This document shows positions 1 through 64,000 of a DNA stretch of 64,000 bases, in pieces. The stretch lies in the NCBI GenBank assembly GCA_030066875.1, contig JASJAS010000007.1, positions 10,744 through 74,743 of the forward strand, in the 5' to 3' direction. The position numbers were made by a program, and so were the translations under genes. The notes beneath the pieces are model-generated. The model was given only the letters and a program-made list of their open reading frames with translations, did no database searches and was not told the origin of the DNA. Within the stretch, counting starts at the first letter, position 1, and the number at the start of each line of letters is the position of its first letter. Origin of the DNA: Acidimicrobiia bacterium. GTDB taxonomy: Bacteria; Actinomycetota; Acidimicrobiia; Spongiisociales; UBA5794.

Positions 1-438
1 GAGGCGTACGGCAACAGCATCACCCACGTCGGACCGACCGGGGCGGGCCAATTGGTCAAGCAGGTCAACCAGGTTCTCGTCGTGGTCAATGCCTTGGCGG
101 TATCGGAAGCCCTGCTACTGGCTGAGGCTGGAGACCTCGACTTGGCCACGACCATCGAGGCGGTCAAGGGGGGAGGAGCCGGCTCTTGGATGCTGGCAAA
201 TCGCGGGCCCCAGGTGATCGCTCGAGACTGGAAGCCCGGCTTCACCATCGATCTGCAACAAAAGGACCTGCGGCTCGTCCTGGAGACCGCGGATGAGCTA
301 GCGGTGCCGCTTCCCGGCGCCAGTTTGGTGTTTCAGCTCTACCGAGCTCTGCAGCGGCGAGGTCTCGGCCATGAAGGCAACCACGCTCTCGCCAAGGCGC
401 TGGAAGAACTCGCTGGTCTGGAGATCGGCGGCTCCTGA
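1..438 (+). CDS. beta-hydroxyacid / 3-hydroxyisobutyrate dehydrogenase family, C-terminal part (5' end outside window)
   Basis: The frame is open from base 1. It reads GPTGAGQLVKQVNQ followed by a helical 6PGDH-like C-terminal domain. Stop TGA at 436-438. Confidence 0.8.
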   Translation, partial: EAYGNSITHVGPTGAGQLVKQVNQVLVVVNALAVSEALLLAEAGDLDLATTIEAVKGGGAGSWMLANRGPQVIARDWKPGFTIDLQQKDLRLVLETADELAVPLPGASLVFQLYRALQRRGLGHEGNHALAKALEELAGLEIGGS

Positions 439-512
439 TAGCCCCGCCACACGGCGGCGCCCCATAGTGCTCTGTGGGATGCCGGACGGTAATCTCGCCC
501 GGGAGGTGGAGC

Positions 513-2258
513 GTGGCAGACAGCAACGGTGGAAGCATCATCGCCGACATCCTGGCGGCAGAGGGGACAACCAAGGTATTCGGTATCCCGGATGGGACCT
601 ATCTCGCCATGCTCAATGCCCTGGTTGCCCGCAACATCGAGGTGGTGACTCCGCGCCACGAAACCACCGCGATGCATATGGCCGCGGCCTATGCCCGCTT
701 GCGTGGTGACCTAGGGGTCGCCATCGCATCAAACGGTCCCGGGGTGGCCAACGCACTGCCCGGGATTGCCGTCGAGAACGCAGAGGGGAATCGGGTCCTG
801 GTAATCACCAGCTCGCGACGCGTCGGGATCACCTACCCGGACCGCGGGGGTACGTACCAGTACTTTGACCAGGTCGCGGCGATCGACCCGATCTCCAAGT
901 GGTCGGCCAGCGTTCCCTCTGTCGACCGTCTGCCCGACCTGCTCCGCACAGCGCTGAGGTGGTGCTACCGGGGACGCCCGGGCGTGGTCCATCTGGACGT
1001 TCCCGAGAGCATCATCAACGGCAAGGCGAAACCGGCATCGGTGGTTCCACCCCAGAGAACCCGTCGCACCAGCGCGATGACCCCCGACCCGGATCTAGTA
1101 GATCGGGCTGCAAGCATGCTGGCCAACGCGACGTTGCCTGCCATTCACGCCGGCGGGGGGGTGATCCACGCCCGCGCTCATGATGAACTCACCCGGGTGG
1201 CCGAGATGCTGCACGCACCGGTCACGACGTCGTGGTCGGGTCGGGGAGCCATGTCGGAATCGTCCCCGTTGGTGTGGCCGATCACCGCGATCGAACCGAC
1301 CAACGAAGTCCGCAATGTTGCCGACGTGATGCTGGTGCTCGGATCACGCGTCGGCGAAACCGACTGGTGGGGCAAGTCACCAAACTGGCGCAATCCGGCG
1401 GAGCAGAAGGTCATCCAGGTCGACATCGACGATGCCAGCCTGGCCCTGAACAAGCCCACTGATCTTGCTCTGCTGGGCGATGTCGGTCTGTTCCTCCAGG
1501 AACTCGCCAAGCGTCTGGAGGCAAGCGGGATCACGGTGCCGGCGGCGAGGCGCACTGAAGTCCAGCGGCTGATCGAGGTTCGCGCCAAGGACGCCGCAAA
1601 GCGGGACAAGCCGCTACGCGACATGGATGCACCGATGGTGACGGCGCACGTACCCAAGGTATGCCAGGAGGTGTTCGCCGAGGATGCCATCGTGATAGCC
1701 GATGGGGGGAACACCGCCGTCTGGACAAACTTCCACCACCAGATCCGAGTTCCCAACACCATGCTGGGTACTCCTCACTTTGGAATGCTTGGAGCCGGCG
1801 TGGGTCAGGCGCTGGGGGCCGCCGAGGCCTTCCCGGACCGGCAGGTGTACTGCATCATCGGCGACGGGGCATTCGGCATGCACCCTCAGGAGATCGAAAC
1901 CGCTGTGCGCAACGGCAACCGCATCGTCTTCCTCGTCGTGAGCGACCGGCAATGGGGAATGGTCAAGATGACGCAGTCGGTCGCCAAGGCGCCGGTGAAG
2001 ATGATGATCCGCAAGTCGTTGGAACCGGGAGCCACGGTCAACTCGGACCTCGGTGAAATCGGCTACGACCAGCTCGCCCGTTCGATGGGCGCCCATGGCG
2101 AGCGGGTCTCGAGCCCCCATGACCTTCGCCCGGCGATCGACCGCAGTATCGACAGTGGTATATGCGCTGTCATCCACGTCGACGTCGACCCGGTCAAGCA
2201 CATGTGGGCCCCGGGTCTCCTCCAGTTCAAGAAAATGCACCAGGAGCCGGGCGGATGA
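513..2258 (+). CDS. thiamine-pyrophosphate-dependent enzyme, acetolactate-synthase-like family
   Basis: Lies in ORF 474-2258. GTG at 513 follows GGGAGG. N-terminal pyrimidine-binding domain (SNGPGVANALPGIA) and C-terminal TPP motif (IIGDGAFGMHPQEIETAVRN). Confidence 0.85.
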   Translation: MADSNGGSIIADILAAEGTTKVFGIPDGTYLAMLNALVARNIEVVTPRHETTAMHMAAAYARLRGDLGVAIASNGPGVANALPGIAVENAEGNRVLVITSSRRVGITYPDRGGTYQYFDQVAAIDPISKWSASVPSVDRLPDLLRTALRWCYRGRPGVVHLDVPESIINGKAKPASVVPPQRTRRTSAMTPDPDLVDRAASMLANATLPAIHAGGGVIHARAHDELTRVAEMLHAPVTTSWSGRGAMSESSPLVWPITAIEPTNEVRNVADVMLVLGSRVGETDWWGKSPNWRNPAEQKVIQVDIDDASLALNKPTDLALLGDVGLFLQELAKRLEASGITVPAARRTEVQRLIEVRAKDAAKRDKPLRDMDAPMVTAHVPKVCQEVFAEDAIVIADGGNTAVWTNFHHQIRVPNTMLGTPHFGMLGAGVGQALGAAEAFPDRQVYCIIGDGAFGMHPQEIETAVRNGNRIVFLVVSDRQWGMVKMTQSVAKAPVKMMIRKSLEPGATVNSDLGEIGYDQLARSMGAHGERVSSPHDLRPAIDRSIDSGICAVIHVDVDPVKHMWAPGLLQFKKMHQEPGG

Positions 2259-3184
2259 TCAATCCCGTCATCGCACAGGTCATCGACGACGTCGAGCTGA
2301 ACTTCGATGAGAGCAGCCTGCTGCTGCTCAACGTGCTTATCGGGCTGATGATGCTCGGAATGGCACTGGACCTGGATGTCGAGGACTTCAAGCGCTTGCT
2401 GCGCAAGCCGAAGCCCCCAGCGATCGGTTTGGTTGCCCAGTTCGTCCTCCTTCCCGCGTTCACCTTCGTACTGACGCTGATCCTGCAACCGCGCCCTTCG
2501 ATAGCCCTCGGCATGATCCTCGTGGCGTCATGTCCCGGCGGAAATCTGTCCAATGTGATGACCTACCTAGCGGGCGGCAACGCGCCGCTTTCGGTGGGAA
2601 TGACCGCTGTTTCGACCGCGGCAGCCATCGTCATGACACCGTTGAACCTCGCCATCTGGGGGAACCTGAACCCGGATACCGAGCCGATCCTGCGGTCTGT
2701 GTCCCTGAGCCCGCTCGACCTGTTCATGACGATCTTTGTAATCCTTGGAATCCCTCTCCTGCTCGGCATGCTGATTGCCCATCACCGGCCCCAGTTGGCG
2801 GAACGGGTGCGGCGACCGTTCAAGGTCTTTTCAGTCGTCGTATTCATGGGCTTTGTGGCGGTTGCGCTGGCCAACAATTGGGAGTACTTCGTCGAGTATG
2901 TCGGGCTCGTTGTCTTGGCGGTCTTCATCCACAACGCACTGGCACTCGGCCTGGGCAATGGGGCCGCCCGTATCGCCGGGCTGGATGAGCGGGATCAGCG
3001 GGCCGTCACCATCGAGGTCGGACTGCAGAACTCGGCACTGGCGCTGATCCTGGTGTTCGATTTCTTCGACGGCCTCGGTGGTATGGCCGTGATCGCAGCC
3101 TGGTGGGGCATCTGGCACATCATCGCCGGTCTCGGCATTGCCGGCTTCTGGTCCCGTCGTCCGGCCGAGGTGGTCGCGGCATGA
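2255..3184 (+). CDS. bile acid:sodium symporter (BASS/SBF) family transporter
   Basis: ATG at 2255 overlaps the upstream stop (ATGA). Polytopic membrane protein with the SBF-like motif ASCPGGNLSNVMTYLAGGNAPLSV. Confidence 0.85.
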   Translation: MINPVIAQVIDDVELNFDESSLLLLNVLIGLMMLGMALDLDVEDFKRLLRKPKPPAIGLVAQFVLLPAFTFVLTLILQPRPSIALGMILVASCPGGNLSNVMTYLAGGNAPLSVGMTAVSTAAAIVMTPLNLAIWGNLNPDTEPILRSVSLSPLDLFMTIFVILGIPLLLGMLIAHHRPQLAERVRRPFKVFSVVVFMGFVAVALANNWEYFVEYVGLVVLAVFIHNALALGLGNGAARIAGLDERDQRAVTIEVGLQNSALALILVFDFFDGLGGMAVIAAWWGIWHIIAGLGIAGFWSRRPAEVVAA

Positions 3185-4134
3185 GCCCGGCCAGGTCGGT
3201 GCTGGTGACCGGCGCCGGTGGCTATATCGGAAGCCTGCTGGTGTCGTCGCTTTCTGCGGATAAAGGCGGGCTCGAAACGATCGTTGCCGCCGACCTGCGT
3301 AGCCCGTCCCGCCGGCTCGATGGGATCGAATACGAAGCATTCGACATCAGGGATGAGAAGCTCACTGCGGTGCTCGACAAACACAAGGTCGACACAGTGG
3401 TTCACCTGGCCGCCGTCGTTACTGCGGGGCGGCGGCCGGACCGTGAACTCGAGTACAGCATCGACGTCGAGGGGACACAGAATGTGCTCGAGGCGTGTCT
3501 CGCGACTGGAGTCGACAAGGTCATCGTCAGTTCCAGCGGCGCGGCGTACGGCTACTACGCCGACAACCCGGATTGCATCACCGAAAGTGCCCCGATCCGT
3601 GGCAACCCTGAGTTCTCCTATTCCGACCACAAACGCCAGATCGAGGAGATGCTCTCACGCTGGCGCACCGACCACCCCGAGCTTCACCAACTGGTGCTGC
3701 GTCCGGGCACGATCATCGGCGCTACCACCCACAACCAAATAACCGACCTCTTCGATCGACCGTTGCTGCTCCGGCTACGCGGCGCGGAGTCACCGTTCGT
3801 ATTCATCTGGGACGGGGACATGGTCGATATCCTCCGTCGGGGAATCTTCAGTGATGTCGCCGGGATCTACAACGTCGCCGGTGACGGCGTCATGACCATC
3901 AGCGGCATCGCGCACCGCCTGGGCAAGCGGACGGTCACCTTGCCGGTGTCGCTGGTGCGCGGCGTGCTGCGGGTGCTGCGCCTGCTACGGCTGACCCAGT
4001 ACGGGCCGGAGCAGGTCGACTTCCTCCGCTATCGGCCGGTTCTCGACAACACCCGGCTCAAAGAGACCTTCGGCTACGTGCCCCAGAAGACGAGCCGTGA
4101 GGCGTTCGACCTGTTTGCGGAGGGACGTGGCTAA
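3181..4134 (+). CDS. NAD-dependent epimerase/dehydratase family protein
   Basis: ATGA overlap with the BASS gene. Rossmann motif VLVTGAGGYIGS. Extended-SDR length of about 317 aa. Confidence 0.85.
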   Translation: MSPARSVLVTGAGGYIGSLLVSSLSADKGGLETIVAADLRSPSRRLDGIEYEAFDIRDEKLTAVLDKHKVDTVVHLAAVVTAGRRPDRELEYSIDVEGTQNVLEACLATGVDKVIVSSSGAAYGYYADNPDCITESAPIRGNPEFSYSDHKRQIEEMLSRWRTDHPELHQLVLRPGTIIGATTHNQITDLFDRPLLLRLRGAESPFVFIWDGDMVDILRRGIFSDVAGIYNVAGDGVMTISGIAHRLGKRTVTLPVSLVRGVLRVLRLLRLTQYGPEQVDFLRYRPVLDNTRLKETFGYVPQKTSREAFDLFAEGRG

Positions 4135-4933
4135 GCGGAACCTGGACGGCAGGAATGTGGTCATCACCGGCGGTGGCGGCGGCTTGGGCGCGGCACTCGG
4201 CCAGGAGTTTGCCTATTCAGGCGCCAACGTTGCCCTGCTCGACGTCGACTTTGCGAATGCAGTTGTTGCCGCCGACAAAATCAAACAGCGGCGGGCCATC
4301 GCTATCGAATGCGATGTGACAGATCGCGAGCAATGCCGGTCGGCTATCGCTCGGGTCCACGAGCAGTTGGGACCAATCGACGTCCTGGTGAACAACGCCG
4401 GTCTGTCCCACCGCAGCGCCTTCACTGAGACCGATCTGGCGGTGATCCATCGCATCATGGACATCAACTTCTGGGGAGCCGTCAACTGCACCAAGGAAGC
4501 GCTGCCGACACTCCTCGACCGTCGCGGTGTCATCGTGGTGATCAGCTCGACGGCGGGTTTCGCTCCCCTCCTGGGACGCACCGGCTACGCCGCCTCCAAG
4601 CACGCGTTGCACGGCTTCTTCGGGACTCTCCGCACCGAGCTCGCTGCCGACCATGTAGATGTGCTGATCGCCGCCCCCTCCTTCGTCGACACGCCGCTGC
4701 GCCATCACACGATCGGCGGTGACGGTGAAATCACCGATCATCCCCAGTCGCGCGTCGGCAAGATGATGTCCCCCGAGGATGTTGCGGAGCGGATCGTGTG
4801 GGCCGTGGAACGGCGCCGCAAGTCGTTGGTCCTAGGCAATGTGGGCAGGCTGACACGGGTCCTCAATGCACTTGCCCCCTCGGTGTACGAGCGGCTCATG
4901 ACACGCAAGCTCAGCTCCGAGCTCGACCGCTAG
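4127..4933 (+). CDS. short-chain dehydrogenase/reductase (classical SDR)
   Basis: GTG at 4127 follows GGAGGG and overlaps the upstream stop by 8 nt. Motifs TGGGGGLG, NNAG and YAASKHAL. Confidence 0.85.
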   Translation: MAKRNLDGRNVVITGGGGGLGAALGQEFAYSGANVALLDVDFANAVVAADKIKQRRAIAIECDVTDREQCRSAIARVHEQLGPIDVLVNNAGLSHRSAFTETDLAVIHRIMDINFWGAVNCTKEALPTLLDRRGVIVVISSTAGFAPLLGRTGYAASKHALHGFFGTLRTELAADHVDVLIAAPSFVDTPLRHHTIGGDGEITDHPQSRVGKMMSPEDVAERIVWAVERRRKSLVLGNVGRLTRVLNALAPSVYERLMTRKLSSELDR

Positions 4934-4949
4934 CCCCTCCTTTTCAATT

Positions 4950-4992
4950 CTTGCGGATATCCACGGTGTAGAGCACCGCCTACGTCCGCAAG
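4950..4992 (+). terminator. nested hairpin downstream of the SDR gene, candidate I-shaped (tail-less) terminator
   Basis: Outer stem CTTGCGGA/TCCGCAAG (8 bp) encloses inner stem CGGTG/CACCG. It starts 17 nt after the stop. No U-tract follows. Confidence 0.35.
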
Positions 4993-5061
4993 TTCGGGTC
5001 GGGGCCGTTCCTAGCGGTGCGCGCTGCACGTACAATCCGAACCACCCGCTCCGAGGAGTTC

Positions 5062-6867
5062 ATGCTCGACGACCCCATCATCCAGCTAGCCGGTGTCGTT
5101 GTACTGGCGTTTGGCGTCACCTGGCTGGGTGAGCGCGCCCGGGTTCCCGTGATCCTTCCGTTGCTGCTCACGGGCTTTCTCATCGGACCGGTCTTGGGCT
5201 GGGCCAACCCCGACGCACTGCTGGGAGACCTGTTGCCTCCGCTGGTTTCGATTGCGGTTGGATTGATCTTGTTCGAGGGCGGTCTCAGCCTGCGGCTCCG
5301 AGAGATGGAGGGACAGCAACGAGTTCTGTGGCTTCTCGTCACCGTCGGCGTCGGGATCACCTGGGCTATTGGTGCCGTGATTACGAGCCTGTTCACCGAA
5401 CTGTCGGTCGGCATGGCAATACTCACCGGATCGATCTTGGTCGTATCCGGACCGACGGTCATCGGGCCGCTTCTCACGCTGGTTCGGCCCAGCCGGTCGG
5501 TCGCCTCGATCCTCAAGTGGGAGAGCATCATCATCGACCCCATCGGTGCACTGCTCGCCGTCATCACCTTCGAGATCTTGCTGCTGGGTGGCCCAGCCGA
5601 TGCCCCCTCCGGCGGAATTCTGTCAGACATGGTGGCTTTCGTCATTGCCGGCGTCTTTGTAGGTGCCGTCGTAGCGTTTCTCTCCGCCGAAGCGTTGCGC
5701 CGCCATTGGGTGCCTGAACACCTGCAGCCACTGTTCGGGTTGAGCATCGCTCTGCTCTCGTTCATGACGGCCGATGCGCTTGTCGTTGAGAGCGGGCTGC
5801 TGGCTACAACCGTGCTGGGCTTCACGCTCGCCAATCAACGAAGGGCCCGCACCGAGCACATCATCCAATTCTCCGAGGTAGTCCGGGTACTGCTCATCGG
5901 CGTGCTCTTCATCATCCTCAGTGCCCGTATCACTACGGAACAGCTGCGCGTCGACCTCCCCGGGGCGATCGCGCTGATCCTGGCGCTGGTGCTTGTGGCG
6001 CGGCCGCTGGCAGTTGCTGCGGCTACTTGGCGGTCGAGGCTGACCTGGCAGGAACGTACTCTGCTCGGCGGGGTAGCCCCGCGTGGAATCGTGGCTGCGT
6101 CCATCGCCTCGGTGTTTGCCTTGGAGCTGCAACACGAGGGAATCGCCGGGGCCGAGGAACTGACGCCGCTCGTGTTCGCGGTAATCGTCGGGACCGTCAT
6201 CATCTACGGGATCGGCATGGGACCGCTGGCTAGGCGGCTCCACCTCGCGGAACGCCACCAGGAAGGCTGCCTGATTCTCGGTGCTGGCCGAGTCGAACGC
6301 GCCATCGGCGATGCGCTGGCTGATTCGGGTGTTGCGGTGGTCATGGCGACGACCAACCGGCAAGACCACTATGAAGCAAGAATGGCCGGGCGGCGAGCTT
6401 TCTATGGCAACGTTCTGACAAGGGACGTGGACCTCGACCTCGATCTCTCGGGGATTGGACGTTTGCTGGCACTCACCCCAAACGACGAAGTCAACACTCT
6501 CGCTTGTCGCGAATTCGCGACCACATTCGGGGGTGCTGAGACCTTCCAACTGTCGCCGCGCCGCCAAGCGACCGGGATCGGATCCGATCCGGCCAGCGAG
6601 TATGGGGGACGACAGCTGTTCGGCGAGGAGTGGGATTCTCCGGCCCTCGAGGCGTTTCTCGACCACGGTGGCCGAGTCCGGCGGATCAGGCTGGGTAGCG
6701 ATCCCGAGATCTTCGAATCTCAGCTGACCGCGGAGCACGTGGCCAGCATTCTGTTCATCGTGAAGGCAAACAACCGGGTCCACGTGATCGTGAGCGACAA
6801 CACCACGCCATTGCGCGACGCCGCCCCTGGGGACACCGTGATCGCGCTGGTTGCCGACGAAGAGTAG
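5062..6867 (+). CDS. cation:proton antiporter (NhaP/CPA1 type) with C-terminal TrkA-like regulatory region
   Basis: ATG at 5062 follows GAGGAG. About 400 aa of polytopic Na+/H+ exchanger-like sequence, then a soluble tail (ILGAGRVERAIGDAL). Confidence 0.85.
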   Translation: MLDDPIIQLAGVVVLAFGVTWLGERARVPVILPLLLTGFLIGPVLGWANPDALLGDLLPPLVSIAVGLILFEGGLSLRLREMEGQQRVLWLLVTVGVGITWAIGAVITSLFTELSVGMAILTGSILVVSGPTVIGPLLTLVRPSRSVASILKWESIIIDPIGALLAVITFEILLLGGPADAPSGGILSDMVAFVIAGVFVGAVVAFLSAEALRRHWVPEHLQPLFGLSIALLSFMTADALVVESGLLATTVLGFTLANQRRARTEHIIQFSEVVRVLLIGVLFIILSARITTEQLRVDLPGAIALILALVLVARPLAVAAATWRSRLTWQERTLLGGVAPRGIVAASIASVFALELQHEGIAGAEELTPLVFAVIVGTVIIYGIGMGPLARRLHLAERHQEGCLILGAGRVERAIGDALADSGVAVVMATTNRQDHYEARMAGRRAFYGNVLTRDVDLDLDLSGIGRLLALTPNDEVNTLACREFATTFGGAETFQLSPRRQATGIGSDPASEYGGRQLFGEEWDSPALEAFLDHGGRVRRIRLGSDPEIFESQLTAEHVASILFIVKANNRVHVIVSDNTTPLRDAAPGDTVIALVADEE

Positions 6868-6869
6868 GA

Positions 6870-8498
6870 CTACCTGCCGACGCCTCCGTAAGCAATCCCA
6901 GCCAGATCGGCTACCTCTCGATTGAAGGCCGTCAGATCAGTCACGTTGAGGTCGGCCAACGAGCGATGACCAAGGGCTCGGGCCAGTACCTTGATCAGGT
7001 CGATCGCCGCCCCGAAGAAGCGACCCAGTCGGGCCGCCGCGTCGTCGATGACAAGGCGCGCTCGCAGGTGGTCCTTCTGCGTGGCTATCCCGACCGGGCA
7101 GTTGTTTGTGTTGCAGGCACGCATACCGAGACAACCAATTGCCTGGATCGCAGCGTTCGAAACGGCGATACCGTCAGCCCCAAGTGCCAGCGCTTTGGCG
7201 AAGTCGGCTGGCGTTCGCAGCCCGCCGGTGATGAACAAGGTCACCGAATCCGACATCCCTGTCGTGTCGAGATGACGCCGGGCTCGCGCCAGCGCGGGGA
7301 TGGTCGGTACGGATATGTTGTCCCGAAGCAGGGTTGGCGCCGCGCCGGTGCCCCCGCCCCGGCCATCCAGGATCACGTAGTCGATGCCCACTTCGAATGC
7401 AGCGTCTAGATCAGCCTCGATGTGTTGGGCCGACAGCTTGAAGCCCACCGGAATGCCTCCGCTGCGGTCCCTCACTTCGTCAGCGAATTCCGAAATCTGT
7501 TGGGGCGTAGTCCATTCAGGAAAGCGCGCTGGCGAGATCGCAGGTTGCCCTTCGGCCAAACCTCGGGTCTCAGCGATTAATCCCGTGACCTTAGATCCGG
7601 GCAGATGGCCACCCGTTCCCGTCTTGGCACCCTGGCCACCCTTGAAATGGAATGCCTGCACTTTCTCAATCTTGTCCCAGGAGAAGCCGAATCGACCCGA
7701 GGCCAGCTCATAGAAATAGCGAGAATTTGCGGCCTGCTCGTCGGGCAGCATGCCTCCCTCTCCGGAACAGATGCCGGTACCGGCCAGTTCGGCACCCTTG
7801 GCAAGCGCAACCTTGGCCTCGTAGGAAAGAGCCCCGAAGGACATGTCTGAGACCAGAAGCGGTATTTCGAGCTGTAGCGGGCGAGCTGCTTTCGGCCCGA
7901 CCACCAACGTTGTGTCCACCTCCTCATCGTCTAGTAGTGGCGGACGTGCCAGTTGGGCAGTGAGCAACTGGATGTCGCCCCAACTTGGAAGCTGAGATTG
8001 GGGAACACCCATTGCTGCGAGCGGACCGTGATGACCGAACGTGGCCAGCCCGTCCCCTGCGAGCTGCCGGATCAGCTTCACGTGAGGCTCCTCCGCGGAC
8101 CCATGCGGGTCCTGATACGCCCCCTCGTACGCATTTCGGTCCCACGGTTGCGGGTTCTTGAGTTCATACTCAGCGATGTCGTCGGAATCGACGTATACGC
8201 CGCCCTTGTCCACCCATGCGGTGAACTTCTTCAGCACCTCGTCGTTCTTGTATGCCGAAACTCCCGTTTCGTACCGGTAGTCCCAGCCATGAAGACCACA
8301 AACCAGATCGTCACCAACAACGTCACCGTCTGCAAGCAACGCTCCCCTGTGAAGGCAACGTCCGTACAGGACCGAGACCAAATCGTCGTAGCGGATAATG
8401 ACGAGATCGGTGTTGCCTACCAGAGCCGGATATGGCTTGCGGTCGGCCAGGTTTTCCCACTCAGCGATTCGCAAAGGATTCATGGGGCATTGTGGCAT
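6870..8498 (-). CDS. Rieske [2Fe-2S] domain fused to an FMN-binding glutamate-synthase-related (GltB domain 2-like) protein
   Basis: N-terminus carries CLHRGALL...CGLHGWDY (Rieske CxH...CxxH). The body has GEGG, FKGGQGAKTGTGGHLPG and CLGMRACNTNNCPVGIATQ. An alternative ATG lies at 8483. Confidence 0.8.
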   Translation of the reverse strand: MPQCPMNPLRIAEWENLADRKPYPALVGNTDLVIIRYDDLVSVLYGRCLHRGALLADGDVVGDDLVCGLHGWDYRYETGVSAYKNDEVLKKFTAWVDKGGVYVDSDDIAEYELKNPQPWDRNAYEGAYQDPHGSAEEPHVKLIRQLAGDGLATFGHHGPLAAMGVPQSQLPSWGDIQLLTAQLARPPLLDDEEVDTTLVVGPKAARPLQLEIPLLVSDMSFGALSYEAKVALAKGAELAGTGICSGEGGMLPDEQAANSRYFYELASGRFGFSWDKIEKVQAFHFKGGQGAKTGTGGHLPGSKVTGLIAETRGLAEGQPAISPARFPEWTTPQQISEFADEVRDRSGGIPVGFKLSAQHIEADLDAAFEVGIDYVILDGRGGGTGAAPTLLRDNISVPTIPALARARRHLDTTGMSDSVTLFITGGLRTPADFAKALALGADGIAVSNAAIQAIGCLGMRACNTNNCPVGIATQKDHLRARLVIDDAAARLGRFFGAAIDLIKVLARALGHRSLADLNVTDLTAFNREVADLAGIAYGGVGR

Positions 8499-8528
8499 GG
8501 CCGCGCGAAGCGAATTGGCGACCTTGGA

Positions 8529-9212
8529 TCAATACGGCGGCCAGGGCAGTGGCGGCCGATCGTCCGGCGGCGGCGGGTGTACCGGCTCCGCGAGCAACTG
8601 CTCCACCCTTGCAGTCAGCGCCGTCCTCTCGTCGGGTCCCAATAGATCTTCTACACGCTGCCCAAACCCATCACGCAGCGAGGCGTCGAGGCGGCCGAGT
8701 TCCCCCACCTGCTCCTGCGGGAAAGGCTGTTCGCTGAAACCCCACAACACGGTGCGGAGCTTCTCCTGCGGATGAAAGGTCAGACCGTGATCGATGCCGA
8801 GAACACGCTCGCCGTCTGAGATGAGATGGCCCAGCTTGCGATCGGCGTTGTTGGTCACCACATCGAGCAATGCGATCGGCCACAATGCCGATGCGGTCTG
8901 CTGTACCAGCACCACGGGGTCGAATTCGGGATCCATGTCGACAAAACGCTGAATCGAACCCGGGCCGTAAGGCCCGTCGCCGAGCACCGTCTCGGGGACT
9001 ATCTCGCAGCCCATAGCTCGGGCGACTTCGTAGGTGAGCACCTCTCTGGCAGCCAGCGTTTCAATGGGGAAGTCCCACAAAGGGCGCTCGCCAGCGGTTG
9101 GTTTGTATACAACCTTCTCGCCCGCAGTGGTGGTGGCAAGCAGCGTCGCATTGGACGCGTCGACAAAGCGGCCGACGACGTCGCCAACCTCAGGTTGCCA
9201 GGCCATGGTCAA
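8529..9212 (-). CDS. SCO1664-family protein (PI3/PI4-kinase-like fold)
   Basis: VYKPTAGERPLWDFP, then a kinase-like catalytic loop NNADRKLGHLI and IDHGLTF. Confidence 0.7.
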   Translation of the reverse strand: MTMAWQPEVGDVVGRFVDASNATLLATTTAGEKVVYKPTAGERPLWDFPIETLAAREVLTYEVARAMGCEIVPETVLGDGPYGPGSIQRFVDMDPEFDPVVLVQQTASALWPIALLDVVTNNADRKLGHLISDGERVLGIDHGLTFHPQEKLRTVLWGFSEQPFPQEQVGELGRLDASLRDGFGQRVEDLLGPDERTALTARVEQLLAEPVHPPPPDDRPPLPWPPY

Positions 9213-9691
9213 GGTCGATAGCCACGCAGGTCACCATTGCTGCGCGGGCAGTTGTGTCCGTCCGGGTCCATCGCCAGCCCGCACCGCGGGCAGGCCGGAC
9301 GTCCTGCGGCGACCACCAGCAAAGCTTCACGGGCGAACGCGTCGAGCTGAGCCAGAGTGATCTCGTAACTCACCGGCGGATCGTCGTCCTCGCTCGAGTG
9401 AACAACGACCGTTGCCGTTTCCGATTCGACATCGAAACCGAGCTGGAGGCCGCCGACCCGGAAGACCACCTGAGTGTCAGCATGGACACCTCCGGGCTCG
9501 ATACTGAGACCACAGCCGATCAATCCCTGCTCCTGGAGCAGATTCTGCGCTTCATGCGCCAGCGCAGCTACCTGCAACTTCTCGATCAGATATGCGGTCG
9601 CATCGCCATCCACAACGACCTCGAGAAGAAACCGCCGATCTCCAGGCTCTCCGATCGCGCCGCCGGCAAAACGTTCGACGGTCATCCCCAT
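9209..9691 (-). CDS. DUF3090 family protein
   Basis: FAGGAIGEPGDRRFLLEV at the N-terminus and CPRCGLAMDPDGHNCPRSNG at the C-terminus. ATGA overlap with the downstream gene. Confidence 0.7.
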   Translation of the reverse strand: MGMTVERFAGGAIGEPGDRRFLLEVVVDGDATAYLIEKLQVAALAHEAQNLLQEQGLIGCGLSIEPGGVHADTQVVFRVGGLQLGFDVESETATVVVHSSEDDDPPVSYEITLAQLDAFAREALLVVAAGRPACPRCGLAMDPDGHNCPRSNGDLRGYRP

Positions 9692-10290
9692 CTCCCAGGG
9701 TCAAGGACGTGATTGACCACTGGTACACCAACGTGACCGGACGTGTGAAGATCAACGATCGAAACACTCGCCGGCAGCACATTGACCCGGTGGATCAGGT
9801 CAAGCGGCATACCCAGGTAGTAGGCCAGCACAACACGGATGACGTCGGCATGGCTGCCGACCGCCACGGCTTTGTCGCGATGCAGAGTGGCCAGGCGTTC
9901 CACGGCGGCAACCGCACGCCATTGGACTTCGCTGAGAGTCTCCCCTTCAGGGAACCGAAAGCGCGCCGGCGAGGCCATGAGCTGGCCCCAGGCCTTCAGT
10001 TTGTACGCTGAACGAAGCGGCCGCCCCAACCAGGTCCCGTAGTCGGCCTCCATGAACTCTCGCAGCGTTCGCAGGCGGAGACCCCGAGCTGTAGCAAGGG
10101 GGGCTACGGTCTGCCGACACCGTTGCGGCGGGCTCGTGTACACCGCCGCCAGCTCTACCGACGCCAAATGCTCGGCCAAGGCTGCCGCCATTGCTACGCC
10201 TTCTGATGAGAGCGGAATAGCGGGATCGGCGCTGGAGAGGCGCTTGCCGGTCTCGGCGGTCACCGCATGACGGATGAGGTAGAGGCGCAT
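9682..10290 (-). CDS. histidine phosphatase family protein (MSMEG_4193-type putative phosphomutase)
   Basis: RLYLIRHAVT (RHG-type motif) at the N-terminus. Its 3' end overlaps the DUF3090 start by 10 nt. Confidence 0.8.
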   Translation of the reverse strand: MRLYLIRHAVTAETGKRLSSADPAIPLSSEGVAMAAALAEHLASVELAAVYTSPPQRCRQTVAPLATARGLRLRTLREFMEADYGTWLGRPLRSAYKLKAWGQLMASPARFRFPEGETLSEVQWRAVAAVERLATLHRDKAVAVGSHADVIRVVLAYYLGMPLDLIHRVNVLPASVSIVDLHTSGHVGVPVVNHVLDPGRWG

Positions 10291-10335
10291 CGGAGCAGGT
10301 TACATCGCGCCTCTGTCTCTCTTGACGCGACGAAT

Positions 10336-10536
10336 TCAGGCCGCGCTTGCCCCGCGCACCAGGCGAGCGGGGAGACGGATGATCGCCTCCAGCAACTCGA
10401 ACACGCCGCGAACGGAGATGCCGACGAGCCGGAAGGGGATGCTCAACAGCCATACCAGCGGGTACAGCACTAATACGGCCAGCGCCAGCGGCCAGGCTAC
10501 GACCGCAAGCAGCAGCCACAGCAGGAAACTCAACAT
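10336..10536 (-). CDS. small hydrophobic membrane protein (66 aa), hypothetical
   Basis: ATG at 10536 sits 7 nt after GGAGG. MLSFLLWLLLAVVAWPLALAVLVLYPLVWLL is predicted membrane-spanning. Confidence 0.45.
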   Translation of the reverse strand: MLSFLLWLLLAVVAWPLALAVLVLYPLVWLLSIPFRLVGISVRGVFELLEAIIRLPARLVRGASAA

Positions 10537-10819
10537 GATCGGACCTCCCCGGGCACTCCGTCGTCTGCAGCTCTTCGACAACCGGCGAGTCGCCGGCGCC
10601 CGGTACTGGGGACGAGGGCAGCAGCTTCCATTGGAGCTCCTCGCACAGGGCAACGAGCCGCCCGCCCAATCCCGAAAGCAGGATGGCGGCGGTGATGGCG
10701 CTGGCCGTCAGGATCGGTGTCGATACCAATCCGGCGGTTGCGCCCCACTCGATCTGCTGAAGAAGAAACTCCATGACTCGATTCTGCGTCGCCGGCCCTG
10801 CTACGGCTATCGGGAGTAC

Positions 10820-10860
10820 CCCTGATTCGACCCTGATCTACCTCAGGGTTTCCCTCAGGT
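10820..10860. promoter_or_regulatory. nested inverted repeat CCCTGA-n5-CCCTGA-n6-TCAGGG-n6-TCAGGT
   Basis: Hexamers at 10820, 10831, 10843 and 10855, with near-common dyad centres (10839.5 inner pair, 10840 outer pair). Located in a divergent intergenic region. Confidence 0.35.
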
Positions 10861-10874
10861 GACCCCCCCCTTTG

Positions 10875-10922
10875 GTTCTTGCGTAACTGGCGGCCTATAT
10901 GAGCCGTGGTTTGCGCAAGAAC
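10875..10922 (+). repeat. 48-nt nested-hairpin element, copy 1
   Basis: GTTCTTGCGTAACTGGCGGCCTATATGAGCCGTGGTTTGCGCAAGAAC. It matches 48409-48456 at 46 of 48 positions. Confidence 0.75.
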
Positions 10923-10979
10923 AGAAGGGGGAGGCGAAAGCCGGATAACCTCCGTGGGACGCGGACAAGGTGGTTGTTG

Positions 10980-11831
10980 GTGAAGTACTGCATTGATCTC
11001 CCCAACTTCGGTGCGTGGTCCGATCCGAGGAAGTTCGCCGAGTTCGCCAAGCAGATCGAGGACGCCGGTTGGGACGGTGTCTCGGTGTGGGATCACATCC
11101 TGGTGTGGGACGGTGCCGAAGTGGCCGACCCATGGGTATTGCTCGCGGCTGCGGCAATGAACACAGAGCAGATTCGGTTGATGACGATGGTCACCCCGAT
11201 TCCGCGCCGCCACCCGTGGAAGCTGTCGCGAGAGTGCGTAAGCCTCGACCTACTCAGCGAAGGCAGGCTCACGCTTGGCGTTGGCATCGGCTGGCCTACC
11301 GACCCCGAGTTCACCCGCTTCAAGGGAGAAACCGACGTGAGAACCCGGGCGGAGATGCTCGACGAAGGCCTCGAGATTCTCACCGGGTTGTGGACCGGTG
11401 AGCCGTTCGGCTACTCCGGTAAGCACTACGAGTTGGAAGAGGTCACTTTCCTACCCCGACCGGTTCAACAACCGCGAATCCCGATCTGGGTGGCGGCCAT
11501 GTGGCCAAAGAAACGCCCGGTCAGGCGGGCAGCGAATTGGGATGGCATCGCTCCGATCCTGGTCTTCGACCCAGACAGCGACCGTATTGACCCCTTGACT
11601 CCCGAGATCGCTCGAGGGATATCGGGCTACATCGCCGAGCATCGTATCTCCGAAGATCACTTCGACTTTGCGGTGGGAGTGCCCACCCCCGACGGTGTCG
11701 ATCTGCCGACATACGTCGCAGAGCTAGCCGACGCCGGCGTTACCTGGTGGCGCGACGGTTGGATCCCGTGGTCGGGCACCACCTACGAGGAGTGGGAAGA
11801 GCGCGTGCTGTCGGGTCCTCCGACGCAGTAG
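10980..11831 (+). CDS. LLM-class (luciferase-like) flavin/F420-dependent oxidoreductase
   Basis: GTG at 10980. MKYCIDLPNFG...AGWDGVSVWDHI and LTLGVGIGW are typical of the LLM family. Confidence 0.8.
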   Translation: MKYCIDLPNFGAWSDPRKFAEFAKQIEDAGWDGVSVWDHILVWDGAEVADPWVLLAAAAMNTEQIRLMTMVTPIPRRHPWKLSRECVSLDLLSEGRLTLGVGIGWPTDPEFTRFKGETDVRTRAEMLDEGLEILTGLWTGEPFGYSGKHYELEEVTFLPRPVQQPRIPIWVAAMWPKKRPVRRAANWDGIAPILVFDPDSDRIDPLTPEIARGISGYIAEHRISEDHFDFAVGVPTPDGVDLPTYVAELADAGVTWWRDGWIPWSGTTYEEWEERVLSGPPTQ

Positions 11832-11868
11832 CCAAGCGAAAGGTTCGCAAGTAACTGCGACGCTTGGC
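11831..11868 (+). terminator. nested hairpin at the LLM gene stop, candidate terminator
   Basis: Outer stem GCCAAGCG/CGCTTGGC (8 bp) with inner stem TCGCA/TGCGA. It begins at the last base of the stop codon. No U-tract follows. Confidence 0.4.
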
Positions 11869-11937
11869 GCACGGAGACACGACGAGACGCATCGCCACGG
11901 AGCCGCCGCGTCCAGTAGCTTCGGGTCGAGGGAGGCT

Positions 11938-14568
11938 GTGGTACGACTCATCGAAACAAAGCTTCAAGCGCCACCGCTTCGCAGGGAGCGCGTGTTCCGC
12001 CATCGTCTATATGACCATCTGATTCATTCCGAGGGCCGGATAGTGCTCGTGTCGGCCCCGCCTGGTTTCGGCAAGTCGACTTTCGTCGTGGAGTGGCTCG
12101 AAGCCAGCAAGCGCCCGTTTGCCTGGTACTCCCTCGATCGATTCGACAGCGACTCGGTTCTGTTCGGCGAGTATCTGGGTGCGGCACTCTCCCGCCTCAC
12201 CCATCGCCCGAGCGGCCTTCGCAGCGCATTCGGAGAGCCAGCACTCGACGCTAGATCGTTGATTTCCACGTTGATCGATGATCTCGCTGATGCCCCCGCT
12301 GGGTCCTCACTCGTTCTCGACGATTACCACTCCGTTGACGGCGTTGAGATTCACGAAGCGGTCGCCTACCTGATCGAACATATGCCGCTGCATGTGAATC
12401 TCGTGATAGTCACGCGTGCCGACCCGCCACTTCCACTTGCGCGGCTGCGGGCAACGGGACGGCTAGTCGACATCAGAGCCGACCACCTTCGTTTCAACGC
12501 AAACGAAGTTGGCGAATACTTCCGGCAGAGCCTCGGAGTTGAGCTTTCGTCGGAAGAGACAAACGTACTGGCCGAGCGGTCTGAAGGGTGGATCGCCGCC
12601 CTGCAGCTGATCTCGCTCGGAAGCGGGCGGGTAGCGGGTTCAGACCTCGTTGATGCGTTATCTGCTGATCACAAGCACATCTCGAGTTACTTGATCGAGG
12701 AGGTGGTGAGCCGGCTTCCTCCCGAGCTCGCTCAATTCCTCTTGGAGACGTCGGTTCTCGATCGCTTCGACGCGGAATTGTGCCGAGCCGTCACAGGTGT
12801 CGCCGAGCCGGCCGATCTCATCGAGGAGCTCGAGCGACGAAACGCGTTCCTGATACCACTGACAGAACGCGCCAGCGGCTGGTACCGGTATCACCACCTG
12901 TTCGCCGAGCTGCTTCGGTCACAGTTGAGGCGAACCAATCCCGGCAATGACGCCGTGTTGCTCACGACCGCGGCCAGACATTGCGACCGGCGAGGGCTCC
13001 CCGATGACGGGATCGAGTACGCGTTGCGCGCCGGCGATCTGGCAATTGCAGCCGCCATCACTGACCGGCACGCCGCCTCCCAACTTGCGATCGGCGGCAT
13101 CGGTCGGTTGCGCGCCTGGCTCAATCAGTTCCCGGTCCCCGCCGGACCGGCGACCGCTGTCGTGACCCTGGGCTGGGCGTGGTGTCGGATCTTTGAAGGG
13201 AACGCAGCCACCGCGTACGAACTGCTGGACCAGGTCGAGGCGAACTACCTAGACGAGTTTCCGATCGACATACGTGGCCAGCTGGAGATCATGCGGTCGA
13301 TGACGGCATTCCAGGCCGGAGAGCCCGAGGCGGCGGAGGGATACGCTCGCAATGGACTCAGCAAGCTCCCGCCTGGCTCGCAGTACATGGAGTGCCTCGG
13401 GCACCTGTATGTAGGCCGGTCGCTGTATGCCAGGTCACTCTGGGACGAGGCCCGGATCCACCTACGGCACGCCGCCAATCTCGCGGATCGAGGGAATCTC
13501 TTTGCGGCGGTCACCGCGCTGTTCTGGCTCGGGGCCACCGAGGGGGACACGGGCGATCTACCGGAATGTGAGCAGGCGATGGCGCGTGCTCAGGAGTTGA
13601 GCGCCGCCAGCGACCGCGATCCGGATCTTGCCCCGGCATCCGGAATCGCAGACGTCGGTATGGCCTACGTGCGGCTCAACCAGATGGATATCACAGACGC
13701 TATTGAGCTCGCCCAACGCGGGACCGAGCTGCTGGAGCGAACCACCTTTGCCGAGATGGTGTTTCGGGCGTACTTCGTCTGGGCGGAAGCGCTCTCCCTC
13801 GCCGGCCGCTTCGACGAGGCCGACTCGGTTGCCGAAGCGGGCAATGCATGGCTGCGTGGCCGCCACATGAGCGGAGGACCTCTCGAAGCGTGGCTCTGGA
13901 TGTCGCAGTCGCGCAACGCCACCCGCCAGGGTCGGTATGGCCTTGCTGAGCGCCTCCTCGGCAAGGTGCACAGGACCGGCCTTGGCGGCTCTGCCGACGT
14001 CGAAACAATTGGTTTCTTCGAGGCGGCCGCCCTCCTCAGCCTGGCGATGCGGAGGGGGGACGTCAAGGAGAGTCGCCGCCTCTTTGCGGATCTACCACCG
14101 CTCGTTGCCGGATACGTACCGTTCGAGATCGAGCGCCTTGTGTTGACAGCAGGCATGCACGAGCTTCGCGGTCAGCGCAGAGACGCAGTCACGGCCCTCG
14201 AGCAAGCGATCGATCTGGCGACCTGTGGTTTCCGATACCAATTCAGCCACATCGGACCGGTCATCCGGCCGGTCCTTGCCCGGATGGTGGGTCGCACGCC
14301 AAACCGTGAGTTCGTTCAATCCCTGTTGGACCGAATACCGCCCGCTCCGGGCAGTCGTCCAGACCGGCCCGTCGAGAAGTTGACCCCGCGCGAGCTCGAC
14401 GTGCTCAAGGAGATCGCCGCCGGATACACGAACGCGGACATCGCGGAACGACTGTTCATCTCGCACGGCACTGTGAAGAGGCATACCGCCAACATCTACA
14501 TGAAGCTGGGTGTGCACCACCGCGCCGAGGCGGCCGCTCGGGCCAGAGAGCTGGACCTGCTCAACTGA
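11938..14568 (+). CDS. LuxR-family transcriptional regulator, large ATP-binding (LAL/MalT-like) type
   Basis: GTG follows GGGAGG. Walker A VSAPPGFGKST, a long helical/TPR-like middle region, and a C-terminal LuxR HTH (LTPRELDVLKEIAAGYTNADIAERLFISHGTVKRH). Confidence 0.9.
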   Translation: MVRLIETKLQAPPLRRERVFRHRLYDHLIHSEGRIVLVSAPPGFGKSTFVVEWLEASKRPFAWYSLDRFDSDSVLFGEYLGAALSRLTHRPSGLRSAFGEPALDARSLISTLIDDLADAPAGSSLVLDDYHSVDGVEIHEAVAYLIEHMPLHVNLVIVTRADPPLPLARLRATGRLVDIRADHLRFNANEVGEYFRQSLGVELSSEETNVLAERSEGWIAALQLISLGSGRVAGSDLVDALSADHKHISSYLIEEVVSRLPPELAQFLLETSVLDRFDAELCRAVTGVAEPADLIEELERRNAFLIPLTERASGWYRYHHLFAELLRSQLRRTNPGNDAVLLTTAARHCDRRGLPDDGIEYALRAGDLAIAAAITDRHAASQLAIGGIGRLRAWLNQFPVPAGPATAVVTLGWAWCRIFEGNAATAYELLDQVEANYLDEFPIDIRGQLEIMRSMTAFQAGEPEAAEGYARNGLSKLPPGSQYMECLGHLYVGRSLYARSLWDEARIHLRHAANLADRGNLFAAVTALFWLGATEGDTGDLPECEQAMARAQELSAASDRDPDLAPASGIADVGMAYVRLNQMDITDAIELAQRGTELLERTTFAEMVFRAYFVWAEALSLAGRFDEADSVAEAGNAWLRGRHMSGGPLEAWLWMSQSRNATRQGRYGLAERLLGKVHRTGLGGSADVETIGFFEAAALLSLAMRRGDVKESRRLFADLPPLVAGYVPFEIERLVLTAGMHELRGQRRDAVTALEQAIDLATCGFRYQFSHIGPVIRPVLARMVGRTPNREFVQSLLDRIPPAPGSRPDRPVEKLTPRELDVLKEIAAGYTNADIAERLFISHGTVKRHTANIYMKLGVHHRAEAAARARELDLLN

Positions 14569-14585
14569 AATACACCTCGGGGTAC

Positions 14586-14858
14586 ATGACCCGGGCAGCC
14601 GCGGCACTTACGTTGCCGCCCATGGAGGGTTCAGCAGCGGGCGGCACGTACGAAATTCTCGTCGGCGCAACGCTCGACGAAGACTGGGCAGTCTGGTTTG
14701 ACGGGTTCGAGGTCCGGTCAGAGGGTCCGGTGACCGTAGTCCGGGGAGATGTCATCGACCAAGCCGGACTTCATGGCTTGTTAGCTCGATTCCGCGATCT
14801 CGGGATCCCCTTGCTCGACGTGCACCGTGTGGACCTGAAGGAAGGGAAGGACAAATGA
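14586..14858 (+). CDS. hypothetical small protein (about 80-90 aa)
   Basis: GC3-rich frame. Its stop overlaps the next start (ATGA). No motif recognised, and the start is uncertain. Confidence 0.45.
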   Translation: MTRAAAALTLPPMEGSAAGGTYEILVGATLDEDWAVWFDGFEVRSEGPVTVVRGDVIDQAGLHGLLARFRDLGIPLLDVHRVDLKEGKDK

Positions 14859-15178
14859 CCACATATGCCGAACGGCCGAAGGAAATGAAGACACTGAAGA
14901 CTCTGGTCGCACTTGCGGTGGCGGCAACCGCCATCGCAACCGTGGCAGGGATCTGGTTCTGGATTGCCGATCCGGCCGTGGGAACCACCCTTTACGACAC
15001 TCTGGGACCGGTGGCAGCGTTCAGCGGCATCGCCGCCGGCGTCCTATTCGCAGGAGCCGCCATCTGGGCCCAGATCAAGGACCTCTGGCAATACATACCC
15101 TCATGGGTTCGTGTAACGGTGATGACGCTCGTCGCCATTGGGCTCATCCGCGCGATCGTCAGCTGGGCGCAGGCATGA
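14855..15178 (+). CDS. hypothetical membrane protein (107 aa, about 3 TM segments)
   Basis: SD-like GAAGGGAAGGA upstream. Hydrophobic segments present. ATGA overlaps on both sides. Confidence 0.55.
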   Translation: MTTYAERPKEMKTLKTLVALAVAATAIATVAGIWFWIADPAVGTTLYDTLGPVAAFSGIAAGVLFAGAAIWAQIKDLWQYIPSWVRVTVMTLVAIGLIRAIVSWAQA

Positions 15179-16089
15179 ACCGCCGTCACGTCGTGTTCGG
15201 CGCCAGCGGAGGTATCGGCAGTGCAGTAATCCGCGAACTGGCACGGCAGGGACGAGAGGTTGTGGGGGTCAACCGCAGTGGCAATGCCATCCTTCCGGAA
15301 GGGATCCGCGTCGAAGTAGCAGATGCTGCCAGGCTGGATGACGTCCGGCGCGTGATGGAGGGTGCCACTGTCGTTTACCAATGCCTGTTCCCCGCGGTAC
15401 AGGACAACATCATCGAGGTTGCCGCAGAGACAGGTGCCAAGCTGGTCGTGGCGAACAACCTCTACATGTACGACCCCAAGCAGGGCCCAATGTCTGAGAA
15501 GAGCGCACACTCGTACAGCGGGCGCGAAGGCGGCAAGTTCTATGCGGAAATGTCGGAACAAGCTCTGACCGCGCATAGGAATGGCAAGCTCAGAGCGACT
15601 GTTGGGCAGGCTTCAGACATCTACGGCCCCAACGTCCGGCATGGGATCGGAAGCGACCAGGTCTTTGGACCGATCATGGCCGGCAAACCCGCCAACTTCC
15701 TCGGCGACTTGGATATGGCGCATACATACACCTATGCCGACGACTGCGGCAAGGCGCTCGTGACTTTGGCCGATCGCGAGGAAGCGCTCGGCGAAACGTG
15801 GCATCTCCCCAATGCAGCTCCGATCGCCACCCGGGACCTGCTCGGCATGGTATTCACCGAGTTGGGAACCGAGCCTCGCATCCGGGTGGCCAACGGACTG
15901 CTGCTGAGCACACTCGCCCTGTTCAACTCCGACATGCGCCGCCTCAAGCGGGAGAAGGTGTACCAGTTCACCACCCCGTGGCTGGTCGACCACTCGAAGT
16001 ACGAACGAGAATTCGGAGCAGACGTGACCCCGCATGCTGACGCCGTCAAGACGACAGTTGCTTGGTTCAGAGAGCACCCGCCTGGTTAA
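15175..16089 (+). CDS. NAD(P)H-binding NmrA/epimerase-like protein
   Basis: Starts MNRRHVVFGASGGIGSAVIRELARQG (Rossmann motif). About 304 aa. Confidence 0.8.
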   Translation: MNRRHVVFGASGGIGSAVIRELARQGREVVGVNRSGNAILPEGIRVEVADAARLDDVRRVMEGATVVYQCLFPAVQDNIIEVAAETGAKLVVANNLYMYDPKQGPMSEKSAHSYSGREGGKFYAEMSEQALTAHRNGKLRATVGQASDIYGPNVRHGIGSDQVFGPIMAGKPANFLGDLDMAHTYTYADDCGKALVTLADREEALGETWHLPNAAPIATRDLLGMVFTELGTEPRIRVANGLLLSTLALFNSDMRRLKREKVYQFTTPWLVDHSKYEREFGADVTPHADAVKTTVAWFREHPPG

Positions 16090-16118
16090 CTGCTGTTCCC
16101 CGGGAGGAAGGAAGGGAG

Positions 16119-16514
16119 ATGACGACCGATGGACCCGGCGTCAGTCCGTATGACACTCATGTCTCATCGGGCACTCGATTCCTCATCGAGCTGACCGCAT
16201 GGATTGCGGGGCCATGGGCGGCCGGAGATGCCGTTGGCGGGTGGGCCGTGGTGCCGACACTCTTCGTTCTGTTGGCTCTGCCCTCCCTGTTCAACACGCC
16301 CGGTGACAAGAGGACGACAGGCGGTGTCGCCACCCCAGGCCCGATTCGCATAGCGATCGAAATGGTGCTGTTGGCAGCTGCCCTCTGGGGAGCGTGGGCT
16401 GTCTGGCCTGCTTGGCTCGCAGCGGTAGTGACCCTGGCTGGCGCTGTCATGCTCGTCAGTGGCTTTCGACGCTATCGCTGGCTGGCAGCCGGCGCCCCGA
16501 CCCTCGATCGCTAG
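16119..16514 (+). CDS. hypothetical membrane protein (131 aa)
   Basis: ATG follows GGAGGAAGGAAGGGAG. Four hydrophobic segments. Confidence 0.55.
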   Translation: MTTDGPGVSPYDTHVSSGTRFLIELTAWIAGPWAAGDAVGGWAVVPTLFVLLALPSLFNTPGDKRTTGGVATPGPIRIAIEMVLLAAALWGAWAVWPAWLAAVVTLAGAVMLVSGFRRYRWLAAGAPTLDR

Positions 16515-16526
16515 CCGCAGACGGAC

Positions 16527-17657
16527 CTACTCCAGAACGTGGATGCCCTTCTTGGCGCACATGTCCTTGAGGATCTTGGGCCAGACGGTGACCGACACCT
16601 CGCCGAGATGGGCCTTCTTCAGAAGCATCATGTAGGTACGCGACTGGCCGATCCCGCCACCGATCGACAGCGGGATTTCGTCGTTCATAATCGCTTGGTG
16701 ATACGGCAGCTCGAGGAAGTCGAGTTGACCGCTCATAGCCAGTTGGGTGACCAATGTCTCTTTGGTGACCCGCACTCCCATCGAGGTCAACTCATGTCTG
16801 CGCCGCGTCACCGGGTTCCACACGAGGATGTCCCCGTTGAGGCCGTGGGTCGGCTCGCCTGATGCCGAGGTGGTCTCGGTGATCCAATCGTCGTAGTCGG
16901 CCGCGCGCATCTCGTGGGGGTAGCCATCCTTGAGCGGCCACCCGATCCCATAGATGAAGATGGCCGGGTACTGCTGCACGATCCGCGTCTCCCGTTGCTT
17001 GCGAGGCAGATCGGGATACATGTCGAGAATCTCCTCGGCATGAAGGAATGTCAGCTCCTCCGGCAGATTCGGATACTTGGGAGTGTTGAGCTGCGGATAC
17101 ATATCCTGGACGTGCTGCTCCGCCCCAACCAGCACACCCCAGATTCTCTTCACAATGTCGGTGAGGAACTGCAGGTTGCGCTGCTCAGGCGAAACGACTC
17201 GCTCCCAATCCCACTGGTCGACATATGCCGAATGGTCGTGGTCGAGGAAGTAGTCCTTGCGAACCGCCTTCATGTCGGTACAGATGCCTTCGCCAACCTC
17301 CATGCCGAACTGGGCCAGCGCCATCCTCTTCCACTTGGTAGCTGCCTGCACTACCTGAGCGTCGATGGGGTTCTTACCGTGGTCGTTGGAGATGTGAAAC
17401 CCAACCGGGCTGCGGGAGCCGTCACGATCGAGCATGTCGTTGACCCCGCTCAACGAATCAACGATCAGCGGTACTTGCACCATCATCAGGTTGAGCTCTT
17501 TGCACAGGTTCTCTTCGATGTAGGACTTAGCAGCGAAGAGAGCTTGCATCGTCTCCCGCGGTGTCAGCAGCGACTCGTAGTCATCGGGAAGGACCTTTTC
17601 CAGATCGGCGTAGTTGCCGATCCCCGGACCCGCTAGGTCGGCGGCTTTGTCGGTCAT
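16527..17657 (-). CDS. asnA: aspartate--ammonia ligase (asparagine synthetase A)
   Basis: YVDQWDWERV, GLNGDILVWNPV and SIGGGIGQSR line up with E. coli AsnA as I recall it. Start taken at MTDKAAD. Confidence 0.85.
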   Translation of the reverse strand: MTDKAADLAGPGIGNYADLEKVLPDDYESLLTPRETMQALFAAKSYIEENLCKELNLMMVQVPLIVDSLSGVNDMLDRDGSRSPVGFHISNDHGKNPIDAQVVQAATKWKRMALAQFGMEVGEGICTDMKAVRKDYFLDHDHSAYVDQWDWERVVSPEQRNLQFLTDIVKRIWGVLVGAEQHVQDMYPQLNTPKYPNLPEELTFLHAEEILDMYPDLPRKQRETRIVQQYPAIFIYGIGWPLKDGYPHEMRAADYDDWITETTSASGEPTHGLNGDILVWNPVTRRRHELTSMGVRVTKETLVTQLAMSGQLDFLELPYHQAIMNDEIPLSIGGGIGQSRTYMMLLKKAHLGEVSVTVWPKILKDMCAKKGIHVLE

Positions 17658-17788
17658 CTGCGTACCTCCCGGCGATCGACTGCACCAACGTATCAAGGGC
17701 GACCTTCCGGAAACAGGGACCTTCTGCCCTTCCGGTCCCGGTGGTCACCAGCTTGATGTTCATCGACGGCATCGCCATCCTTGAAGCC

Positions 17789-18820
17789 ATGCGAATTGCC
17801 GATGCTCGTCACGAATTCCCGGGTGCACCCGGATACCTCAACACCGCTGCCATCGGGTTGCCCCCGCAACGCGCGGTCGATGCGCTGCAGACGGCCATCG
17901 CCGAATGGCAGGGAGGGAAGGCCCACGCCCCGGCGTACGACGACGACATCGCTGCGGCACGGCGGTTGTATGCCCAACTCGCCGGAGTGCCCGTGGGTTG
18001 GGTGGCCATCGGCAGCCAGGTGTCTGCACTCGTGGCTTTGGCGGTCACCGCGATTCCGTCGGGTTCGAGGGTGCTTTGTCCGGACGACGAGTTCAGCTCT
18101 GTGATCTTCCCCCTGCTCGTGCGGTCGGATCTCGAAGTGACGTTCGTTCCTCTCGAAGCACTCCCCGATGCCATCAGACCTGAAGTCGATGTGGTTGCGT
18201 TCTCTCTCGTTCAGTCTGCCGACGGTCGCGTTGCCGACTTGGCTGCCATCGAGACGGCGGCCGACGACCATGGGGCGCTGACCATCGTCGACGTGACCCA
18301 GGGTGTCGGCTGGTTGCCTTTCGATGCCACCCGTTTCGACGTCGTCATTGCCGGCACCTACAAGTGGCTGCTCAGCCCTCGCGGCACTGCCTTCATGACT
18401 GTGCGCCCCGAGATCCAGACCCGAATGCAACCCCTATATGCCGGCTGGTACGCAGGCGAAGACCCCTGGGACAGCATCTACGGGCCACCGCTGCGGTTGG
18501 CCACCAATGCCAGACGCTTCGACCTATCGCCCGGCTGGCTGAACTGGGTTGCGCTGGTCCCTGCACTCGAACTACTGCTCGAAGTGGGAGTCGCCACTAT
18601 CCGGCGACATAATGTCGGGCTGGCCAATTCGTTGCGCGACCGGCTCGGGCACCGGCCGGGCAACTCCGCCATCGTGTCACTCGAACTCGAGCCGGACTTC
18701 GACAACGCTCGACTCGAAGGACTGCACACCGCGTATCGGGCGGGGAGGTTGCGAGCCGGATTCCACCTCTACAACACCGAAGAGGATGTCGAGAGGCTGG
18801 CGGCGGCACTGAGCAGTTAG
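17789..18820 (+). CDS. aminotransferase class V-fold PLP-dependent enzyme
   Basis: GYLNTAAIGLPP at the N-terminus and a PLP-lysine context AGTYKWLLSPRG. Start chosen at MRIADARHEF. Confidence 0.8.
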   Translation: MRIADARHEFPGAPGYLNTAAIGLPPQRAVDALQTAIAEWQGGKAHAPAYDDDIAAARRLYAQLAGVPVGWVAIGSQVSALVALAVTAIPSGSRVLCPDDEFSSVIFPLLVRSDLEVTFVPLEALPDAIRPEVDVVAFSLVQSADGRVADLAAIETAADDHGALTIVDVTQGVGWLPFDATRFDVVIAGTYKWLLSPRGTAFMTVRPEIQTRMQPLYAGWYAGEDPWDSIYGPPLRLATNARRFDLSPGWLNWVALVPALELLLEVGVATIRRHNVGLANSLRDRLGHRPGNSAIVSLELEPDFDNARLEGLHTAYRAGRLRAGFHLYNTEEDVERLAAALSS

Positions 18821-20280
18821 TCGAGGTCTTGTAGCCGTCCGAGAACCGGTTCGAAGGCCCTCCCGCCGATGCCAAAGAAGGCGTCGGGACCGACTGCAAG
18901 CTGTGGCGGAAGATACCCGGAGGTGAGACTGTCGGGCCGGTCATATGGACCATCCCAAGTGATTCCGTCAGCACTGAAGAGCATTACCTGACGCACGTCC
19001 TCGTCGTTGGAAACTAGGGGCACAACACCAGTGATCATCCATCCCAGTTCGCCTGCCGCCACTGCGTCGATGAAATCTACTTCGAGGTCGACCCGAGCCC
19101 AGTCCAGCCCGTCGTCCGAAACCCAGATTGCGGCACTTGTCGGGCCGGTGCTACCAACAGCCACAAACCGGCCATTGCGTTCGGTCACCTTTGGCAGTAT
19201 CGCTGCGTTCTCCCCGAAGGGAGATTCGGTGGCAACCTGAACCCAGGTGTCGCCATCGCTGGAGAACCATGGAATCGGTTCGCATATCTTTGGCTTGCCC
19301 CAATCCAGGGGATGGGCTGCGGTAAGAGCTACAAAGCCATCAGGCGCAGCGAGGATCGAACCGATCTCCGAGTCCTCGAAGTCCAGGGGGTAGATACCTT
19401 CGCTACACCCGCCGGCCATGCCGCCCCACCCCTCCTGGGGTTCGCCGGCAAGAGCCAACGCCTCGGGAGTGGGAGGGCTGCTGGCCTCGGTGAACTGCTG
19501 CCCGTCGCTCGAATACAGGACCTTGTCGTAGGTGGCGACAGCGGTCCCGTGGGGACCCGAAGTCACGAGTTGCACTCCGTAGACATCTAGTTGGTTCGCC
19601 TCAGCCCACGTTTCGCCATTCCAGACCCAACGAGCGGCAACCTGATCACCGTGGACGACCACATCGCTGCCGACGACGGAGACCCGGTCGACCCGGTATG
19701 GAACCGGAGCGCCTTGCCATGTCAGGTAGTCGGTGGACCACCAGAGCGTGTCGCCTTCGAGAGCAACCAAACCATACGGTGTCGCCTCGGGTATGTAGAT
19801 CCACTCAGCAGACCGGCCCAGTGCTCCCAGCCTTACAAACTCGAGATCGCCAACGACGGTTGAGATCTCCATTCGAAATCCCTCGGGAGCGAGTACCTCT
19901 TCCTCCGTTGTCGGCTGTGTTGGGAGTGTCGTGGTCACCGATGGTGGTGTAATCGCGGGTGGGGTGGTAGCGCCATCCGCCCGCAGCAAGAGCGTCGCGA
20001 CACCGACGATGATCAGGAGAACAGCGGCGATGCCAACAGCAACTGCTGGGCCCAGTCGCGGTGCCACTAGGCGCGAGAGTCGACCGGAGCGCAAAGAAGC
20101 ACGGGACTCTGCAGTGAACTCGAGCAGATCCGTGGGGACAGACCGCTCTCCCGCCGATGGCAGAAGGGCCGCCTGAGCCAGTGCCACAAAGCGGGCGAGT
20201 TCATCCGGCTCGAGTTGGTCTGGATCTGCGACCGGATTGGCCGCCCGGATCAGATCATGCATTGCGTCGGCTTCGATCAC
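18817..20280 (-). CDS. single-pass membrane protein with an extracytoplasmic Asp-box-like beta-propeller, coupled to an ECF sigma (possible non-canonical anti-sigma or sensor)
   Basis: GTGA overlap with the sigma gene. TM segment PAVAVGIAAVLLIIVGVATLLL. S-x-D-G-x-x-W motifs (SSDGDTW, SDDGLDW, SADGITW). The ectodomain aligns with the C-terminal half of the 24146-26413 product. Confidence 0.7.
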   Translation of the reverse strand: MIEADAMHDLIRAANPVADPDQLEPDELARFVALAQAALLPSAGERSVPTDLLEFTAESRASLRSGRLSRLVAPRLGPAVAVGIAAVLLIIVGVATLLLRADGATTPPAITPPSVTTTLPTQPTTEEEVLAPEGFRMEISTVVGDLEFVRLGALGRSAEWIYIPEATPYGLVALEGDTLWWSTDYLTWQGAPVPYRVDRVSVVGSDVVVHGDQVAARWVWNGETWAEANQLDVYGVQLVTSGPHGTAVATYDKVLYSSDGQQFTEASSPPTPEALALAGEPQEGWGGMAGGCSEGIYPLDFEDSEIGSILAAPDGFVALTAAHPLDWGKPKICEPIPWFSSDGDTWVQVATESPFGENAAILPKVTERNGRFVAVGSTGPTSAAIWVSDDGLDWARVDLEVDFIDAVAAGELGWMITGVVPLVSNDEDVRQVMLFSADGITWDGPYDRPDSLTSGYLPPQLAVGPDAFFGIGGRAFEPVLGRLQDLD

Positions 20281-20843
20281 GACAGCTCACCTCCTCCCGA
20301 TTGTCGAGCGACTCTGTCGGTCCCGTGATGGCGGTCCAGTCGCTGGAACTCCTTGCACACTTGGCGGGTAGCTCTGTAGATGCGCTGGGTGACCGCCTGG
20401 GTTGAGCAACCGAGCAGCTCGGCGATGGCGGCGTGGGGCAGCTCTTCCCACAACGCCAGCTGCAAGACCTCCCGGTCCCGCGGTCGCAAGGAGGCCAGTG
20501 CACGCAGCACCTGTTCGTCCTGTTCCCTGCGTACCACTTGTATCTCCGGCGAGGGGTCGGTGCTCGTCGTGTTGTCGCGCAGCGTGCTGTGGAGTCGCTG
20601 ACGTCGCCGGCTCGCCCGAAACTCATTGGCCAGGGTCCTCCGAGCGACCCCGTAGAGCCACGGCAACGACGATTCGCCGCTCGGTACGTCGTCTAAGCGT
20701 CGCCATGCGGTGAGGAAGGTTTGGGCGGCACAGTCGGCGGCGGTCTGAGCATCAGTACGCCTCCGGCAATAGGCGTAGATGGCGCGGTGGTAGTCGTCGA
20801 ACAGCCGGCGGTAGCGCTGCTCAGCATCCAGTGTGGGAGTCAC
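20277..20843 (-). CDS. ECF-type RNA polymerase sigma-70 factor
   Basis: Region 2 (YRRLFDDYHRAIYAYCRRR) and region 4 (REVLQLALWEELPHAAIAELLGCSTQAVTQRIYRA). The start could instead be 20900. Confidence 0.85.
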   Translation of the reverse strand: MTPTLDAEQRYRRLFDDYHRAIYAYCRRRTDAQTAADCAAQTFLTAWRRLDDVPSGESSLPWLYGVARRTLANEFRASRRRQRLHSTLRDNTTSTDPSPEIQVVRREQDEQVLRALASLRPRDREVLQLALWEELPHAAIAELLGCSTQAVTQRIYRATRQVCKEFQRLDRHHGTDRVARQSGGGELS

Positions 20844-20921
20844 CAGCCACCTCGTTGGTCCTACACCTTGGGAGCGTCCGGACCCTTTCATCCATAACAC
20901 AGAAACCCGAAGGACGCTTGA

Positions 20922-22001
20922 TCAAGTCTCACCTGCAGCGACCACTGTGTCGACAAGAACCGCCATACCCTCGTCGCCCCACTTGTCGTGGGTTGCGCCG
21001 GGCATCACGATCAGCGATGCGTCGTATCCGGATTCGTTCAGAATTTCGACTGCGTACTCGCCCGACTCCCTCACGTTGAACTCGCCATCTTCGAGAAAGC
21101 CACGCGCATCGAGATCAGCGACCAGGTCAATGTCGCGATGGCGATACGACAACCAGGATGCTGCGGGATCGGGCCCGACGCTGCGCGTGTAGGGCTCCAC
21201 GATGATTTCCGCAACTACCACACGGATCGGGATGTCCTGCGAGCCATCGAGCAACCGCCAAGGCGAAACCGAGTAGAAGATCTCAGGGTCGGCCTGGTAC
21301 TTGGCATCCCCGTGGCCGCACAGCAGCCAGTCAGCATCGACGGGAACCAACGCCTGGACCGGACCTCCCGGCCCCGAGGACAAACACCCATCCACGGGAT
21401 CGACCTCGGACAAACCCGCCATGAGTATCTGGCTTGCTCCCGCGGAGTAACCGTACAAAGTGATGTTGTCCGGGTCGCCGCCATACTCCGCGGTATGGCT
21501 GCGCGCATACGCAACCGCACACTCCGCCTGCCGGACAGTGAGAGCGCCGGTCCCCGTGTCTGACTGGACGCCAGATTCGAGGTGCCCCCAGTTGGGCAGG
21601 AAGACGACACGGCCTTGCTCAGCGATCAGCTGCCCATCGGACCTGTTCCAGTTCTTGTCCGCAAAGCGCGGGCCCCCGTGGAACACGACCACCGTCGGGT
21701 GACCATCGCCATCCACAGGGCTGATTACATCGATCTCACCCGACTTCGTCCTGAAGGGAGCACCCGCGGCGTGGTATCTCAGCCCCTCCGTGAGCACTGT
21801 CGCCAAGCCGCCCGGGGTCTTTGCAGCCAGCTCCGATACGACCGTTGTCGCAACCACAGGTGTCGTAGAAACCGCCACCGCTTCCGCAGCACCCGACACG
21901 GTGGTGGCGGTTTCGGCAGCTCCGGCAGCGGCGGGCTCTACATCGCTGCCGCACGCAGCAAGCAGAGTGAGCGCTGCCGCAATGGAGATGATCTTCCTCA
22001 T
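20922..22001 (-). CDS. secreted lipoprotein, alpha/beta-hydrolase (serine esterase-like), paralog 1
   Basis: Lipobox LTLLAAC. Nucleophile elbow LYGYSAGAS. C-terminal GATHD. SD-like AAGGGGA upstream. Confidence 0.8.
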   Translation of the reverse strand: MRKIISIAAALTLLAACGSDVEPAAAGAAETATTVSGAAEAVAVSTTPVVATTVVSELAAKTPGGLATVLTEGLRYHAAGAPFRTKSGEIDVISPVDGDGHPTVVVFHGGPRFADKNWNRSDGQLIAEQGRVVFLPNWGHLESGVQSDTGTGALTVRQAECAVAYARSHTAEYGGDPDNITLYGYSAGASQILMAGLSEVDPVDGCLSSGPGGPVQALVPVDADWLLCGHGDAKYQADPEIFYSVSPWRLLDGSQDIPIRVVVAEIIVEPYTRSVGPDPAASWLSYRHRDIDLVADLDARGFLEDGEFNVRESGEYAVEILNESGYDASLIVMPGATHDKWGDEGMAVLVDTVVAAGET

Positions 22002-22093
22002 GACTGTCCCCTTGTCAGTGACTTCAGCGGCAATTCCCCCTCTGCAAGGTGATTGTCCGGACCCGCCGCTTCATAACACCGAACCAAGAAGCG

Positions 22094-23107
22094 CTACCTG
22101 TTCCCGGCCGCAACCACCGTATCGACTACGAGCGCCGTACCCTCCTCACCCCACACCTCGTGCGTCGCGTCGGGCATCACAACAAGGTCTGCGTCATATC
22201 CGATCTCAACCAGGATCTCGACAGCGTATTCATTCGATTCCTTCAGACTGAGTTCGCCATCCGCGAGGTAGCCACGAGCATCGAGATCCGCCACCAGGTC
22301 GATATCGCTATGCCGGTATGACAGCCAGGATGTCGCCGGATCGGACCCGACGCTGCGCGTGTAGCTACCAACGTGCTCGGGAACCATCACACGAATCACG
22401 ATGTCTTGCGATCCATCGAGGTGTCGCCATGGCGTCGCCAGGTAGAAGAGTTCAGGCTGCTCGCGAAGCATCGTGTCCCAGCCGCCGCCGAGTGTCCAAT
22501 CAGCGTCGATCGGCACCAGAGCCTGTGACTGGACGGGCCCGCCGGACGCAGCGCAGGTCTCAAGGGGATCGAAGCCGGCTAGCCCAGCCATGAGAACGGC
22601 GTTCCCGCCAGCAGAGAGCCCGTACAAGGTGATGTTGTCCGGATCGCCCCCGTACTCCTCCGCGTGGGCATGTGCAAAGAGAACGGCGCAGCTCAACTCC
22701 TGCTTTTCCATCTCCCACACACGCTGGGCCCCCAAATCCGAGACCGCATACGAGTCGAAGTGCCCCCAAGCGGGAAGAAACACGACACGTCCCTGTTCTG
22801 CGATCAGGTGCGCATCCGGCCGATGCCACCCCTTGCTGGCGACCCGTGGATCCCCGTGGAAGACAACCACGGTCGGCCAAGGGCCACCCTCAATGGGAGC
22901 AATCACATCGACGGCACCTGAGTTGGGCTTGAAGGGCTCGCCGCCGGAGTGATACCTGAGGCCCTCGGTCATCTCCGTTGTCATTGCAGCGGGGGCAGTG
23001 GTTTCGACAGCTTTGGGACCAGCTGCTGCGACCGCCGCAGGCTCTGACTCACCACCGCACGCCGCCAACAGGGCAAATGCGATGCCGACAACCGTGGTCT
23101 TCTTCAT
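22094..23107 (-). CDS. secreted lipoprotein, alpha/beta-hydrolase (serine esterase-like), paralog 2
   Basis: Lipobox FALLAAC. LYGLSAGGN. Alignable end to end with the 20922-22001 product. Its start lies 1 nt after the upstream stop. Confidence 0.8.
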   Translation of the reverse strand: MKKTTVVGIAFALLAACGGESEPAAVAAAGPKAVETTAPAAMTTEMTEGLRYHSGGEPFKPNSGAVDVIAPIEGGPWPTVVVFHGDPRVASKGWHRPDAHLIAEQGRVVFLPAWGHFDSYAVSDLGAQRVWEMEKQELSCAVLFAHAHAEEYGGDPDNITLYGLSAGGNAVLMAGLAGFDPLETCAASGGPVQSQALVPIDADWTLGGGWDTMLREQPELFYLATPWRHLDGSQDIVIRVMVPEHVGSYTRSVGSDPATSWLSYRHSDIDLVADLDARGYLADGELSLKESNEYAVEILVEIGYDADLVVMPDATHEVWGEEGTALVVDTVVAAGNR

Positions 23108-23108
23108 G

Positions 23109-24128
23109 TCATGTCCCCTCTTCTGCACGGCCTCCACCTGCCGTCGCCGCAGACAACAGGCTGGTTGGCTCGTGGTAGACGGTCTCGCGGTGAATCAGTC
23201 CTGCCGGATCCAGGTCGACATACGTGTACAGATCGCGGACATACCGATTGCCCATTTCGAGAGTCGTCACAGCCTCCTGTGTCTGCACGACTCCTTCGTC
23301 GCTCACGGTGGCGCGATAGTGAATAGTGACGCCAAGCAGCTTCCCGTGGTAGGGATCGTTTTCGCTTGGTTGCCCGTAGCCGTCGGTCCAGGAGAACAGA
23401 TCGACGACCTCAATCGAAAGCTCCCCGGCCGACCCAAAACGGTCGTCGGCAAGGTCGCCGATGGAAACAGCACCAGCTGCCTCCAGACCGAGCAAGCTGT
23501 CGGTGAAGTGCGCTTCGTCGGCATAGAGCGCGGCTATCGCATCGGCGTCACGTGCAGTCCAGGCGGCGACATACCGATTCACGGCTTGCTGCAGGGCTGG
23601 ACATCCATCGATGGCAAAGCACCCAAAACCGGCACGCTCGTTGTCCTTCGGGTACCACCACACGTCGCTTTCGACTACCAGGCCGTCCTCAAAGACAAAG
23701 GTCTCGAAGTAGCTCATTCCGTCAGCCCGCGGCCCCTCCACCGGATAGCCAACATCCGTCGGCCACAGCCCTCGCCATAGCTGTATGTAGGCCGCCCCAT
23801 CGGTGGAAATGAAGGTGTCGTTCACCTCGATGGTGTAATCGGTCAACCGCTCCCAGGTTCTCCACATGTTGAGCCAGGCTTGCTTGCCACCGTCCGAGTC
23901 ACGTCCGCTGGGATCGGCTCCGGTTAGGTCCTCCGCATAGACCGAGGCGTACGCATCTACGTCTGGCCACACTGCCATATGCCGCTCGGCAAACGCGTCT
24001 GCCTCAACGCTGAGCTGCCTGACCTCCTCAGCGGGCACAACGGGGGACGGAAGCAACCCACCGCCGTCCGATCCGCTGCACGCCGCAATGAGCAGCACTA
24101 GAACGAGTCCGGTCATCATTCTGCTCAT
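23109..24128 (-). CDS. secreted lipoprotein with two putative NTF2/SnoaL-like domains
   Basis: Lipobox LLIAAC after AAGGAGAGG-ATG. AVNRYVAAWTARDADAIAALYADEAHF is SnoaL-like. The domain call is tentative. Confidence 0.55.
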   Translation of the reverse strand: MSRMMTGLVLVLLIAACSGSDGGGLLPSPVVPAEEVRQLSVEADAFAERHMAVWPDVDAYASVYAEDLTGADPSGRDSDGGKQAWLNMWRTWERLTDYTIEVNDTFISTDGAAYIQLWRGLWPTDVGYPVEGPRADGMSYFETFVFEDGLVVESDVWWYPKDNERAGFGCFAIDGCPALQQAVNRYVAAWTARDADAIAALYADEAHFTDSLLGLEAAGAVSIGDLADDRFGSAGELSIEVVDLFSWTDGYGQPSENDPYHGKLLGVTIHYRATVSDEGVVQTQEAVTTLEMGNRYVRDLYTYVDLDPAGLIHRETVYHEPTSLLSAATAGGGRAEEGT

Positions 24129-24145
24129 GAGCCTCTCCTTCCGGC

Positions 24146-26413
24146 TCACTCCCCCAATCGCCCGACGACGATCCCGTCGTGCGTACCGTTGACGGAAACG
24201 AAGGTGTCGGTTCCAACCGAGGCTTCGTGGCGGAAGTACACCCAGCCGAGCCCAGCCGGACCTTCATAGGGCCCGTCCCAGGCCACACCATCGGATGAGA
24301 ACCACATATCCGCCGCTATCAGATCACCACTGCTCGTCGTCCGGTGTCCGCTCAAGAACCACCCGAGTTCTCCGCCGGCCACACCGAGGATCGACTCGAG
24401 CTGCGGCACCTCGACCGCACGCCAGTCGATGCCGTCGTCCGAGACCCAGACTTTGGTCGCCGGCTCGTCCCATGAACTACCGATGGCTACGAACCGTCCC
24501 CCGAAATCGGCGACATCCCAGACCGCGGTGCGCGATCCAAACGGGGACTCCGGCGTTCGCAGCTCCCATACATCGCCGTCTGTCGAGGACCAAGCCAGCG
24601 GCTCACACAACTGGGCTGCGCGGCCATCCCAGGCGGCATCCGGCGATCCAAGAATCACATAGCCGGCTTCGGTCACGAGAATCGGCCCGATACCGTCGCC
24701 TGCGAACGTTGGCTGCGTACCGGAGCACAATCCGGCTCCGTCGCCGGGTTCGGGACCAAACCCCGCCTCTTGGAAGTTCAATCCATCGTTCGAGAAGTAG
24801 ATCGTCGAGTCAACCAGCGCCACCGCACCGCCGGGCCCGAACGCGATGTCTTGCGTCACGCCGCGGAAGTCAACCGGTACGCCTTCGACCCAGCCCTCGC
24901 CATCCCACTCATAGCGGGTGAACCCGTCGCCAAAGCCGATAAGGTCTTCGCCGTCAGTGGTCAACCGTGGCTGGTGCCGGAGCAGGTTCGTCCCATGCCA
25001 CGTCACATAGTCTTCGGACCAGTACAGCCTGGCTTCTCCCGGTATCACCCCACCGAATGGCGTGGCGGCCACATAGCCGAAGTCACGGGTTGGAGATGGT
25101 TTCATCGATGTGAACGCGAGATCGCCGATCGCCGTCGACATCCGTATCGGTGCTTGCTCCGGGTCTGGCACCGCCATCCACGCTGCAGCCGGTGGCGTCG
25201 CCACCTCCTCAGGCACAAGAAAGACCGTCCCGGCGGTGCCGGCGATACCGTTGGAACTCGGCATCCACAAAGCGCCGTCCGGGTCGACCGCGATTGCGTC
25301 GAGTGGACCGTAGGGGCCATCGCCAACGTCGGTCGACGTGGTCCATCGGCCGCCATCGAACCGGGAGACGCCTCTGACAATTGCTTCGTGGTCCGGGCCC
25401 CAATCAACATGGACGACGGACACCGAACCATCTGCGGCTACCACCACCTCGCCATCGTTCGAGAGCAGACCATCTTCGACTGTGTAAGTGACCCAGTCGG
25501 TGCCGTCGTAGCGAGCAAACCCGACACCCGGCACGTACTCTTCTTGATCCGGACCCGTGAAGTAGCCCTGGTCCCACGCCCAGACGGCTCCGTCGGGAGC
25601 AACCGCGATGTGCCATGCCCGCAATGGCGCACCATCGACTTCAGTGAAGAGCTGCCATTCCGAGCCATCAAACGAGAAGATGCCGTTCTCATGGGTTCCG
25701 GCCCAGAGCGTTCCGTCATCACCCACAGCCAAACCGTCCGGTCCAATCACGCCACCGGCGGGTAGGGCAACCGAAGTCCATTCCCCGTCGTATCTGGCGA
25801 GAGGCTCGCTGGCTACCGCAGCCCAAACGACACCCTCCTGGTCCACCACCAAGGCTCCGAGTTGCCCCGCAAGCTCCGGCGTGTCCGCATCCGAATAGAC
25901 CGTCCACATTCCGTCGTAGCGGCCGATCCCCTGGTCCCCGACGACCCATACCGTCCCGTCCGGAGCGACCTCAATCTCCTCAACGCTGCGCCCGGGGATC
26001 CCGTCGCCCTCATGAAAGATCTCGAACTCGCCGGTCGCTACATCCCACCGCACGGCTCCGGCGGCCGTCGCCGCCCACAGATCACCATTCGGAGCAAGGG
26101 CCAGGTCATTGACGTCGTTGAGGGGGCCGGTCGCTTCCCCACCGGGAATCGTCGTCGGCACTATCGGTGCCTCGGTGGCAGGGGGCAGCTCTTCGCCGCC
26201 AAAGGGACGGAGAAGCAGCACAGTCGCCGCCACGAGAACGAGCATCCCTACCGCCGTCCCCAACGCAACGGCAAGACCTCGCCGCCAAGTCGGTCGTCCC
26301 ACGATCTCGGTGCTTGCGGCCTCGGCGCGGGCGTCTTCCAGAACAGCATGCGCGCCTCGTTCCTCGCCCCTCTCGGCGAGCAGGCGTAGCGACCGGCTCA
26401 ATTCCTCACCCAT
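24146..26413 (-). CDS. single-pass membrane protein with a 7-blade regulator-propeller-like domain plus an Asp-box-like propeller, coupled to an ECF sigma
   Basis: ATGGGTGA overlap with the sigma stop. TM segment LAVALGTAVGMLVLVAATVLLL. Seven repeats of the type DGTLWAGTHENGIFSFDG. The C-terminal half is paralogous to the 18817-20280 product (STDGDVW, SDDGIDW, SSDGVAW). Confidence 0.7.
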   Translation of the reverse strand: MGEELSRSLRLLAERGEERGAHAVLEDARAEAASTEIVGRPTWRRGLAVALGTAVGMLVLVAATVLLLRPFGGEELPPATEAPIVPTTIPGGEATGPLNDVNDLALAPNGDLWAATAAGAVRWDVATGEFEIFHEGDGIPGRSVEEIEVAPDGTVWVVGDQGIGRYDGMWTVYSDADTPELAGQLGALVVDQEGVVWAAVASEPLARYDGEWTSVALPAGGVIGPDGLAVGDDGTLWAGTHENGIFSFDGSEWQLFTEVDGAPLRAWHIAVAPDGAVWAWDQGYFTGPDQEEYVPGVGFARYDGTDWVTYTVEDGLLSNDGEVVVAADGSVSVVHVDWGPDHEAIVRGVSRFDGGRWTTSTDVGDGPYGPLDAIAVDPDGALWMPSSNGIAGTAGTVFLVPEEVATPPAAAWMAVPDPEQAPIRMSTAIGDLAFTSMKPSPTRDFGYVAATPFGGVIPGEARLYWSEDYVTWHGTNLLRHQPRLTTDGEDLIGFGDGFTRYEWDGEGWVEGVPVDFRGVTQDIAFGPGGAVALVDSTIYFSNDGLNFQEAGFGPEPGDGAGLCSGTQPTFAGDGIGPILVTEAGYVILGSPDAAWDGRAAQLCEPLAWSSTDGDVWELRTPESPFGSRTAVWDVADFGGRFVAIGSSWDEPATKVWVSDDGIDWRAVEVPQLESILGVAGGELGWFLSGHRTTSSGDLIAADMWFSSDGVAWDGPYEGPAGLGWVYFRHEASVGTDTFVSVNGTHDGIVVGRLGE

Positions 26414-26876
26414 CTGCGACCTCCCCGGCCAGTTGGGTGTAGAGGCGGCGCCGGCCGCGCATCGCACGTTTCCGTGCCGCCGCCTCGCTACAGCCCAGCA
26501 ATCCCCCAATCTCGGCATAGCGATACCCCTCGACCTCGGATAGATAGAGGACCGCCCGTTCGCGGGGCGGTAGTCGCAGTAAGTCGTTCAGGTCGGATGG
26601 GTAGACATCCTCTTCTGGGACTACAGATACCTCGAGGCGTGCCAATGCCCGCCGCCGGGCACCCAGACTGCGGCGGTAGTTCGAGGCCAGGTTGAGAATG
26701 GTGCGCCGCAGATAGGCCGCCGGCTCATCGAGATCCGTGAGTCGATGCTTGCGCAGCACTCTTGCCACCGCCTCCTGCAGAAGATCGTCAGGGTCTACCT
26801 CGATGGGTCCGACAACGGCGGCAAACCGACGCAGCGGGCCGTACAAGTCGGCAAAGAGCTGGGACTCGTCATCCAC
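26406..26876 (-). CDS. ECF-type RNA polymerase sigma-70 factor
   Basis: GTG start. Region 2 (LLQEAVARVLRK) and region 4 (RERAVLYLSEVEGYRYAEIGGLLGCSEAAARKRAMRG). Confidence 0.85.
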   Translation of the reverse strand: MDDESQLFADLYGPLRRFAAVVGPIEVDPDDLLQEAVARVLRKHRLTDLDEPAAYLRRTILNLASNYRRSLGARRRALARLEVSVVPEEDVYPSDLNDLLRLPPRERAVLYLSEVEGYRYAEIGGLLGCSEAAARKRAMRGRRRLYTQLAGEVADG

Positions 26877-27057
26877 GGCACACCCTTATTCGTCCTACGT
26901 GTAGAAGACACTCGGGCAGGCGGTTTCGTGCCCGCATCGATCCAGGTTTCCCCATCATCCGCTACAGCGCATCAGATCACAATGGTCGGCAACGGGCTAT
27001 TGACCGCCACGTTGATCTCGGTCCATGATGGGAACAGCGGACGAAAGGGTGTACTCC

Positions 27058-27243
27058 ATGAGTCACGACAGCGGGTTCCGACGCCGCGATCAGGACGCCT
27101 CCCATCAACCTACGATGCGAAAGCAGGGTCGCGACAAGGCCTCTCGTCACTTCGAGGATCGGATGAAACGCCGCTACGACACGCAGGAGAAGATGCGCAA
27201 GCTCATGGAGGAACGGAAGGAAGCTGCCCCGACCGAGGACTAG
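27058..27243 (+). CDS. hypothetical small, highly charged protein (61 aa)
   Basis: GC3-rich frame with an Arg/Lys/Asp/Glu-rich sequence. An alternative start lies at 27025. No family recognised. Confidence 0.4.
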   Translation: MSHDSGFRRRDQDASHQPTMRKQGRDKASRHFEDRMKRRYDTQEKMRKLMEERKEAAPTED

Positions 27244-27261
27244 CACGGGGCTAGTGCAGGA

Positions 27262-28014
27262 CTAGATCGAACACACCTCACGCAGGCGGTGCGCCAAGTC
27301 GATATCGCCTGCTACCAGCACATCGGATAGCGGCGCTCGACCCCACATCCACAACAGAACCCGATCAGGTTCACCCGAGATCACGGACCCGGGTTCCGCC
27401 CCCTCCTCGAGCATCAAGGTCGGCAAGTCGTAGGTGCGATCGCTTTTGCTTCCCGTGAATCGACCAAAACGGGCCGTCCAGGATCTCCCGCCGGTCTCGA
27501 CGCGCACCACGGCTTCGTCTGCGGTGTACTCGCCCCAGTCCGGGTAGCCGGTGATGAACACGTCGAAGAGTTCCGCTACGCCATCCACCGCAAGCCCAGC
27601 GTTCACCGCGCTCTCGTAGCCGTGTGCTTGTTCGGCGTCGACCCGGTGTACAGCCGCCTCGTGAGCCATCCGGCGGATCCAGAAACCCACCGTCTGTTCT
27701 TCGGCCCAGGTCTTGGCCGGAGCGGTTGGGTCGGCCTCGGCAAGCACCCGGTAGAGCCGGTCGGCTCCACTGCGATACCACTCGATCGGGTCGGCGTCCG
27801 TCGGTGGCTCTGGGTGAGCGGGCCAAGTGTCGACATGTCCGTGCTCGACGATGTCCGCTTTCTGAATCTGGACCTGAGCGACGTGAAGGACGAGGTCGCG
27901 CACAGTCCACCCCGGGCAACCTGGCACCTTCGCATCGAGCCCGCGAGCCGCGGCCGCCCCCATCAGATGCGTGTTTGCATCGAGATGGGCGAGGTACTCG
28001 GGGAACGACAGCAT
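27262..28014 (-). CDS. maleylpyruvate isomerase-family, mycothiol-dependent (DinB-like) enzyme
   Basis: The N-terminal motif CPGWTVRDLVLHVAQV is typical of the mycothiol-dependent DinB/MDMPI family. Confidence 0.8.
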   Translation of the reverse strand: MLSFPEYLAHLDANTHLMGAAAARGLDAKVPGCPGWTVRDLVLHVAQVQIQKADIVEHGHVDTWPAHPEPPTDADPIEWYRSGADRLYRVLAEADPTAPAKTWAEEQTVGFWIRRMAHEAAVHRVDAEQAHGYESAVNAGLAVDGVAELFDVFITGYPDWGEYTADEAVVRVETGGRSWTARFGRFTGSKSDRTYDLPTLMLEEGAEPGSVISGEPDRVLLWMWGRAPLSDVLVAGDIDLAHRLREVCSI

Positions 28015-28076
28015 TCGCTCACCCTACCCTCGGCTGAACCCCGGTGTTCGTGGTCGAGACGGGTACGCTCGGCAGT

Positions 28077-28898
28077 ATGAACAACCAACCCGCACCGAAT
28101 TGGTACCCGGACCCCTCCGGCAAACACGAGCTGCGCTACTGGGATGGAACGGCCTGGACCAATCGTGTCATGAACGCAGGCACCGAGTCATCCGACGCGT
28201 CCAGCGACACTCACGTGCCACGCGGAGAGCAGACGGTCGACAAGGTGCAACGCCAAGTCGTTGAGCAAGCTGGGCTTGGTGGAGTGGCCGGCGGTACCGG
28301 CAGTCTCTTCACCGAACCGATTCTGGTGGTGAATCAGAAGGCGAAACTCATCGAGATCAACACGGAATTCGCCGTGTACGACCAGAACGGCAACCAGATC
28401 GGCGCGGTCCGTCAGGTTGGCCAGAGCGGCCTCAAGAAGGCGCTGCGCATGGTGGGTGACGTCGACCAGTTCATGACCCACAAGTTCCAGATCGTCGACA
28501 TGGCCGGCAACGTGCACCTGACTGTGACCAGACCACGCAAGTTCGTCAAGTCGCGCCTCGAGGTAGGGGATGCCGCCGGGCGGCCGATCGGGCAGGTGGT
28601 CCAGAAGAATGTCGTAGGCAAGATCCGGTTCGGTCTCGAGGCTGGAGGAACATCCGTCGGCTCGATCAACGCGGAGAACTGGCGCGCCTGGAACTTCAGC
28701 ATCCAGGACGCCGCCGGCCACGAGGTTGCCCGGATCACCAAGACTTGGGAAGGCATGGCGAAGACGATGTTCACCACCGCCGACAACTATGTGCTGCAGA
28801 TCCACCAGCCATTGCAGGATCCACTTCGTAGCCTGGTCATCGCCTCCGCGCTATCGGTGGATACTGCGCTGAAGCAAGACAGCCGAGGCTTGAGCTAG
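28077..28898 (+). CDS. DUF2510 N-terminal motif plus scramblase/LURP-one-related domain protein
   Basis: NWYPDPSGKHELRYWDGTAWTNRV (DUF2510), then a 12-strand-barrel-like scramblase-family body (FAVYDQNGNQIG..., WNFSIQDAAGHEVARITK). Confidence 0.7.
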   Translation: MNNQPAPNWYPDPSGKHELRYWDGTAWTNRVMNAGTESSDASSDTHVPRGEQTVDKVQRQVVEQAGLGGVAGGTGSLFTEPILVVNQKAKLIEINTEFAVYDQNGNQIGAVRQVGQSGLKKALRMVGDVDQFMTHKFQIVDMAGNVHLTVTRPRKFVKSRLEVGDAAGRPIGQVVQKNVVGKIRFGLEAGGTSVGSINAENWRAWNFSIQDAAGHEVARITKTWEGMAKTMFTTADNYVLQIHQPLQDPLRSLVIASALSVDTALKQDSRGLS

Positions 28899-28966
28899 CG
28901 ATCCGTCTCATGGGTCGGATGGCCAGCGATCCGTCTCATGGGTCGGATGGCCAGCGATCCGTCTCA
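28899..28966 (+). repeat. tandem repeat, 28-nt unit x 2.4 (CGATCCGTCTCATGGGTCGGATGGCCAG)
   Basis: Two perfect units at 28899-28926 and 28927-28954, plus a 12-nt partial third. The array starts at the base after the scramblase-like gene stop. Confidence 0.85.
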
Positions 28967-29115
28967 GGACGTTGGCGATGCTCAGGGCGAGCCAGGGAGG
29001 TCGATAGCAAGGACGCAGGACGAAGGCGCATTGGACGAAATGCGTCAAGGACGAGGACACAGCTAGCGGCGTTCCCGGCCGTCCTGAGCGCGGCAAATGT
29101 CCTGGGTCGGATCGC

Positions 29116-32100
29116 TTATCCGTCGATACGGGCAATCGTGCCGTCGGTGTACTCGACTTCGATGACCGACGTCCCATCGGCAATCTCCGGTTCTAGCCGG
29201 AACGCGCCCACCGGAGTGGACTCCCCGAGGTTGCGCAGCAAGCCAAAGAAGTCATGGGTCGCCCACTCGGTGGTTCGATTCAAGGTTCCAGCAGAGGCGA
29301 GATCCGACGAAGCAACCAGCCGGTAGTCACCGTTCCTCCGGTCGACGAACGACCACCTGACATTTGCCTTGTCTGCACCGTCCTCCAGGTAATCGAACGG
29401 GTCCGGGTTGGGAACTTCCTTGAAGTTGCTTTCAAAGGTATCGCGCTCACCCCAGTTGCCTTGGTAGTCCTCGATTCCACCCAGATAGCTCCCCAGCAGC
29501 AGGTTGTTGACGTACACCCGCCGGAAGAAGTCGAGTTGCCAGACGTCGTACTCGATCCTGATGAAGTTCTCTGGTCCCCCGGCACCCCACGAACCGATGT
29601 CGCCGTACCACCCGGTTTCGGTGCCCCACTCCCCGTCGGTCGTGTTGTTGACAATCCAGGTCTGATCAGAATCCCAGGTCAATAGGTGGGCCTTCTTCCA
29701 CTCCGGCCCAGCACGCAGCCCGGTGATCAAGTTGTTGGCGATCAGGTTCGGTCCCGGGTTCGCCTCGACTCCGATACCCCATCCCCATGGGTCGGTGATG
29801 CGGTTGCCGTCGACGCGCACCGCGTAGTTCTCCACCGACAGTGTGATGCCCGGTCCACCCCCACGGATCGTGTTGTACGCAATCGTGCTGCCCGCCATGC
29901 GTTCGAAACGGATTCCAGCGACATCGGTGAGCCGGTCGTACCCGGCCCAGCCTGCATTGATGATCGTGTTGTAGGTCACCTCGACGCGGGTTCGGCCAGG
30001 GGCCCAGTTGTTAACGGTCTGAGAAGTGAGCCGTTCGCTGCCGCCGCTTGCGGCGATGCCCACAGCTCCCGGATCGACGACCCAGTTGTTGACCACGGTG
30101 ATAGGCGCCACCCCTTGATCGCCGCCTACCGCAACGGAGATTCCGGTATGTTCGCTGCCCACCACCAGATTCCCCTCGACTACGGCACCTTGGACGAAGA
30201 TGTCGTCGCCGGCCTCGCTATCGCGATGGCCAACCACAATGAGAGCCTGGCCCTCGGTCTGGGCGCCGTGGCGAACTTCAAAACCGCGCAACTCGACATA
30301 GTCGCCGAGCACCGACACCACCGGCCCGGAGCGAGCAGCCATGTCCAGCGCGGCCTCATTGGGATCGGCTCCCTCCGGAAGTCGCACATAGACACTCGGC
30401 TCGTAGGAAGAAGGGACCGGACCGAGAACCATGTATTCGGACACATAGGGCAACGCATCGCCCCTTGGAGCCCGGTTTTGACTAGCCGGTTTCGCTGCAG
30501 AGCTGACCGCCGCGCCCACGACGTCGGGCAGTCCGAACCGGAAAAGGGGCGGGTATGGCTCGATCTGGTTGTGAGTTGTGTCCCATTGGAAGACGAGATG
30601 GTGCCAACCGCGTCGCATCACGACGTTTTGCCATGACTCGCCGAAGATGCCGCGGCCAATCTCAGGGTGGGTGAGTTCAGTCTCTTGATTGTCGGAATCG
30701 GCGCGGATGTTGCCGGCAAGGAGTTCGCCGTCGAGCCAAACTCGGTATTCGTAGGGTTGTTCATCCAAGGGCAGACCGGAGACCTTTCCGGCGCGGAACG
30801 GGCCGGAAACCTGAACATCGAAATCATTGGTTCCGAACCACTGATAGTCCTCGACCAGATCGGGCCGCTCCACCCACACCCACGCAGAACCCCAATAGAC
30901 ACCCCCTGCGAAGTCCTCCCCGAACTCAGTACCCAGATCGACGAAGCCACCGTTGTCCGTCTCTTTTCGCTCCCAGATGTACCGGCTCTCCCCAAACTCG
31001 AATACGGTCCCCTCTTTGGCGCGCACGTTTCCGTCGAAGCGCGGATCGATGTACGACTCACCGCCGGTTGTAGCCACATACTCGCCACGGTCGAGGTCGA
31101 ATGGTGCGGCACGCTCGACCAGCGCCTCCCCATCGAGAGCCACGGTCCCGGGGATCCCGGTGAACGCATCGGCACGCCAGACCTCACGCAACCCTTCAAC
31201 CTCGCTCCAGGCGCCTGACGGGAACGGATCGTTGCCGGTGATCACGGGCATCGTTCCTTCCATGTCGGGCACGCCGTGAATCCGAATCGGAGCTTCGGCC
31301 GTGCCATCCGTTGTGATCTCGACGGACTCGCGATAGACGCCGGGATAGACGTTGATCAGAGATCCGGGCTCAGCTCGGGCAACAGCTTCGCCGATGGTCA
31401 GAAGCGGTTCGACGAGATTCCCCGGGTTGTCGTCGGAAGCGGCAGGATGACCGTTGGCAACTACCAGGGTCGAACCGGCGACGACGTCAACCGGAGCCGG
31501 CCCATCGGCCTCGGGAAGCTCGGCCGGTTCTGCTCGCCGCTCAGGGGCGGTGTAGAAGTAGTAGTTGGTGACATCGGCTGCCGGTTGACCGAAGAGGGCG
31601 TGTGAGATCTCGTCGGTGCTGCGATCCTCCGCTCCGATGATCTGCTCCAGCGGATAGTTCACCACCCACCACCCGGCGGGCTCGACAACGAACCCTGTGT
31701 CCGGGTCGTAGGCAACTGCCACTTCGACATCGGAGAGCAACCGGCGCTCGCCTTCCGACGTGATCACCGATGGTTCGAGCCGTCCGACGTCGGGCAACAG
31801 GTGGGTCGAAGGAAGCACCAAGGGACCTGCGTTGTCCTCGAGGGCCTCAGCAGCAATGGCGGGCGGAGGCGTTCTCGTCTCCTCCGGCGGCGCCGTGGTC
31901 GTGGTGGTCGTCTGGGATGCGCCAAGGGCGTCCAGTGCCTGGTCGGCGGCAACAAGCTCCTCGGGGAACTGATACGGACCCTCCGGAGCGAGCGGGGGGA
32001 GCTCGCTCTGGCCTTGGGCACAGCCGGTCAGGGCCAGCGACAGTGCCAGCGCAATCAGGCCCGCTTTCCGGAACGAGGTCAACCGATCCTTCCTCTTCAC
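29116..32100 (-). CDS. large secreted lipoprotein with right-handed parallel beta-helix (pectate-lyase/NosD-like) repeats
   Basis: Lipobox LALTGC. DUF1565-like segment (NPGNLVEPLLTIGEAVARAEPGSLINVYPGVYRE). Beta-helix repeats follow (NNWVVDPGAVGIAASGG, IAYNTIRGGGPGITL, NLIANNLITG). Confidence 0.75.
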   Translation of the reverse strand: MKRKDRLTSFRKAGLIALALSLALTGCAQGQSELPPLAPEGPYQFPEELVAADQALDALGASQTTTTTTAPPEETRTPPPAIAAEALEDNAGPLVLPSTHLLPDVGRLEPSVITSEGERRLLSDVEVAVAYDPDTGFVVEPAGWWVVNYPLEQIIGAEDRSTDEISHALFGQPAADVTNYYFYTAPERRAEPAELPEADGPAPVDVVAGSTLVVANGHPAASDDNPGNLVEPLLTIGEAVARAEPGSLINVYPGVYRESVEITTDGTAEAPIRIHGVPDMEGTMPVITGNDPFPSGAWSEVEGLREVWRADAFTGIPGTVALDGEALVERAAPFDLDRGEYVATTGGESYIDPRFDGNVRAKEGTVFEFGESRYIWERKETDNGGFVDLGTEFGEDFAGGVYWGSAWVWVERPDLVEDYQWFGTNDFDVQVSGPFRAGKVSGLPLDEQPYEYRVWLDGELLAGNIRADSDNQETELTHPEIGRGIFGESWQNVVMRRGWHHLVFQWDTTHNQIEPYPPLFRFGLPDVVGAAVSSAAKPASQNRAPRGDALPYVSEYMVLGPVPSSYEPSVYVRLPEGADPNEAALDMAARSGPVVSVLGDYVELRGFEVRHGAQTEGQALIVVGHRDSEAGDDIFVQGAVVEGNLVVGSEHTGISVAVGGDQGVAPITVVNNWVVDPGAVGIAASGGSERLTSQTVNNWAPGRTRVEVTYNTIINAGWAGYDRLTDVAGIRFERMAGSTIAYNTIRGGGPGITLSVENYAVRVDGNRITDPWGWGIGVEANPGPNLIANNLITGLRAGPEWKKAHLLTWDSDQTWIVNNTTDGEWGTETGWYGDIGSWGAGGPENFIRIEYDVWQLDFFRRVYVNNLLLGSYLGGIEDYQGNWGERDTFESNFKEVPNPDPFDYLEDGADKANVRWSFVDRRNGDYRLVASSDLASAGTLNRTTEWATHDFFGLLRNLGESTPVGAFRLEPEIADGTSVIEVEYTDGTIARIDG

Positions 32101-32172
32101 ATGAGGAAATCGGTCTGCGAGTAGGGAGGCTTGAGGACTTGCCCCCTGGCAGTTTCACTCGGGAATCGCTTG

Positions 32173-33549
32173 CTAGGTTGGCTCGAATCTCGCAGTGAAA
32201 TGACGGAGCCACGGGGCCTGCTCGACGATGCGGTAGCCACCGATCTCGCCGGCATCCATGGCGACGTCGATGACGACCTCGGCAACGAAATCGATATGGC
32301 TCTGGGTATAGGTGCGTCGTGGGATAGCGAGCCGCACCAACTCCATGGCCGCCGGGCTCTCTGACCCGTCGGGCAAGGGCCTACCGAACATCACCGATCC
32401 GATCTCCACTCCACGCACCCCGCCGTTGCGGTAGAGCTCAACTGCAAGCGCCTGAGCCGGATACTGCCCTGGGGGAATATGCGGTAATAGCGTCTTGGCG
32501 TCCAGGTAGACGGCGTGCCCGCCTGCGGGACGCACGATCGGGACTCCAGCGTCGTATACCTTCTCGGCCAGGTACTCGGTTGACCGTATCCGGTAGCGGA
32601 GGTAATTCTCATCGAGAACCTCGTTGAGTCCGACGGCGATCGCTTCGAGGTCGTAACCGGCGAGACCTCCGTATGTCGGGAACCCTTCGGTCAAAATCAG
32701 GAGGTTGCGGCACTTGGCGGCAAGCTCGCCATCGTTGAGTGCCAGGAATCCGCCGATGTTGGCCAGGCCATCCTTCTTGGCCGACATCGTGCACCCGTCG
32801 GCCAGTGCGAACATCTCCTGGGCGATCTCCCGCGGGGTCCTGTCTGTGTAACCCTCCTCGCGCAGCTTGATGAACCAGGCATTCTCAGCGAACCGGCACG
32901 CATCGAGGATGAGCGGCAAGCCGAACTCGTTGCAGATGCGGCGAACCTCTCGCAGGTTGGCCAACGAAACCGGCTGACCACCACCGGAGTTGTTGGTGAC
33001 GGTAACCATCACCATCGGAATCCGATCGACGCCAACCTCTTCGATGGTGGCCCGAAGAGCGGCAATGTCGACATTGCCTTTGAAGGGCAACAGCGCCGAC
33101 GGATCTGTGCCTTCGGCGATCACGAGGTCGCGGGCCTCGGCACCCTGGTACTCGACGTTGGCACGGGTCGTGTCGAAGTGGGTGTTGGAGGGGACCACAT
33201 CGCCTTCGCTCACCGAGTTGGCGAACAGAATCCGTTCGGCGGCGCGACCTTGGTGGGTCGGGATCACCTCCGTGTAACCGGTGATCTCCTTGACCGCTTT
33301 CTCGAACCGATAGAAGGAGCGGGCTCCGGCGTATGACTCATCGCCGATCATCATTCCCGCCCATTGCTTGGCCGACATGGCGCCCGTTCCGCTGTCGGTG
33401 AGGAGGTCGATGATCACCTCGTCCGCATGCAACCCGAAAAGGTTATAACCGGCCCGGCGCAGCGCCTTTTCTCGCTCTTCGACAGTTGGCAGATCAATCG
33501 ACTGGACGCTCTTGATCCGGAACGGTTCGATGATGCTGCGGTGCGGCAT
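32173..33549 (-). CDS. beta-eliminating lyase: tyrosine phenol-lyase / tryptophanase family (closer to TPL by eye)
   Basis: EPFRIKSV, DLLTDSGTGAMSAKQWAGMMIGDESYAG, DGCTMSAKKDGLANIGG (PLP Lys) and LRHFTARFEP match TPL/TnaA as I recall them. Confidence 0.9.
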   Translation of the reverse strand: MPHRSIIEPFRIKSVQSIDLPTVEEREKALRRAGYNLFGLHADEVIIDLLTDSGTGAMSAKQWAGMMIGDESYAGARSFYRFEKAVKEITGYTEVIPTHQGRAAERILFANSVSEGDVVPSNTHFDTTRANVEYQGAEARDLVIAEGTDPSALLPFKGNVDIAALRATIEEVGVDRIPMVMVTVTNNSGGGQPVSLANLREVRRICNEFGLPLILDACRFAENAWFIKLREEGYTDRTPREIAQEMFALADGCTMSAKKDGLANIGGFLALNDGELAAKCRNLLILTEGFPTYGGLAGYDLEAIAVGLNEVLDENYLRYRIRSTEYLAEKVYDAGVPIVRPAGGHAVYLDAKTLLPHIPPGQYPAQALAVELYRNGGVRGVEIGSVMFGRPLPDGSESPAAMELVRLAIPRRTYTQSHIDFVAEVVIDVAMDAGEIGGYRIVEQAPWLRHFTARFEPT

Positions 33550-33597
33550 GGCCCTCCTGGAGTTGTTCCGGGAAAGTCTTGCAGAAACCGCCTGCCG

Positions 33598-35241
33598 TCA
33601 GGCGCTCTCGATATCTGCAGCGTCGTGAAGACCAAGATCCCCGATCGCCTGTTCACGCATGCGGAACTTCTGCACCTTGCCGGTGACCGTCATGGGGAAG
33701 TCGTCGACGAACTTGATGTAGCGGGGGACCTTGAAGTGCGCGATCTTGCCCCGGCAATAATCGGTGAGTTCGTCGGCCGTGAGGTTCGAGTCGCCCCTGC
33801 GCACCACCCAGGCCATGATCTCCTCGCCGAACTTGACATCGGGCACACCTACCACCTGGGCGTCGACCACCTCCGGATGGGTGTAGAGATATTCCTCGAT
33901 CTCCCGGGGATATACGTTCTCCCCGCCCCGGATGATCATGTCCTTGATCCGGCCGACGATGTTGACGTAGCCGGCGGCGTCCATCGTCGCCAGATCTCCG
34001 GTGTGCATCCAGCCGTCGGCATCGATTGCCTCGGCGGTGCGCGCTGGGTCATTCCAGTACCCCAGCATCACGGAATAGCCCCTGGTGCAAAGTTCCCCGG
34101 ACTCGCCTCGTTGCAGAGTGCGACCGGTGTCCGGGTCGACGATCTTCACCTCGACGTGGGGATGGATCCGGCCCACGGTTGACACTCGCCGTTCGATGTC
34201 GTCGTCGGGAGCGGTTTGGGTCGAGACAGGTGAGGTTTCGGTCATCCCGTATGCAATCGTGACCTCGGTCATGTTGAAGTCGGAAATGACCCTCTTCATG
34301 ACTTCGACCGGGCAGGGCGATCCCGCCATGATGCCGGTGCGAAGACTGGAGAGGTCGTACTCGTCGGCGTCAGGGTGTTCGAGCGCTGCAATGAACATGG
34401 TGGGTACGCCGTAGAGGCTGGTGCACTGCTCGCTGCTCACGGTTTCCAGAACTGCCTCTGGCAGAAAGCGCGCTCCCGGCACGACGATTGTGGCTCCGTG
34501 GGTGGTACAGGCGAGGTTCCCGAGCACCATTCCGAAGCAGTGATAGAACGGAACTGGAATACACACTCGGTCCGCCGCCGTGTAGCGGCACATCTCGCCA
34601 ACGAAGAACCCGTTGTTCAGGATGTTCACATGGGAGAGGGTCGCTCCTTTGGGAAAACCGGTCGTGCCGGATGTGTATTGGATGTTGATGGGGTCGTCGG
34701 GTTCCAACCCGCCGGCAAGCGCTTCGAGCTCGGCCTGAGTAACGTCGTCGCTTCCGGCCAGCAACGCCTCCCAGTCGTCCGATTCGAGGAACAGGGTTCT
34801 TTCCAGCGAAGCCACCAGGGGGGCAACCTCCGCGACCATCTTGCGGTAGTCGCTGGTTAGGAACTCAGGGGCAGAGATGAGAAACCGACATCCCGACTGA
34901 TTGAGGGCGTACTCGAGTTCGCTTGTGCGGTAGGCGGGGTTGATGTTGACGAGAATGGCGCCGATACGCGCTGTGGCATATTGGATCAGCACCCACTCCG
35001 CGTTGTTGGGGCTCCAAATGCCGATGCGATCACCCCGGCCGAGTCCCAGAGCGAGCAGCCCCCGGGCTACCCGATCGACTTCCGCGGCAAACTCGGCGTA
35101 GGTGAGTCGAACTCCCTGGTAGGGCACGACCAAGGCTTCCTCGTGAGGAACACGAGAAACCGTCTTGAGGAGGTTCTCGCCGATGGTTTCGTGGATCAAG
35201 GCAACGTCGGTGGGCCCGGCATCGTGGGCGAGAACCATCAA
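33598..35241 (-). CDS. AMP-dependent acyl-CoA synthetase/ligase
   Basis: AMP-binding motifs [18 protein letters not shown]-like [31 protein letters not shown] and GKVQKF. Confidence 0.9.
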
Positions 35242-35337
35242 TACTCCCTTAAAGAAGCGATGAGTCGAACGTACCGCGCCCGTCTGCCGCCGGCCTAGCG
35301 GCCGACCGGACCCTGTTTCTGTGACGTTTGCGGTGGG

Positions 35338-36066
35338 TTAGCCGCCGTGCTGCAGCTCGATGTCGTGGCTGCCGCAGGTTCGGCACCGCAGACGGGGTCC
35401 CCCGGCTGGAGCGCGGGGAACGGTGGTGGCCGCCGGTGCGGCAGCGGCTTGACGCTGAGTGACGACCGGGCCGGGCTGGGGATGTTGGCTTGCCGGGTTC
35501 ACAACTCGGCCGCGTTCGACCATGTCGGCCCCGCAGCTCACACAGACATCCACCGAGTGATGCTGGGTGATGCCGCAACGGGGACAGTCGGACCACTCAC
35601 CTGGGACGGTCTGCTCGATGGGGCCGAACGGGTTGACCGGCGCATCCGGTTCATGGTCCTCGTCGGAGGGTGTGTGCAAGAACGCCGGCTCCAACGGCTC
35701 GCTCGGAATCAGGCTCCTCGCATAGGTCGTGTGGGGGTGGACATCGCCGATCGCGTCGATGTCGAAGAGCCCGAAACCGCGGCTTTCGCCGAGGGATTTG
35801 GCCCCGTCGGTGAACCCGGTCACCGAGAACAGGAGGCGTCGCACCGCTTCGCCGTCTGTGGCCTTCAGCATGGCAAGGATGGCAGACGGGGTGATCGCGG
35901 TCCGGTCGAACTTGATGCGAGTCACCAGACCTGCGCTCCGCAGCTCGATGATCCCGTCAGCAGGTTCGGTGATCTTCTCCGGCACTGCGCCGAGGAACGT
36001 CAACCAGCGTTGCGCGACGTGATACGCCTCGGCGAGGCTGACTGTCGGTGTGCGGTATCGATCCAT
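35338..36066 (-). CDS. restriction-endonuclease-like (Mrr-cat-type) domain protein with two C-terminal zinc-ribbon motifs
   Basis: N-terminal PADGIIEL...VTRIKF...LFSVTGFTDGA pattern resembles the Mrr catalytic core. CPRCG...CVSCG and CRTCGSHD are separated by a Pro/Ala-rich linker. Confidence 0.5.
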   Translation of the reverse strand: MDRYRTPTVSLAEAYHVAQRWLTFLGAVPEKITEPADGIIELRSAGLVTRIKFDRTAITPSAILAMLKATDGEAVRRLLFSVTGFTDGAKSLGESRGFGLFDIDAIGDVHPHTTYARSLIPSEPLEPAFLHTPSDEDHEPDAPVNPFGPIEQTVPGEWSDCPRCGITQHHSVDVCVSCGADMVERGRVVNPASQHPQPGPVVTQRQAAAAPAATTVPRAPAGGPRLRCRTCGSHDIELQHGG

Positions 36067-36122
36067 TCGGTTCCCAGCGGCCTATGTGAACACCAGAATA
36101 TCGGATGGTGTCCGGTACAACC

Positions 36123-37016
36123 TTAAGCAGGCCGGGTTGGGACCGAATGATCCCAGTCGGCAAGCAAGGTGCGTAATGCGGCAACGAACGCCAGCGGCTG
36201 ATCGAGTATCAGGTGATGGTGCGCCTCCGGGATCGTCACCACCGGCGCGTTTTCGTCCATCAATTCATACATATACGCGGCGGTGTCGGGCGGAACGGTC
36301 ACCGAATGCTCGCCGCGAAAGAGAGCCACCCGGCACTTGACGGTCGCCAGTTGGTCTCGCAAGGAAACGAGCGTGTGCTGAAACAGCGCCGGATCGAACT
36401 TCCACGTCCAACCCGCATCGGTCTCGTGCAACGAGTGACGAGCAATGTGATCGATGATGAAGTCGTGTTCACAGGGTTGCGGTGGAATGAGCCGGAAGTG
36501 ACCAAGAGCGGTGGTCAGATCCGGATAGACACCCGGCTTGCGGAACGCCCGGCCTCTGGCACCTTCTTCAGACTCGGGGTCGGGTCGACGCACCGGTGTA
36601 TCAACGATCACAGCACCGCGCAGCCGTTCACCGTGGTCTGAAGCTGTCTGAATGGTGACCATTCCCCCGAGGCTGTGACCGACCAACACCGGCGGACCCG
36701 GGAACCCGGCGTGGTCGGCGACCGCCATAACCTCGCAGGCCCAAGCCGAATGCGAATACGCCGTACGACGACCGCTATCACCGTGCCCCGACAAGTCCAA
36801 CGCCACGACGTGCCAGTCCTCGGCAAACATCGGCGCTAGAAAGGTCCACCAATGAGCGTGGGCAGCGCCGCCGTGAACGAGCACAAGGCCGGGCTGGGCT
36901 CGGTTGCCCCATTCGAGATAGTGAATCGGGATTGCGTCCACGTCGATGACCCCTTCGTCGAAGGGTGTCGCCATCGCCCGGTAGAACCAATCCGGGACGG
37001 CCTTGCCGTCAGTCAC
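36123..37016 (-). CDS. alpha/beta-fold hydrolase
   Basis: LVLVHGGAAHAHWW, nucleophile elbow GHSLGG, and C-terminal EAHHHL. 8-nt overlap with the upstream gene. Confidence 0.8.
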   Translation of the reverse strand: MTDGKAVPDWFYRAMATPFDEGVIDVDAIPIHYLEWGNRAQPGLVLVHGGAAHAHWWTFLAPMFAEDWHVVALDLSGHGDSGRRTAYSHSAWACEVMAVADHAGFPGPPVLVGHSLGGMVTIQTASDHGERLRGAVIVDTPVRRPDPESEEGARGRAFRKPGVYPDLTTALGHFRLIPPQPCEHDFIIDHIARHSLHETDAGWTWKFDPALFQHTLVSLRDQLATVKCRVALFRGEHSVTVPPDTAAYMYELMDENAPVVTIPEAHHHLILDQPLAFVAALRTLLADWDHSVPTRPA

Positions 37017-38724
37017 CTGCGGACTCCGTCACGCCGAGCAACTCATCGGGGAGCGGGAACCAGCGCAGGTGCTCGAAGTCCTCGGTAACCAGTGGTGCGC
37101 CCAACGGCTCGGGTGGTTCGCTCGTTCCGATGTCCTCGAGGATCCGGCGTGCTTCGTCGATGTATCCGACGAGGTCGTCATCCGAGTGCAGGTGGGGGCG
37201 GTGGCGGAACTCCATGACACCGCTCGAGTAGTCGATGTCGTGCAGGCTCAGCGGCGGCTCCGACAGGGGCTGCCGGTGAATCCACAGTGCGGTTTCCGGA
37301 TCGAATCGGTAGTAGGGCAGAAGTCGCCAGCCCTCGTCGGCTACGAGGTGCACGGCATCGAGGATGAAGTCGACGACCTGGTCCGAGATGAAGTAGTTGA
37401 AATTGACCCTGATCCAACCCGGTTTGATGCCTTCGCACCCGCGAGTGATCTCGCGCTCGAATTCGTGCGAGCGTTCCAGGTCAATGCCGAGCAGGCGGTG
37501 CCCATAGGGTCCCGCACAAGAACAGCCGCCCCGCGACTGGATACCAAACAGGTCGTTGAGGACCGCTACGACGAAATTGTGATGCAGGTACCGCGATCCG
37601 TAGCGAACCACGAAAGACACGATCGAAAGCCGGTCCGCGTCGTGATTGCCCAGGATCTCGATATTGGGATTGGCCGACCATGACGCGATCGCCTTGGTTG
37701 TCATCTCTTCCTCGCGCTGTTTGATGGCCTCAGCGCCGACGGCTTCCTTCAGTTGGAATACCAGACCCGCTCGAATCGACTCGATGATGGCGGGAGTACC
37801 TCCCTCCTCCCGATGCTCGATGTCTTCCAGGTAGCGGTGGTCGACCGGATTGACGTACGCAACCGTGCCGCCGCCAGGAACCGCGGGCACGCGATTGGCG
37901 AACAAATCCTTACGTGCAACCAGCACACCGGGTGTTCCTGGTCCTCCGATGAACTTGTGCGGTGATAGGTAAACGGCGTCCTTGTAGGCGAGATGACCGT
38001 CAGGTCCCGTCGAGGGCGGGGTCATCGATATGTCGACGTACGGTGCCGCGGCGGCGAAATCCCAGAAGGAAAGGGCGCCGTGCTTGTGGAGCAGTATCGA
38101 GATGGACTCCACGTCGGAGATGATGCCGGTGACATTCGAGGCGGCAGAGAACGACCCGATCTTCAGTTCACGGTCGGCATGTTCAACCAGTTGCTCTTCG
38201 AGTTGGCGGAGATCGATGTGGCCGTCGGCATCCTCATCGATGGTCACCACGTCGGCTATCGATTCCCGCCAGGGCAGCTCGTTGGAGTGGTGCTCGTAGG
38301 GCCCGATGAAGACGACCGGACGCTCCCCGGGTGGGATGCGAGACGAGAGCCCGTATTGATCGTCGAGATTGCAGGGGATCCGAATCCCGAGGACACCGAT
38401 CAGCCGGTCGATCGCACCGGTCATACCGGAACCACAGAAGAGGACGGCGTGCTCGTCTGTGGCACCGACGCAGCTGCGAATCAGGTTGCGGGCTTCTTCC
38501 CGAAAGCGCGTTGTTTGCAGCCCGGTGCCCGAGGATTCCGTGTGGGTGTTGGCATACAGCGGCATCACCGCTTCGCGGATGTAGTCCTCGATGAATGCCA
38601 AGGATCGCCCAGAAGCCGTGTAGTCGGCATAGGTGACCTTGCGCGGCCCGAAGGGACCATCGACAACTTCATCGCGTCCGATGACCGCCGTGCGGATGGT
38701 CTCGATCAATTGGTCGGGATTCAT
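37009..38724 (-). CDS. aminotransferase class V-fold PLP-dependent enzyme (long, 571-aa form)
   Basis: ANTHTESSGTG and SPHKFIGGPGTPGVLV (PLP Lys), with a C-terminal extension of unknown function. Confidence 0.8.
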   Translation of the reverse strand: MNPDQLIETIRTAVIGRDEVVDGPFGPRKVTYADYTASGRSLAFIEDYIREAVMPLYANTHTESSGTGLQTTRFREEARNLIRSCVGATDEHAVLFCGSGMTGAIDRLIGVLGIRIPCNLDDQYGLSSRIPPGERPVVFIGPYEHHSNELPWRESIADVVTIDEDADGHIDLRQLEEQLVEHADRELKIGSFSAASNVTGIISDVESISILLHKHGALSFWDFAAAAPYVDISMTPPSTGPDGHLAYKDAVYLSPHKFIGGPGTPGVLVARKDLFANRVPAVPGGGTVAYVNPVDHRYLEDIEHREEGGTPAIIESIRAGLVFQLKEAVGAEAIKQREEEMTTKAIASWSANPNIEILGNHDADRLSIVSFVVRYGSRYLHHNFVVAVLNDLFGIQSRGGCSCAGPYGHRLLGIDLERSHEFEREITRGCEGIKPGWIRVNFNYFISDQVVDFILDAVHLVADEGWRLLPYYRFDPETALWIHRQPLSEPPLSLHDIDYSSGVMEFRHRPHLHSDDDLVGYIDEARRILEDIGTSEPPEPLGAPLVTEDFEHLRWFPLPDELLGVTESAGD

Positions 38725-39001
38725 GCGCTGAATCTAGCTGAGCCCGCGCGCCATACGAGTGGGTGAGCTCGGCTCATACTGAGTGGGCGTGGCTGTAGCC
38801 TGTCGTAATCAGCTCCGAACAGCAGAATCGCTCGGCAGTCGCTCTCGGAAGTGCGATCGCCATCGGAGCCGGTGTTGGGACCGCGCTCTTCGCCGGCTCG
38901 GACAACCCGGTTTGGATTGGAGTAGGTGCCGGCCTCGGCGTTCTGCTGTGGACCACCTGGCAGGGTCGGCGACCCCGTAGCTGAGTGCCCTAGGCGATGA
39001 T

Positions 39002-39769
39002 CTAGGCAGGCCGGCAGACCTTGCACGGCCGAAACCCGCCCTCACCGGCAAGCTGCGGAGAGCGGAACTCGACCCGATGCTGTTCCGTGATCCGGCGGGC
39101 GTTCCGGCACGTCGGATAGCAGAAGATCCCCGTGGTGTCGCTGCCCATGTAGCGAAGCGAACCCATTTCGAATAGCGCAGGGTCCATTCCCTCGTGACTG
39201 AGCAGATCCATCTTCATCTGCGGCCCGAACGCATAGTTGCCCACCGCACCGTCGCTCCGTACAACACGGTGGCACGGAACCACAATCGGTACCGGGTTGC
39301 GTGCCAGCGCCGATCCCACCGCACGCACTGCTCCAACGTTGCCGATCTCTCTGGCAACCCACCCGTAGGGTCGCACCTCGCCCGGCGGGATGGCGGCGGT
39401 GATGTCGAGTACGTGGACCTGGAAGTCGGTTAGCTGCCGCAGATCGACGGGGAGCTTCCCGAGACGGCCGGTTTCCAGGGCGCGTTGTGTGGCAGTAGCC
39501 AGCCTTGCCGGCATCTCGACCGCCGGATAGACAGGACGACCTACGTTGCGTGCGTGGATCCGGCGGAACTCCGACTCATCCTCCGTGGGTACCACAGAGG
39601 AGATTCCGTTGGGGTTGAAGGCGATGTGGAGCAGCCCGATGGGCCCGGCGGTCGTAACGTATTCGTCGGCGAGCGCGGTTCGTACCAGTACCCGCGGTGC
39701 AATGGTCTCCGGGGACGCCTCCTGGGTCGCCAGCATCTCAGCAATCTGGGATTCGGTTGGATCGTTCAT
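39002..39769 (-). CDS. ogt: methylated-DNA--protein-cysteine methyltransferase (Ogt/MGMT) with a C-terminal Ada-type Zn-Cys4 domain
   Basis: Active site IVVPCHRVV. The C-terminus TTGIFCYPTCRNARR...GGFRPCKVCRP parallels E. coli Ada TTGIFCRPSCRAR...AGFRPCKRCQP. No HTH is visible. Confidence 0.85.
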   Translation of the reverse strand: MNDPTESQIAEMLATQEASPETIAPRVLVRTALADEYVTTAGPIGLLHIAFNPNGISSVVPTEDESEFRRIHARNVGRPVYPAVEMPARLATATQRALETGRLGKLPVDLRQLTDFQVHVLDITAAIPPGEVRPYGWVAREIGNVGAVRAVGSALARNPVPIVVPCHRVVRSDGAVGNYAFGPQMKMDLLSHEGMDPALFEMGSLRYMGSDTTGIFCYPTCRNARRITEQHRVEFRSPQLAGEGGFRPCKVCRPA

Positions 39770-40326
39770 GTCGTTTCCTCCGTAGCAAGCATGGTGCGGA
39801 GTCGGGTCAAACCACGACTCACGTCTGACTTCACGGTCCCGGCGGGTCGATCGAGGACCTCACCGACCTCGGCGTAGCTCAAGCCGATGACGTGACGCAA
39901 GACAATCGCATCACGTTGTGGCGTCGGTAGCCGGGCAAGCCGGTCTCGCCATTCGTCGATCGCGACGGCGGTGACGGCGTCGCTCTCAACCGAGCCGGGC
40001 CCGGCGGGATCGTGGTATCCATCGAGCGGCACCTGACTCGGCCGCCGACCCCGGGTTCTGGCGTGGTTGCGACACAAGTTGATAGTGATGGTGAACAGCC
40101 ACGGCTTCAGCCGAAGCTCGGCAATACGCTCGGGTCGATAGTCCGCCAGGGCTCGATAGGCGCGGACGAAGACCTCTTGCGTCACGTCTTCCGCATCCTG
40201 CTGTGAAGGCAGCCAGCGGCGCGCCCCATTGAACACCAGCCCTTGCATCTCTTCGAGCATCGTCGGAAACGCTTCATCCAGGTCGGCCGCCAGCCGCTTC
40301 TTCAGGACACCTTCAGTGGGGCTCAT
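39766..40326 (-). CDS. ECF-type RNA polymerase sigma-70 factor
   Basis: Region 2 (DAEDVTQEVFVRAYRAL, WLFTITINLCRNH) and region 4 (QRDAIVLRHVIGLSYAEVGEVLDRPAGTVKSDVSRG). ATGA overlap with the ogt-like gene. Confidence 0.85.
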   Translation of the reverse strand: MSPTEGVLKKRLAADLDEAFPTMLEEMQGLVFNGARRWLPSQQDAEDVTQEVFVRAYRALADYRPERIAELRLKPWLFTITINLCRNHARTRGRRPSQVPLDGYHDPAGPGSVESDAVTAVAIDEWRDRLARLPTPQRDAIVLRHVIGLSYAEVGEVLDRPAGTVKSDVSRGLTRLRTMLATEETT

Positions 40327-40355
40327 CTACCTCTCCGCTTGTCTCTAGAGGGAAC

Positions 40356-40381
40356 AACCCCAATCGAGCGAGCGCGGTTGC
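40356..40381 (-). promoter_or_regulatory. candidate ECF-type promoter (GCAACC-N17-GTT) upstream of the sigma gene
   Basis: The minus strand reads GCAACC at 40381-40376, a 17-nt spacer, then GTTGTT from 40358. This lies about 30 nt before the ATG at 40326. It resembles the GGAAC-N16/17-GTT pattern only loosely. Confidence 0.25.
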
Positions 40382-40388
40382 ATTGGAT

Positions 40389-42059
40389 TCAGCTTGCCAG
40401 TTCGCGACGCAGCAGGTCGAGCCCCACCGGACCCACCTCGAGCAGGCGGGCGTGGAACGCTTTCTGATCGAATCCGGCGCCCACACGTTGCATCGCCTCA
40501 TTCCGTAGGTCGAGGATTGCCCGCTCCCCGACCTTGTAGGCGATCGCCTGCCCCGGCCAACCGAGATACCTCGTAACCTCCGATTCGGCATTCGGCTGAC
40601 CGAGTGTGGCGTAGCGCATGAGCATGTCAACGGCGGTATCGAAGGTCCAGGGCTCCCCGGGATGGAAGGGCTGCCCTTCCGGAATCGGCAGTTCTAGATG
40701 CGACCCGATGTCGATGACAACGCGGCACGCGCGCAACATCTGGCCCGAGAGCCAGCCAAAGACGTAGTCGGGCTTCTCGAAGAACCCGAGCTCGTTCATC
40801 AATCGTTCGGCGTAGAGCGCCCAACCTTCTCCGGAGCCGGGCTTCCACACCCAGAATCGGTGTAGCCGCGAAAGCTTCTCAGCGAGGGAGATCTGGACAC
40901 CGACCTGGAGATGATGGCCAGGAAAGCCTTCGTGATATGCGGTGCTGACTTCGTCGAACACCGGGTAGGGACCGGCGGGAGTCAACGACCACCAGACACT
41001 GCCGGGACGGGCGAAATCTTCAGATGGGTTCACGTAGTAGGCCCCGAGGGACGAACCCGGCGGAGCGATGTTGACCGTGACGGTACGGATCTCCTCTGGG
41101 ACGTCGAAGTGCGATCCGGAAAGCCGCTCGAGCGCATCCTCTAGTCGATCGCCGATGAACGCCTTCAGCGCGTCGGCGTCCGGGACTGTCCGAGCAGGAT
41201 CGGTACGCAGCACCTCGTGCGCCGCGGCGACATCGGCACCGGGTGCCACTTGCGCCGCGACTTGCTCCATCTGCCTCCTGATCGACGCGATCTGGTCCCA
41301 GCCCCATTCGTAGGTCTCGATCGGATCGATCTCTGTGCCCAGGAATCGGTAGGCAGCTCTCACATAGCGCTCGGGACCCACGCCGTCTCGCTCGGCGGAG
41401 TCAGCGGCGTAGGTGTAGGCCAGGTAGTTACCAAACTCGGCAAAGGCACGCCTCGCCTCTGTTACCGCGTCCTCAAGGCGCGCCAGCAGGCGGTCCTCCC
41501 CGTTGGCCCGTTGGTAGTCACCGAGAAGTGCCGTCAACCGGGACGTCCCGGATTCACTGACCCGACACTGCTCCACGGCAGCGCGCACCTGGCGTTCGGC
41601 CACCGCCATCCCTCTTCTTCGGCCCTCGTCCAGGCTGGCGCGATAACCATCGAGCGCCGCAGGAAGACGTTCCAGCCGATATACGATCTGGGTCCAATCT
41701 CGCTCCGTTTCTTTGGCCATGTGATCCCAGATCTCGCGAATACTCTGCAGGCTGGACGACATCGAGTTGAGGTCGCGCAGATGATCTCCGTGCCCGAAGT
41801 AGTCGATCTCCTCGTTGAGGGTCGTTTTGGCGAGGTTGATTGCCAGCCGATCCCAGTCGTCTTTCGGTCGGTCGACCTGTTCGACGCGGGTCCGTAGCCA
41901 GCCGATCCTGGCAACTGCTTCGGCCGCACCGTCGGGGCTGAGATCCGGCCAGCTGTCGTCGTGGCCCGCCAGTCCGAGTTCCGTAGCGATGTCGGGGAAG
42001 AGCCCGGCGAGCTCGTCGACTATCTCGCTGCTGAGCGCATAGATGGGGTGTTTTTCCAC
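40389..42059 (-). CDS. DUF885 family protein (metallopeptidase-like)
   Basis: AYHEGFPGHHLQ motif, with length and layout typical of DUF885. Confidence 0.8.
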   Translation of the reverse strand: MEKHPIYALSSEIVDELAGLFPDIATELGLAGHDDSWPDLSPDGAAEAVARIGWLRTRVEQVDRPKDDWDRLAINLAKTTLNEEIDYFGHGDHLRDLNSMSSSLQSIREIWDHMAKETERDWTQIVYRLERLPAALDGYRASLDEGRRRGMAVAERQVRAAVEQCRVSESGTSRLTALLGDYQRANGEDRLLARLEDAVTEARRAFAEFGNYLAYTYAADSAERDGVGPERYVRAAYRFLGTEIDPIETYEWGWDQIASIRRQMEQVAAQVAPGADVAAAHEVLRTDPARTVPDADALKAFIGDRLEDALERLSGSHFDVPEEIRTVTVNIAPPGSSLGAYYVNPSEDFARPGSVWWSLTPAGPYPVFDEVSTAYHEGFPGHHLQVGVQISLAEKLSRLHRFWVWKPGSGEGWALYAERLMNELGFFEKPDYVFGWLSGQMLRACRVVIDIGSHLELPIPEGQPFHPGEPWTFDTAVDMLMRYATLGQPNAESEVTRYLGWPGQAIAYKVGERAILDLRNEAMQRVGAGFDQKAFHARLLEVGPVGLDLLRRELAS

Positions 42060-42111
42060 GCGGCCAGGGTAACGGCCTCTGGCGCGGGCGCCGCGCGCCG
42101 TTCGTTCGAGC

Positions 42112-43041
42112 CTACGCAGGCGGCGACCCGCCCAGCATCAGCTCTTCGATGTGTTCTCGCGCCTCCCTGTCGTCGGGAACCTCCAGAAGCGCCTGTTGAA
42201 AGTCATCCGCAGCAAGGGCATGCTCACCGCGGTTCTGGTGGATCACGCCTCTGCCGACGAGCGCTATCGCTTTGACCGACGCGGCTCGATTGGGGTATTC
42301 GAGTACCCGGGCCAGCACCGCGATCGCCTCTTCGAAGCGGCCCAGTTCCTCGAGAGCGCGCCCCCTGTAGGCCAGCATCAGAGCGGTGATGTCGTCATCG
42401 TTGTATACACCCTCGGTGGCTTCGAGAACATGTTCAAACCGACCGCTTTCGTAGAACAGCTCGGTGAGTGAAAGCTTGACGTGGGATGTTTGCTCGGCAG
42501 AGGTGAGCAGATCGATCGCGGCGTCATGGTCGCTGCGTGCCTGATAGAGCTCGGCGAGAAGCAGGATCAGCGAGTTTCGTTGCAGCGGTAGGTGCACCAC
42601 TACTCCGGCGGCGATGACGACGGTAAGACCGGCCTCGGGGAGGTATTCCCGCACAAAGTGGTGACCCCCGATGTCTTCATCACTTGCAACTGCTTCCCCA
42701 AGGAGAGAGATGCCTCGATCTAGAGATGACTCGAGGAGCAACAGACCGGCCAGAGCATTGCCGAGGTTGCGGTACTTTGGATACTCGCCGGCGGAGGACA
42801 ATATCTGTTCCGGGTCGCCCGTGGCGACGGCGCGATGAAACGCCTTCTCTGCCTTCGGGGCCATCATCCCGGGTTTCTGGGAAGCCACGAGTTCCGGGTA
42901 TCGATCGGGCTCCTCGAAGTCCCAACTCAGATCGCGAAACAGGGGGCCTTCGCGGCGCTCTCCGGCCCGCCACTCCAAGGTGCTGTCATCGGCGTAGACC
43001 CGGTAGCGCCGCACCGGCCCTCCACCAAAACTGAAGGTCAT
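42112..43041 (-). CDS. tetratricopeptide-repeat protein
   Basis: ATG at 43041 follows GGAGGA. The C-terminal half has TPR-like helical repeats (ALMLAYRGRALEELGRFEEAIAVLARVLE). Confidence 0.6.
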   Translation of the reverse strand: MTFSFGGGPVRRYRVYADDSTLEWRAGERREGPLFRDLSWDFEEPDRYPELVASQKPGMMAPKAEKAFHRAVATGDPEQILSSAGEYPKYRNLGNALAGLLLLESSLDRGISLLGEAVASDEDIGGHHFVREYLPEAGLTVVIAAGVVVHLPLQRNSLILLLAELYQARSDHDAAIDLLTSAEQTSHVKLSLTELFYESGRFEHVLEATEGVYNDDDITALMLAYRGRALEELGRFEEAIAVLARVLEYPNRAASVKAIALVGRGVIHQNRGEHALAADDFQQALLEVPDDREAREHIEELMLGGSPPA

Positions 43042-43150
43042 CGCATCCTCCGAGCCGGGCACCACACCCGACGAACCCGGCTCCCAACATTATCCGACGC
43101 AGACCGTATTGCGAGTAGCATCGGCGGACTCAGCGATTCAAGGAGGTCAG

Positions 43151-44173
43151 TTGGGCAACGGCACCACCCCGTATGACTTCTTGCGTGGCCTGCCAAAAGC
43201 AGAACTGCATGTGCACATCGAAGGAACGCTCGAACCGGAGTTGATGTTCGAGATCGCCGAACGCAACGAGCTGGCGATTCCGCACCGCAATGTTGCCGAG
43301 CTGCGAGCCGCCTACGAGTTCGCCAATCTGCAGGAGTTCCTGGATATCTACTACGAAGGTGCCGCGGTCCTGCAGACAGAACGCGATTTCTACGATATGA
43401 CCCTCGACTATCTGCAGCGGGCCGCCGGAGACGGGGTGCGTCGCGCCGAGATGTTCTTCGATCCGCAAACTCACACAGAGCGTGACATCCCCTTTGCCGT
43501 CTTCATGGAGGGGATGCACGCCGCCACCATCACCGGTGCCAGAGAGTTCGGCATTTCCAGCGGACTCATCTTGTGCTTTCTCCGGCACCTACCGCCTGAA
43601 TCCGCCATGGCGACCTTCGAAGCCAGTTTGCCCTACCGAGACATGATCATCGGCGTTGGTTTGGACTCATCGGAGGTCGGCTTCCCGCCCACCCTCTTCA
43701 CCGACGTGTACGCCCGGGCCGCGTCTGAGGGCCTGCATCGTGTAGCTCACGCCGGCGAAGAAGGCCCGCCCCAGTACGTGTGGGGAGCCCTCGACGCACT
43801 CGGAGCCGAGCGCATTGATCACGGGGTGCGCTCGCTGGAAGATCCGTCCCTGGTGGCACGGCTGGCAGAGGAGCAGGTGCCGCTCACGGTCTGCCCGTTC
43901 TCGAATGTTCGGCTCGGCGGTGTCGCCCGCCTCGAAGATCACGTCCTCCCGCGGATGCTCGATGCTGCCCTCAACGTGTCGATCAACTCTGACGACCCTG
44001 CATACTTTGGCGGATACGTCGGCGACAACTACATCGACACACAGAAGGCGCTGAGCCTGTCGGACGAAGCCATGGTCACCATCGCGAGGAATTCGATAGA
44101 GGCGACCTTCCTCGACAAGGCCGACAAGCAGGTATTGCTGGCAGAACTGGACGACTACATAGCCGCCGGATGA
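43151..44173 (+). CDS. add: adenosine/adenine deaminase family protein
   Basis: TTG at 43151 sits 4 nt after AAGGAGG. LPKAELHVHIEGTLEPEL, HAGE and SINSDDPAYFG. Confidence 0.85.
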   Translation: MGNGTTPYDFLRGLPKAELHVHIEGTLEPELMFEIAERNELAIPHRNVAELRAAYEFANLQEFLDIYYEGAAVLQTERDFYDMTLDYLQRAAGDGVRRAEMFFDPQTHTERDIPFAVFMEGMHAATITGAREFGISSGLILCFLRHLPPESAMATFEASLPYRDMIIGVGLDSSEVGFPPTLFTDVYARAASEGLHRVAHAGEEGPPQYVWGALDALGAERIDHGVRSLEDPSLVARLAEEQVPLTVCPFSNVRLGGVARLEDHVLPRMLDAALNVSINSDDPAYFGGYVGDNYIDTQKALSLSDEAMVTIARNSIEATFLDKADKQVLLAELDDYIAAG

Positions 44174-44185
44174 GTCTGGTCCAGT

Positions 44186-44941
44186 TCAGGAAAAGATCGT
44201 CTTCGGCCGATCCTCCAGCTCACCGTCGACATAGATGTCGACCTTCTCGTTGTAGAACGAGACCAGGCCTGCGATCCGCGAGCTTTCTTCCGCGGGAAAT
44301 GGGTACCACCAGACGACGTTCTCGTGGCGGTTGCCTGCAACGACGACGTCGTAATAGCTGGCGACGCCCTTGTACGGGCATTCGGTGTTGAGGCCCGTCG
44401 GCTGCAGCAAGTCCATCCGGACGTCTGTCTTGGGCAAGTAGTAGCGCGTCGGGAGTCCCGTCTCAAAGAGGAATCGTGCCGAGCGACTGTCAGCCACCTT
44501 GGTGCCGTCTATCACGACCTCGATGTGGCGCGAACTGGGGAGGATATCGACGCGGGTGTAGGGATCCCTGGCATGTACATACACCTCTTCGTCCTCTTCG
44601 AACCACGAGTCCATGGCGCCCCAAGTGAACGCTACGTGGGCGCGCAGTTCCTCGACCGGTGATTCGAGATGCCGATATGCCGCTCCTTCGGCCTTCGCCG
44701 CGGCAGTGGCCACCGTATAGAGCGTTGCCGCGCCGCGGCTCGGGGATCGCTTGGTCTCCCCGGTTTCGGTGAGTAGTTCGAGGCGAACATCCTCGGCGGG
44801 GAAGTAGTAGACGGGGTAGTACGGCTTCTCCCAAACAAGCAGCGGCCGCGTGGTATCGGCCACCAGTTCGCCCCCTAGATAGGTGCGAACCCGCTTGTTG
44901 GCGTTCTCGACGCGCACGCGGCGCCGCTGTCTGTCACTCAT
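44186..44941 (-). CDS. tandem DUF427 domain protein
   Basis: Two DUF427-like halves (VRVENANKRVRTYLGGELVADT... and IEVVIDGTKVADS...ECPYKGVASYYDV). Confidence 0.65.
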   Translation of the reverse strand: MSDRQRRRVRVENANKRVRTYLGGELVADTTRPLLVWEKPYYPVYYFPAEDVRLELLTETGETKRSPSRGAATLYTVATAAAKAEGAAYRHLESPVEELRAHVAFTWGAMDSWFEEDEEVYVHARDPYTRVDILPSSRHIEVVIDGTKVADSRSARFLFETGLPTRYYLPKTDVRMDLLQPTGLNTECPYKGVASYYDVVVAGNRHENVVWWYPFPAEESSRIAGLVSFYNEKVDIYVDGELEDRPKTIFS

Positions 44942-45120
44942 CTGCTTCCTCGTTGTGGTCCTGCCGATTGGAACCTGATTCGACCGGTTTGCGTTCGCAA
45001 TTGTCCACTTGGCGACATTCTGGGTGCCGGTGAGCTTCCCGAGGAACCTCACTTGGTCCACAACGGCCAAAGGTGTCAAGATGTTGCTGCCATGGACCTC
45101 GATCGTTTGGGAGCGCAGCT

Positions 45121-46317
45121 GTGAAGGTACTAATCGCTGACAAGTTCTCGGAGACCCATCTCCAACAGTTGACCGACCTAGGTCACGAGGTGAGTTTTCA
45201 GCCCACCCTGGCGGACGAGACCCTGCGGTCGGCGGTTCCCGGATTCGATGTCCTCGTCGTACGCTCCACCAGAGTCGATGCGGCCACCATCGATGCGGCC
45301 ACCAGCCTCTCCCTGATCATCCGGGCGGGCGCCGGGGTCAACACCATCGACGTCGACAGGGCGGCCGAACAGGCCGTGTTTGTGTGCAATACACCGGGCA
45401 AGAATGCGGTCGCCGTCGCAGAACTCGTTATGGGACTCATTCTGTCAATCGACCGCAACATTCCCGATCAGGTCGCCGACATTCGGGCCGGAACGTGGAA
45501 CAAGACCCAATACTCGAAGACCAATGGACTGGCCGGTCGTTCGCTCGGAATCGTCGGCCTCGGCTCGATAGGGCTCGAGGTCGCCAGGCGTGCCCGGTCC
45601 TTCGAGATGGAAGTCTCGGGAACTGACGCGGACCCGGGTCGGCAGGTATACGCCGAGGCTGCAGGGGTCGGTTGGGTACCGGATCTCATGGACTTGGTCG
45701 CCGCCAGCGACGTGGTCACATTCCACGTGCCGGCCATCCCCCAGACCGAGAACCTCGTGTCTGCCGAGTTGCTGGCAGCCATGAAGCCGGGCGCAATGAT
45801 CATCAACTCGTCACGGGGCAACATCGTCGATGAGGACGCTCTGTTGAAAGCGATGGACGAGAAGGGTATCCGCGCCGGAGTGGACGTCTACAAAGGTGAA
45901 CCCGGCTCTGGTGTCGGTTCGTTCGAGTCGCCACTCGCCCAGCATCCCAATGTGTATGGAACTCATCACATCGGAGCATCCACCGAACAAGCGCAGGGTG
46001 CGATAGCGGATGCGGTGATCGCTACCCTCGCCGCTTTCGGTGACGGTGAACTCGTCAACTGCGTCAACCTCAGCGAGCTCCTCGGCACCGAGCTCACGGT
46101 GACAGTCCGTCACGTGAACAAGGTGGGTGTGCTGGCTGGTGTGCTGGCAACCCTGCGCGGGGCCGGCCTGAATGTCGAGAACATGGAAAACTTCGTTCTG
46201 AAGGGGAGAAAAGCCTCGTCGGCGGTCATCCACGTCGTGGGTGACGTCTCCGACGGCACTCTCAACCAGATCGAGGAGCAGGACGGTGTCATAGGTGTTT
46301 CCCTGACGGCGCGATGA
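45121..46317 (+). CDS. D-isomer-specific 2-hydroxyacid dehydrogenase with C-terminal ACT domain (phosphoglycerate dehydrogenase-like)
   Basis: GTG start VKVLIADKF. GIVGLGSIGLEVARR (NAD site). C-terminal ACT-like segment VRHVNKVGVLAGVLATLRGAGLNVENM. Confidence 0.8.
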   Translation: MKVLIADKFSETHLQQLTDLGHEVSFQPTLADETLRSAVPGFDVLVVRSTRVDAATIDAATSLSLIIRAGAGVNTIDVDRAAEQAVFVCNTPGKNAVAVAELVMGLILSIDRNIPDQVADIRAGTWNKTQYSKTNGLAGRSLGIVGLGSIGLEVARRARSFEMEVSGTDADPGRQVYAEAAGVGWVPDLMDLVAASDVVTFHVPAIPQTENLVSAELLAAMKPGAMIINSSRGNIVDEDALLKAMDEKGIRAGVDVYKGEPGSGVGSFESPLAQHPNVYGTHHIGASTEQAQGAIADAVIATLAAFGDGELVNCVNLSELLGTELTVTVRHVNKVGVLAGVLATLRGAGLNVENMENFVLKGRKASSAVIHVVGDVSDGTLNQIEEQDGVIGVSLTAR

Positions 46318-47558
46318 TTCCCGAGCGACCTCTCGTCAGACCAACCAGTATCTATCTGCCGACGGCAGAGTACGCGCCCAAGGTGGCCGTGGTACCCAAA
46401 TCGTCCGTACCGGCGGGCTATTGGCAAACACTCGAGGCCACTAACCCCTATAGCTTCGAGCTGGTAATGAGGGACTTCATTCCCAGCGAGGGCGCCAGTC
46501 CCGACATGGCGACACCGGTGGGCCGGGCCCGATTAGACATGATGATCGCCCGGGGTGTCTACGAGTACCACTCCGAGCCGGCCTACTACGTGTATCGCGT
46601 GGACGATGGTTACCGGACCCAGACCGGCATCGTCGGGGAGGTAGAAGCCGCCGCCTACGACCGCGGCTTGATCAAGCGACACGAACACACCAGGCCAGAG
46701 GCCGAAGCGGCTCTGGTCAACGCTCTTCGACAAATGCAGGCGAACTCATATCCGATGTGCATGACCTACCGGCATGCCGGGATCAATGCGCTCATCGATC
46801 GCCTCACCGCAGAAGAGCCGATCCTCGACTTCCTCGGGCAGGACGGCGTGCAGCAGAGTGTGTGGAAAGTGAGGGGTAGCGAGACCGAGGACGAACTCGA
46901 AGGCTGCCTGCACAACATCGAAGCCCTCTACATAACCGATGGGCACCATCGCGCTGCGGCCGGTGCTGCGCTGGCGCGGGCGACGGCGGCGATACACCCC
47001 GATGCCACCGGTCTCGAAAGTTTCAACTACGTGATGGGTGTCATCTACCCGTCGCAACAGCTCAAGCTGGTCGAGTACAACCGGTGCGTAACGGATCTTG
47101 GCGGCCTCACCGACGTGGAGTTCGTCCAGCGAGTCAGCGAGCGGATGACCGTCGATCGGCTGCACGTAGACGATCCCGACGCGGCCCGCCCGGAGCGGCC
47201 CGGCACGTTCGGAATGTTTGTCGGCGACAAGTGGTATCGGTTGACGGTGCCCGACGGATTGCTGGCGGGCGACGATCCATACGGGGGCTTGGATGTCGTG
47301 TTGCTCAACAACTTGATCCTCGGCCCGATTCTCGGCATCAGCGACCCGCGCACCAGCGAGCGCCTCGAGTACATCCCCGGCACCGTACCCCTCGACTACA
47401 TCGCGACTGAAGGAAGTTGCGGGGCGTTCTTCCTGGTGCATCCAACCAAGATGGCCCAAGTTGCTGCCGTGGCCGATCAGGGTCTGGTCATGCCACCAAA
47501 GTCCACGTGGTTCCTTCCCAAGATCAGTAGCGGCCTTTTCATCCGGCTGTTCGACTGA
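46314..47558 (+). CDS. DUF1015 family protein
   Basis: ATGA overlap with the upstream gene. HEHTRPEAEA and ALYITDGHHR segments are as I recall for DUF1015. Confidence 0.7.
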   Translation: MIPERPLVRPTSIYLPTAEYAPKVAVVPKSSVPAGYWQTLEATNPYSFELVMRDFIPSEGASPDMATPVGRARLDMMIARGVYEYHSEPAYYVYRVDDGYRTQTGIVGEVEAAAYDRGLIKRHEHTRPEAEAALVNALRQMQANSYPMCMTYRHAGINALIDRLTAEEPILDFLGQDGVQQSVWKVRGSETEDELEGCLHNIEALYITDGHHRAAAGAALARATAAIHPDATGLESFNYVMGVIYPSQQLKLVEYNRCVTDLGGLTDVEFVQRVSERMTVDRLHVDDPDAARPERPGTFGMFVGDKWYRLTVPDGLLAGDDPYGGLDVVLLNNLILGPILGISDPRTSERLEYIPGTVPLDYIATEGSCGAFFLVHPTKMAQVAAVADQGLVMPPKSTWFLPKISSGLFIRLFD

Positions 47559-48394
47559 TGACCACAGGACCCTCGGCCCTGGTGCTCGGCGTAGCCCAGG
47601 ACGGAGGCCATCCCCAGCCGGGGTGTGAGGGTTCCTGTTGCCTCGGAGAAGGAACCATTCCTCACCTGACTACCTGTGTTGCGGTGCTGGATCGAGGCAG
47701 GGCCTGGCTGCTCGATGCCGGGCCCGATCTCCCGCGCCACATCAGTAGGCTCGCAGCAACCGACGCCGCACTCGCCGGGATTCTGCTCACCCATGCCCAC
47801 ATGGGTCACTACACGGGCCTGATCCATCTGGGCCCGGAGAGCATGAACACCCAACGACTCCCAGTCTGGGGTGCGCCGCGCATGGTCGAATTCCTGCGGG
47901 ACAATGCACCGTGGGATCAGCTTCTCCGCATGGAGAACATCGAGCTGCGGGTAATCGATGGGCCGATCACGCTGTCCGATCGGGTAAGCGTTGACGCATT
48001 CCTCGTGCCCCATCGCGACGAATCCACCGAGACCGTGGGATTCCGGATCGAGGGCGATGCGGCCAGCCTGCTCTACGTGCCCGACACAGACGGTTGGGAA
48101 GGCTGGGACCCGCCGATCGAGCACCATCTATCCCAGGTCGACACCGCCTTGCTCGACGGCACCTTCTTCTCAGACGATGAGCTGCCGGGCCGCGACATGA
48201 AGGCAATCGCCCACCCCAGCGTCGAGGAGTCGTTGCGGCGCTTCGCCGACCTCGACGAGCAGGAGCGCCGCAAGATTCACTTCACTCATCTCAACCACAC
48301 CAACCCTCTACTGCGTCGTGACAGCGACGAGTTTGTGCGGGTGGCTCGCGCCGGAATGTCCGTCGCCAACGAAGGCGCGCTCTTCGAACTCTGA
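47558..48394 (+). CDS. MBL-fold metallo-hydrolase, PqqB-like
   Basis: TGATG junction with DUF1015. LLTHAHMGHYTGL metal-binding motif. Confidence 0.75.
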   Translation: MTTGPSALVLGVAQDGGHPQPGCEGSCCLGEGTIPHLTTCVAVLDRGRAWLLDAGPDLPRHISRLAATDAALAGILLTHAHMGHYTGLIHLGPESMNTQRLPVWGAPRMVEFLRDNAPWDQLLRMENIELRVIDGPITLSDRVSVDAFLVPHRDESTETVGFRIEGDAASLLYVPDTDGWEGWDPPIEHHLSQVDTALLDGTFFSDDELPGRDMKAIAHPSVEESLRRFADLDEQERRKIHFTHLNHTNPLLRRDSDEFVRVARAGMSVANEGALFEL

Positions 48395-48408
48395 GCAGAT
48401 GCTCCTGC

Positions 48409-48456
48409 GTTCTTGCGTAACTGGCGGCCTATATGAGCCGTGGTATACGCAAGAAC
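48409..48456 (+). repeat. 48-nt nested-hairpin element, copy 2
   Basis: GTTCTTGCGTAACTGGCGGCCTATATGAGCCGTGGTATACGCAAGAAC. It sits in the 77-nt gap between two convergent genes. Confidence 0.75.
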
Positions 48457-48471
48457 GGGATGGGCACCGAT

Positions 48472-49203
48472 CTAGACGAGGTGACCGCCGCCATCGAGAC
48501 GAATGATCTCCCCGGTGATGAAGTCGTTGCGGATTAGATGGAGCGCTGCGGCAGCGACGGGATCGGTGCCGCCCACCCGCTGCAGAGGAAGTTGCTCGGC
48601 CAGCGCCTCGACGTAGGCGGCGTCCTCTCCTGGCGGCGGAAGGATGACACCAAGCGCCACTGCGTTCACCCGGATGCGCGGCGCCAGGGCCAGCGCGGCG
48701 GCCCGGGTGAAGGCGTCGACTCCCCCCTTTGCGATCACGTAGGAAAAGTGTTCCTGGTACGGAGTCATGGTGCGCACGTCGGTCACGTTGACGACCGCGC
48801 CATCGGCGCCATCACCGAGTGCTGCCGCGAAAGCCTGGGTGAGAAACACCGGCGACACGAGGGTCAAGTCATGACTTCGCCGCCACCCTTCGATGCTCAC
48901 GTCATCGAGCGAATCCGTGGCGAAACCCGAGGCGGAATTCACGAGAATCGACACCTCTCCAACTGCATCGGTAGCCATGTCAATTAGCTGAGGAGCCAGC
49001 TCGGGATTGCCGAGGTCGACGGCTCCGATAGCACCGGTGCCGCCGGCGGCCTCTATTTCGTCAAGGGTCTCCTCGGCGGGTCCGGCGGAGCTGTTGTAGT
49101 GAATGAACACCCGGGCACCTGCCCCGGCAAGGGCGAGTGCAATAGCTTTCCCTACCCGGCGGGCCCCTCCGGTTACGATCGCTGCCCGGTTGTTGATGTC
49201 CAT
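48472..49203 (-). CDS. SDR-family oxidoreductase (pteridine-reductase-like)
   Basis: AIVTGGARRVGKAIA and YVIAKGG (YxxxK). 243 aa. Confidence 0.8.
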   Translation of the reverse strand: MDINNRAAIVTGGARRVGKAIALALAGAGARVFIHYNSSAGPAEETLDEIEAAGGTGAIGAVDLGNPELAPQLIDMATDAVGEVSILVNSASGFATDSLDDVSIEGWRRSHDLTLVSPVFLTQAFAAALGDGADGAVVNVTDVRTMTPYQEHFSYVIAKGGVDAFTRAAALALAPRIRVNAVALGVILPPPGEDAAYVEALAEQLPLQRVGGTDPVAAAALHLIRNDFITGEIIRLDGGGHLV

Positions 49204-49215
49204 CCGGGCAGGCTA

Positions 49216-49848
49216 ATGGCCCGATTGGATGAAATGGCACAACGGCGGAGAGTGACTATCTTTTCGCGTGTGAGCAAGGAAGATCCCAAGCACGGCCGGT
49301 GGATTCTGCCGCTGGTGGTGCTAGCCCTCGTGGCCTTTACGTACACATTCGTCAACAACCTACCGGCCGCCGAGACGGTGGTGTCGACCACCCTTGCCGC
49401 AGAAACCACGACGACCACCACTGAGCCACCCGAGGAGACCACAACCACCACGCTGCCAGAAGAGGTAATGGCCTTCATCTCAACCGCCGATTCGCTTGGA
49501 GCAACCGCGGCCCAGATGCGCACCGATGCCCAAACCATCAACGACGAATATCCGGACGTGACCGGCTACGGCGCAACCCGCGATCTGCTCAGTGCGCTAA
49601 AGGCCGACACAACGGCGTTTGTAGAGGATGTCGATGAGGTCGTTGTGCCTGCCGCCGCGGCGGAGAAGTGGAGTGATGTGACCACGTCAGCCGCTGCAAT
49701 GGAGCAGGCGGCCGACGACATGCTCGATGGCCTGGTGAACACCTCAGGGTCGGAGAAGCGGTTGGGTGCCCTGGAGGACTACAACATCGCGGCGGCGACG
49801 TTCGACCAGGCGCTCGACGCTGCAAAGGACGCCGCTACCGAGGGATAG
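49216..49848 (+). CDS. hypothetical membrane-anchored protein with a Thr-rich linker
   Basis: N-terminal TM segment (WILPLVVLALVAFTYTFV), TTTTTEPPEETTTTT linker, then a helical acidic domain. Confidence 0.5.
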   Translation: MARLDEMAQRRRVTIFSRVSKEDPKHGRWILPLVVLALVAFTYTFVNNLPAAETVVSTTLAAETTTTTTEPPEETTTTTLPEEVMAFISTADSLGATAAQMRTDAQTINDEYPDVTGYGATRDLLSALKADTTAFVEDVDEVVVPAAAAEKWSDVTTSAAAMEQAADDMLDGLVNTSGSEKRLGALEDYNIAAATFDQALDAAKDAATEG

Positions 49849-49870
49849 GCTCCTGTCCGTCGGTAGCCCT

Positions 49871-51283
49871 CTACGAATCCGATCGGACGTTGGGCGCGTA
49901 GGACTCAACAGGCAGACTCAGAACAAACCGAGCACCACCGAGAGGAGAGTCGACCACGGACACGTCGCCTCCGTGCGCAGCAGCAACCGCGGCAACGAGG
50001 GCCAGACCCAGGCCGGCTCCGCCCCGCCCACGATCGCGCGCTTCGTCGAGCCGGGTAAAGCGCTCGAAGACCGTGCGACGCTGACCCTTCGGGATTCCCG
50101 TTCCGTCATCGTCGACGCTGAGCACAGCCTGCTCACCCTCGACCACGAGTGCCACGGCCACCTTGGCCTCAGCATGACGCACGGCGTTGTCCAGCAAGTT
50201 CCGCACCGCAAAGGTGAGCTGCCGTGGATTACCGGTCACCCGCGTCGGATTCACCCCATCGAGGTCCATCTCCGTCCCAGCGACTCGCTTTGCCTCCGCA
50301 AAGACGATGTCGTCGAGATCGACCTCCTCGCGACCAGCTGCTGCTTGTTCGTCGAGCCGGGCTAGCTGCAGCAATTCATCGACCAGGAACTCGAGACGCT
50401 GCTGTTCCTCGAGAACAGCTGTGGCGGTCTCGTTCCAGTCGATGCTCTCAGGATGCGCCAGGGCGACTTCGAGCTTGGCCTTGATGGCCGCGATCGGGTT
50501 GCGCAGTTCATGCGAGGCGTCGGAGACGAATTCACGCTGACGCTGCCTGCTGGCGGAGAGACGGTCGAGCATCTTGTTCATGGTCACTGCGAGGTCGGCG
50601 ACCTCATCACGACTCGCCGGAACCGGCACTCGCTCCTCCAGCCGATCATCGGTAATGCGATCGACCTGCGCGGAGATGCTCTCGACGGGACGGAAGGCGC
50701 GACCGGTCACGAACCAGGCGGTGATGCCGATGCCCCCAACCAGCACAGGCACGAGAACGAGCAGGATTCCACGCAACGCGCTGACCCCGGCTCTGACGGG
50801 CTCCAAGGGCGACGCCGCAGTCAGAGTGAGCGTTCCGGAGGCAAGCTCGACGGGCAAGGTCACGGTAGTGATGTCATCGCGGAGTTCGATCTCGCCTGTG
50901 ATCTCACCGAAAACCGGGGGTACTGGGCCGCCATCGACTGCGAAGGGTCCATCGATGATCACGGCTCCGCCGAAGACGCCGGGTGGGGTCTCGCCGACGA
51001 CCACACCCGCCTCGTCGACGAGGAAGTAGCTCGTCCCGCCCTCCCCGACCGGCAGGATCAGCTCCGGGGCAAGCATCGCATCCAGCGCCTCCATCGCCAT
51101 GATGTCTTGGGCAATCATCTCCAGTTCGGCGAGGTCCTGGGCCTCGAGATCGTCGATCCAAGCCGCTTCGGCCCGGTTCAACAGGAACCAGGTCCCGAAC
51201 ACCATGACCAGGGCAAACGAGACGGTCACGGCAACGGTGATGCGTCCCCGCACACTCACCGTCCATGCGACGAACCTGCTCAT
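49871..51283 (-). CDS. sensor histidine kinase (HAMP-HisKA-HATPase)
   Basis: Two TM segments. H-box SHELRNPIAAI. N/G boxes NLLDNAVRH and DDGTGIP...GGAGLGLALV. Confidence 0.9.
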   Translation of the reverse strand: MSRFVAWTVSVRGRITVAVTVSFALVMVFGTWFLLNRAEAAWIDDLEAQDLAELEMIAQDIMAMEALDAMLAPELILPVGEGGTSYFLVDEAGVVVGETPPGVFGGAVIIDGPFAVDGGPVPPVFGEITGEIELRDDITTVTLPVELASGTLTLTAASPLEPVRAGVSALRGILLVLVPVLVGGIGITAWFVTGRAFRPVESISAQVDRITDDRLEERVPVPASRDEVADLAVTMNKMLDRLSASRQRQREFVSDASHELRNPIAAIKAKLEVALAHPESIDWNETATAVLEEQQRLEFLVDELLQLARLDEQAAAGREEVDLDDIVFAEAKRVAGTEMDLDGVNPTRVTGNPRQLTFAVRNLLDNAVRHAEAKVAVALVVEGEQAVLSVDDDGTGIPKGQRRTVFERFTRLDEARDRGRGGAGLGLALVAAVAAAHGGDVSVVDSPLGGARFVLSLPVESYAPNVRSDS

Positions 51284-51966
51284 GCCGTCAACCGGTAGCC
51301 GACGCCGCGCACGGTCTGGACGCTGTGGGTTCCGAACGGGCGGTCGACCTTCTTCCGCAGGTACCCGACATAAACCTCGACGATGTTCGCCGGACCGAAG
51401 TAGTCGAGACCCCAGACCCTATCCAGCAGATCCTGCTTGGTGAAGACCCGCCCGGGATCCGCAGCTAGCGCTTCGAGCAAAGCAAACTCGCGAGGCGTAA
51501 GGCGAATCGCCTCCTCACCGCGCCGGCACTCACGGGTTGATGGATCGAGGCAGAGATCCCCTACCGCCAGAATCTCGGGACGGATCGACTCAGACCGGCG
51601 CGCCAGCGCTCGCAACCGCGCCAGGAGCACCACGAACGAGAAGGGCTTGGTGAGATAGTCGTCCGCTCCCGTATCGAGCCCTTCTGCCTCGTCGTACTCG
51701 CCGTCTTTGGCGGTGAGCATGAGGATCGGGGTCCAGATCTGCTCTTCGCGCAAGATTGCACATAGGCGGTAGCCGTTCAGCTTGGGAAGCATGATGTCCA
51801 AGATCATCGCGTCGAACTGCCCGTGACGGGCACGCCATAGCCCGTCCTCACCGTCGTGGGAAACCTCTACGTCGTATCCCTCGGCTTGCAGGCCCTGGGC
51901 GACGGCGCTGGCCAGATTGACTTCGTCTTCAACGATCAAGACTCGCACCGGCACAGTATCGGCCAT
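51280..51966 (-). CDS. OmpR-family response regulator
   Basis: Receiver domain (VLIVEDE, DAMILDIMLP, LMLTAK) plus winged-helix domain (LTPREFALLEAL...VRGVGYRL). ATGA overlap with the kinase gene. Confidence 0.9.
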   Translation of the reverse strand: MADTVPVRVLIVEDEVNLASAVAQGLQAEGYDVEVSHDGEDGLWRARHGQFDAMILDIMLPKLNGYRLCAILREEQIWTPILMLTAKDGEYDEAEGLDTGADDYLTKPFSFVVLLARLRALARRSESIRPEILAVGDLCLDPSTRECRRGEEAIRLTPREFALLEALAADPGRVFTKQDLLDRVWGLDYFGPANIVEVYVGYLRKKVDRPFGTHSVQTVRGVGYRLTA

Positions 51967-51971
51967 TGAAC

Positions 51972-52029
51972 CTGAGAACTGGCTGAGAAACTCTGAGAGT
52001 CTTCTCAGCGGCTCTCAGCTTCTTCTCAG
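51972..52029. promoter_or_regulatory. dyad-symmetric array of six hexamers (3x CTGAGA, then 3x TCTCAG) in a divergent promoter region
   Basis: CTGAGA at 51972, 51983 and 51993. TCTCAG at 52003, 52013 and 52024. All three pairs share the dyad centre 52000.5, and spacing is 10-11 nt. Confidence 0.5.
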
Positions 52030-52075
52030 CCTCGGTTCGTCACTCTGCCCGGGACACTTCCGAATGGAGCAACAC

Positions 52076-52645
52076 ATGTTGAGAAGAATGATTCCGATAG
52101 CGGTTGCGTTGCTGCTCGTCGTGAGTGCTTGCGGCGACGGCGATGTTGCAAGCACCACTCCCACGCTGCCCAGCATCGAGTCGCCAGCGGAGAGCCAGGC
52201 TACGACCACCACCACAGAGGCCGTCGACCCGGAAGAGGCTTTCCAGGAGTACACACAGTGCATGCGGGAGCACGGCATCGACATGCCCGACCCCAGCTCC
52301 GGCAGCGGTGGTGTGATCGAGATCGAAGGCGACGGCGAGGACCTGATGCTCGACGGCGCGTTCGAGGAGGCAGCAGCCCAGTGCGATCCGATCCTCGAGG
52401 CAGCCTTTGGCGAGTTCGACCTGAGCCCGGAGCAGGAGGCAGAGATGATGGATCAGGAACTGGCTCTTGCCCAGTGCATGAGGGCTGAGGGTATCGACTG
52501 GCCGGATCCAAGCGGCGACGGGAATGTCATGATCGAGCTGGGTGAGAGCGTGGACCCGGAAGCTATCGATACTGCCCTCGACAAGTGCATCAAGGAAGCG
52601 TTTGGTGACACCGGTGGTCTGATCCTCGAAGGAGAGACTTCGTGA
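52076..52645 (+). CDS. acidic secreted lipoprotein, hypothetical
   Basis: Signal peptide with lipobox MLRRMIPIAVALLLVVSAC. Four Cys lie in repeated xQCMRExGIDxPDP-like segments. Confidence 0.55.
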   Translation: MLRRMIPIAVALLLVVSACGDGDVASTTPTLPSIESPAESQATTTTTEAVDPEEAFQEYTQCMREHGIDMPDPSSGSGGVIEIEGDGEDLMLDGAFEEAAAQCDPILEAAFGEFDLSPEQEAEMMDQELALAQCMRAEGIDWPDPSGDGNVMIELGESVDPEAIDTALDKCIKEAFGDTGGLILEGETS

Positions 52646-53679
52646 TGAGGCGCATCGGCATCTTCAGCTTGGCGGTGGCTGCCATCGCCGTCGGGGTTCT
52701 CTGGGTAACAGGCTCCGATGAGACGCCGGCAGCCGGGACCACGACCGACGCCCCTGCGGCAGCACCGAACACCGAGACGGTGAGCAGAAAGACTCTGCAG
52801 AACGCCGAGGAGTTCAAGGGCTCACTCGGCTACGGCGAGCAGTTTGCGCTCCCCGGCTTCGCTGCCGGAACGGTGAGCTGGGTCCCGGAAGATGGAACGG
52901 TGCTCCGGCCCGGAGACATGCTCTACAAAGTAGACGAGAAGCCGACCTACTGGACATATGGCGACGTACCCATGTACCGCGAGCTGACATCCGGCTCCAA
53001 AGGATCGGATGTCGAACAGCTGCAGCGCTACCTCCAGGAGCAGGAATACCTCGCCGCCGACATCGAGATCGACGGCAAGTATGGGCGGGCAACCCGAGAG
53101 GCCGTCAAGGACTGGCAGGACGCTCATGGCCTGGATGACACAGGCCGTATCGACGGAACCCAGTTGCTGTTCCTTCCCTACGACTCGGTTCGAGTGGCCG
53201 CCGCTCCCCGAATCGGCGATCCGGCAGCTGGCGGAGTGCTGGAGGTCACCGAGTCCACCCTCTACGTGACACTCGACATCAGCACTCGGAAGAAGACGGC
53301 GTTCGAGGGCTCGCCCAGCATCGAGGTGGAAACCGCCGATGGCACCCGGCTTGCGGCGTCGGTGGATTCGATCGAGGCGCAGCAATCCCAGGACGCGTTC
53401 GGTGGTCAAAACTATCGGGTGCGTCTCGATCTCGGTGCCGCCGCGGATCGGGAGCCGGGCCAGGTCTCTGTCGATGTCATCGACGTGCTGGCTTCAGACG
53501 TACTGGCCGTTCCCGCTCGTGCGCTCGTTGCTCTCGTCGAGGGCGGCTATGCCGTCGAGAAGCTCAACTCCGACGGCACGACAACCTATGTCGGGGTCAC
53601 CCTCGGCGAGTTCGCCGACGGTTGGGTCGAAGTTGCCGGCGATCTCAACGAGGGCGACAGAGTGGTGGTACCGGAATGA
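52642..53679 (+). CDS. peptidoglycan-binding / HlyD-like periplasmic adaptor protein
   Basis: N-terminal TM segment. PG_binding_1-like segment (VEQLQRYLQEQEYL...DGKYGRATREAVKDWQDAHGL). Beta-barrel tail. Coupled to the ABC genes. Confidence 0.7.
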   Translation: MMRRIGIFSLAVAAIAVGVLWVTGSDETPAAGTTTDAPAAAPNTETVSRKTLQNAEEFKGSLGYGEQFALPGFAAGTVSWVPEDGTVLRPGDMLYKVDEKPTYWTYGDVPMYRELTSGSKGSDVEQLQRYLQEQEYLAADIEIDGKYGRATREAVKDWQDAHGLDDTGRIDGTQLLFLPYDSVRVAAAPRIGDPAAGGVLEVTESTLYVTLDISTRKKTAFEGSPSIEVETADGTRLAASVDSIEAQQSQDAFGGQNYRVRLDLGAAADREPGQVSVDVIDVLASDVLAVPARALVALVEGGYAVEKLNSDGTTTYVGVTLGEFADGWVEVAGDLNEGDRVVVPE

Positions 53680-54365
53680 CCGTCCTCGAACTGCGCGATG
53701 TTGTCAAGGAGTACCCGGGAAGTCCACCGATACGAGCGCTGGAAGGCGTGTCTATCTCGGTGGCGCGCAGCGAGTTAGTTGGAATCGTTGGAGCCTCCGG
53801 TTCCGGCAAGTCAACAATGATGAACATCATCGGGACCCTCGCCCGGCCTACCTCCGGCACCGTCTGGCTCGAAGGCCGCGATGTGAGCACCCGACGGGAC
53901 CAGACCCTGGCCGGGCTGCGGGCCGCACGCATCGGCTTCGTGTTCCAACAGTTCCATCTCGTGCCGGGCCTCTCGGCAACGGACAACGTTGCCACCGGCC
54001 TCGTCTACCGCAGAATCGGGAGAGCGAAGAGGCGCCAAGCCGCCGAGGTCGCGCTGCGACAGGTAGGTCTCGGGCACCGCCTCGACCATCGCCCCCGGCA
54101 ACTATCCGGAGGCGAACGACAGCGAGTCGCCATCGCCAGGGCGCTGGTTGGCGAGCCCGCTCTCATTCTCGCCGATGAGCCGACCGGGAACCTCGATTCC
54201 AAGACCGGCGAGGGGATAATCCAGCTGATTCTCGACCTCAATCGCCAGGGAAGGACGATCCTCATCATCACCCACGACCAGGGGATCGCAGCCCGCCTCC
54301 ACCGGCGCATCGAACTCGTCGATGGACGCGTTGTCGCCGATGTCCGGAACGGGGAGGCGGCATGA
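53676..54365 (+). CDS. ABC transporter ATP-binding protein (MacB/LolD-like)
   Basis: Walker A GASGSGKST, signature LSGGERQRVAIARAL, Walker B ILADEPTG. ATGA overlaps on both sides. Confidence 0.9.
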   Translation: MTVLELRDVVKEYPGSPPIRALEGVSISVARSELVGIVGASGSGKSTMMNIIGTLARPTSGTVWLEGRDVSTRRDQTLAGLRAARIGFVFQQFHLVPGLSATDNVATGLVYRRIGRAKRRQAAEVALRQVGLGHRLDHRPRQLSGGERQRVAIARALVGEPALILADEPTGNLDSKTGEGIIQLILDLNRQGRTILIITHDQGIAARLHRRIELVDGRVVADVRNGEAA

Positions 54366-55564
54366 TGGAAGCGACTGCCCGCAGCCGCATCCGACCGCTC
54401 GACCTCCTCCGTAGTGGCGGTCAAGGGCTCAGCACGCGGCCGGGACGGACAATGCTCACCGCTCTCGGGATCGCCATCGGTATCGCTGCGATGATTGGCG
54501 TATTGGGCATATCAGCTTCATCCAAGGCTGCCCTGTTGCGACAAATCGATGACCTGGGGACCAACCTGCTTGCGGTACAGGCCGGCCAGTCGGTCTTCGG
54601 CGAACAGGCCAAGCTACCGGAGGCAGCCCCTGCCATGGTGCGGCGTATCCCTCCCGTCGAGCAGGCCGCCGCGCTGACGTCGGTGTCCGCGAGCGTGCGC
54701 CGAACCAACTACATACCCGAATCGGAGACCAATGGGATCACCGTCTATGCGGCCGAAGTCGAGACTGCCGACACTCTGCAGGCCAAACTGGCTCAGGGCC
54801 GGTTTCTCGACACCGCAACGGTGCGTACTCCTGCCATCGTGCTCGGCGCGGTGAGTGCAGAGCGGCTCGGAATCACCTCGATCAGCGAAGGGCCGATGGT
54901 CTATCTCAACGGACATTGGTTCAACGTGATCGGGATCCTCGATCCTCTCCCGCTGAACCCCGACCTCGACCGCGCCGCCTTCATCGGCTACCCGACTGCC
55001 GCCAAGCTGTTCGACACCAAACCCAATGCCTCGACCATCTACCTGCGGACGCACCCGGACCAGGTGGAAGGGGTGCGAGCGCTGCTCGGACGCACTGCCA
55101 ACCCCGAGAATCCGAACGAGGTCCAGGTCTCCCGACCCTCCGACGCGCTCGAAGCCAAGGCGACCGTCGACCAGAACCTGACCCGGCTACTGCTCGGTCT
55201 CGGTGCGGTGGCCCTCGTGGTCGGTGGCGTCGGTATCGCCAACGTCATGGTGATATCGGTGCTCGAACGCCGGTCTGAGATCGGTCTGCGGCGAGCCCTC
55301 GGAGCCAAGCGCATGCACATCGCCGGCCAGTTCGTGACGGAGAGCGTGTTGCTGTCGCTCATCGGCGGCGTCGGTGGGGCTGTGCTGGGCGCCACCGTCA
55401 CCCAGGTCTACGCCTCCCGCCAAGGTTGGGTGGTAGACATCCCCGTCGCTGCGCTGGCTGCAGGTGTCGCGGTGGCCCTCGCCGTCGGCGCTCTCGCGGG
55501 CTTGTACCCGGCGATCCGAGCGGCACGCATGGATCCCGCCGAAGCAGTCCATCCGACGGGTTAA
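54362..55564 (+). CDS. ABC transporter permease, FtsX/MacB-type
   Basis: N-terminal TM segment, large extracytoplasmic domain, and a C-terminal FtsX-like 3-TM bundle (LERRSEIGLRRALGAKR). Confidence 0.9.
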   Translation: MMEATARSRIRPLDLLRSGGQGLSTRPGRTMLTALGIAIGIAAMIGVLGISASSKAALLRQIDDLGTNLLAVQAGQSVFGEQAKLPEAAPAMVRRIPPVEQAAALTSVSASVRRTNYIPESETNGITVYAAEVETADTLQAKLAQGRFLDTATVRTPAIVLGAVSAERLGITSISEGPMVYLNGHWFNVIGILDPLPLNPDLDRAAFIGYPTAAKLFDTKPNASTIYLRTHPDQVEGVRALLGRTANPENPNEVQVSRPSDALEAKATVDQNLTRLLLGLGAVALVVGGVGIANVMVISVLERRSEIGLRRALGAKRMHIAGQFVTESVLLSLIGGVGGAVLGATVTQVYASRQGWVVDIPVAALAAGVAVALAVGALAGLYPAIRAARMDPAEAVHPTG

Positions 55565-55600
55565 GTGAAATCGTCGTCCACACCAACTCAGAACAATGCA

Positions 55601-55627
55601 GAGACGGGGCCTCGCGGGCCCCGTCTC
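55601..55627. terminator. bidirectional stem-loop between convergent genes
   Basis: GAGACGGGGCC-TCGCG-GGCCCCGTCTC is a perfect 11-bp GC-rich stem. It lies between the ABC permease stop (55564) and the glnII stop (55656). Confidence 0.65.
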
Positions 55628-55655
55628 AGTATGAGGAGATTCATCTAACGGCTGG

Positions 55656-56657
55656 CTAGCCCTCGGCGTCGGCGCAGACCGTGTCGGTGATCAGCGCAGT
55701 GACGACGTACGGGTCCATGTTGGCGTTGGGCCGCCGATCCTCGATGTAGCCCTTGCCGTCACGGGCAACCTGCCAGGGGATCCGCACCGAGGCACCCCGG
55801 TCGGAAACGCCGTAGCTGTACTCGGTCCAAGGCGCCGTTTCGTGGAGCCCGGTCAGCCGCTGCTCGATGCCGGCACCGTACTGCTTGATGTGGGTGTCGG
55901 CCTTCTTCCCCAGCGCCTCGCATGCAGCGATGATGGCGTCGTAGCTCTCCCGCATCTCGCTGGTCGAGAAGTTGGTGTGGGCGCCAGCCCCATTCCAGTC
56001 GCCCGACACCGGCTTGGGCATGAGATGAGCCGAGATGTCGTAGTCCTCGGCGATTCTGTACAGAAGCCAGCGAGCCAGCCAGACCTCATCGGAAACCAAC
56101 AGCGCATCGCCGGGACCGATCTGGAACTCCCACTGGCCGATCATGACCTCAGCGTTGGTGCCCGAGAGAGTGAGCCCGGCAGCGATGCATGCTTCGGTGT
56201 GGTGCTCGACAACGTCCCGACCCCAGATCTCGTCGGCGCCGACACCGCAGTAGTAACCCCCTTGGGGAGCCGGAAAGCCGCCCGCCGGCCAGCCGTGGGG
56301 TCGGCCATCCTTGAAGAAGGTGTACTCCTGCTCGATGCCGAACAGCGGTTCGTGTGAGGCGTACTGTTCCGCGACGTCGGCGCAGTACGCTCGGGTGTTG
56401 CTCTCGTGAGGTGTCATGTCGGTGTTGAGCACCTCGCACAGAACGAGTTTGTCTTCTCCACCACGAATCGGATCCGACACGATTCGTACCGGACGGAGAA
56501 CGCAATCGGATGATTCACCCGGCGCTTGTTCGGTACTCGAACCGTCGAAACCCCAGATAGGCGGCGCATCCGCGTCGGGGACGATCTTTGTCTTGGACCG
56601 CAACTTCGCAGTCGGCTGCTGGCCATCGATCCAGATGTATTCGGCCCTGTAGACCAT
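55656..56657 (-). CDS. glnII: glutamine synthetase type II (eukaryote-like)
   Basis: MVYRAEYIWIDG start, about 333 aa, and GSII-type motifs (GAGAHTNFS, DRRPNANMDPY). Confidence 0.85.
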   Translation of the reverse strand: MVYRAEYIWIDGQQPTAKLRSKTKIVPDADAPPIWGFDGSSTEQAPGESSDCVLRPVRIVSDPIRGGEDKLVLCEVLNTDMTPHESNTRAYCADVAEQYASHEPLFGIEQEYTFFKDGRPHGWPAGGFPAPQGGYYCGVGADEIWGRDVVEHHTEACIAAGLTLSGTNAEVMIGQWEFQIGPGDALLVSDEVWLARWLLYRIAEDYDISAHLMPKPVSGDWNGAGAHTNFSTSEMRESYDAIIAACEALGKKADTHIKQYGAGIEQRLTGLHETAPWTEYSYGVSDRGASVRIPWQVARDGKGYIEDRRPNANMDPYVVTALITDTVCADAEG

Positions 56658-56722
56658 GTTGTTGGCTCCTTCACATGACAACGCACCGGTTCACCGGTGC
56701 CCCCACAGTATGCCAACCACGG

Positions 56723-56760
56723 GTTTCTTTCGAGTAACGGGAATGTGAACACTGTGTTTC
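56723..56760. promoter_or_regulatory. candidate GlnR operator: four 5-nt boxes with 11-nt periodicity
   Basis: Plus strand reads GTTTC-n6-GTAAC-n6-GTGAA-n6-GTTTC. Minus strand reads GAAAC-n6-TTCAC-n6-GTTAC-n6-GAAAC. It is centred in the 165-nt glnII/glnA divergent region. Confidence 0.45.
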
Positions 56761-56822
56761 GTGGCGGTTTTGGGCCTGTTCTCGGCACTGAAGCGCGCTT
56801 AGCATCGCGCCCTGGAGGTCAC

Positions 56823-58115
56823 ATGCAAAGGCAAGAGGAATACGTTCTCAGGACAGTCGAAGAGCGCGGGGTGCGCTTCATCCGGTTGTGGTTCACCGAC
56901 ATTCTTGGCTTCCTCAAGTCGTTTGCTATCACCCCGGCGGAGCTCGAATCGGCTTTCGCCGACGGAATGCGCTTCGACGGTTCCGCCATCGATGGCTTCT
57001 CCCGTGATCAGGAATCTGACATGCTGGCTCGGCCGGACCCAACGACCTTTCAGATCCTGCCCTTCCGCTCCGGCGATGGAGCCGTTGCGCGCATGTTCTG
57101 CGATATCGTCACTCCCAATGGCGAGCCGTTTCAGGGCGACCCGCGCTGGGTCCTGCGCAAGAACCTCGAACGGGCCCGAGCCCTCGGGTACTCGTTCTAC
57201 GTCGGGCCCGAGGTGGAGTATTTCTACTTCGCGGACACGAGCCCTGAGCCGCAGACTCTGGATCGGGGCGGCTACTTCGACTTGACGCCGCTCGATGTGG
57301 CCCAGCAGTACCGCCGCAGCACGATCGTGGCTCTGGAGAGGCTCGGCATACCCGTTGAGTCGTCGCACCACGAGGTCTCGCCCTCACAGCACGAGATCGA
57401 CCTGCGCCACACCGACGCCCTCACGATGGCCGACAATCTCGTTACGACGCGCCTTGCCATAAAGGAAGTGGCAATGGAGCAGGGCATCTATGCCACGTTC
57501 ATGCCGAAACCGCTCGAGGGTCACGACGGCTCTGGCCTTCACCTCCATCTGTCGCTCTTTGCCGGCGACGGCAACGCGTTTCACGACGAGGCCGAGACCG
57601 ACACCCTCTCGGGCCTCGCCCGGGCCTTCGTCGCGGGGCTGATCCGGCACGGCCGCGAAATAACCGCGATCACAAACCAATGGGTGAACTCGTACAAGCG
57701 GCTGGTCACCGGGTTCGATGCGCCCGTGCTGTCTGCCTGGGACCGCACCAATCAGGCCGCCGTAGTACGGATTCCCAGCGTTGCCGGCAACCGACCCGGC
57801 GCAACCCGCATCGAATACCGAGCTCCCGACCCTGCCTGCAATCCCTACCTGGCGTTGTCGGCCATCCTGGCGGCTGGGCTGACGGGCATCGAGCAGGGCT
57901 ACGAGCTGGGCGACGCCGAGTCGATTGGTTCTGCGGAACGTCTCCCCACGACCCTCGCCGAAGCGCTCGACACGATGCAAGCCTCAGCGCTCGTCAAGGA
58001 CACCCTCGGCGAGCACGTCTTCGAGTGGTTCCTGCGCAACAAGCGCCGCGAATGGCAGCGCTATGAACATCACGTGTCCCGGTTCGAGCTGGAACAGTAT
58101 CTGCCGGTGCTGTGA
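56823..58115 (+). CDS. glnA: glutamine synthetase type I
   Basis: VRFIRLWFTDILG and FDGSAIDGF in the N-terminal domain. HHEVSPSQHEI and GSGLHLHLSLF in the catalytic domain. ATG at 56823 follows GGAGG. Confidence 0.85.
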   Translation: MQRQEEYVLRTVEERGVRFIRLWFTDILGFLKSFAITPAELESAFADGMRFDGSAIDGFSRDQESDMLARPDPTTFQILPFRSGDGAVARMFCDIVTPNGEPFQGDPRWVLRKNLERARALGYSFYVGPEVEYFYFADTSPEPQTLDRGGYFDLTPLDVAQQYRRSTIVALERLGIPVESSHHEVSPSQHEIDLRHTDALTMADNLVTTRLAIKEVAMEQGIYATFMPKPLEGHDGSGLHLHLSLFAGDGNAFHDEAETDTLSGLARAFVAGLIRHGREITAITNQWVNSYKRLVTGFDAPVLSAWDRTNQAAVVRIPSVAGNRPGATRIEYRAPDPACNPYLALSAILAAGLTGIEQGYELGDAESIGSAERLPTTLAEALDTMQASALVKDTLGEHVFEWFLRNKRREWQRYEHHVSRFELEQYLPVL

Positions 58116-58765
58116 TGTTTGTAGCCGTCTATCCCGCCGAGCCGACTCAGCCGCTCATCGCGGCACTGCTTGCTGCCGGATACCAACCGGTTCCGCTCGA
58201 TGACCTGAGCTCACTCGAGGAGCGGGTGCCGGCAGAAGGGTGGGCGGCCGCCGTAGTCGAGGTGACCGCCGATCTGGGACGGGCGCTCACCGTAGCCGGG
58301 AAGATCACCGAAGAATCCGGGTTGCCGGTGCTGCTTCTGATCGACCGCACCATGACCGCAGATATCGTGGGTGAAACCGGGTTTACTGACTTCGTCCTCT
58401 CACCCGTCGACCGCACAGAACTCCGGGTACGCCTCGGCAGGCTGCACTCCACTACCCCGGCGATGGCAGACGACGACATCATCCGTTTCCGCGATTTGCA
58501 GTTGAACACTGCTACCTATCAGGCGCTGGTGGGTGGAGAGCCCCGCGACCTGACCTTCATGGAATACGAGTTACTGCGCTTCCTGGTGGAAAACCCCGGC
58601 CGGGTGTGGAGCCGCGACCAGATTCTCTCCAAGGTGTGGGGCTACGACTACTTCGGCGGATCGCGCACCGTCGACGTTCACATCCGTCGGTTGCGGGCCA
58701 AACTCGGCGAGGAGCGCTCGTCGTGGATTACAACCGTCCGCAGCGTCGGGTATCGCTTCGGCTGA
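58112..58765 (+). CDS. glnR: GlnR-like orphan OmpR-family transcriptional regulator (atypical receiver domain)
   Basis: The C-terminal DLTFMEYELLRFLVENPGRVWSRDQILSKVWGYDYFGGSRTVDVHIRRLRAKLG closely parallels Streptomyces GlnR as I recall it. The receiver lacks the acidic pocket by eye. ATGA overlap with glnA. Confidence 0.7.
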   Translation: MMFVAVYPAEPTQPLIAALLAAGYQPVPLDDLSSLEERVPAEGWAAAVVEVTADLGRALTVAGKITEESGLPVLLLIDRTMTADIVGETGFTDFVLSPVDRTELRVRLGRLHSTTPAMADDDIIRFRDLQLNTATYQALVGGEPRDLTFMEYELLRFLVENPGRVWSRDQILSKVWGYDYFGGSRTVDVHIRRLRAKLGEERSSWITTVRSVGYRFG

Positions 58766-58822
58766 AGACCCGTGATCTCCGGGGAACGTCCGGTAGGGTC
58801 GACTCGACCAAGGGAGACCAAC

Positions 58823-59428
58823 ATGGCATATCCGGTAGACGTATCCATCGATTACGGCGACGGTGAGAGGAGCCGCGGCCTGGCGGTTGCGGGAATCATC
58901 TTCCCCGTCAAAGTGCTGCTGGCGCTGCCGCACATGATCGTCCTCGCATTCGTCCAGTTCGGCGCGTTCATCGCATCGTGGATCGGCTATTGGGCGATCG
59001 CTTTCAGCGGGAACCTTCCTCCCGGTATCGCCCGCTTCGTCCACAACACGCTCGGATGGAGCATCCGGGTGACTGCGTGGCTTGCCAGCATGCGTGACGA
59101 GTATCCAGCGTTTGCTTTGGAGCAGCCCGAGTACCCGGCCACGGTCACCATCACGGAGCCCGGTTTGGGCCGGAGCCGCGGCCTTGCGGTCACGGGCATC
59201 CTCTGGTTTGTCAAGGCTTTGCTCCTGCTTCCACACTTGATTGTGTTGGAGTTTGTCGGCATTGCCGCCGCGATCGCCGGTTGGATCGCGTATTGGGCTA
59301 TCGCTATCACCGGGGTTTATCCCGACGGTATCTTCAACTTCGTCCAGGGCACGCTCCGCTGGTCGACACGAACCACTGCCTGGCTGCTCGGCCTCACCGA
59401 CGAGTACCCGCCGTTTGCACTGAAGTAG
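58823..59428 (+). CDS. DUF4389 domain membrane protein (two tandem DUF4389 repeats)
   Basis: Two repeats of ...RSRGLAV.GI...VK.LLLLPH.IVL.FV......A.WI.YWAI...G..P.GI..FV..TL.W..R..AWL......YP.FAL. Confidence 0.65.
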   Translation: MAYPVDVSIDYGDGERSRGLAVAGIIFPVKVLLALPHMIVLAFVQFGAFIASWIGYWAIAFSGNLPPGIARFVHNTLGWSIRVTAWLASMRDEYPAFALEQPEYPATVTITEPGLGRSRGLAVTGILWFVKALLLLPHLIVLEFVGIAAAIAGWIAYWAIAITGVYPDGIFNFVQGTLRWSTRTTAWLLGLTDEYPPFALK

Positions 59429-59439
59429 CGGCCCGATGA

Positions 59440-59489
59440 GGTTTTGGCGTCCCTGCCCGGAATCTGCTCCGGTCTCGGACGCCAAAACC
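59440..59489. terminator. long bidirectional hairpin between convergent genes
   Basis: GGTTTTGGCGTCC / GGACGCCAAAACC is a perfect 13-bp stem around a 24-nt loop, which contains an inner CCGG/CCGG stem. Confidence 0.6.
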
Positions 59490-59502
59490 CGAGTGCGTGC
59501 CC

Positions 59503-61017
59503 CTATCCGAACTCGATGCCTTGGGCAAGTGGTAGGTCGTCGCTCCAGTTGATGGTGACCGTCTGGCGTCGCATGTAGGCCTTCCACGCGTCGGAACCGG
59601 ATTCACGGCCGCCGCCGGTCTCCTTCTCGCCGCCAAAAGCACCACCGATCTCGGCACCGGATGTCCCAATGTTGACGTTCGCGATGCCGCAGTCGGAACC
59701 CTCGGCGGACAGGAAGCGCTCGGCTGACTTCACCGAATCGGTGAAGATGGCCGACGAGAGACCCTGGGTCACTCCGTTGTTGATGGCGATTGCTTCGCTC
59801 AGCTCGTCGAACTCGATGATGTAGAGAATCGGGGCGAAGGTCTCGACACCGAGGATCTCGGCTTCGGCGGGCATCTTGATGATGGTCGGCTCGACGAAGT
59901 AGCCCGGCCGGTCTAAGACGTTGCCGCCAAACAGGACCTCGCCGCCCTGCTCTTGGGCGATTCCCACTGCTGCGGCAAACGTGTCGACAGCACCCTGGTC
60001 GATCACCGGCCCCATCAGAATGCCATCCTCGAGCGGGTCACCGATGGGGACGCTGGCGTAGGCCTCGGCCAGCCTTTTGCCGACGTCGCCAGAGATGCCC
60101 CGCTGCATGATGAGGCGGCGCAGCGACGTACAGCGCTGACCGGCGGTTCCGACGGCGGCAAACAGGGCGCCCCGAGTAACCAACTCTGCGTCGGCGTCGT
60201 CCATCACGATGATGGCGTTGTTGCCCCCGAGTTCGAGCAAGGACCGGCCCAGCCTCTTGGCCACAGCAGTACCCACCTTCTCTCCCATGCCACACGAGCC
60301 GGTTGCCGAAATGAGCGGCACCCGCCGGTCGTTGATCATCGTGTCGCCGACGGTGCGGCCTGATCCGATGGCCAGGTTGAAGACACCCTCGAAGCCGGTG
60401 CCCGCCATGACCTCGTGAGCGATCCTGGTAACGGCGACCGCCGTAAGCGGTGTGGAACTCGAAGGCTTCCAGATCATCGTGTCCCCGCAGACGGCGGCGA
60501 TGCAGGCGTTCCACGCCCAGACCGCAGTGGGGAAGTTGAACGACGTGATCACTCCGATTGGCCCGAGCGGGTGCCACTGCTCGTACATCCGATGGCGGGG
60601 GCGTTCCGACCCCATCGTCAACCCGTAGAGCTGGCGGGAGAGCCCTACCGCAAAATCGGCGATGTCGATCATTTCCTGGACCTCGCCGTCACCCTCCGGC
60701 TTGATCTTGCCCATCTCATAGGAGACGAGGGAACCGAGCGGGTCCTTGTAGTCGCGTAGGGCATTTCCCAGGAGGCGTACGTACTCGCCGCGGGCGGGCG
60801 CCGGGAGCATCCGCCACTCCTGAAAGACCTCGGCAGCGTTGCCGACGACGTTCTCATAGTCCTGGACAGTCGCCTGTCTAACTGAGGCAATCGGGTCGCC
60901 CGTCGTCGGGTCGTAGCTGGTGAGAAGATCTCCGCCGGTTTCCATCCATCCAGCGGCGTAGGCCCCGGGGTTTTCGTCTTCCAGGCCCAGCGAGCGCAGG
61001 ATTTGATCACGGTTCAT
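59503..61017 (-). CDS. aldehyde dehydrogenase, ALDH7 (piperideine-6-carboxylate / aminoadipate-semialdehyde dehydrogenase) type
   Basis: LELGGNNAIIV and GTAGQRCT (catalytic Cys). The C-terminal WKAYMRRQTVTINWSDDLPLAQGIEF is characteristic of ALDH7 as I recall it. Confidence 0.8.
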   Translation of the reverse strand: MNRDQILRSLGLEDENPGAYAAGWMETGGDLLTSYDPTTGDPIASVRQATVQDYENVVGNAAEVFQEWRMLPAPARGEYVRLLGNALRDYKDPLGSLVSYEMGKIKPEGDGEVQEMIDIADFAVGLSRQLYGLTMGSERPRHRMYEQWHPLGPIGVITSFNFPTAVWAWNACIAAVCGDTMIWKPSSSTPLTAVAVTRIAHEVMAGTGFEGVFNLAIGSGRTVGDTMINDRRVPLISATGSCGMGEKVGTAVAKRLGRSLLELGGNNAIIVMDDADAELVTRGALFAAVGTAGQRCTSLRRLIMQRGISGDVGKRLAEAYASVPIGDPLEDGILMGPVIDQGAVDTFAAAVGIAQEQGGEVLFGGNVLDRPGYFVEPTIIKMPAEAEILGVETFAPILYIIEFDELSEAIAINNGVTQGLSSAIFTDSVKSAERFLSAEGSDCGIANVNIGTSGAEIGGAFGGEKETGGGRESGSDAWKAYMRRQTVTINWSDDLPLAQGIEFG

Positions 61018-61082
61018 GGTCGACCTCCTCAGGCATCTGCTGCGGCGTCAACGGTACTAGGCAGACAATTCGGAGGCTCTTG

Positions 61083-62438
61083 CTACGGCCACACTCCTCG
61101 TTGCAGAGCCGCGGTGCGGCAGCGTTGGATGGCGACCACCTGGGCTGCAGTGCGCAGATCAGGCCTGGCAACCAGAGCACTGCTCTTGGTTGCTTCCTCC
61201 CATGCCTCGCGGTAGCCATCCAAGCCTTCGACGAGGGCAGTTCGCCGTGTGAGCACCACTTCGGTGGCCCGTTGCATTCGGGTGCGCAGCTTCTCTACGA
61301 CATCCGCCTCTTCCCACTTCTGGTTCTCGATGTTCTGCGCCCACTCGAAGTAGGACACGACCACGCCCCCGGCGTTGGCTAGGACGTCGGGAAGCAGTTT
61401 GATGCCGCGTTCCGCAAGGATGTCGTCGGCTGCAGGGGTGGTCGGGCCGTTGGCTGCTTCGACCACCAGCCGGGCCTGGACGCGCGACGCGTTCCGAATG
61501 GTGATCTGATTCTCGATGGCAGCCGGAATGAGGATGTCGCATTCGAGTTCGAGCACGCCAGCCTGCGGCAACGACTCCGATCCAGGGAAACCCACGACGG
61601 TTCCCGTCTCGTCCTTGAAACGACCGACGGCGCGTACATTCAGACCGGCCGGGTCGTAGATCCCTCCCCGCGAATCGGACACCGCTACGACCAGAGCACC
61701 GGCATCGCGGAACAGACCAGCGGCATGTCTCCCGGCACTGCCGAATCCTTGGATTGCCACCGTGCGACCATCAAGCGAGTCGACTCCCGCTAGCCCCCCG
61801 ATAGCTAGGAAGTGATCGGTCACGTAGAACGCGCCCCGAGCGGTGGCGCCATCGCGAGCCGCCAGACCACCGAGTTCGACTGGCTTGCCGGTGACCACAG
61901 GCAGGTTGGCTTCACCGGGGTGCATCATCGAATAGGTGTCGTACATCCAAGCCATCGTCTGCGCATCGGTATACAGGTCGGGAGCCGGGATGTCAGTGTG
62001 GGGCCCGATCGTGTCGCCGAGAGCTGCGGTGAACCGTCTCGTGACCCGCTCCTTCTCCCGGGCGGACAGCCGATGAGTGTCGCAAGCAACTCCGCCTTTG
62101 GCGCCGCCGAAGGGAACGTCGACAAGAGCGCACTTCCAACTCATCCAGGTAGCCAGCGCCTTGACTTCATCGATCCCGGCGCTGGGGTGAAAGCGCACGC
62201 CGCCCTTGCCCGGTCCCCGGATCGCAGAGTGCAGTACTCGATAGCCGCGGAACATGTGGACGAACCCGTCGTCCATCCGTACCGGGAGAGTCACCTCCAT
62301 GATGTGTTCCGGTTCGAATAGCCAGTCGGCGATGCCGCGCCACCCATGGAGATCGTCGGCGAAGGGCACCGCTCGATCGAATTGCTGTCTAGTGATTCGG
62401 TGGAGATTGAGGTCCTCTGCGACTGCGGTTGCCGACAT
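61083..62438 (-). CDS. gdh: Glu/Leu/Phe/Val dehydrogenase family (probable glutamate dehydrogenase)
   Basis: VPFGGAKGGV catalytic-Lys motif and IQGFGSAGRHAA NAD(P) site. ATG at 62438 sits 8 nt after AGGAGG. Confidence 0.85.
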   Translation of the reverse strand: MSATAVAEDLNLHRITRQQFDRAVPFADDLHGWRGIADWLFEPEHIMEVTLPVRMDDGFVHMFRGYRVLHSAIRGPGKGGVRFHPSAGIDEVKALATWMSWKCALVDVPFGGAKGGVACDTHRLSAREKERVTRRFTAALGDTIGPHTDIPAPDLYTDAQTMAWMYDTYSMMHPGEANLPVVTGKPVELGGLAARDGATARGAFYVTDHFLAIGGLAGVDSLDGRTVAIQGFGSAGRHAAGLFRDAGALVVAVSDSRGGIYDPAGLNVRAVGRFKDETGTVVGFPGSESLPQAGVLELECDILIPAAIENQITIRNASRVQARLVVEAANGPTTPAADDILAERGIKLLPDVLANAGGVVVSYFEWAQNIENQKWEEADVVEKLRTRMQRATEVVLTRRTALVEGLDGYREAWEEATKSSALVARPDLRTAAQVVAIQRCRTAALQRGVWP

Positions 62439-62510
62439 GGTTCTGACCTCCTGCAAGACCTCCCTTCAAGCTATCTCATCACGACGGCAACGTGTACGAA
62501 GATCTGACGA

Positions 62511-62891
62511 CTAGCGCGCCGCTATCACTTCGATCTCGACCTGGACGCCCAAGGGCAGCGCGGCCACCTCGACGGTCGAGCGCGCCGGCTTGGCATCGGC
62601 CACATACTCTCCGTACGCCTCGTTGACCACAGCGAAGTCGGCCATGTCGGCCAGGAAGATGGTGGTCTTGACGATATCGGCATAAGCAAGACCGAGATCG
62701 CCCAGGATATTGCCGATGTTCTTCATTGTCTGATGCGTCTCGGCCTCGACCCCGCCGTCAACCAAGCGATCCGCAGAGGTATCCATGCCCACCTGTCCCG
62801 AGATGAAGACGAACCCGTTCGCTTCCGTTGCAACGGAATACGGGCCGACCGGGGCGGGGGCACTGGGTACGTCGAGGATCTTCTTAGGCAT
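62511..62891 (-). CDS. ridA: RidA/YjgF family reactive-intermediate deaminase
   Basis: APAPVGPYS...FISGQ at the N-terminus and ARSTVEVAALPLGVQVEIEVIA at the C-terminus. Confidence 0.85.
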   Translation of the reverse strand: MPKKILDVPSAPAPVGPYSVATEANGFVFISGQVGMDTSADRLVDGGVEAETHQTMKNIGNILGDLGLAYADIVKTTIFLADMADFAVVNEAYGEYVADAKPARSTVEVAALPLGVQVEIEVIAAR

Positions 62892-62931
62892 TTGGCACCT
62901 CCGTATGAGTGGGCCGGCCAGCGTAACTGGA

Positions 62932-63702
62932 TCAACCCGGGTCGGGCATCAGCACTTCGTATGACGAAGGGTCGCCGGGATCCACACGGACCTTCACGAG
63001 GTTGCCCCGCTCCATGAACAACAGGGTTGGATCTTCGTCGAGCCATTCCCCGCGGAAGCGATGGATCACACCGTCGATCTCCGCCCGCGCTTTGACTCGA
63101 TAGCGCACGTTGCCTTGGGCGTCCATCTGGGACGGTTCCATTCCCATGAAGGTGGCTTCGATGACGTCGCCGACGACTGCAGTTTCGTCCTGGGCGCTGG
63201 GTGAATCAGATGGCGGGCTCCACGGCGGCGCCGCGCTGCCGGCCTGACCGGGAAGTACGACCTCAGGCTGACGACTGCGGCGCAGCATCGCCCAGAACAT
63301 GGCGGCAAAGATGAGCAATGGGATTGCCAGCAGAATCGCAGGCAGGACGAGCAGCAGGAGGTAGTTGCGGACGCGCGCATCACCCGGTTGGTCGGGGTTG
63401 TAGAGCAGGGTCTTGCGATCACCGATGTCCGGGACTACCACGCCACCCAGGTTCACCATCGATTCGTAGCGATAGGTCGCACCATCGACCTGGTACTCAT
63501 AAACGGGGCGGTAGAGAGTGTCGCCGTCATCGTCGACCGACGGGATGAGGTCAACAACGACTGCGTCGACGCTGTCATGGGTCAGCACCCGGGACATGTT
63601 CGACAGCAACCAGTATCCCAATCCGACCACGACCGGGACGAGGAGTATCGCCGCAACGACCTTGATGCACCCGCCGGCGGCACAACCGCTCCGCCTTGCC
63701 AT
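62932..63702 (-). CDS. DUF3592-like membrane protein
   Basis: TM segment, beta-rich segment YRPVYEYQVDGATYRYES, second TM segment, then a second soluble domain. Confidence 0.6.
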   Translation of the reverse strand: MARRSGCAAGGCIKVVAAILLVPVVVGLGYWLLSNMSRVLTHDSVDAVVVDLIPSVDDDGDTLYRPVYEYQVDGATYRYESMVNLGGVVVPDIGDRKTLLYNPDQPGDARVRNYLLLLVLPAILLAIPLLIFAAMFWAMLRRSRQPEVVLPGQAGSAAPPWSPPSDSPSAQDETAVVGDVIEATFMGMEPSQMDAQGNVRYRVKARAEIDGVIHRFRGEWLDEDPTLLFMERGNLVKVRVDPGDPSSYEVLMPDPG

Positions 63703-63743
63703 TGGGTCAGGCTAGTTGTGCTGGTTCCCGGGACGGGGTCAGA

Positions 63744-64000
63744 TCAGCAGAAGGACTGGCCGCAGCCGCAGGAACGCTGCTCGTTGGGGTTGTTGATGGC
63801 AAAGCCTGCGCCCTGCAAGCCACCGTCGCGAAAATCGATCGTGGCCCCGCCGACCATCATGGCGCTCTCGGCGTCCACTACCACCCGCACGCCGTCGACC
63901 TCGTTGACGATGTCGCTGGCGTCCACCGACGAGTCGAAATACATGTCGTACGAGAAACCCGAGCACCCACCGGGACGGACCGCAAGACGCAGCGACAAGC
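63744..64000 (-). CDS. HesB/IscA-family iron-sulfur cluster insertion protein (N-terminus outside window)
   Basis: GGCSGFSY...FAINNPNEQRSCGCGQSF C-terminal signature. The frame is open to the window edge. Confidence 0.85.
   Translation of the reverse strand, partial: LSLRLAVRPGGCSGFSYDMYFDSSVDASDIVNEVDGVRVVVDAESAMMVGGATIDFRDGGLQGAGFAINNPNEQRSCGCGQSFC

Follow-up and report, generated by a model that had tools for sequence, protein, structure and literature searches.

In Ada, a methyl group is irreversibly transferred from a DNA methylphosphotriester to a zinc-ligand cysteine, and this turns the protein into an activator through its AraC-type HTH. The E. coli protein is switched via methylation of Cys38 and touches the sigma subunit (PMC4437013). 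A system related to the locus studied here is found among the ECF sigma factors, where the ECF122 passage of a review describes a group from Actinobacteria, with a representative from Cellulomonas, that has no recognisable anti-sigma factor and has a 6-O-methylguanine DNA methyltransferase as a conserved neighbour; the mechanism is listed there as unknown and the methyltransferase as a neighbour that "could be involved" (PMC8999054). ECF122 is not mentioned in the main text or the preprint of the ECF classification of Casas-Pastor et al. 2021, and we found no experimental study of the sigma/methyltransferase pair in the searchable literature. The original prediction for this DNA, which knew of no characterised example, thus stands as regards experiment and has to be amended in that the review passage already catalogues the pairing as ECF122 (PMC8999054). 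Our analysis places the locus as a real and ordinary-looking member of this catalogued, experimentally uncharacterised system, ECF122-like by description.

The sigma gene lies at 39766..40326 of the window (the whole 64-kb stretch of DNA that was analysed), on the minus strand like every feature given below, and encodes a group 4 ECF sigma factor of 186 aa that has no regions besides 2 and 4. It matches Sigma70_r2 (2.2e-17) and r4_2 (3.9e-13) in Pfam and scores above the family threshold of TIGR02937 (83.8 bits, cut-off 42.9). The partner gene (39002..39769, minus strand) encodes 255 aa and is preceded, 7 nt ahead of its ATG, by a GGAGG Shine-Dalgarno sequence (39777..39781, minus strand) that falls within the 3′ end of the sigma coding sequence. 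The plus-strand letters tcat at 39766-39769 read ATGA on the minus strand, where the TGA of the sigma gene shares letters with the ATG of the partner gene, exactly as had been predicted, and this overlap is consistent with translational coupling of the two genes. Stop/start overlaps of 4 nt are a common layout for sigma/anti-sigma gene pairs.

In 77/77 testable related loci the orthologous sigma gene immediately precedes the partner gene in the same orientation, and the overlap is of 4 nt (ATGA/GTGA) in 55 of 78 pairs, the rest being mostly -1 or +1. A reverse census from the sigma side gave the same picture, given that even distant sigma homologues (52-58% identity) keep the partner; the co-conservation of the sigma and MGMT/Ada-Zn genes, on which the original prediction had staked its idea, was therefore found from both sides. 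No other co-conserved gene was found in 80+ loci, so that no other candidate regulator is linked to the sigma factor. Neighbours considered as possible DNA-repair genes were rejected, the recurrent ones (DUF885, class-V aminotransferase, alpha/beta hydrolase and others) reflecting lineage synteny and being non-repair, and an additional MGMT occurs in the flanks of only 3 of 88 loci. An XRE HTH gene after the partner in three loci (L081-L083) is missing from the window and was likewise set aside. Compared by published description, the likeness to ECF122 lies in the methyltransferase beside the sigma factor (77/77 loci) and in the lack of any other conserved neighbour; the ECF122 passage names the methyltransferase and not the Ada-type zinc module, the N-terminal extension, the coupling or the promoter reported here (PMC8999054). 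The pair was found in Acidimicrobiia, Actinomycetes, Chloroflexota, Dormibacterota and others, and its spread to Acidimicrobiia, Chloroflexota and Dormibacterota is absent from that description (PMC8999054). Cultured carriers include Rubrobacter radiotolerans (RSPS-4), Nonomuraea gerenzanensis, Amycolatopsis anabasis and Streptomyces spp. (among them NBC_00464).

The partner protein (AlphaFold model with pLDDT 90.5 and pTM 0.82) begins with a family-specific two-helix extension that canonical Ogt does not have (residues 1-33; 39671..39769, minus strand). Its helices span residues 6-14 and 23-30 in the model, P20 is invariant and L28, T31, L33, A34 and D35 are conserved among orthologues, and we consider the segment a candidate for binding the sigma factor. 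An MGMT N-terminal domain follows at residues ~34-105 (39455..39670, minus strand); it is recognised by its fold in a Foldseek match of the partner to 1sfe (165 residues, both domains; 168 columns, TM 0.83), as the original prediction of this domain would have it, and Pfam is silent. Residues 1-112 as a whole match zero Pfam families, even at E<=10, zf-HC2 and other anti-sigma families included. The MGMT catalytic and DNA-binding domain occupies residues 115-194 (39188..39427, minus strand; PF01035, 1.3e-29, 102 bits against a cut-off of 27; TIGR00589, 91.8 against 46.4) and contains the predicted active site IVVPCHRVV. The codon of its PCHR cysteine, Cys166, is at 39272-39274 (minus strand), and this residue is kept in 75/75 orthologues (100%).

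At the carboxy-terminal end, where the partner reads TTGIFCYPTCRNARR...GGFRPCKVCRP, residues 207-254 (39008..39151, minus strand) form an Ada-type Zn(Cys)4 module (PF02805 Ada_Zn_binding; 1.7e-9, 38 bits, cut-off 23). Its cysteines are spaced C217-x3-C221-x27-C249-x2-C252, which agrees with the original count, and the E. coli sequence given for comparison (RTTGIFCRPSCRAR...AGFRPCKRCQP) was confirmed by alignment to the N-Ada chains 1adn and 1wpk, in which Cys217, Cys221, Cys249 and Cys252 pair one-to-one with Ada Cys38, Cys42, Cys69 and Cys72. Cys217 (codon 39119-39121, minus strand) aligns with Cys38, the acceptor of methyl groups from methylphosphotriesters. The module aligns to Ada residues 32-74 with 41% identity (TTGIFC...RPCKxCRP), superposes 49-50 residues on 1u8b and 1wpk, with an rmsd of 1.3 A over 49 columns for 1u8b, and thus passes the Ada-Zn profile and resembles the N-Ada fold, two points on which the tail might have failed. 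It is incomplete, the match being confined to profile positions 18-64 of 65, with positions 1-17 unmatched and the N-terminal helix (Ada residues ~1-25) missing. The four zinc cysteines, whose conservation had been named as a further test, are kept in 97-99% of orthologues, and all five cysteines including Cys166 in at least 97%. The partner is accordingly predicted from its sequence to bear two suicide methyl-acceptor sites, Cys166 for O6-alkylguanine and Cys217 for DNA methylphosphotriesters.

Both suicide modules in a single protein, together with the matching zinc ligands, make the partner similar to E. coli Ada. However, the order N-Ada Zn(Cys)4, AraC-type HTH, C-Ada MGMT of the latter is inverted, with MGMT first and the zinc module last, as had been noticed originally, and no AraC-type HTH (HTH_18/AraC) was found in the partner by Pfam. 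The earlier statement that the protein has no HTH holds for this type only, since the MGMT C-domain has a DNA-binding HTH of its own. The NCBIfam Ada model NF011964 gives 107.9 bits, far from its cut-off of 345, and the first ~17 positions of the zinc-domain profile are missing. The partner shares its two-domain fold and PCHR site with stand-alone Ogt/MGMT proteins, the M. tuberculosis Ogt 4bhb being its closest PDB sequence match (8.6e-17), but differs from them in the 33-residue N-terminal extension, the 50-residue C-terminal Ada zinc module and the obligate pairing with a sigma factor.

Upstream of the sigma gene, in the 62-nt gap that separates it from a DUF885 gene, is an ECF-type promoter, TGCAACC-N15-GGGGTT (40356..40382, minus strand), with -35-like and -10-like blocks, 29 nt from the sigma start. 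The original prediction had seen here a weak GCAACC-N17-GTT motif; it is in fact strongly conserved, the consensus TGCAAC(C)-N16-G[G/T]GTT being found upstream of the sigma gene in 55 of 70 loci and in 5 more identified later, i.e. in at least 60, with a fixed spacer (16 nt in 52 of the 55). The motif also occurs in Streptomyces plasmids. It is of the AAC/GTT type and autoregulatory in type, a putative target of its own sigma factor. The operon's own copy is the only exact one in the 64-kb window, a copy with one mismatch at 62806-62832 being at chance level within the window, and beyond the operon 816 kb of flanking DNA contained effectively zero copies, so that no regulon member beyond the operon was found there. 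In a sequence logo the 30 nt ahead of the motif are devoid of information and show no operator-like element, and scans of the region for Rfam families, sigma-70 promoters and terminators were empty. The operon resembles that of E. coli Ada in its positive autoregulation, which is here predicted from the promoter type, and differs from it in lacking an Ada box ahead of the promoter, specificity being expected to come from the dedicated ECF sigma factor.

A natural variant of the operon is present on two independent Streptomyces plasmids, in which the MGMT domain of the partner has lost otherwise invariant residues and the Ada-Zn site is intact, and in which a canonical, separate Ogt gene is found downstream, giving a three-gene form. 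Given that MGMT has decayed and the Ada-Zn site has not, the zinc module and its scaffold, rather than O6-meG repair, would seem indispensable, and the gain of the downstream Ogt points to alkylation repair as the output of the operon. The variant thus speaks further for the zinc module as a sensor. This three-gene form adjoins cluster-type regulators and SAM-cycle genes. Such a neighbourhood hints at self-protection against alkylating metabolites.

In regards to mechanism, the pair is probably a self-contained alkylation-damage switch, and we consider the chances evenly balanced that it is, in full, a two-gene, positively autoregulated operon whose partner both repairs DNA and regulates its own sigma factor. 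A positive sigma loop at its own promoter requires a brake. The dedicated ECF122-like sigma factor would read promoters of its own type, TGCAACC...GGGGTT, and would be made in fixed proportion to its soluble partner through translational coupling. In an undamaged cell the unmethylated partner would keep the sigma factor inactive, probably via the N-terminal two-helix extension and the zinc module, and the irreversible transfer of a methyl group from damaged DNA would change how the partner is charged or folded and free the sigma factor, which would then transcribe the operon. Fresh unmethylated partner would repair the DNA and recapture the sigma factor after the damage has cleared, the whole amounting to an Ada-like adaptive response through a sigma factor that replaces the AraC-type HTH. 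The first suggestion, that the sigma factor is bound or released according to the methylation of its partner, came through each of its refuting conditions open to computation and is plausible. More tentatively, and with some doubt on our part, the partner could represent a new class of "suicide" anti-sigma factor, in which DNA-derived methylation of the Zn-Cys and/or the MGMT Cys releases a sigma factor bound by the two-helix segment.

A Rosetta-stone search with a concatenated sigma and partner query returned one fusion, P0241. Its junction shows a TAATG overlap in the adjacent frame, after GGAGG, and given that it is a singleton with such a junction it is probably an artefact of a 1-nt indel. 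An alignment (A3) in which MAFFT had put sigma region 4 on the MGMT region was dropped, and the model was made from an unpaired alignment (A4) in which misplacement is confined to the sigma tails of ~10 residues. The model of this covalent, probably artefactual fusion has a pTM of 0.71, from an unpaired alignment and with no contact map, and its sigma part, likewise from the probably artefactual fusion, gives a TM of 0.74 to SigW-RsiW and of 0.40-0.43 to holoenzyme sigma. Structure predictors frequently give a lone ECF sigma factor the compact form regardless. As proposed, the system would be similar to the ZAS pairs RsrA-SigR, RsiW-SigW and ChrR-SigE in having a co-transcribed Zn-thiolate partner whose modification frees an ECF sigma factor, and the modelled sigma, from the probably artefactual P0241 fusion, resembles SigW of the RsiW complex. 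In contrast to the ZAS proteins, the partner has neither the HxxxCxxC motif nor a four-helix anti-sigma domain, two helices preceding an MGMT fold instead; its zinc site, with four cysteines, is of the kind used by Ada for repair, and the proposed signal is irreversible S-methylation from DNA, not oxidation.

The switch is supported, at the level of sequence, by the 77/77 pairing, the 4-nt overlaps in 55 of 78 pairs, the conserved active sites, the promoter and the Streptomyces variant, by analogy with E. coli Ada, in which Cys38 methylation is the switch and which also makes contact with the sigma subunit (PMC4437013), and by the listing of ECF122 without an anti-sigma factor in the review passage (PMC8999054); the P0241 model with its SigW-RsiW-like sigma, probably from an artefactual fusion, is weak evidence in the same direction. 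Against it, residues 1-112 of the partner resemble no anti-sigma family in Pfam, no regulon member beyond the operon was found in the 64-kb window and the 816 kb of flanks, and a plain repair enzyme carried as cargo would be just as likely to have its catalytic sites fully conserved. Under the latter explanation, which we find rather unlikely, the partner is a bifunctional repair enzyme and merely the conserved target of a sigma factor that is controlled from elsewhere, whether through an unlinked anti-sigma factor, another transcription regulator, phosphorylation or proteolysis. Its two catalytic sites are indeed fully conserved and enzyme-like, no anti-sigma-like domain was detected in it, ECF operons commonly include effector genes, and the review passage gives the methyltransferase merely as a conserved neighbour (PMC8999054). 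However, a brakeless autoregulated ECF sigma factor would run away, and 80+ loci offer no other conserved partner; the tight 4-nt coupling across phyla exceeds the needs of co-expression, and it is hard to explain why Streptomyces would retain a partner that is only an enzyme despite its decayed MGMT and a real Ogt.

The partner could also act positively, the methylated form losing charge repulsion, binding DNA, contacting sigma region 4 and aiding the holoenzyme, and the unmethylated form being neutral. The MGMT and Ada-Zn domains are both DNA-binding, 1u8b and 1t38 being DNA complexes, and E. coli Ada acts in this manner and contacts the sigma subunit (PMC4437013). Such a co-activator is nevertheless improbable, given that no conserved activator site lies upstream of the -35 block, that the partner has no sequence-specific HTH, and that ECF sigma factors are usually activator-independent, so that without induction the system would still be on; the closed rather than open sigma in the P0241 fusion model is weak evidence to the same effect. 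It is very improbable, finally, that the signal read by the Zn(Cys)4 site is an oxidant or electrophile acting on it directly, as in RsrA, RsiW and ChrR, and not a methyl group from DNA. Zinc-thiolate sites are reactive in general, and it is a zinc anti-sigma complex, SigW-RsiW, that the modelled sigma matches best in structure; yet the module fits the Ada repair site closely (TTGIFC...RPCKxCRP, 41% identity, rmsd 1.3 A) and is invariably fused to an MGMT scaffold, and the extra Ogt gained by the Streptomyces operon points to alkylation.

Since the system is small, with two genes and one promoter, and has cultured carriers, the ECF122 question is directly testable, and as an orthogonal sigma/promoter pair that takes a chemical input it could also serve as a genotoxin biosensor. 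On the "suicide" anti-sigma reading, one sensor chemistry would have served at least twice to build an adaptive response to alkylation, with an AraC-type HTH and with a sigma factor. If the partner does control its sigma factor, it would be the first anti-sigma factor, or co-regulator of a sigma factor, to be switched by S-methylation derived from DNA, and this would explain alkylation sensing in those Actinomycetota, Chloroflexota and relatives that are without an Ada-type HTH regulator.

The ECF sigma factor gene (39766-40326, minus strand, 186 aa) and the partner ORF lying 3′ of it (39002-39769, minus strand, 255 aa) share an ATGA in which the TGA stop of the sigma gene overlaps the ATG start of the partner (39766-39769, minus strand; the plus strand reads tcat), as the original prediction had stated, and a GGAGG read from the sequence stands 7 nt ahead of the partner ATG (39777-39781, minus strand). 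Pfam matched Sigma70_r2 and r4_2 in the sigma protein, and in the partner it recovered both expected domains, PF01035 (MGMT, 1.3e-29) at residues 115-194 and PF02805 (Ada_Zn_binding, 38 bits against a cut-off of 23) at residues 207-254. The order is inverted relative to Ada and no AraC-type HTH was matched by Pfam in the partner, both as had been proposed. Positions 1-17 of the PF02805 profile were unmatched, the Ada domain being shortened N-terminally, and the NCBIfam model for full-length Ada scored 108 bits on the partner, under its cut-off of 345. The AlphaFold model of the partner, based on an alignment of 32 homologues, is confident (pLDDT 90.5, pTM 0.82) and comprises two short helices (residues 1-33), a complete two-domain MGMT (TM 0.83 over 168 columns to E. 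coli C-Ada 1sfe with Foldseek), which bears out the predicted N-domain and core, and a compact zinc module that fits methylated, DNA-bound N-Ada 1u8b (Foldseek; rmsd 1.3 A, 49 columns, 41% identity). Since sequence alignment to N-Ada chains pairs partner residues 210-253 with Ada 32-74, the zinc-site parallel of the original prediction was correct, as was the Ada sequence it gave; Cys217, Cys221, Cys249 and Cys252 are the equivalents of Ada Cys38, Cys42, Cys69 and Cys72, with one additional loop residue. Cys38 is the methylphosphotriester methyl acceptor of Ada. Judged by every criterion of sequence and predicted fold, the partner contains a bona fide MGMT.

Relatives were sought in one genome per species, which gave 80 partner-homologue loci (43-66% identity), mostly from Acidimicrobiia, with others in Actinomycetes (Amycolatopsis, Actinomycetospora), Chloroflexota, Dormibacterota and MAGs labelled Acidobacteria. 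Two features on which the original prediction had staked itself hold: 77 of the 80 loci, every one not cut by a contig end, have a window-sigma homologue directly upstream on the same strand, and the four zinc cysteines are conserved in 97-99% of orthologues (Cys166 in 75/75). In 55 of 78 pairs the end of the sigma gene and the beginning of the partner gene share 4 nt (ATGA/GTGA), the rest being mostly at -1 or +1. In the reverse census, sigma homologues at just 52% and 58% identity keep a PF01035+PF02805 gene directly downstream, and clustering of all ORFs left sigma and partner as the only genes conserved among the loci. The pairing is clearly non-random; it is obligate and translationally coupled, with a dedicated ECF sigma.

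The surrounding genes in the window are a DUF885 gene upstream (40389-42059, minus strand) and class-V aminotransferase and alpha/beta hydrolase genes downstream (37009-38724 and 36123-37016, both minus strand). Their order is kept in the closest relatives (18 and 13 loci by ORF clustering, and 11 for the hydrolase; also loci L081-L084) and not in distant ones; this is synteny among close relatives, and nothing evident ties the three functionally to sigma and partner. A 114-aa XRE-type HTH gene stands between partner and aminotransferase in L081 (5539-5883) and likewise in L082-L083; the 277-nt gap of the window (38725-39001) holds no detectable remnant of it and no Rfam match. Farther upstream, a TPR protein (42112-43065, minus strand) matches in its central part the N-terminal domain of EccA1 (PF21545, 3.1e-8), the ESX-1 secretion ATPase, and has no ATPase domain.

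A search with the concatenated sigma and partner found one natural fusion, P0241 (463 aa; locus L085, 4001-5392, ENA ERZ25039530 contig_41406). P0241 is a singleton whose junction (near 4575-4592, GAAGGAGGCCGTCTAATG) shows, in the adjacent frame, a TAATG stop/start overlap; it is therefore probably the product of a 1-nt assembly indel rather than a true fusion. In two long-read MAG assemblies (L025, 5383-6720; L041, 5218-6696) the sigma gene looks frameshifted, with its N-terminal part running on in the partner's frame, probably also through assembly indels. Modelled as one covalent chain with an unpaired alignment (A4), P0241 gave pLDDT 84 and pTM 0.71, with low confidence at positions 1-5, 99-118 (the linker joining regions 2 and 4) and 403-405 and in the C-terminal eight residues; given this pTM and a largest rigid unit of 55% of the chain, the model suggests a placement of the sigma domains with some confidence. 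The sigma part of this probably artefactual covalent chain best fits SigW of the SigW-RsiW complex (TM 0.74), and its fit to sigma chains of the holoenzyme is poor (TM 0.40-0.43, rmsd 21-27 A). As the chain is covalent and lone ECF sigmas are commonly predicted in compact form, the result supports binding weakly.

In regards to the promoter, a strict pattern located a conserved two-block motif, TGCAAC(C)-N16-G[G/T]GTT, ahead of the sigma gene in 55 of 70 loci, 52 of these having a spacer of exactly 16; five further loci, whose start codons had been miscalled, also have it, and control regions had essentially no copies. The window copy (40356-40382) lies 29 nt before the sigma start and is the sole exact one in 64 kb. 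The original prediction had placed a weak GCAACC-N17-GTT near the sigma start; the location stands, and the supposedly weak element is a portion of this strongly conserved motif, which belongs to the AAC/GTT type that an ECF sigma would be expected to use and is sited where an autoregulatory promoter would be. The dereplicated logo (T-G-C-A-A-C-C ... C-G-G-G/T-G-T-T) is uninformative over the 30 nt that precede the -35 block, so there is no Ada-box-like operator. Scans of the region called neither a sigma-70-type promoter nor an intrinsic terminator nor an Rfam element. A copy with one mismatch occurs at 62806-62832 (minus strand, TGCAACGGAAGCGAACGGGTTCGTCTT), the chance expectation being 1.1 per window.

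The module was also found in cultured organisms, namely on Rubrobacter radiotolerans RSPS-4 plasmid 2, in a Nonomuraea gerenzanensis record and on three Streptomyces plasmids. On the Rubrobacter plasmid (L086, 5330-5366) the -35 block is GAAAC and not GCAAC, followed by the usual 16-nt spacer and GTGTT, and the two genes overlap by 11 nt. In the two Streptomyces plasmids examined (L087, 5372-7388, NZ_CP107901.1; L089, 3342-5344, NZ_CP107856.1), whose surroundings differ, the promoter motif again stands ahead of the sigma gene, the partner is annotated merely as 'Ada metal-binding domain-containing protein', and a canonical stand-alone Ogt follows directly in the same direction. Both partners have an intact zinc module and an MGMT-like domain that retains PCHR and has lost the otherwise-invariant F116/Q117, Y135, AVRAVG helix, Y179 and K186. 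That the zinc module is kept while the MGMT-like domain is degraded and an Ogt added argues that this module and the scaffold are what the partner cannot dispense with, and that the operon has alkylation repair as its output. Both three-gene forms adjoin a SARP-family regulator and SAM-cycle genes (metK/metF or metF/metH), surroundings that resemble a biosynthetic gene cluster and suggest self-protection against an alkylating metabolite.

The entry for ECF122 (representative: Cellulomonas sp. Root930) in a 2022 review of non-canonical ECF sigma factors, citing a 2021 reclassification, lists it among groups without an anti-sigma, with 6-O-methylguanine DNA methyltransferases as conserved neighbours and a mechanism given as 'unknown' (PMC8999054). 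From this defining gene context we infer that the window sigma is an ECF122 member. The earlier claim of no characterised example therefore needs dividing: going by that entry the pairing was already catalogued, and our literature search found no experimental study linking ECF sigma or anti-sigma factors to alkylation, Ada, methylphosphotriesters or O6-methylguanine. With the association already catalogued there, we rank the locus as a member of a known, uncharacterised kind.

That the partner regulates the sigma is the reading we favour, at about even odds: a sigma under positive autoregulation would call for a brake, for which the partner is the only linked candidate. It could instead be merely the repair enzyme of the operon, with the sigma controlled elsewhere, which would fit its unimpaired active sites and the fact that it has no anti-sigma domain. 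However, this rather doubtful explanation accounts neither for the missing brake, nor for the tight coupling across phyla, nor for the retention of the partner in Streptomyces beside a real Ogt. In E. coli, methylation of Cys38 relieves charge repulsion and makes Ada an activator, which contacts the sigma subunit of RNA polymerase (PMC4437013); a methylated partner that similarly assists the holoenzyme is unlikely here, given that no conserved element lies upstream of the promoter and that the partner has no sequence-specific HTH. Sensing of redox or electrophiles by the zinc site is more improbable still, given that the module resembles the repair site of Ada in detail and always stands in an MGMT context.

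The interpretation of the original prediction is plausible. It has come through every refutation test that was open to computation, and the Streptomyces variant and the conserved promoter add to its support; the central step, control of sigma binding by methylation, is a proposal. The system would work like Ada in sensor chemistry and autoregulation, although it is no Ada regulator, the HTH being missing and the domain order inverted, and it may work like a zinc-containing anti-sigma factor, although the partner has neither HxxxCxxC nor the four-helix domain. The 33-residue two-helix extension, which is absent from ordinary Ogt and matched no family, is a candidate sigma-binding element. Among the ways in which the partner might regulate the sigma, we tentatively favour that of a suicide anti-sigma, switched by methyl groups taken from DNA: the unmethylated partner would sequester the sigma, irreversible methyl transfer from damaged DNA to the partner would release it, and newly made partner would repair the DNA and then recapture the sigma.
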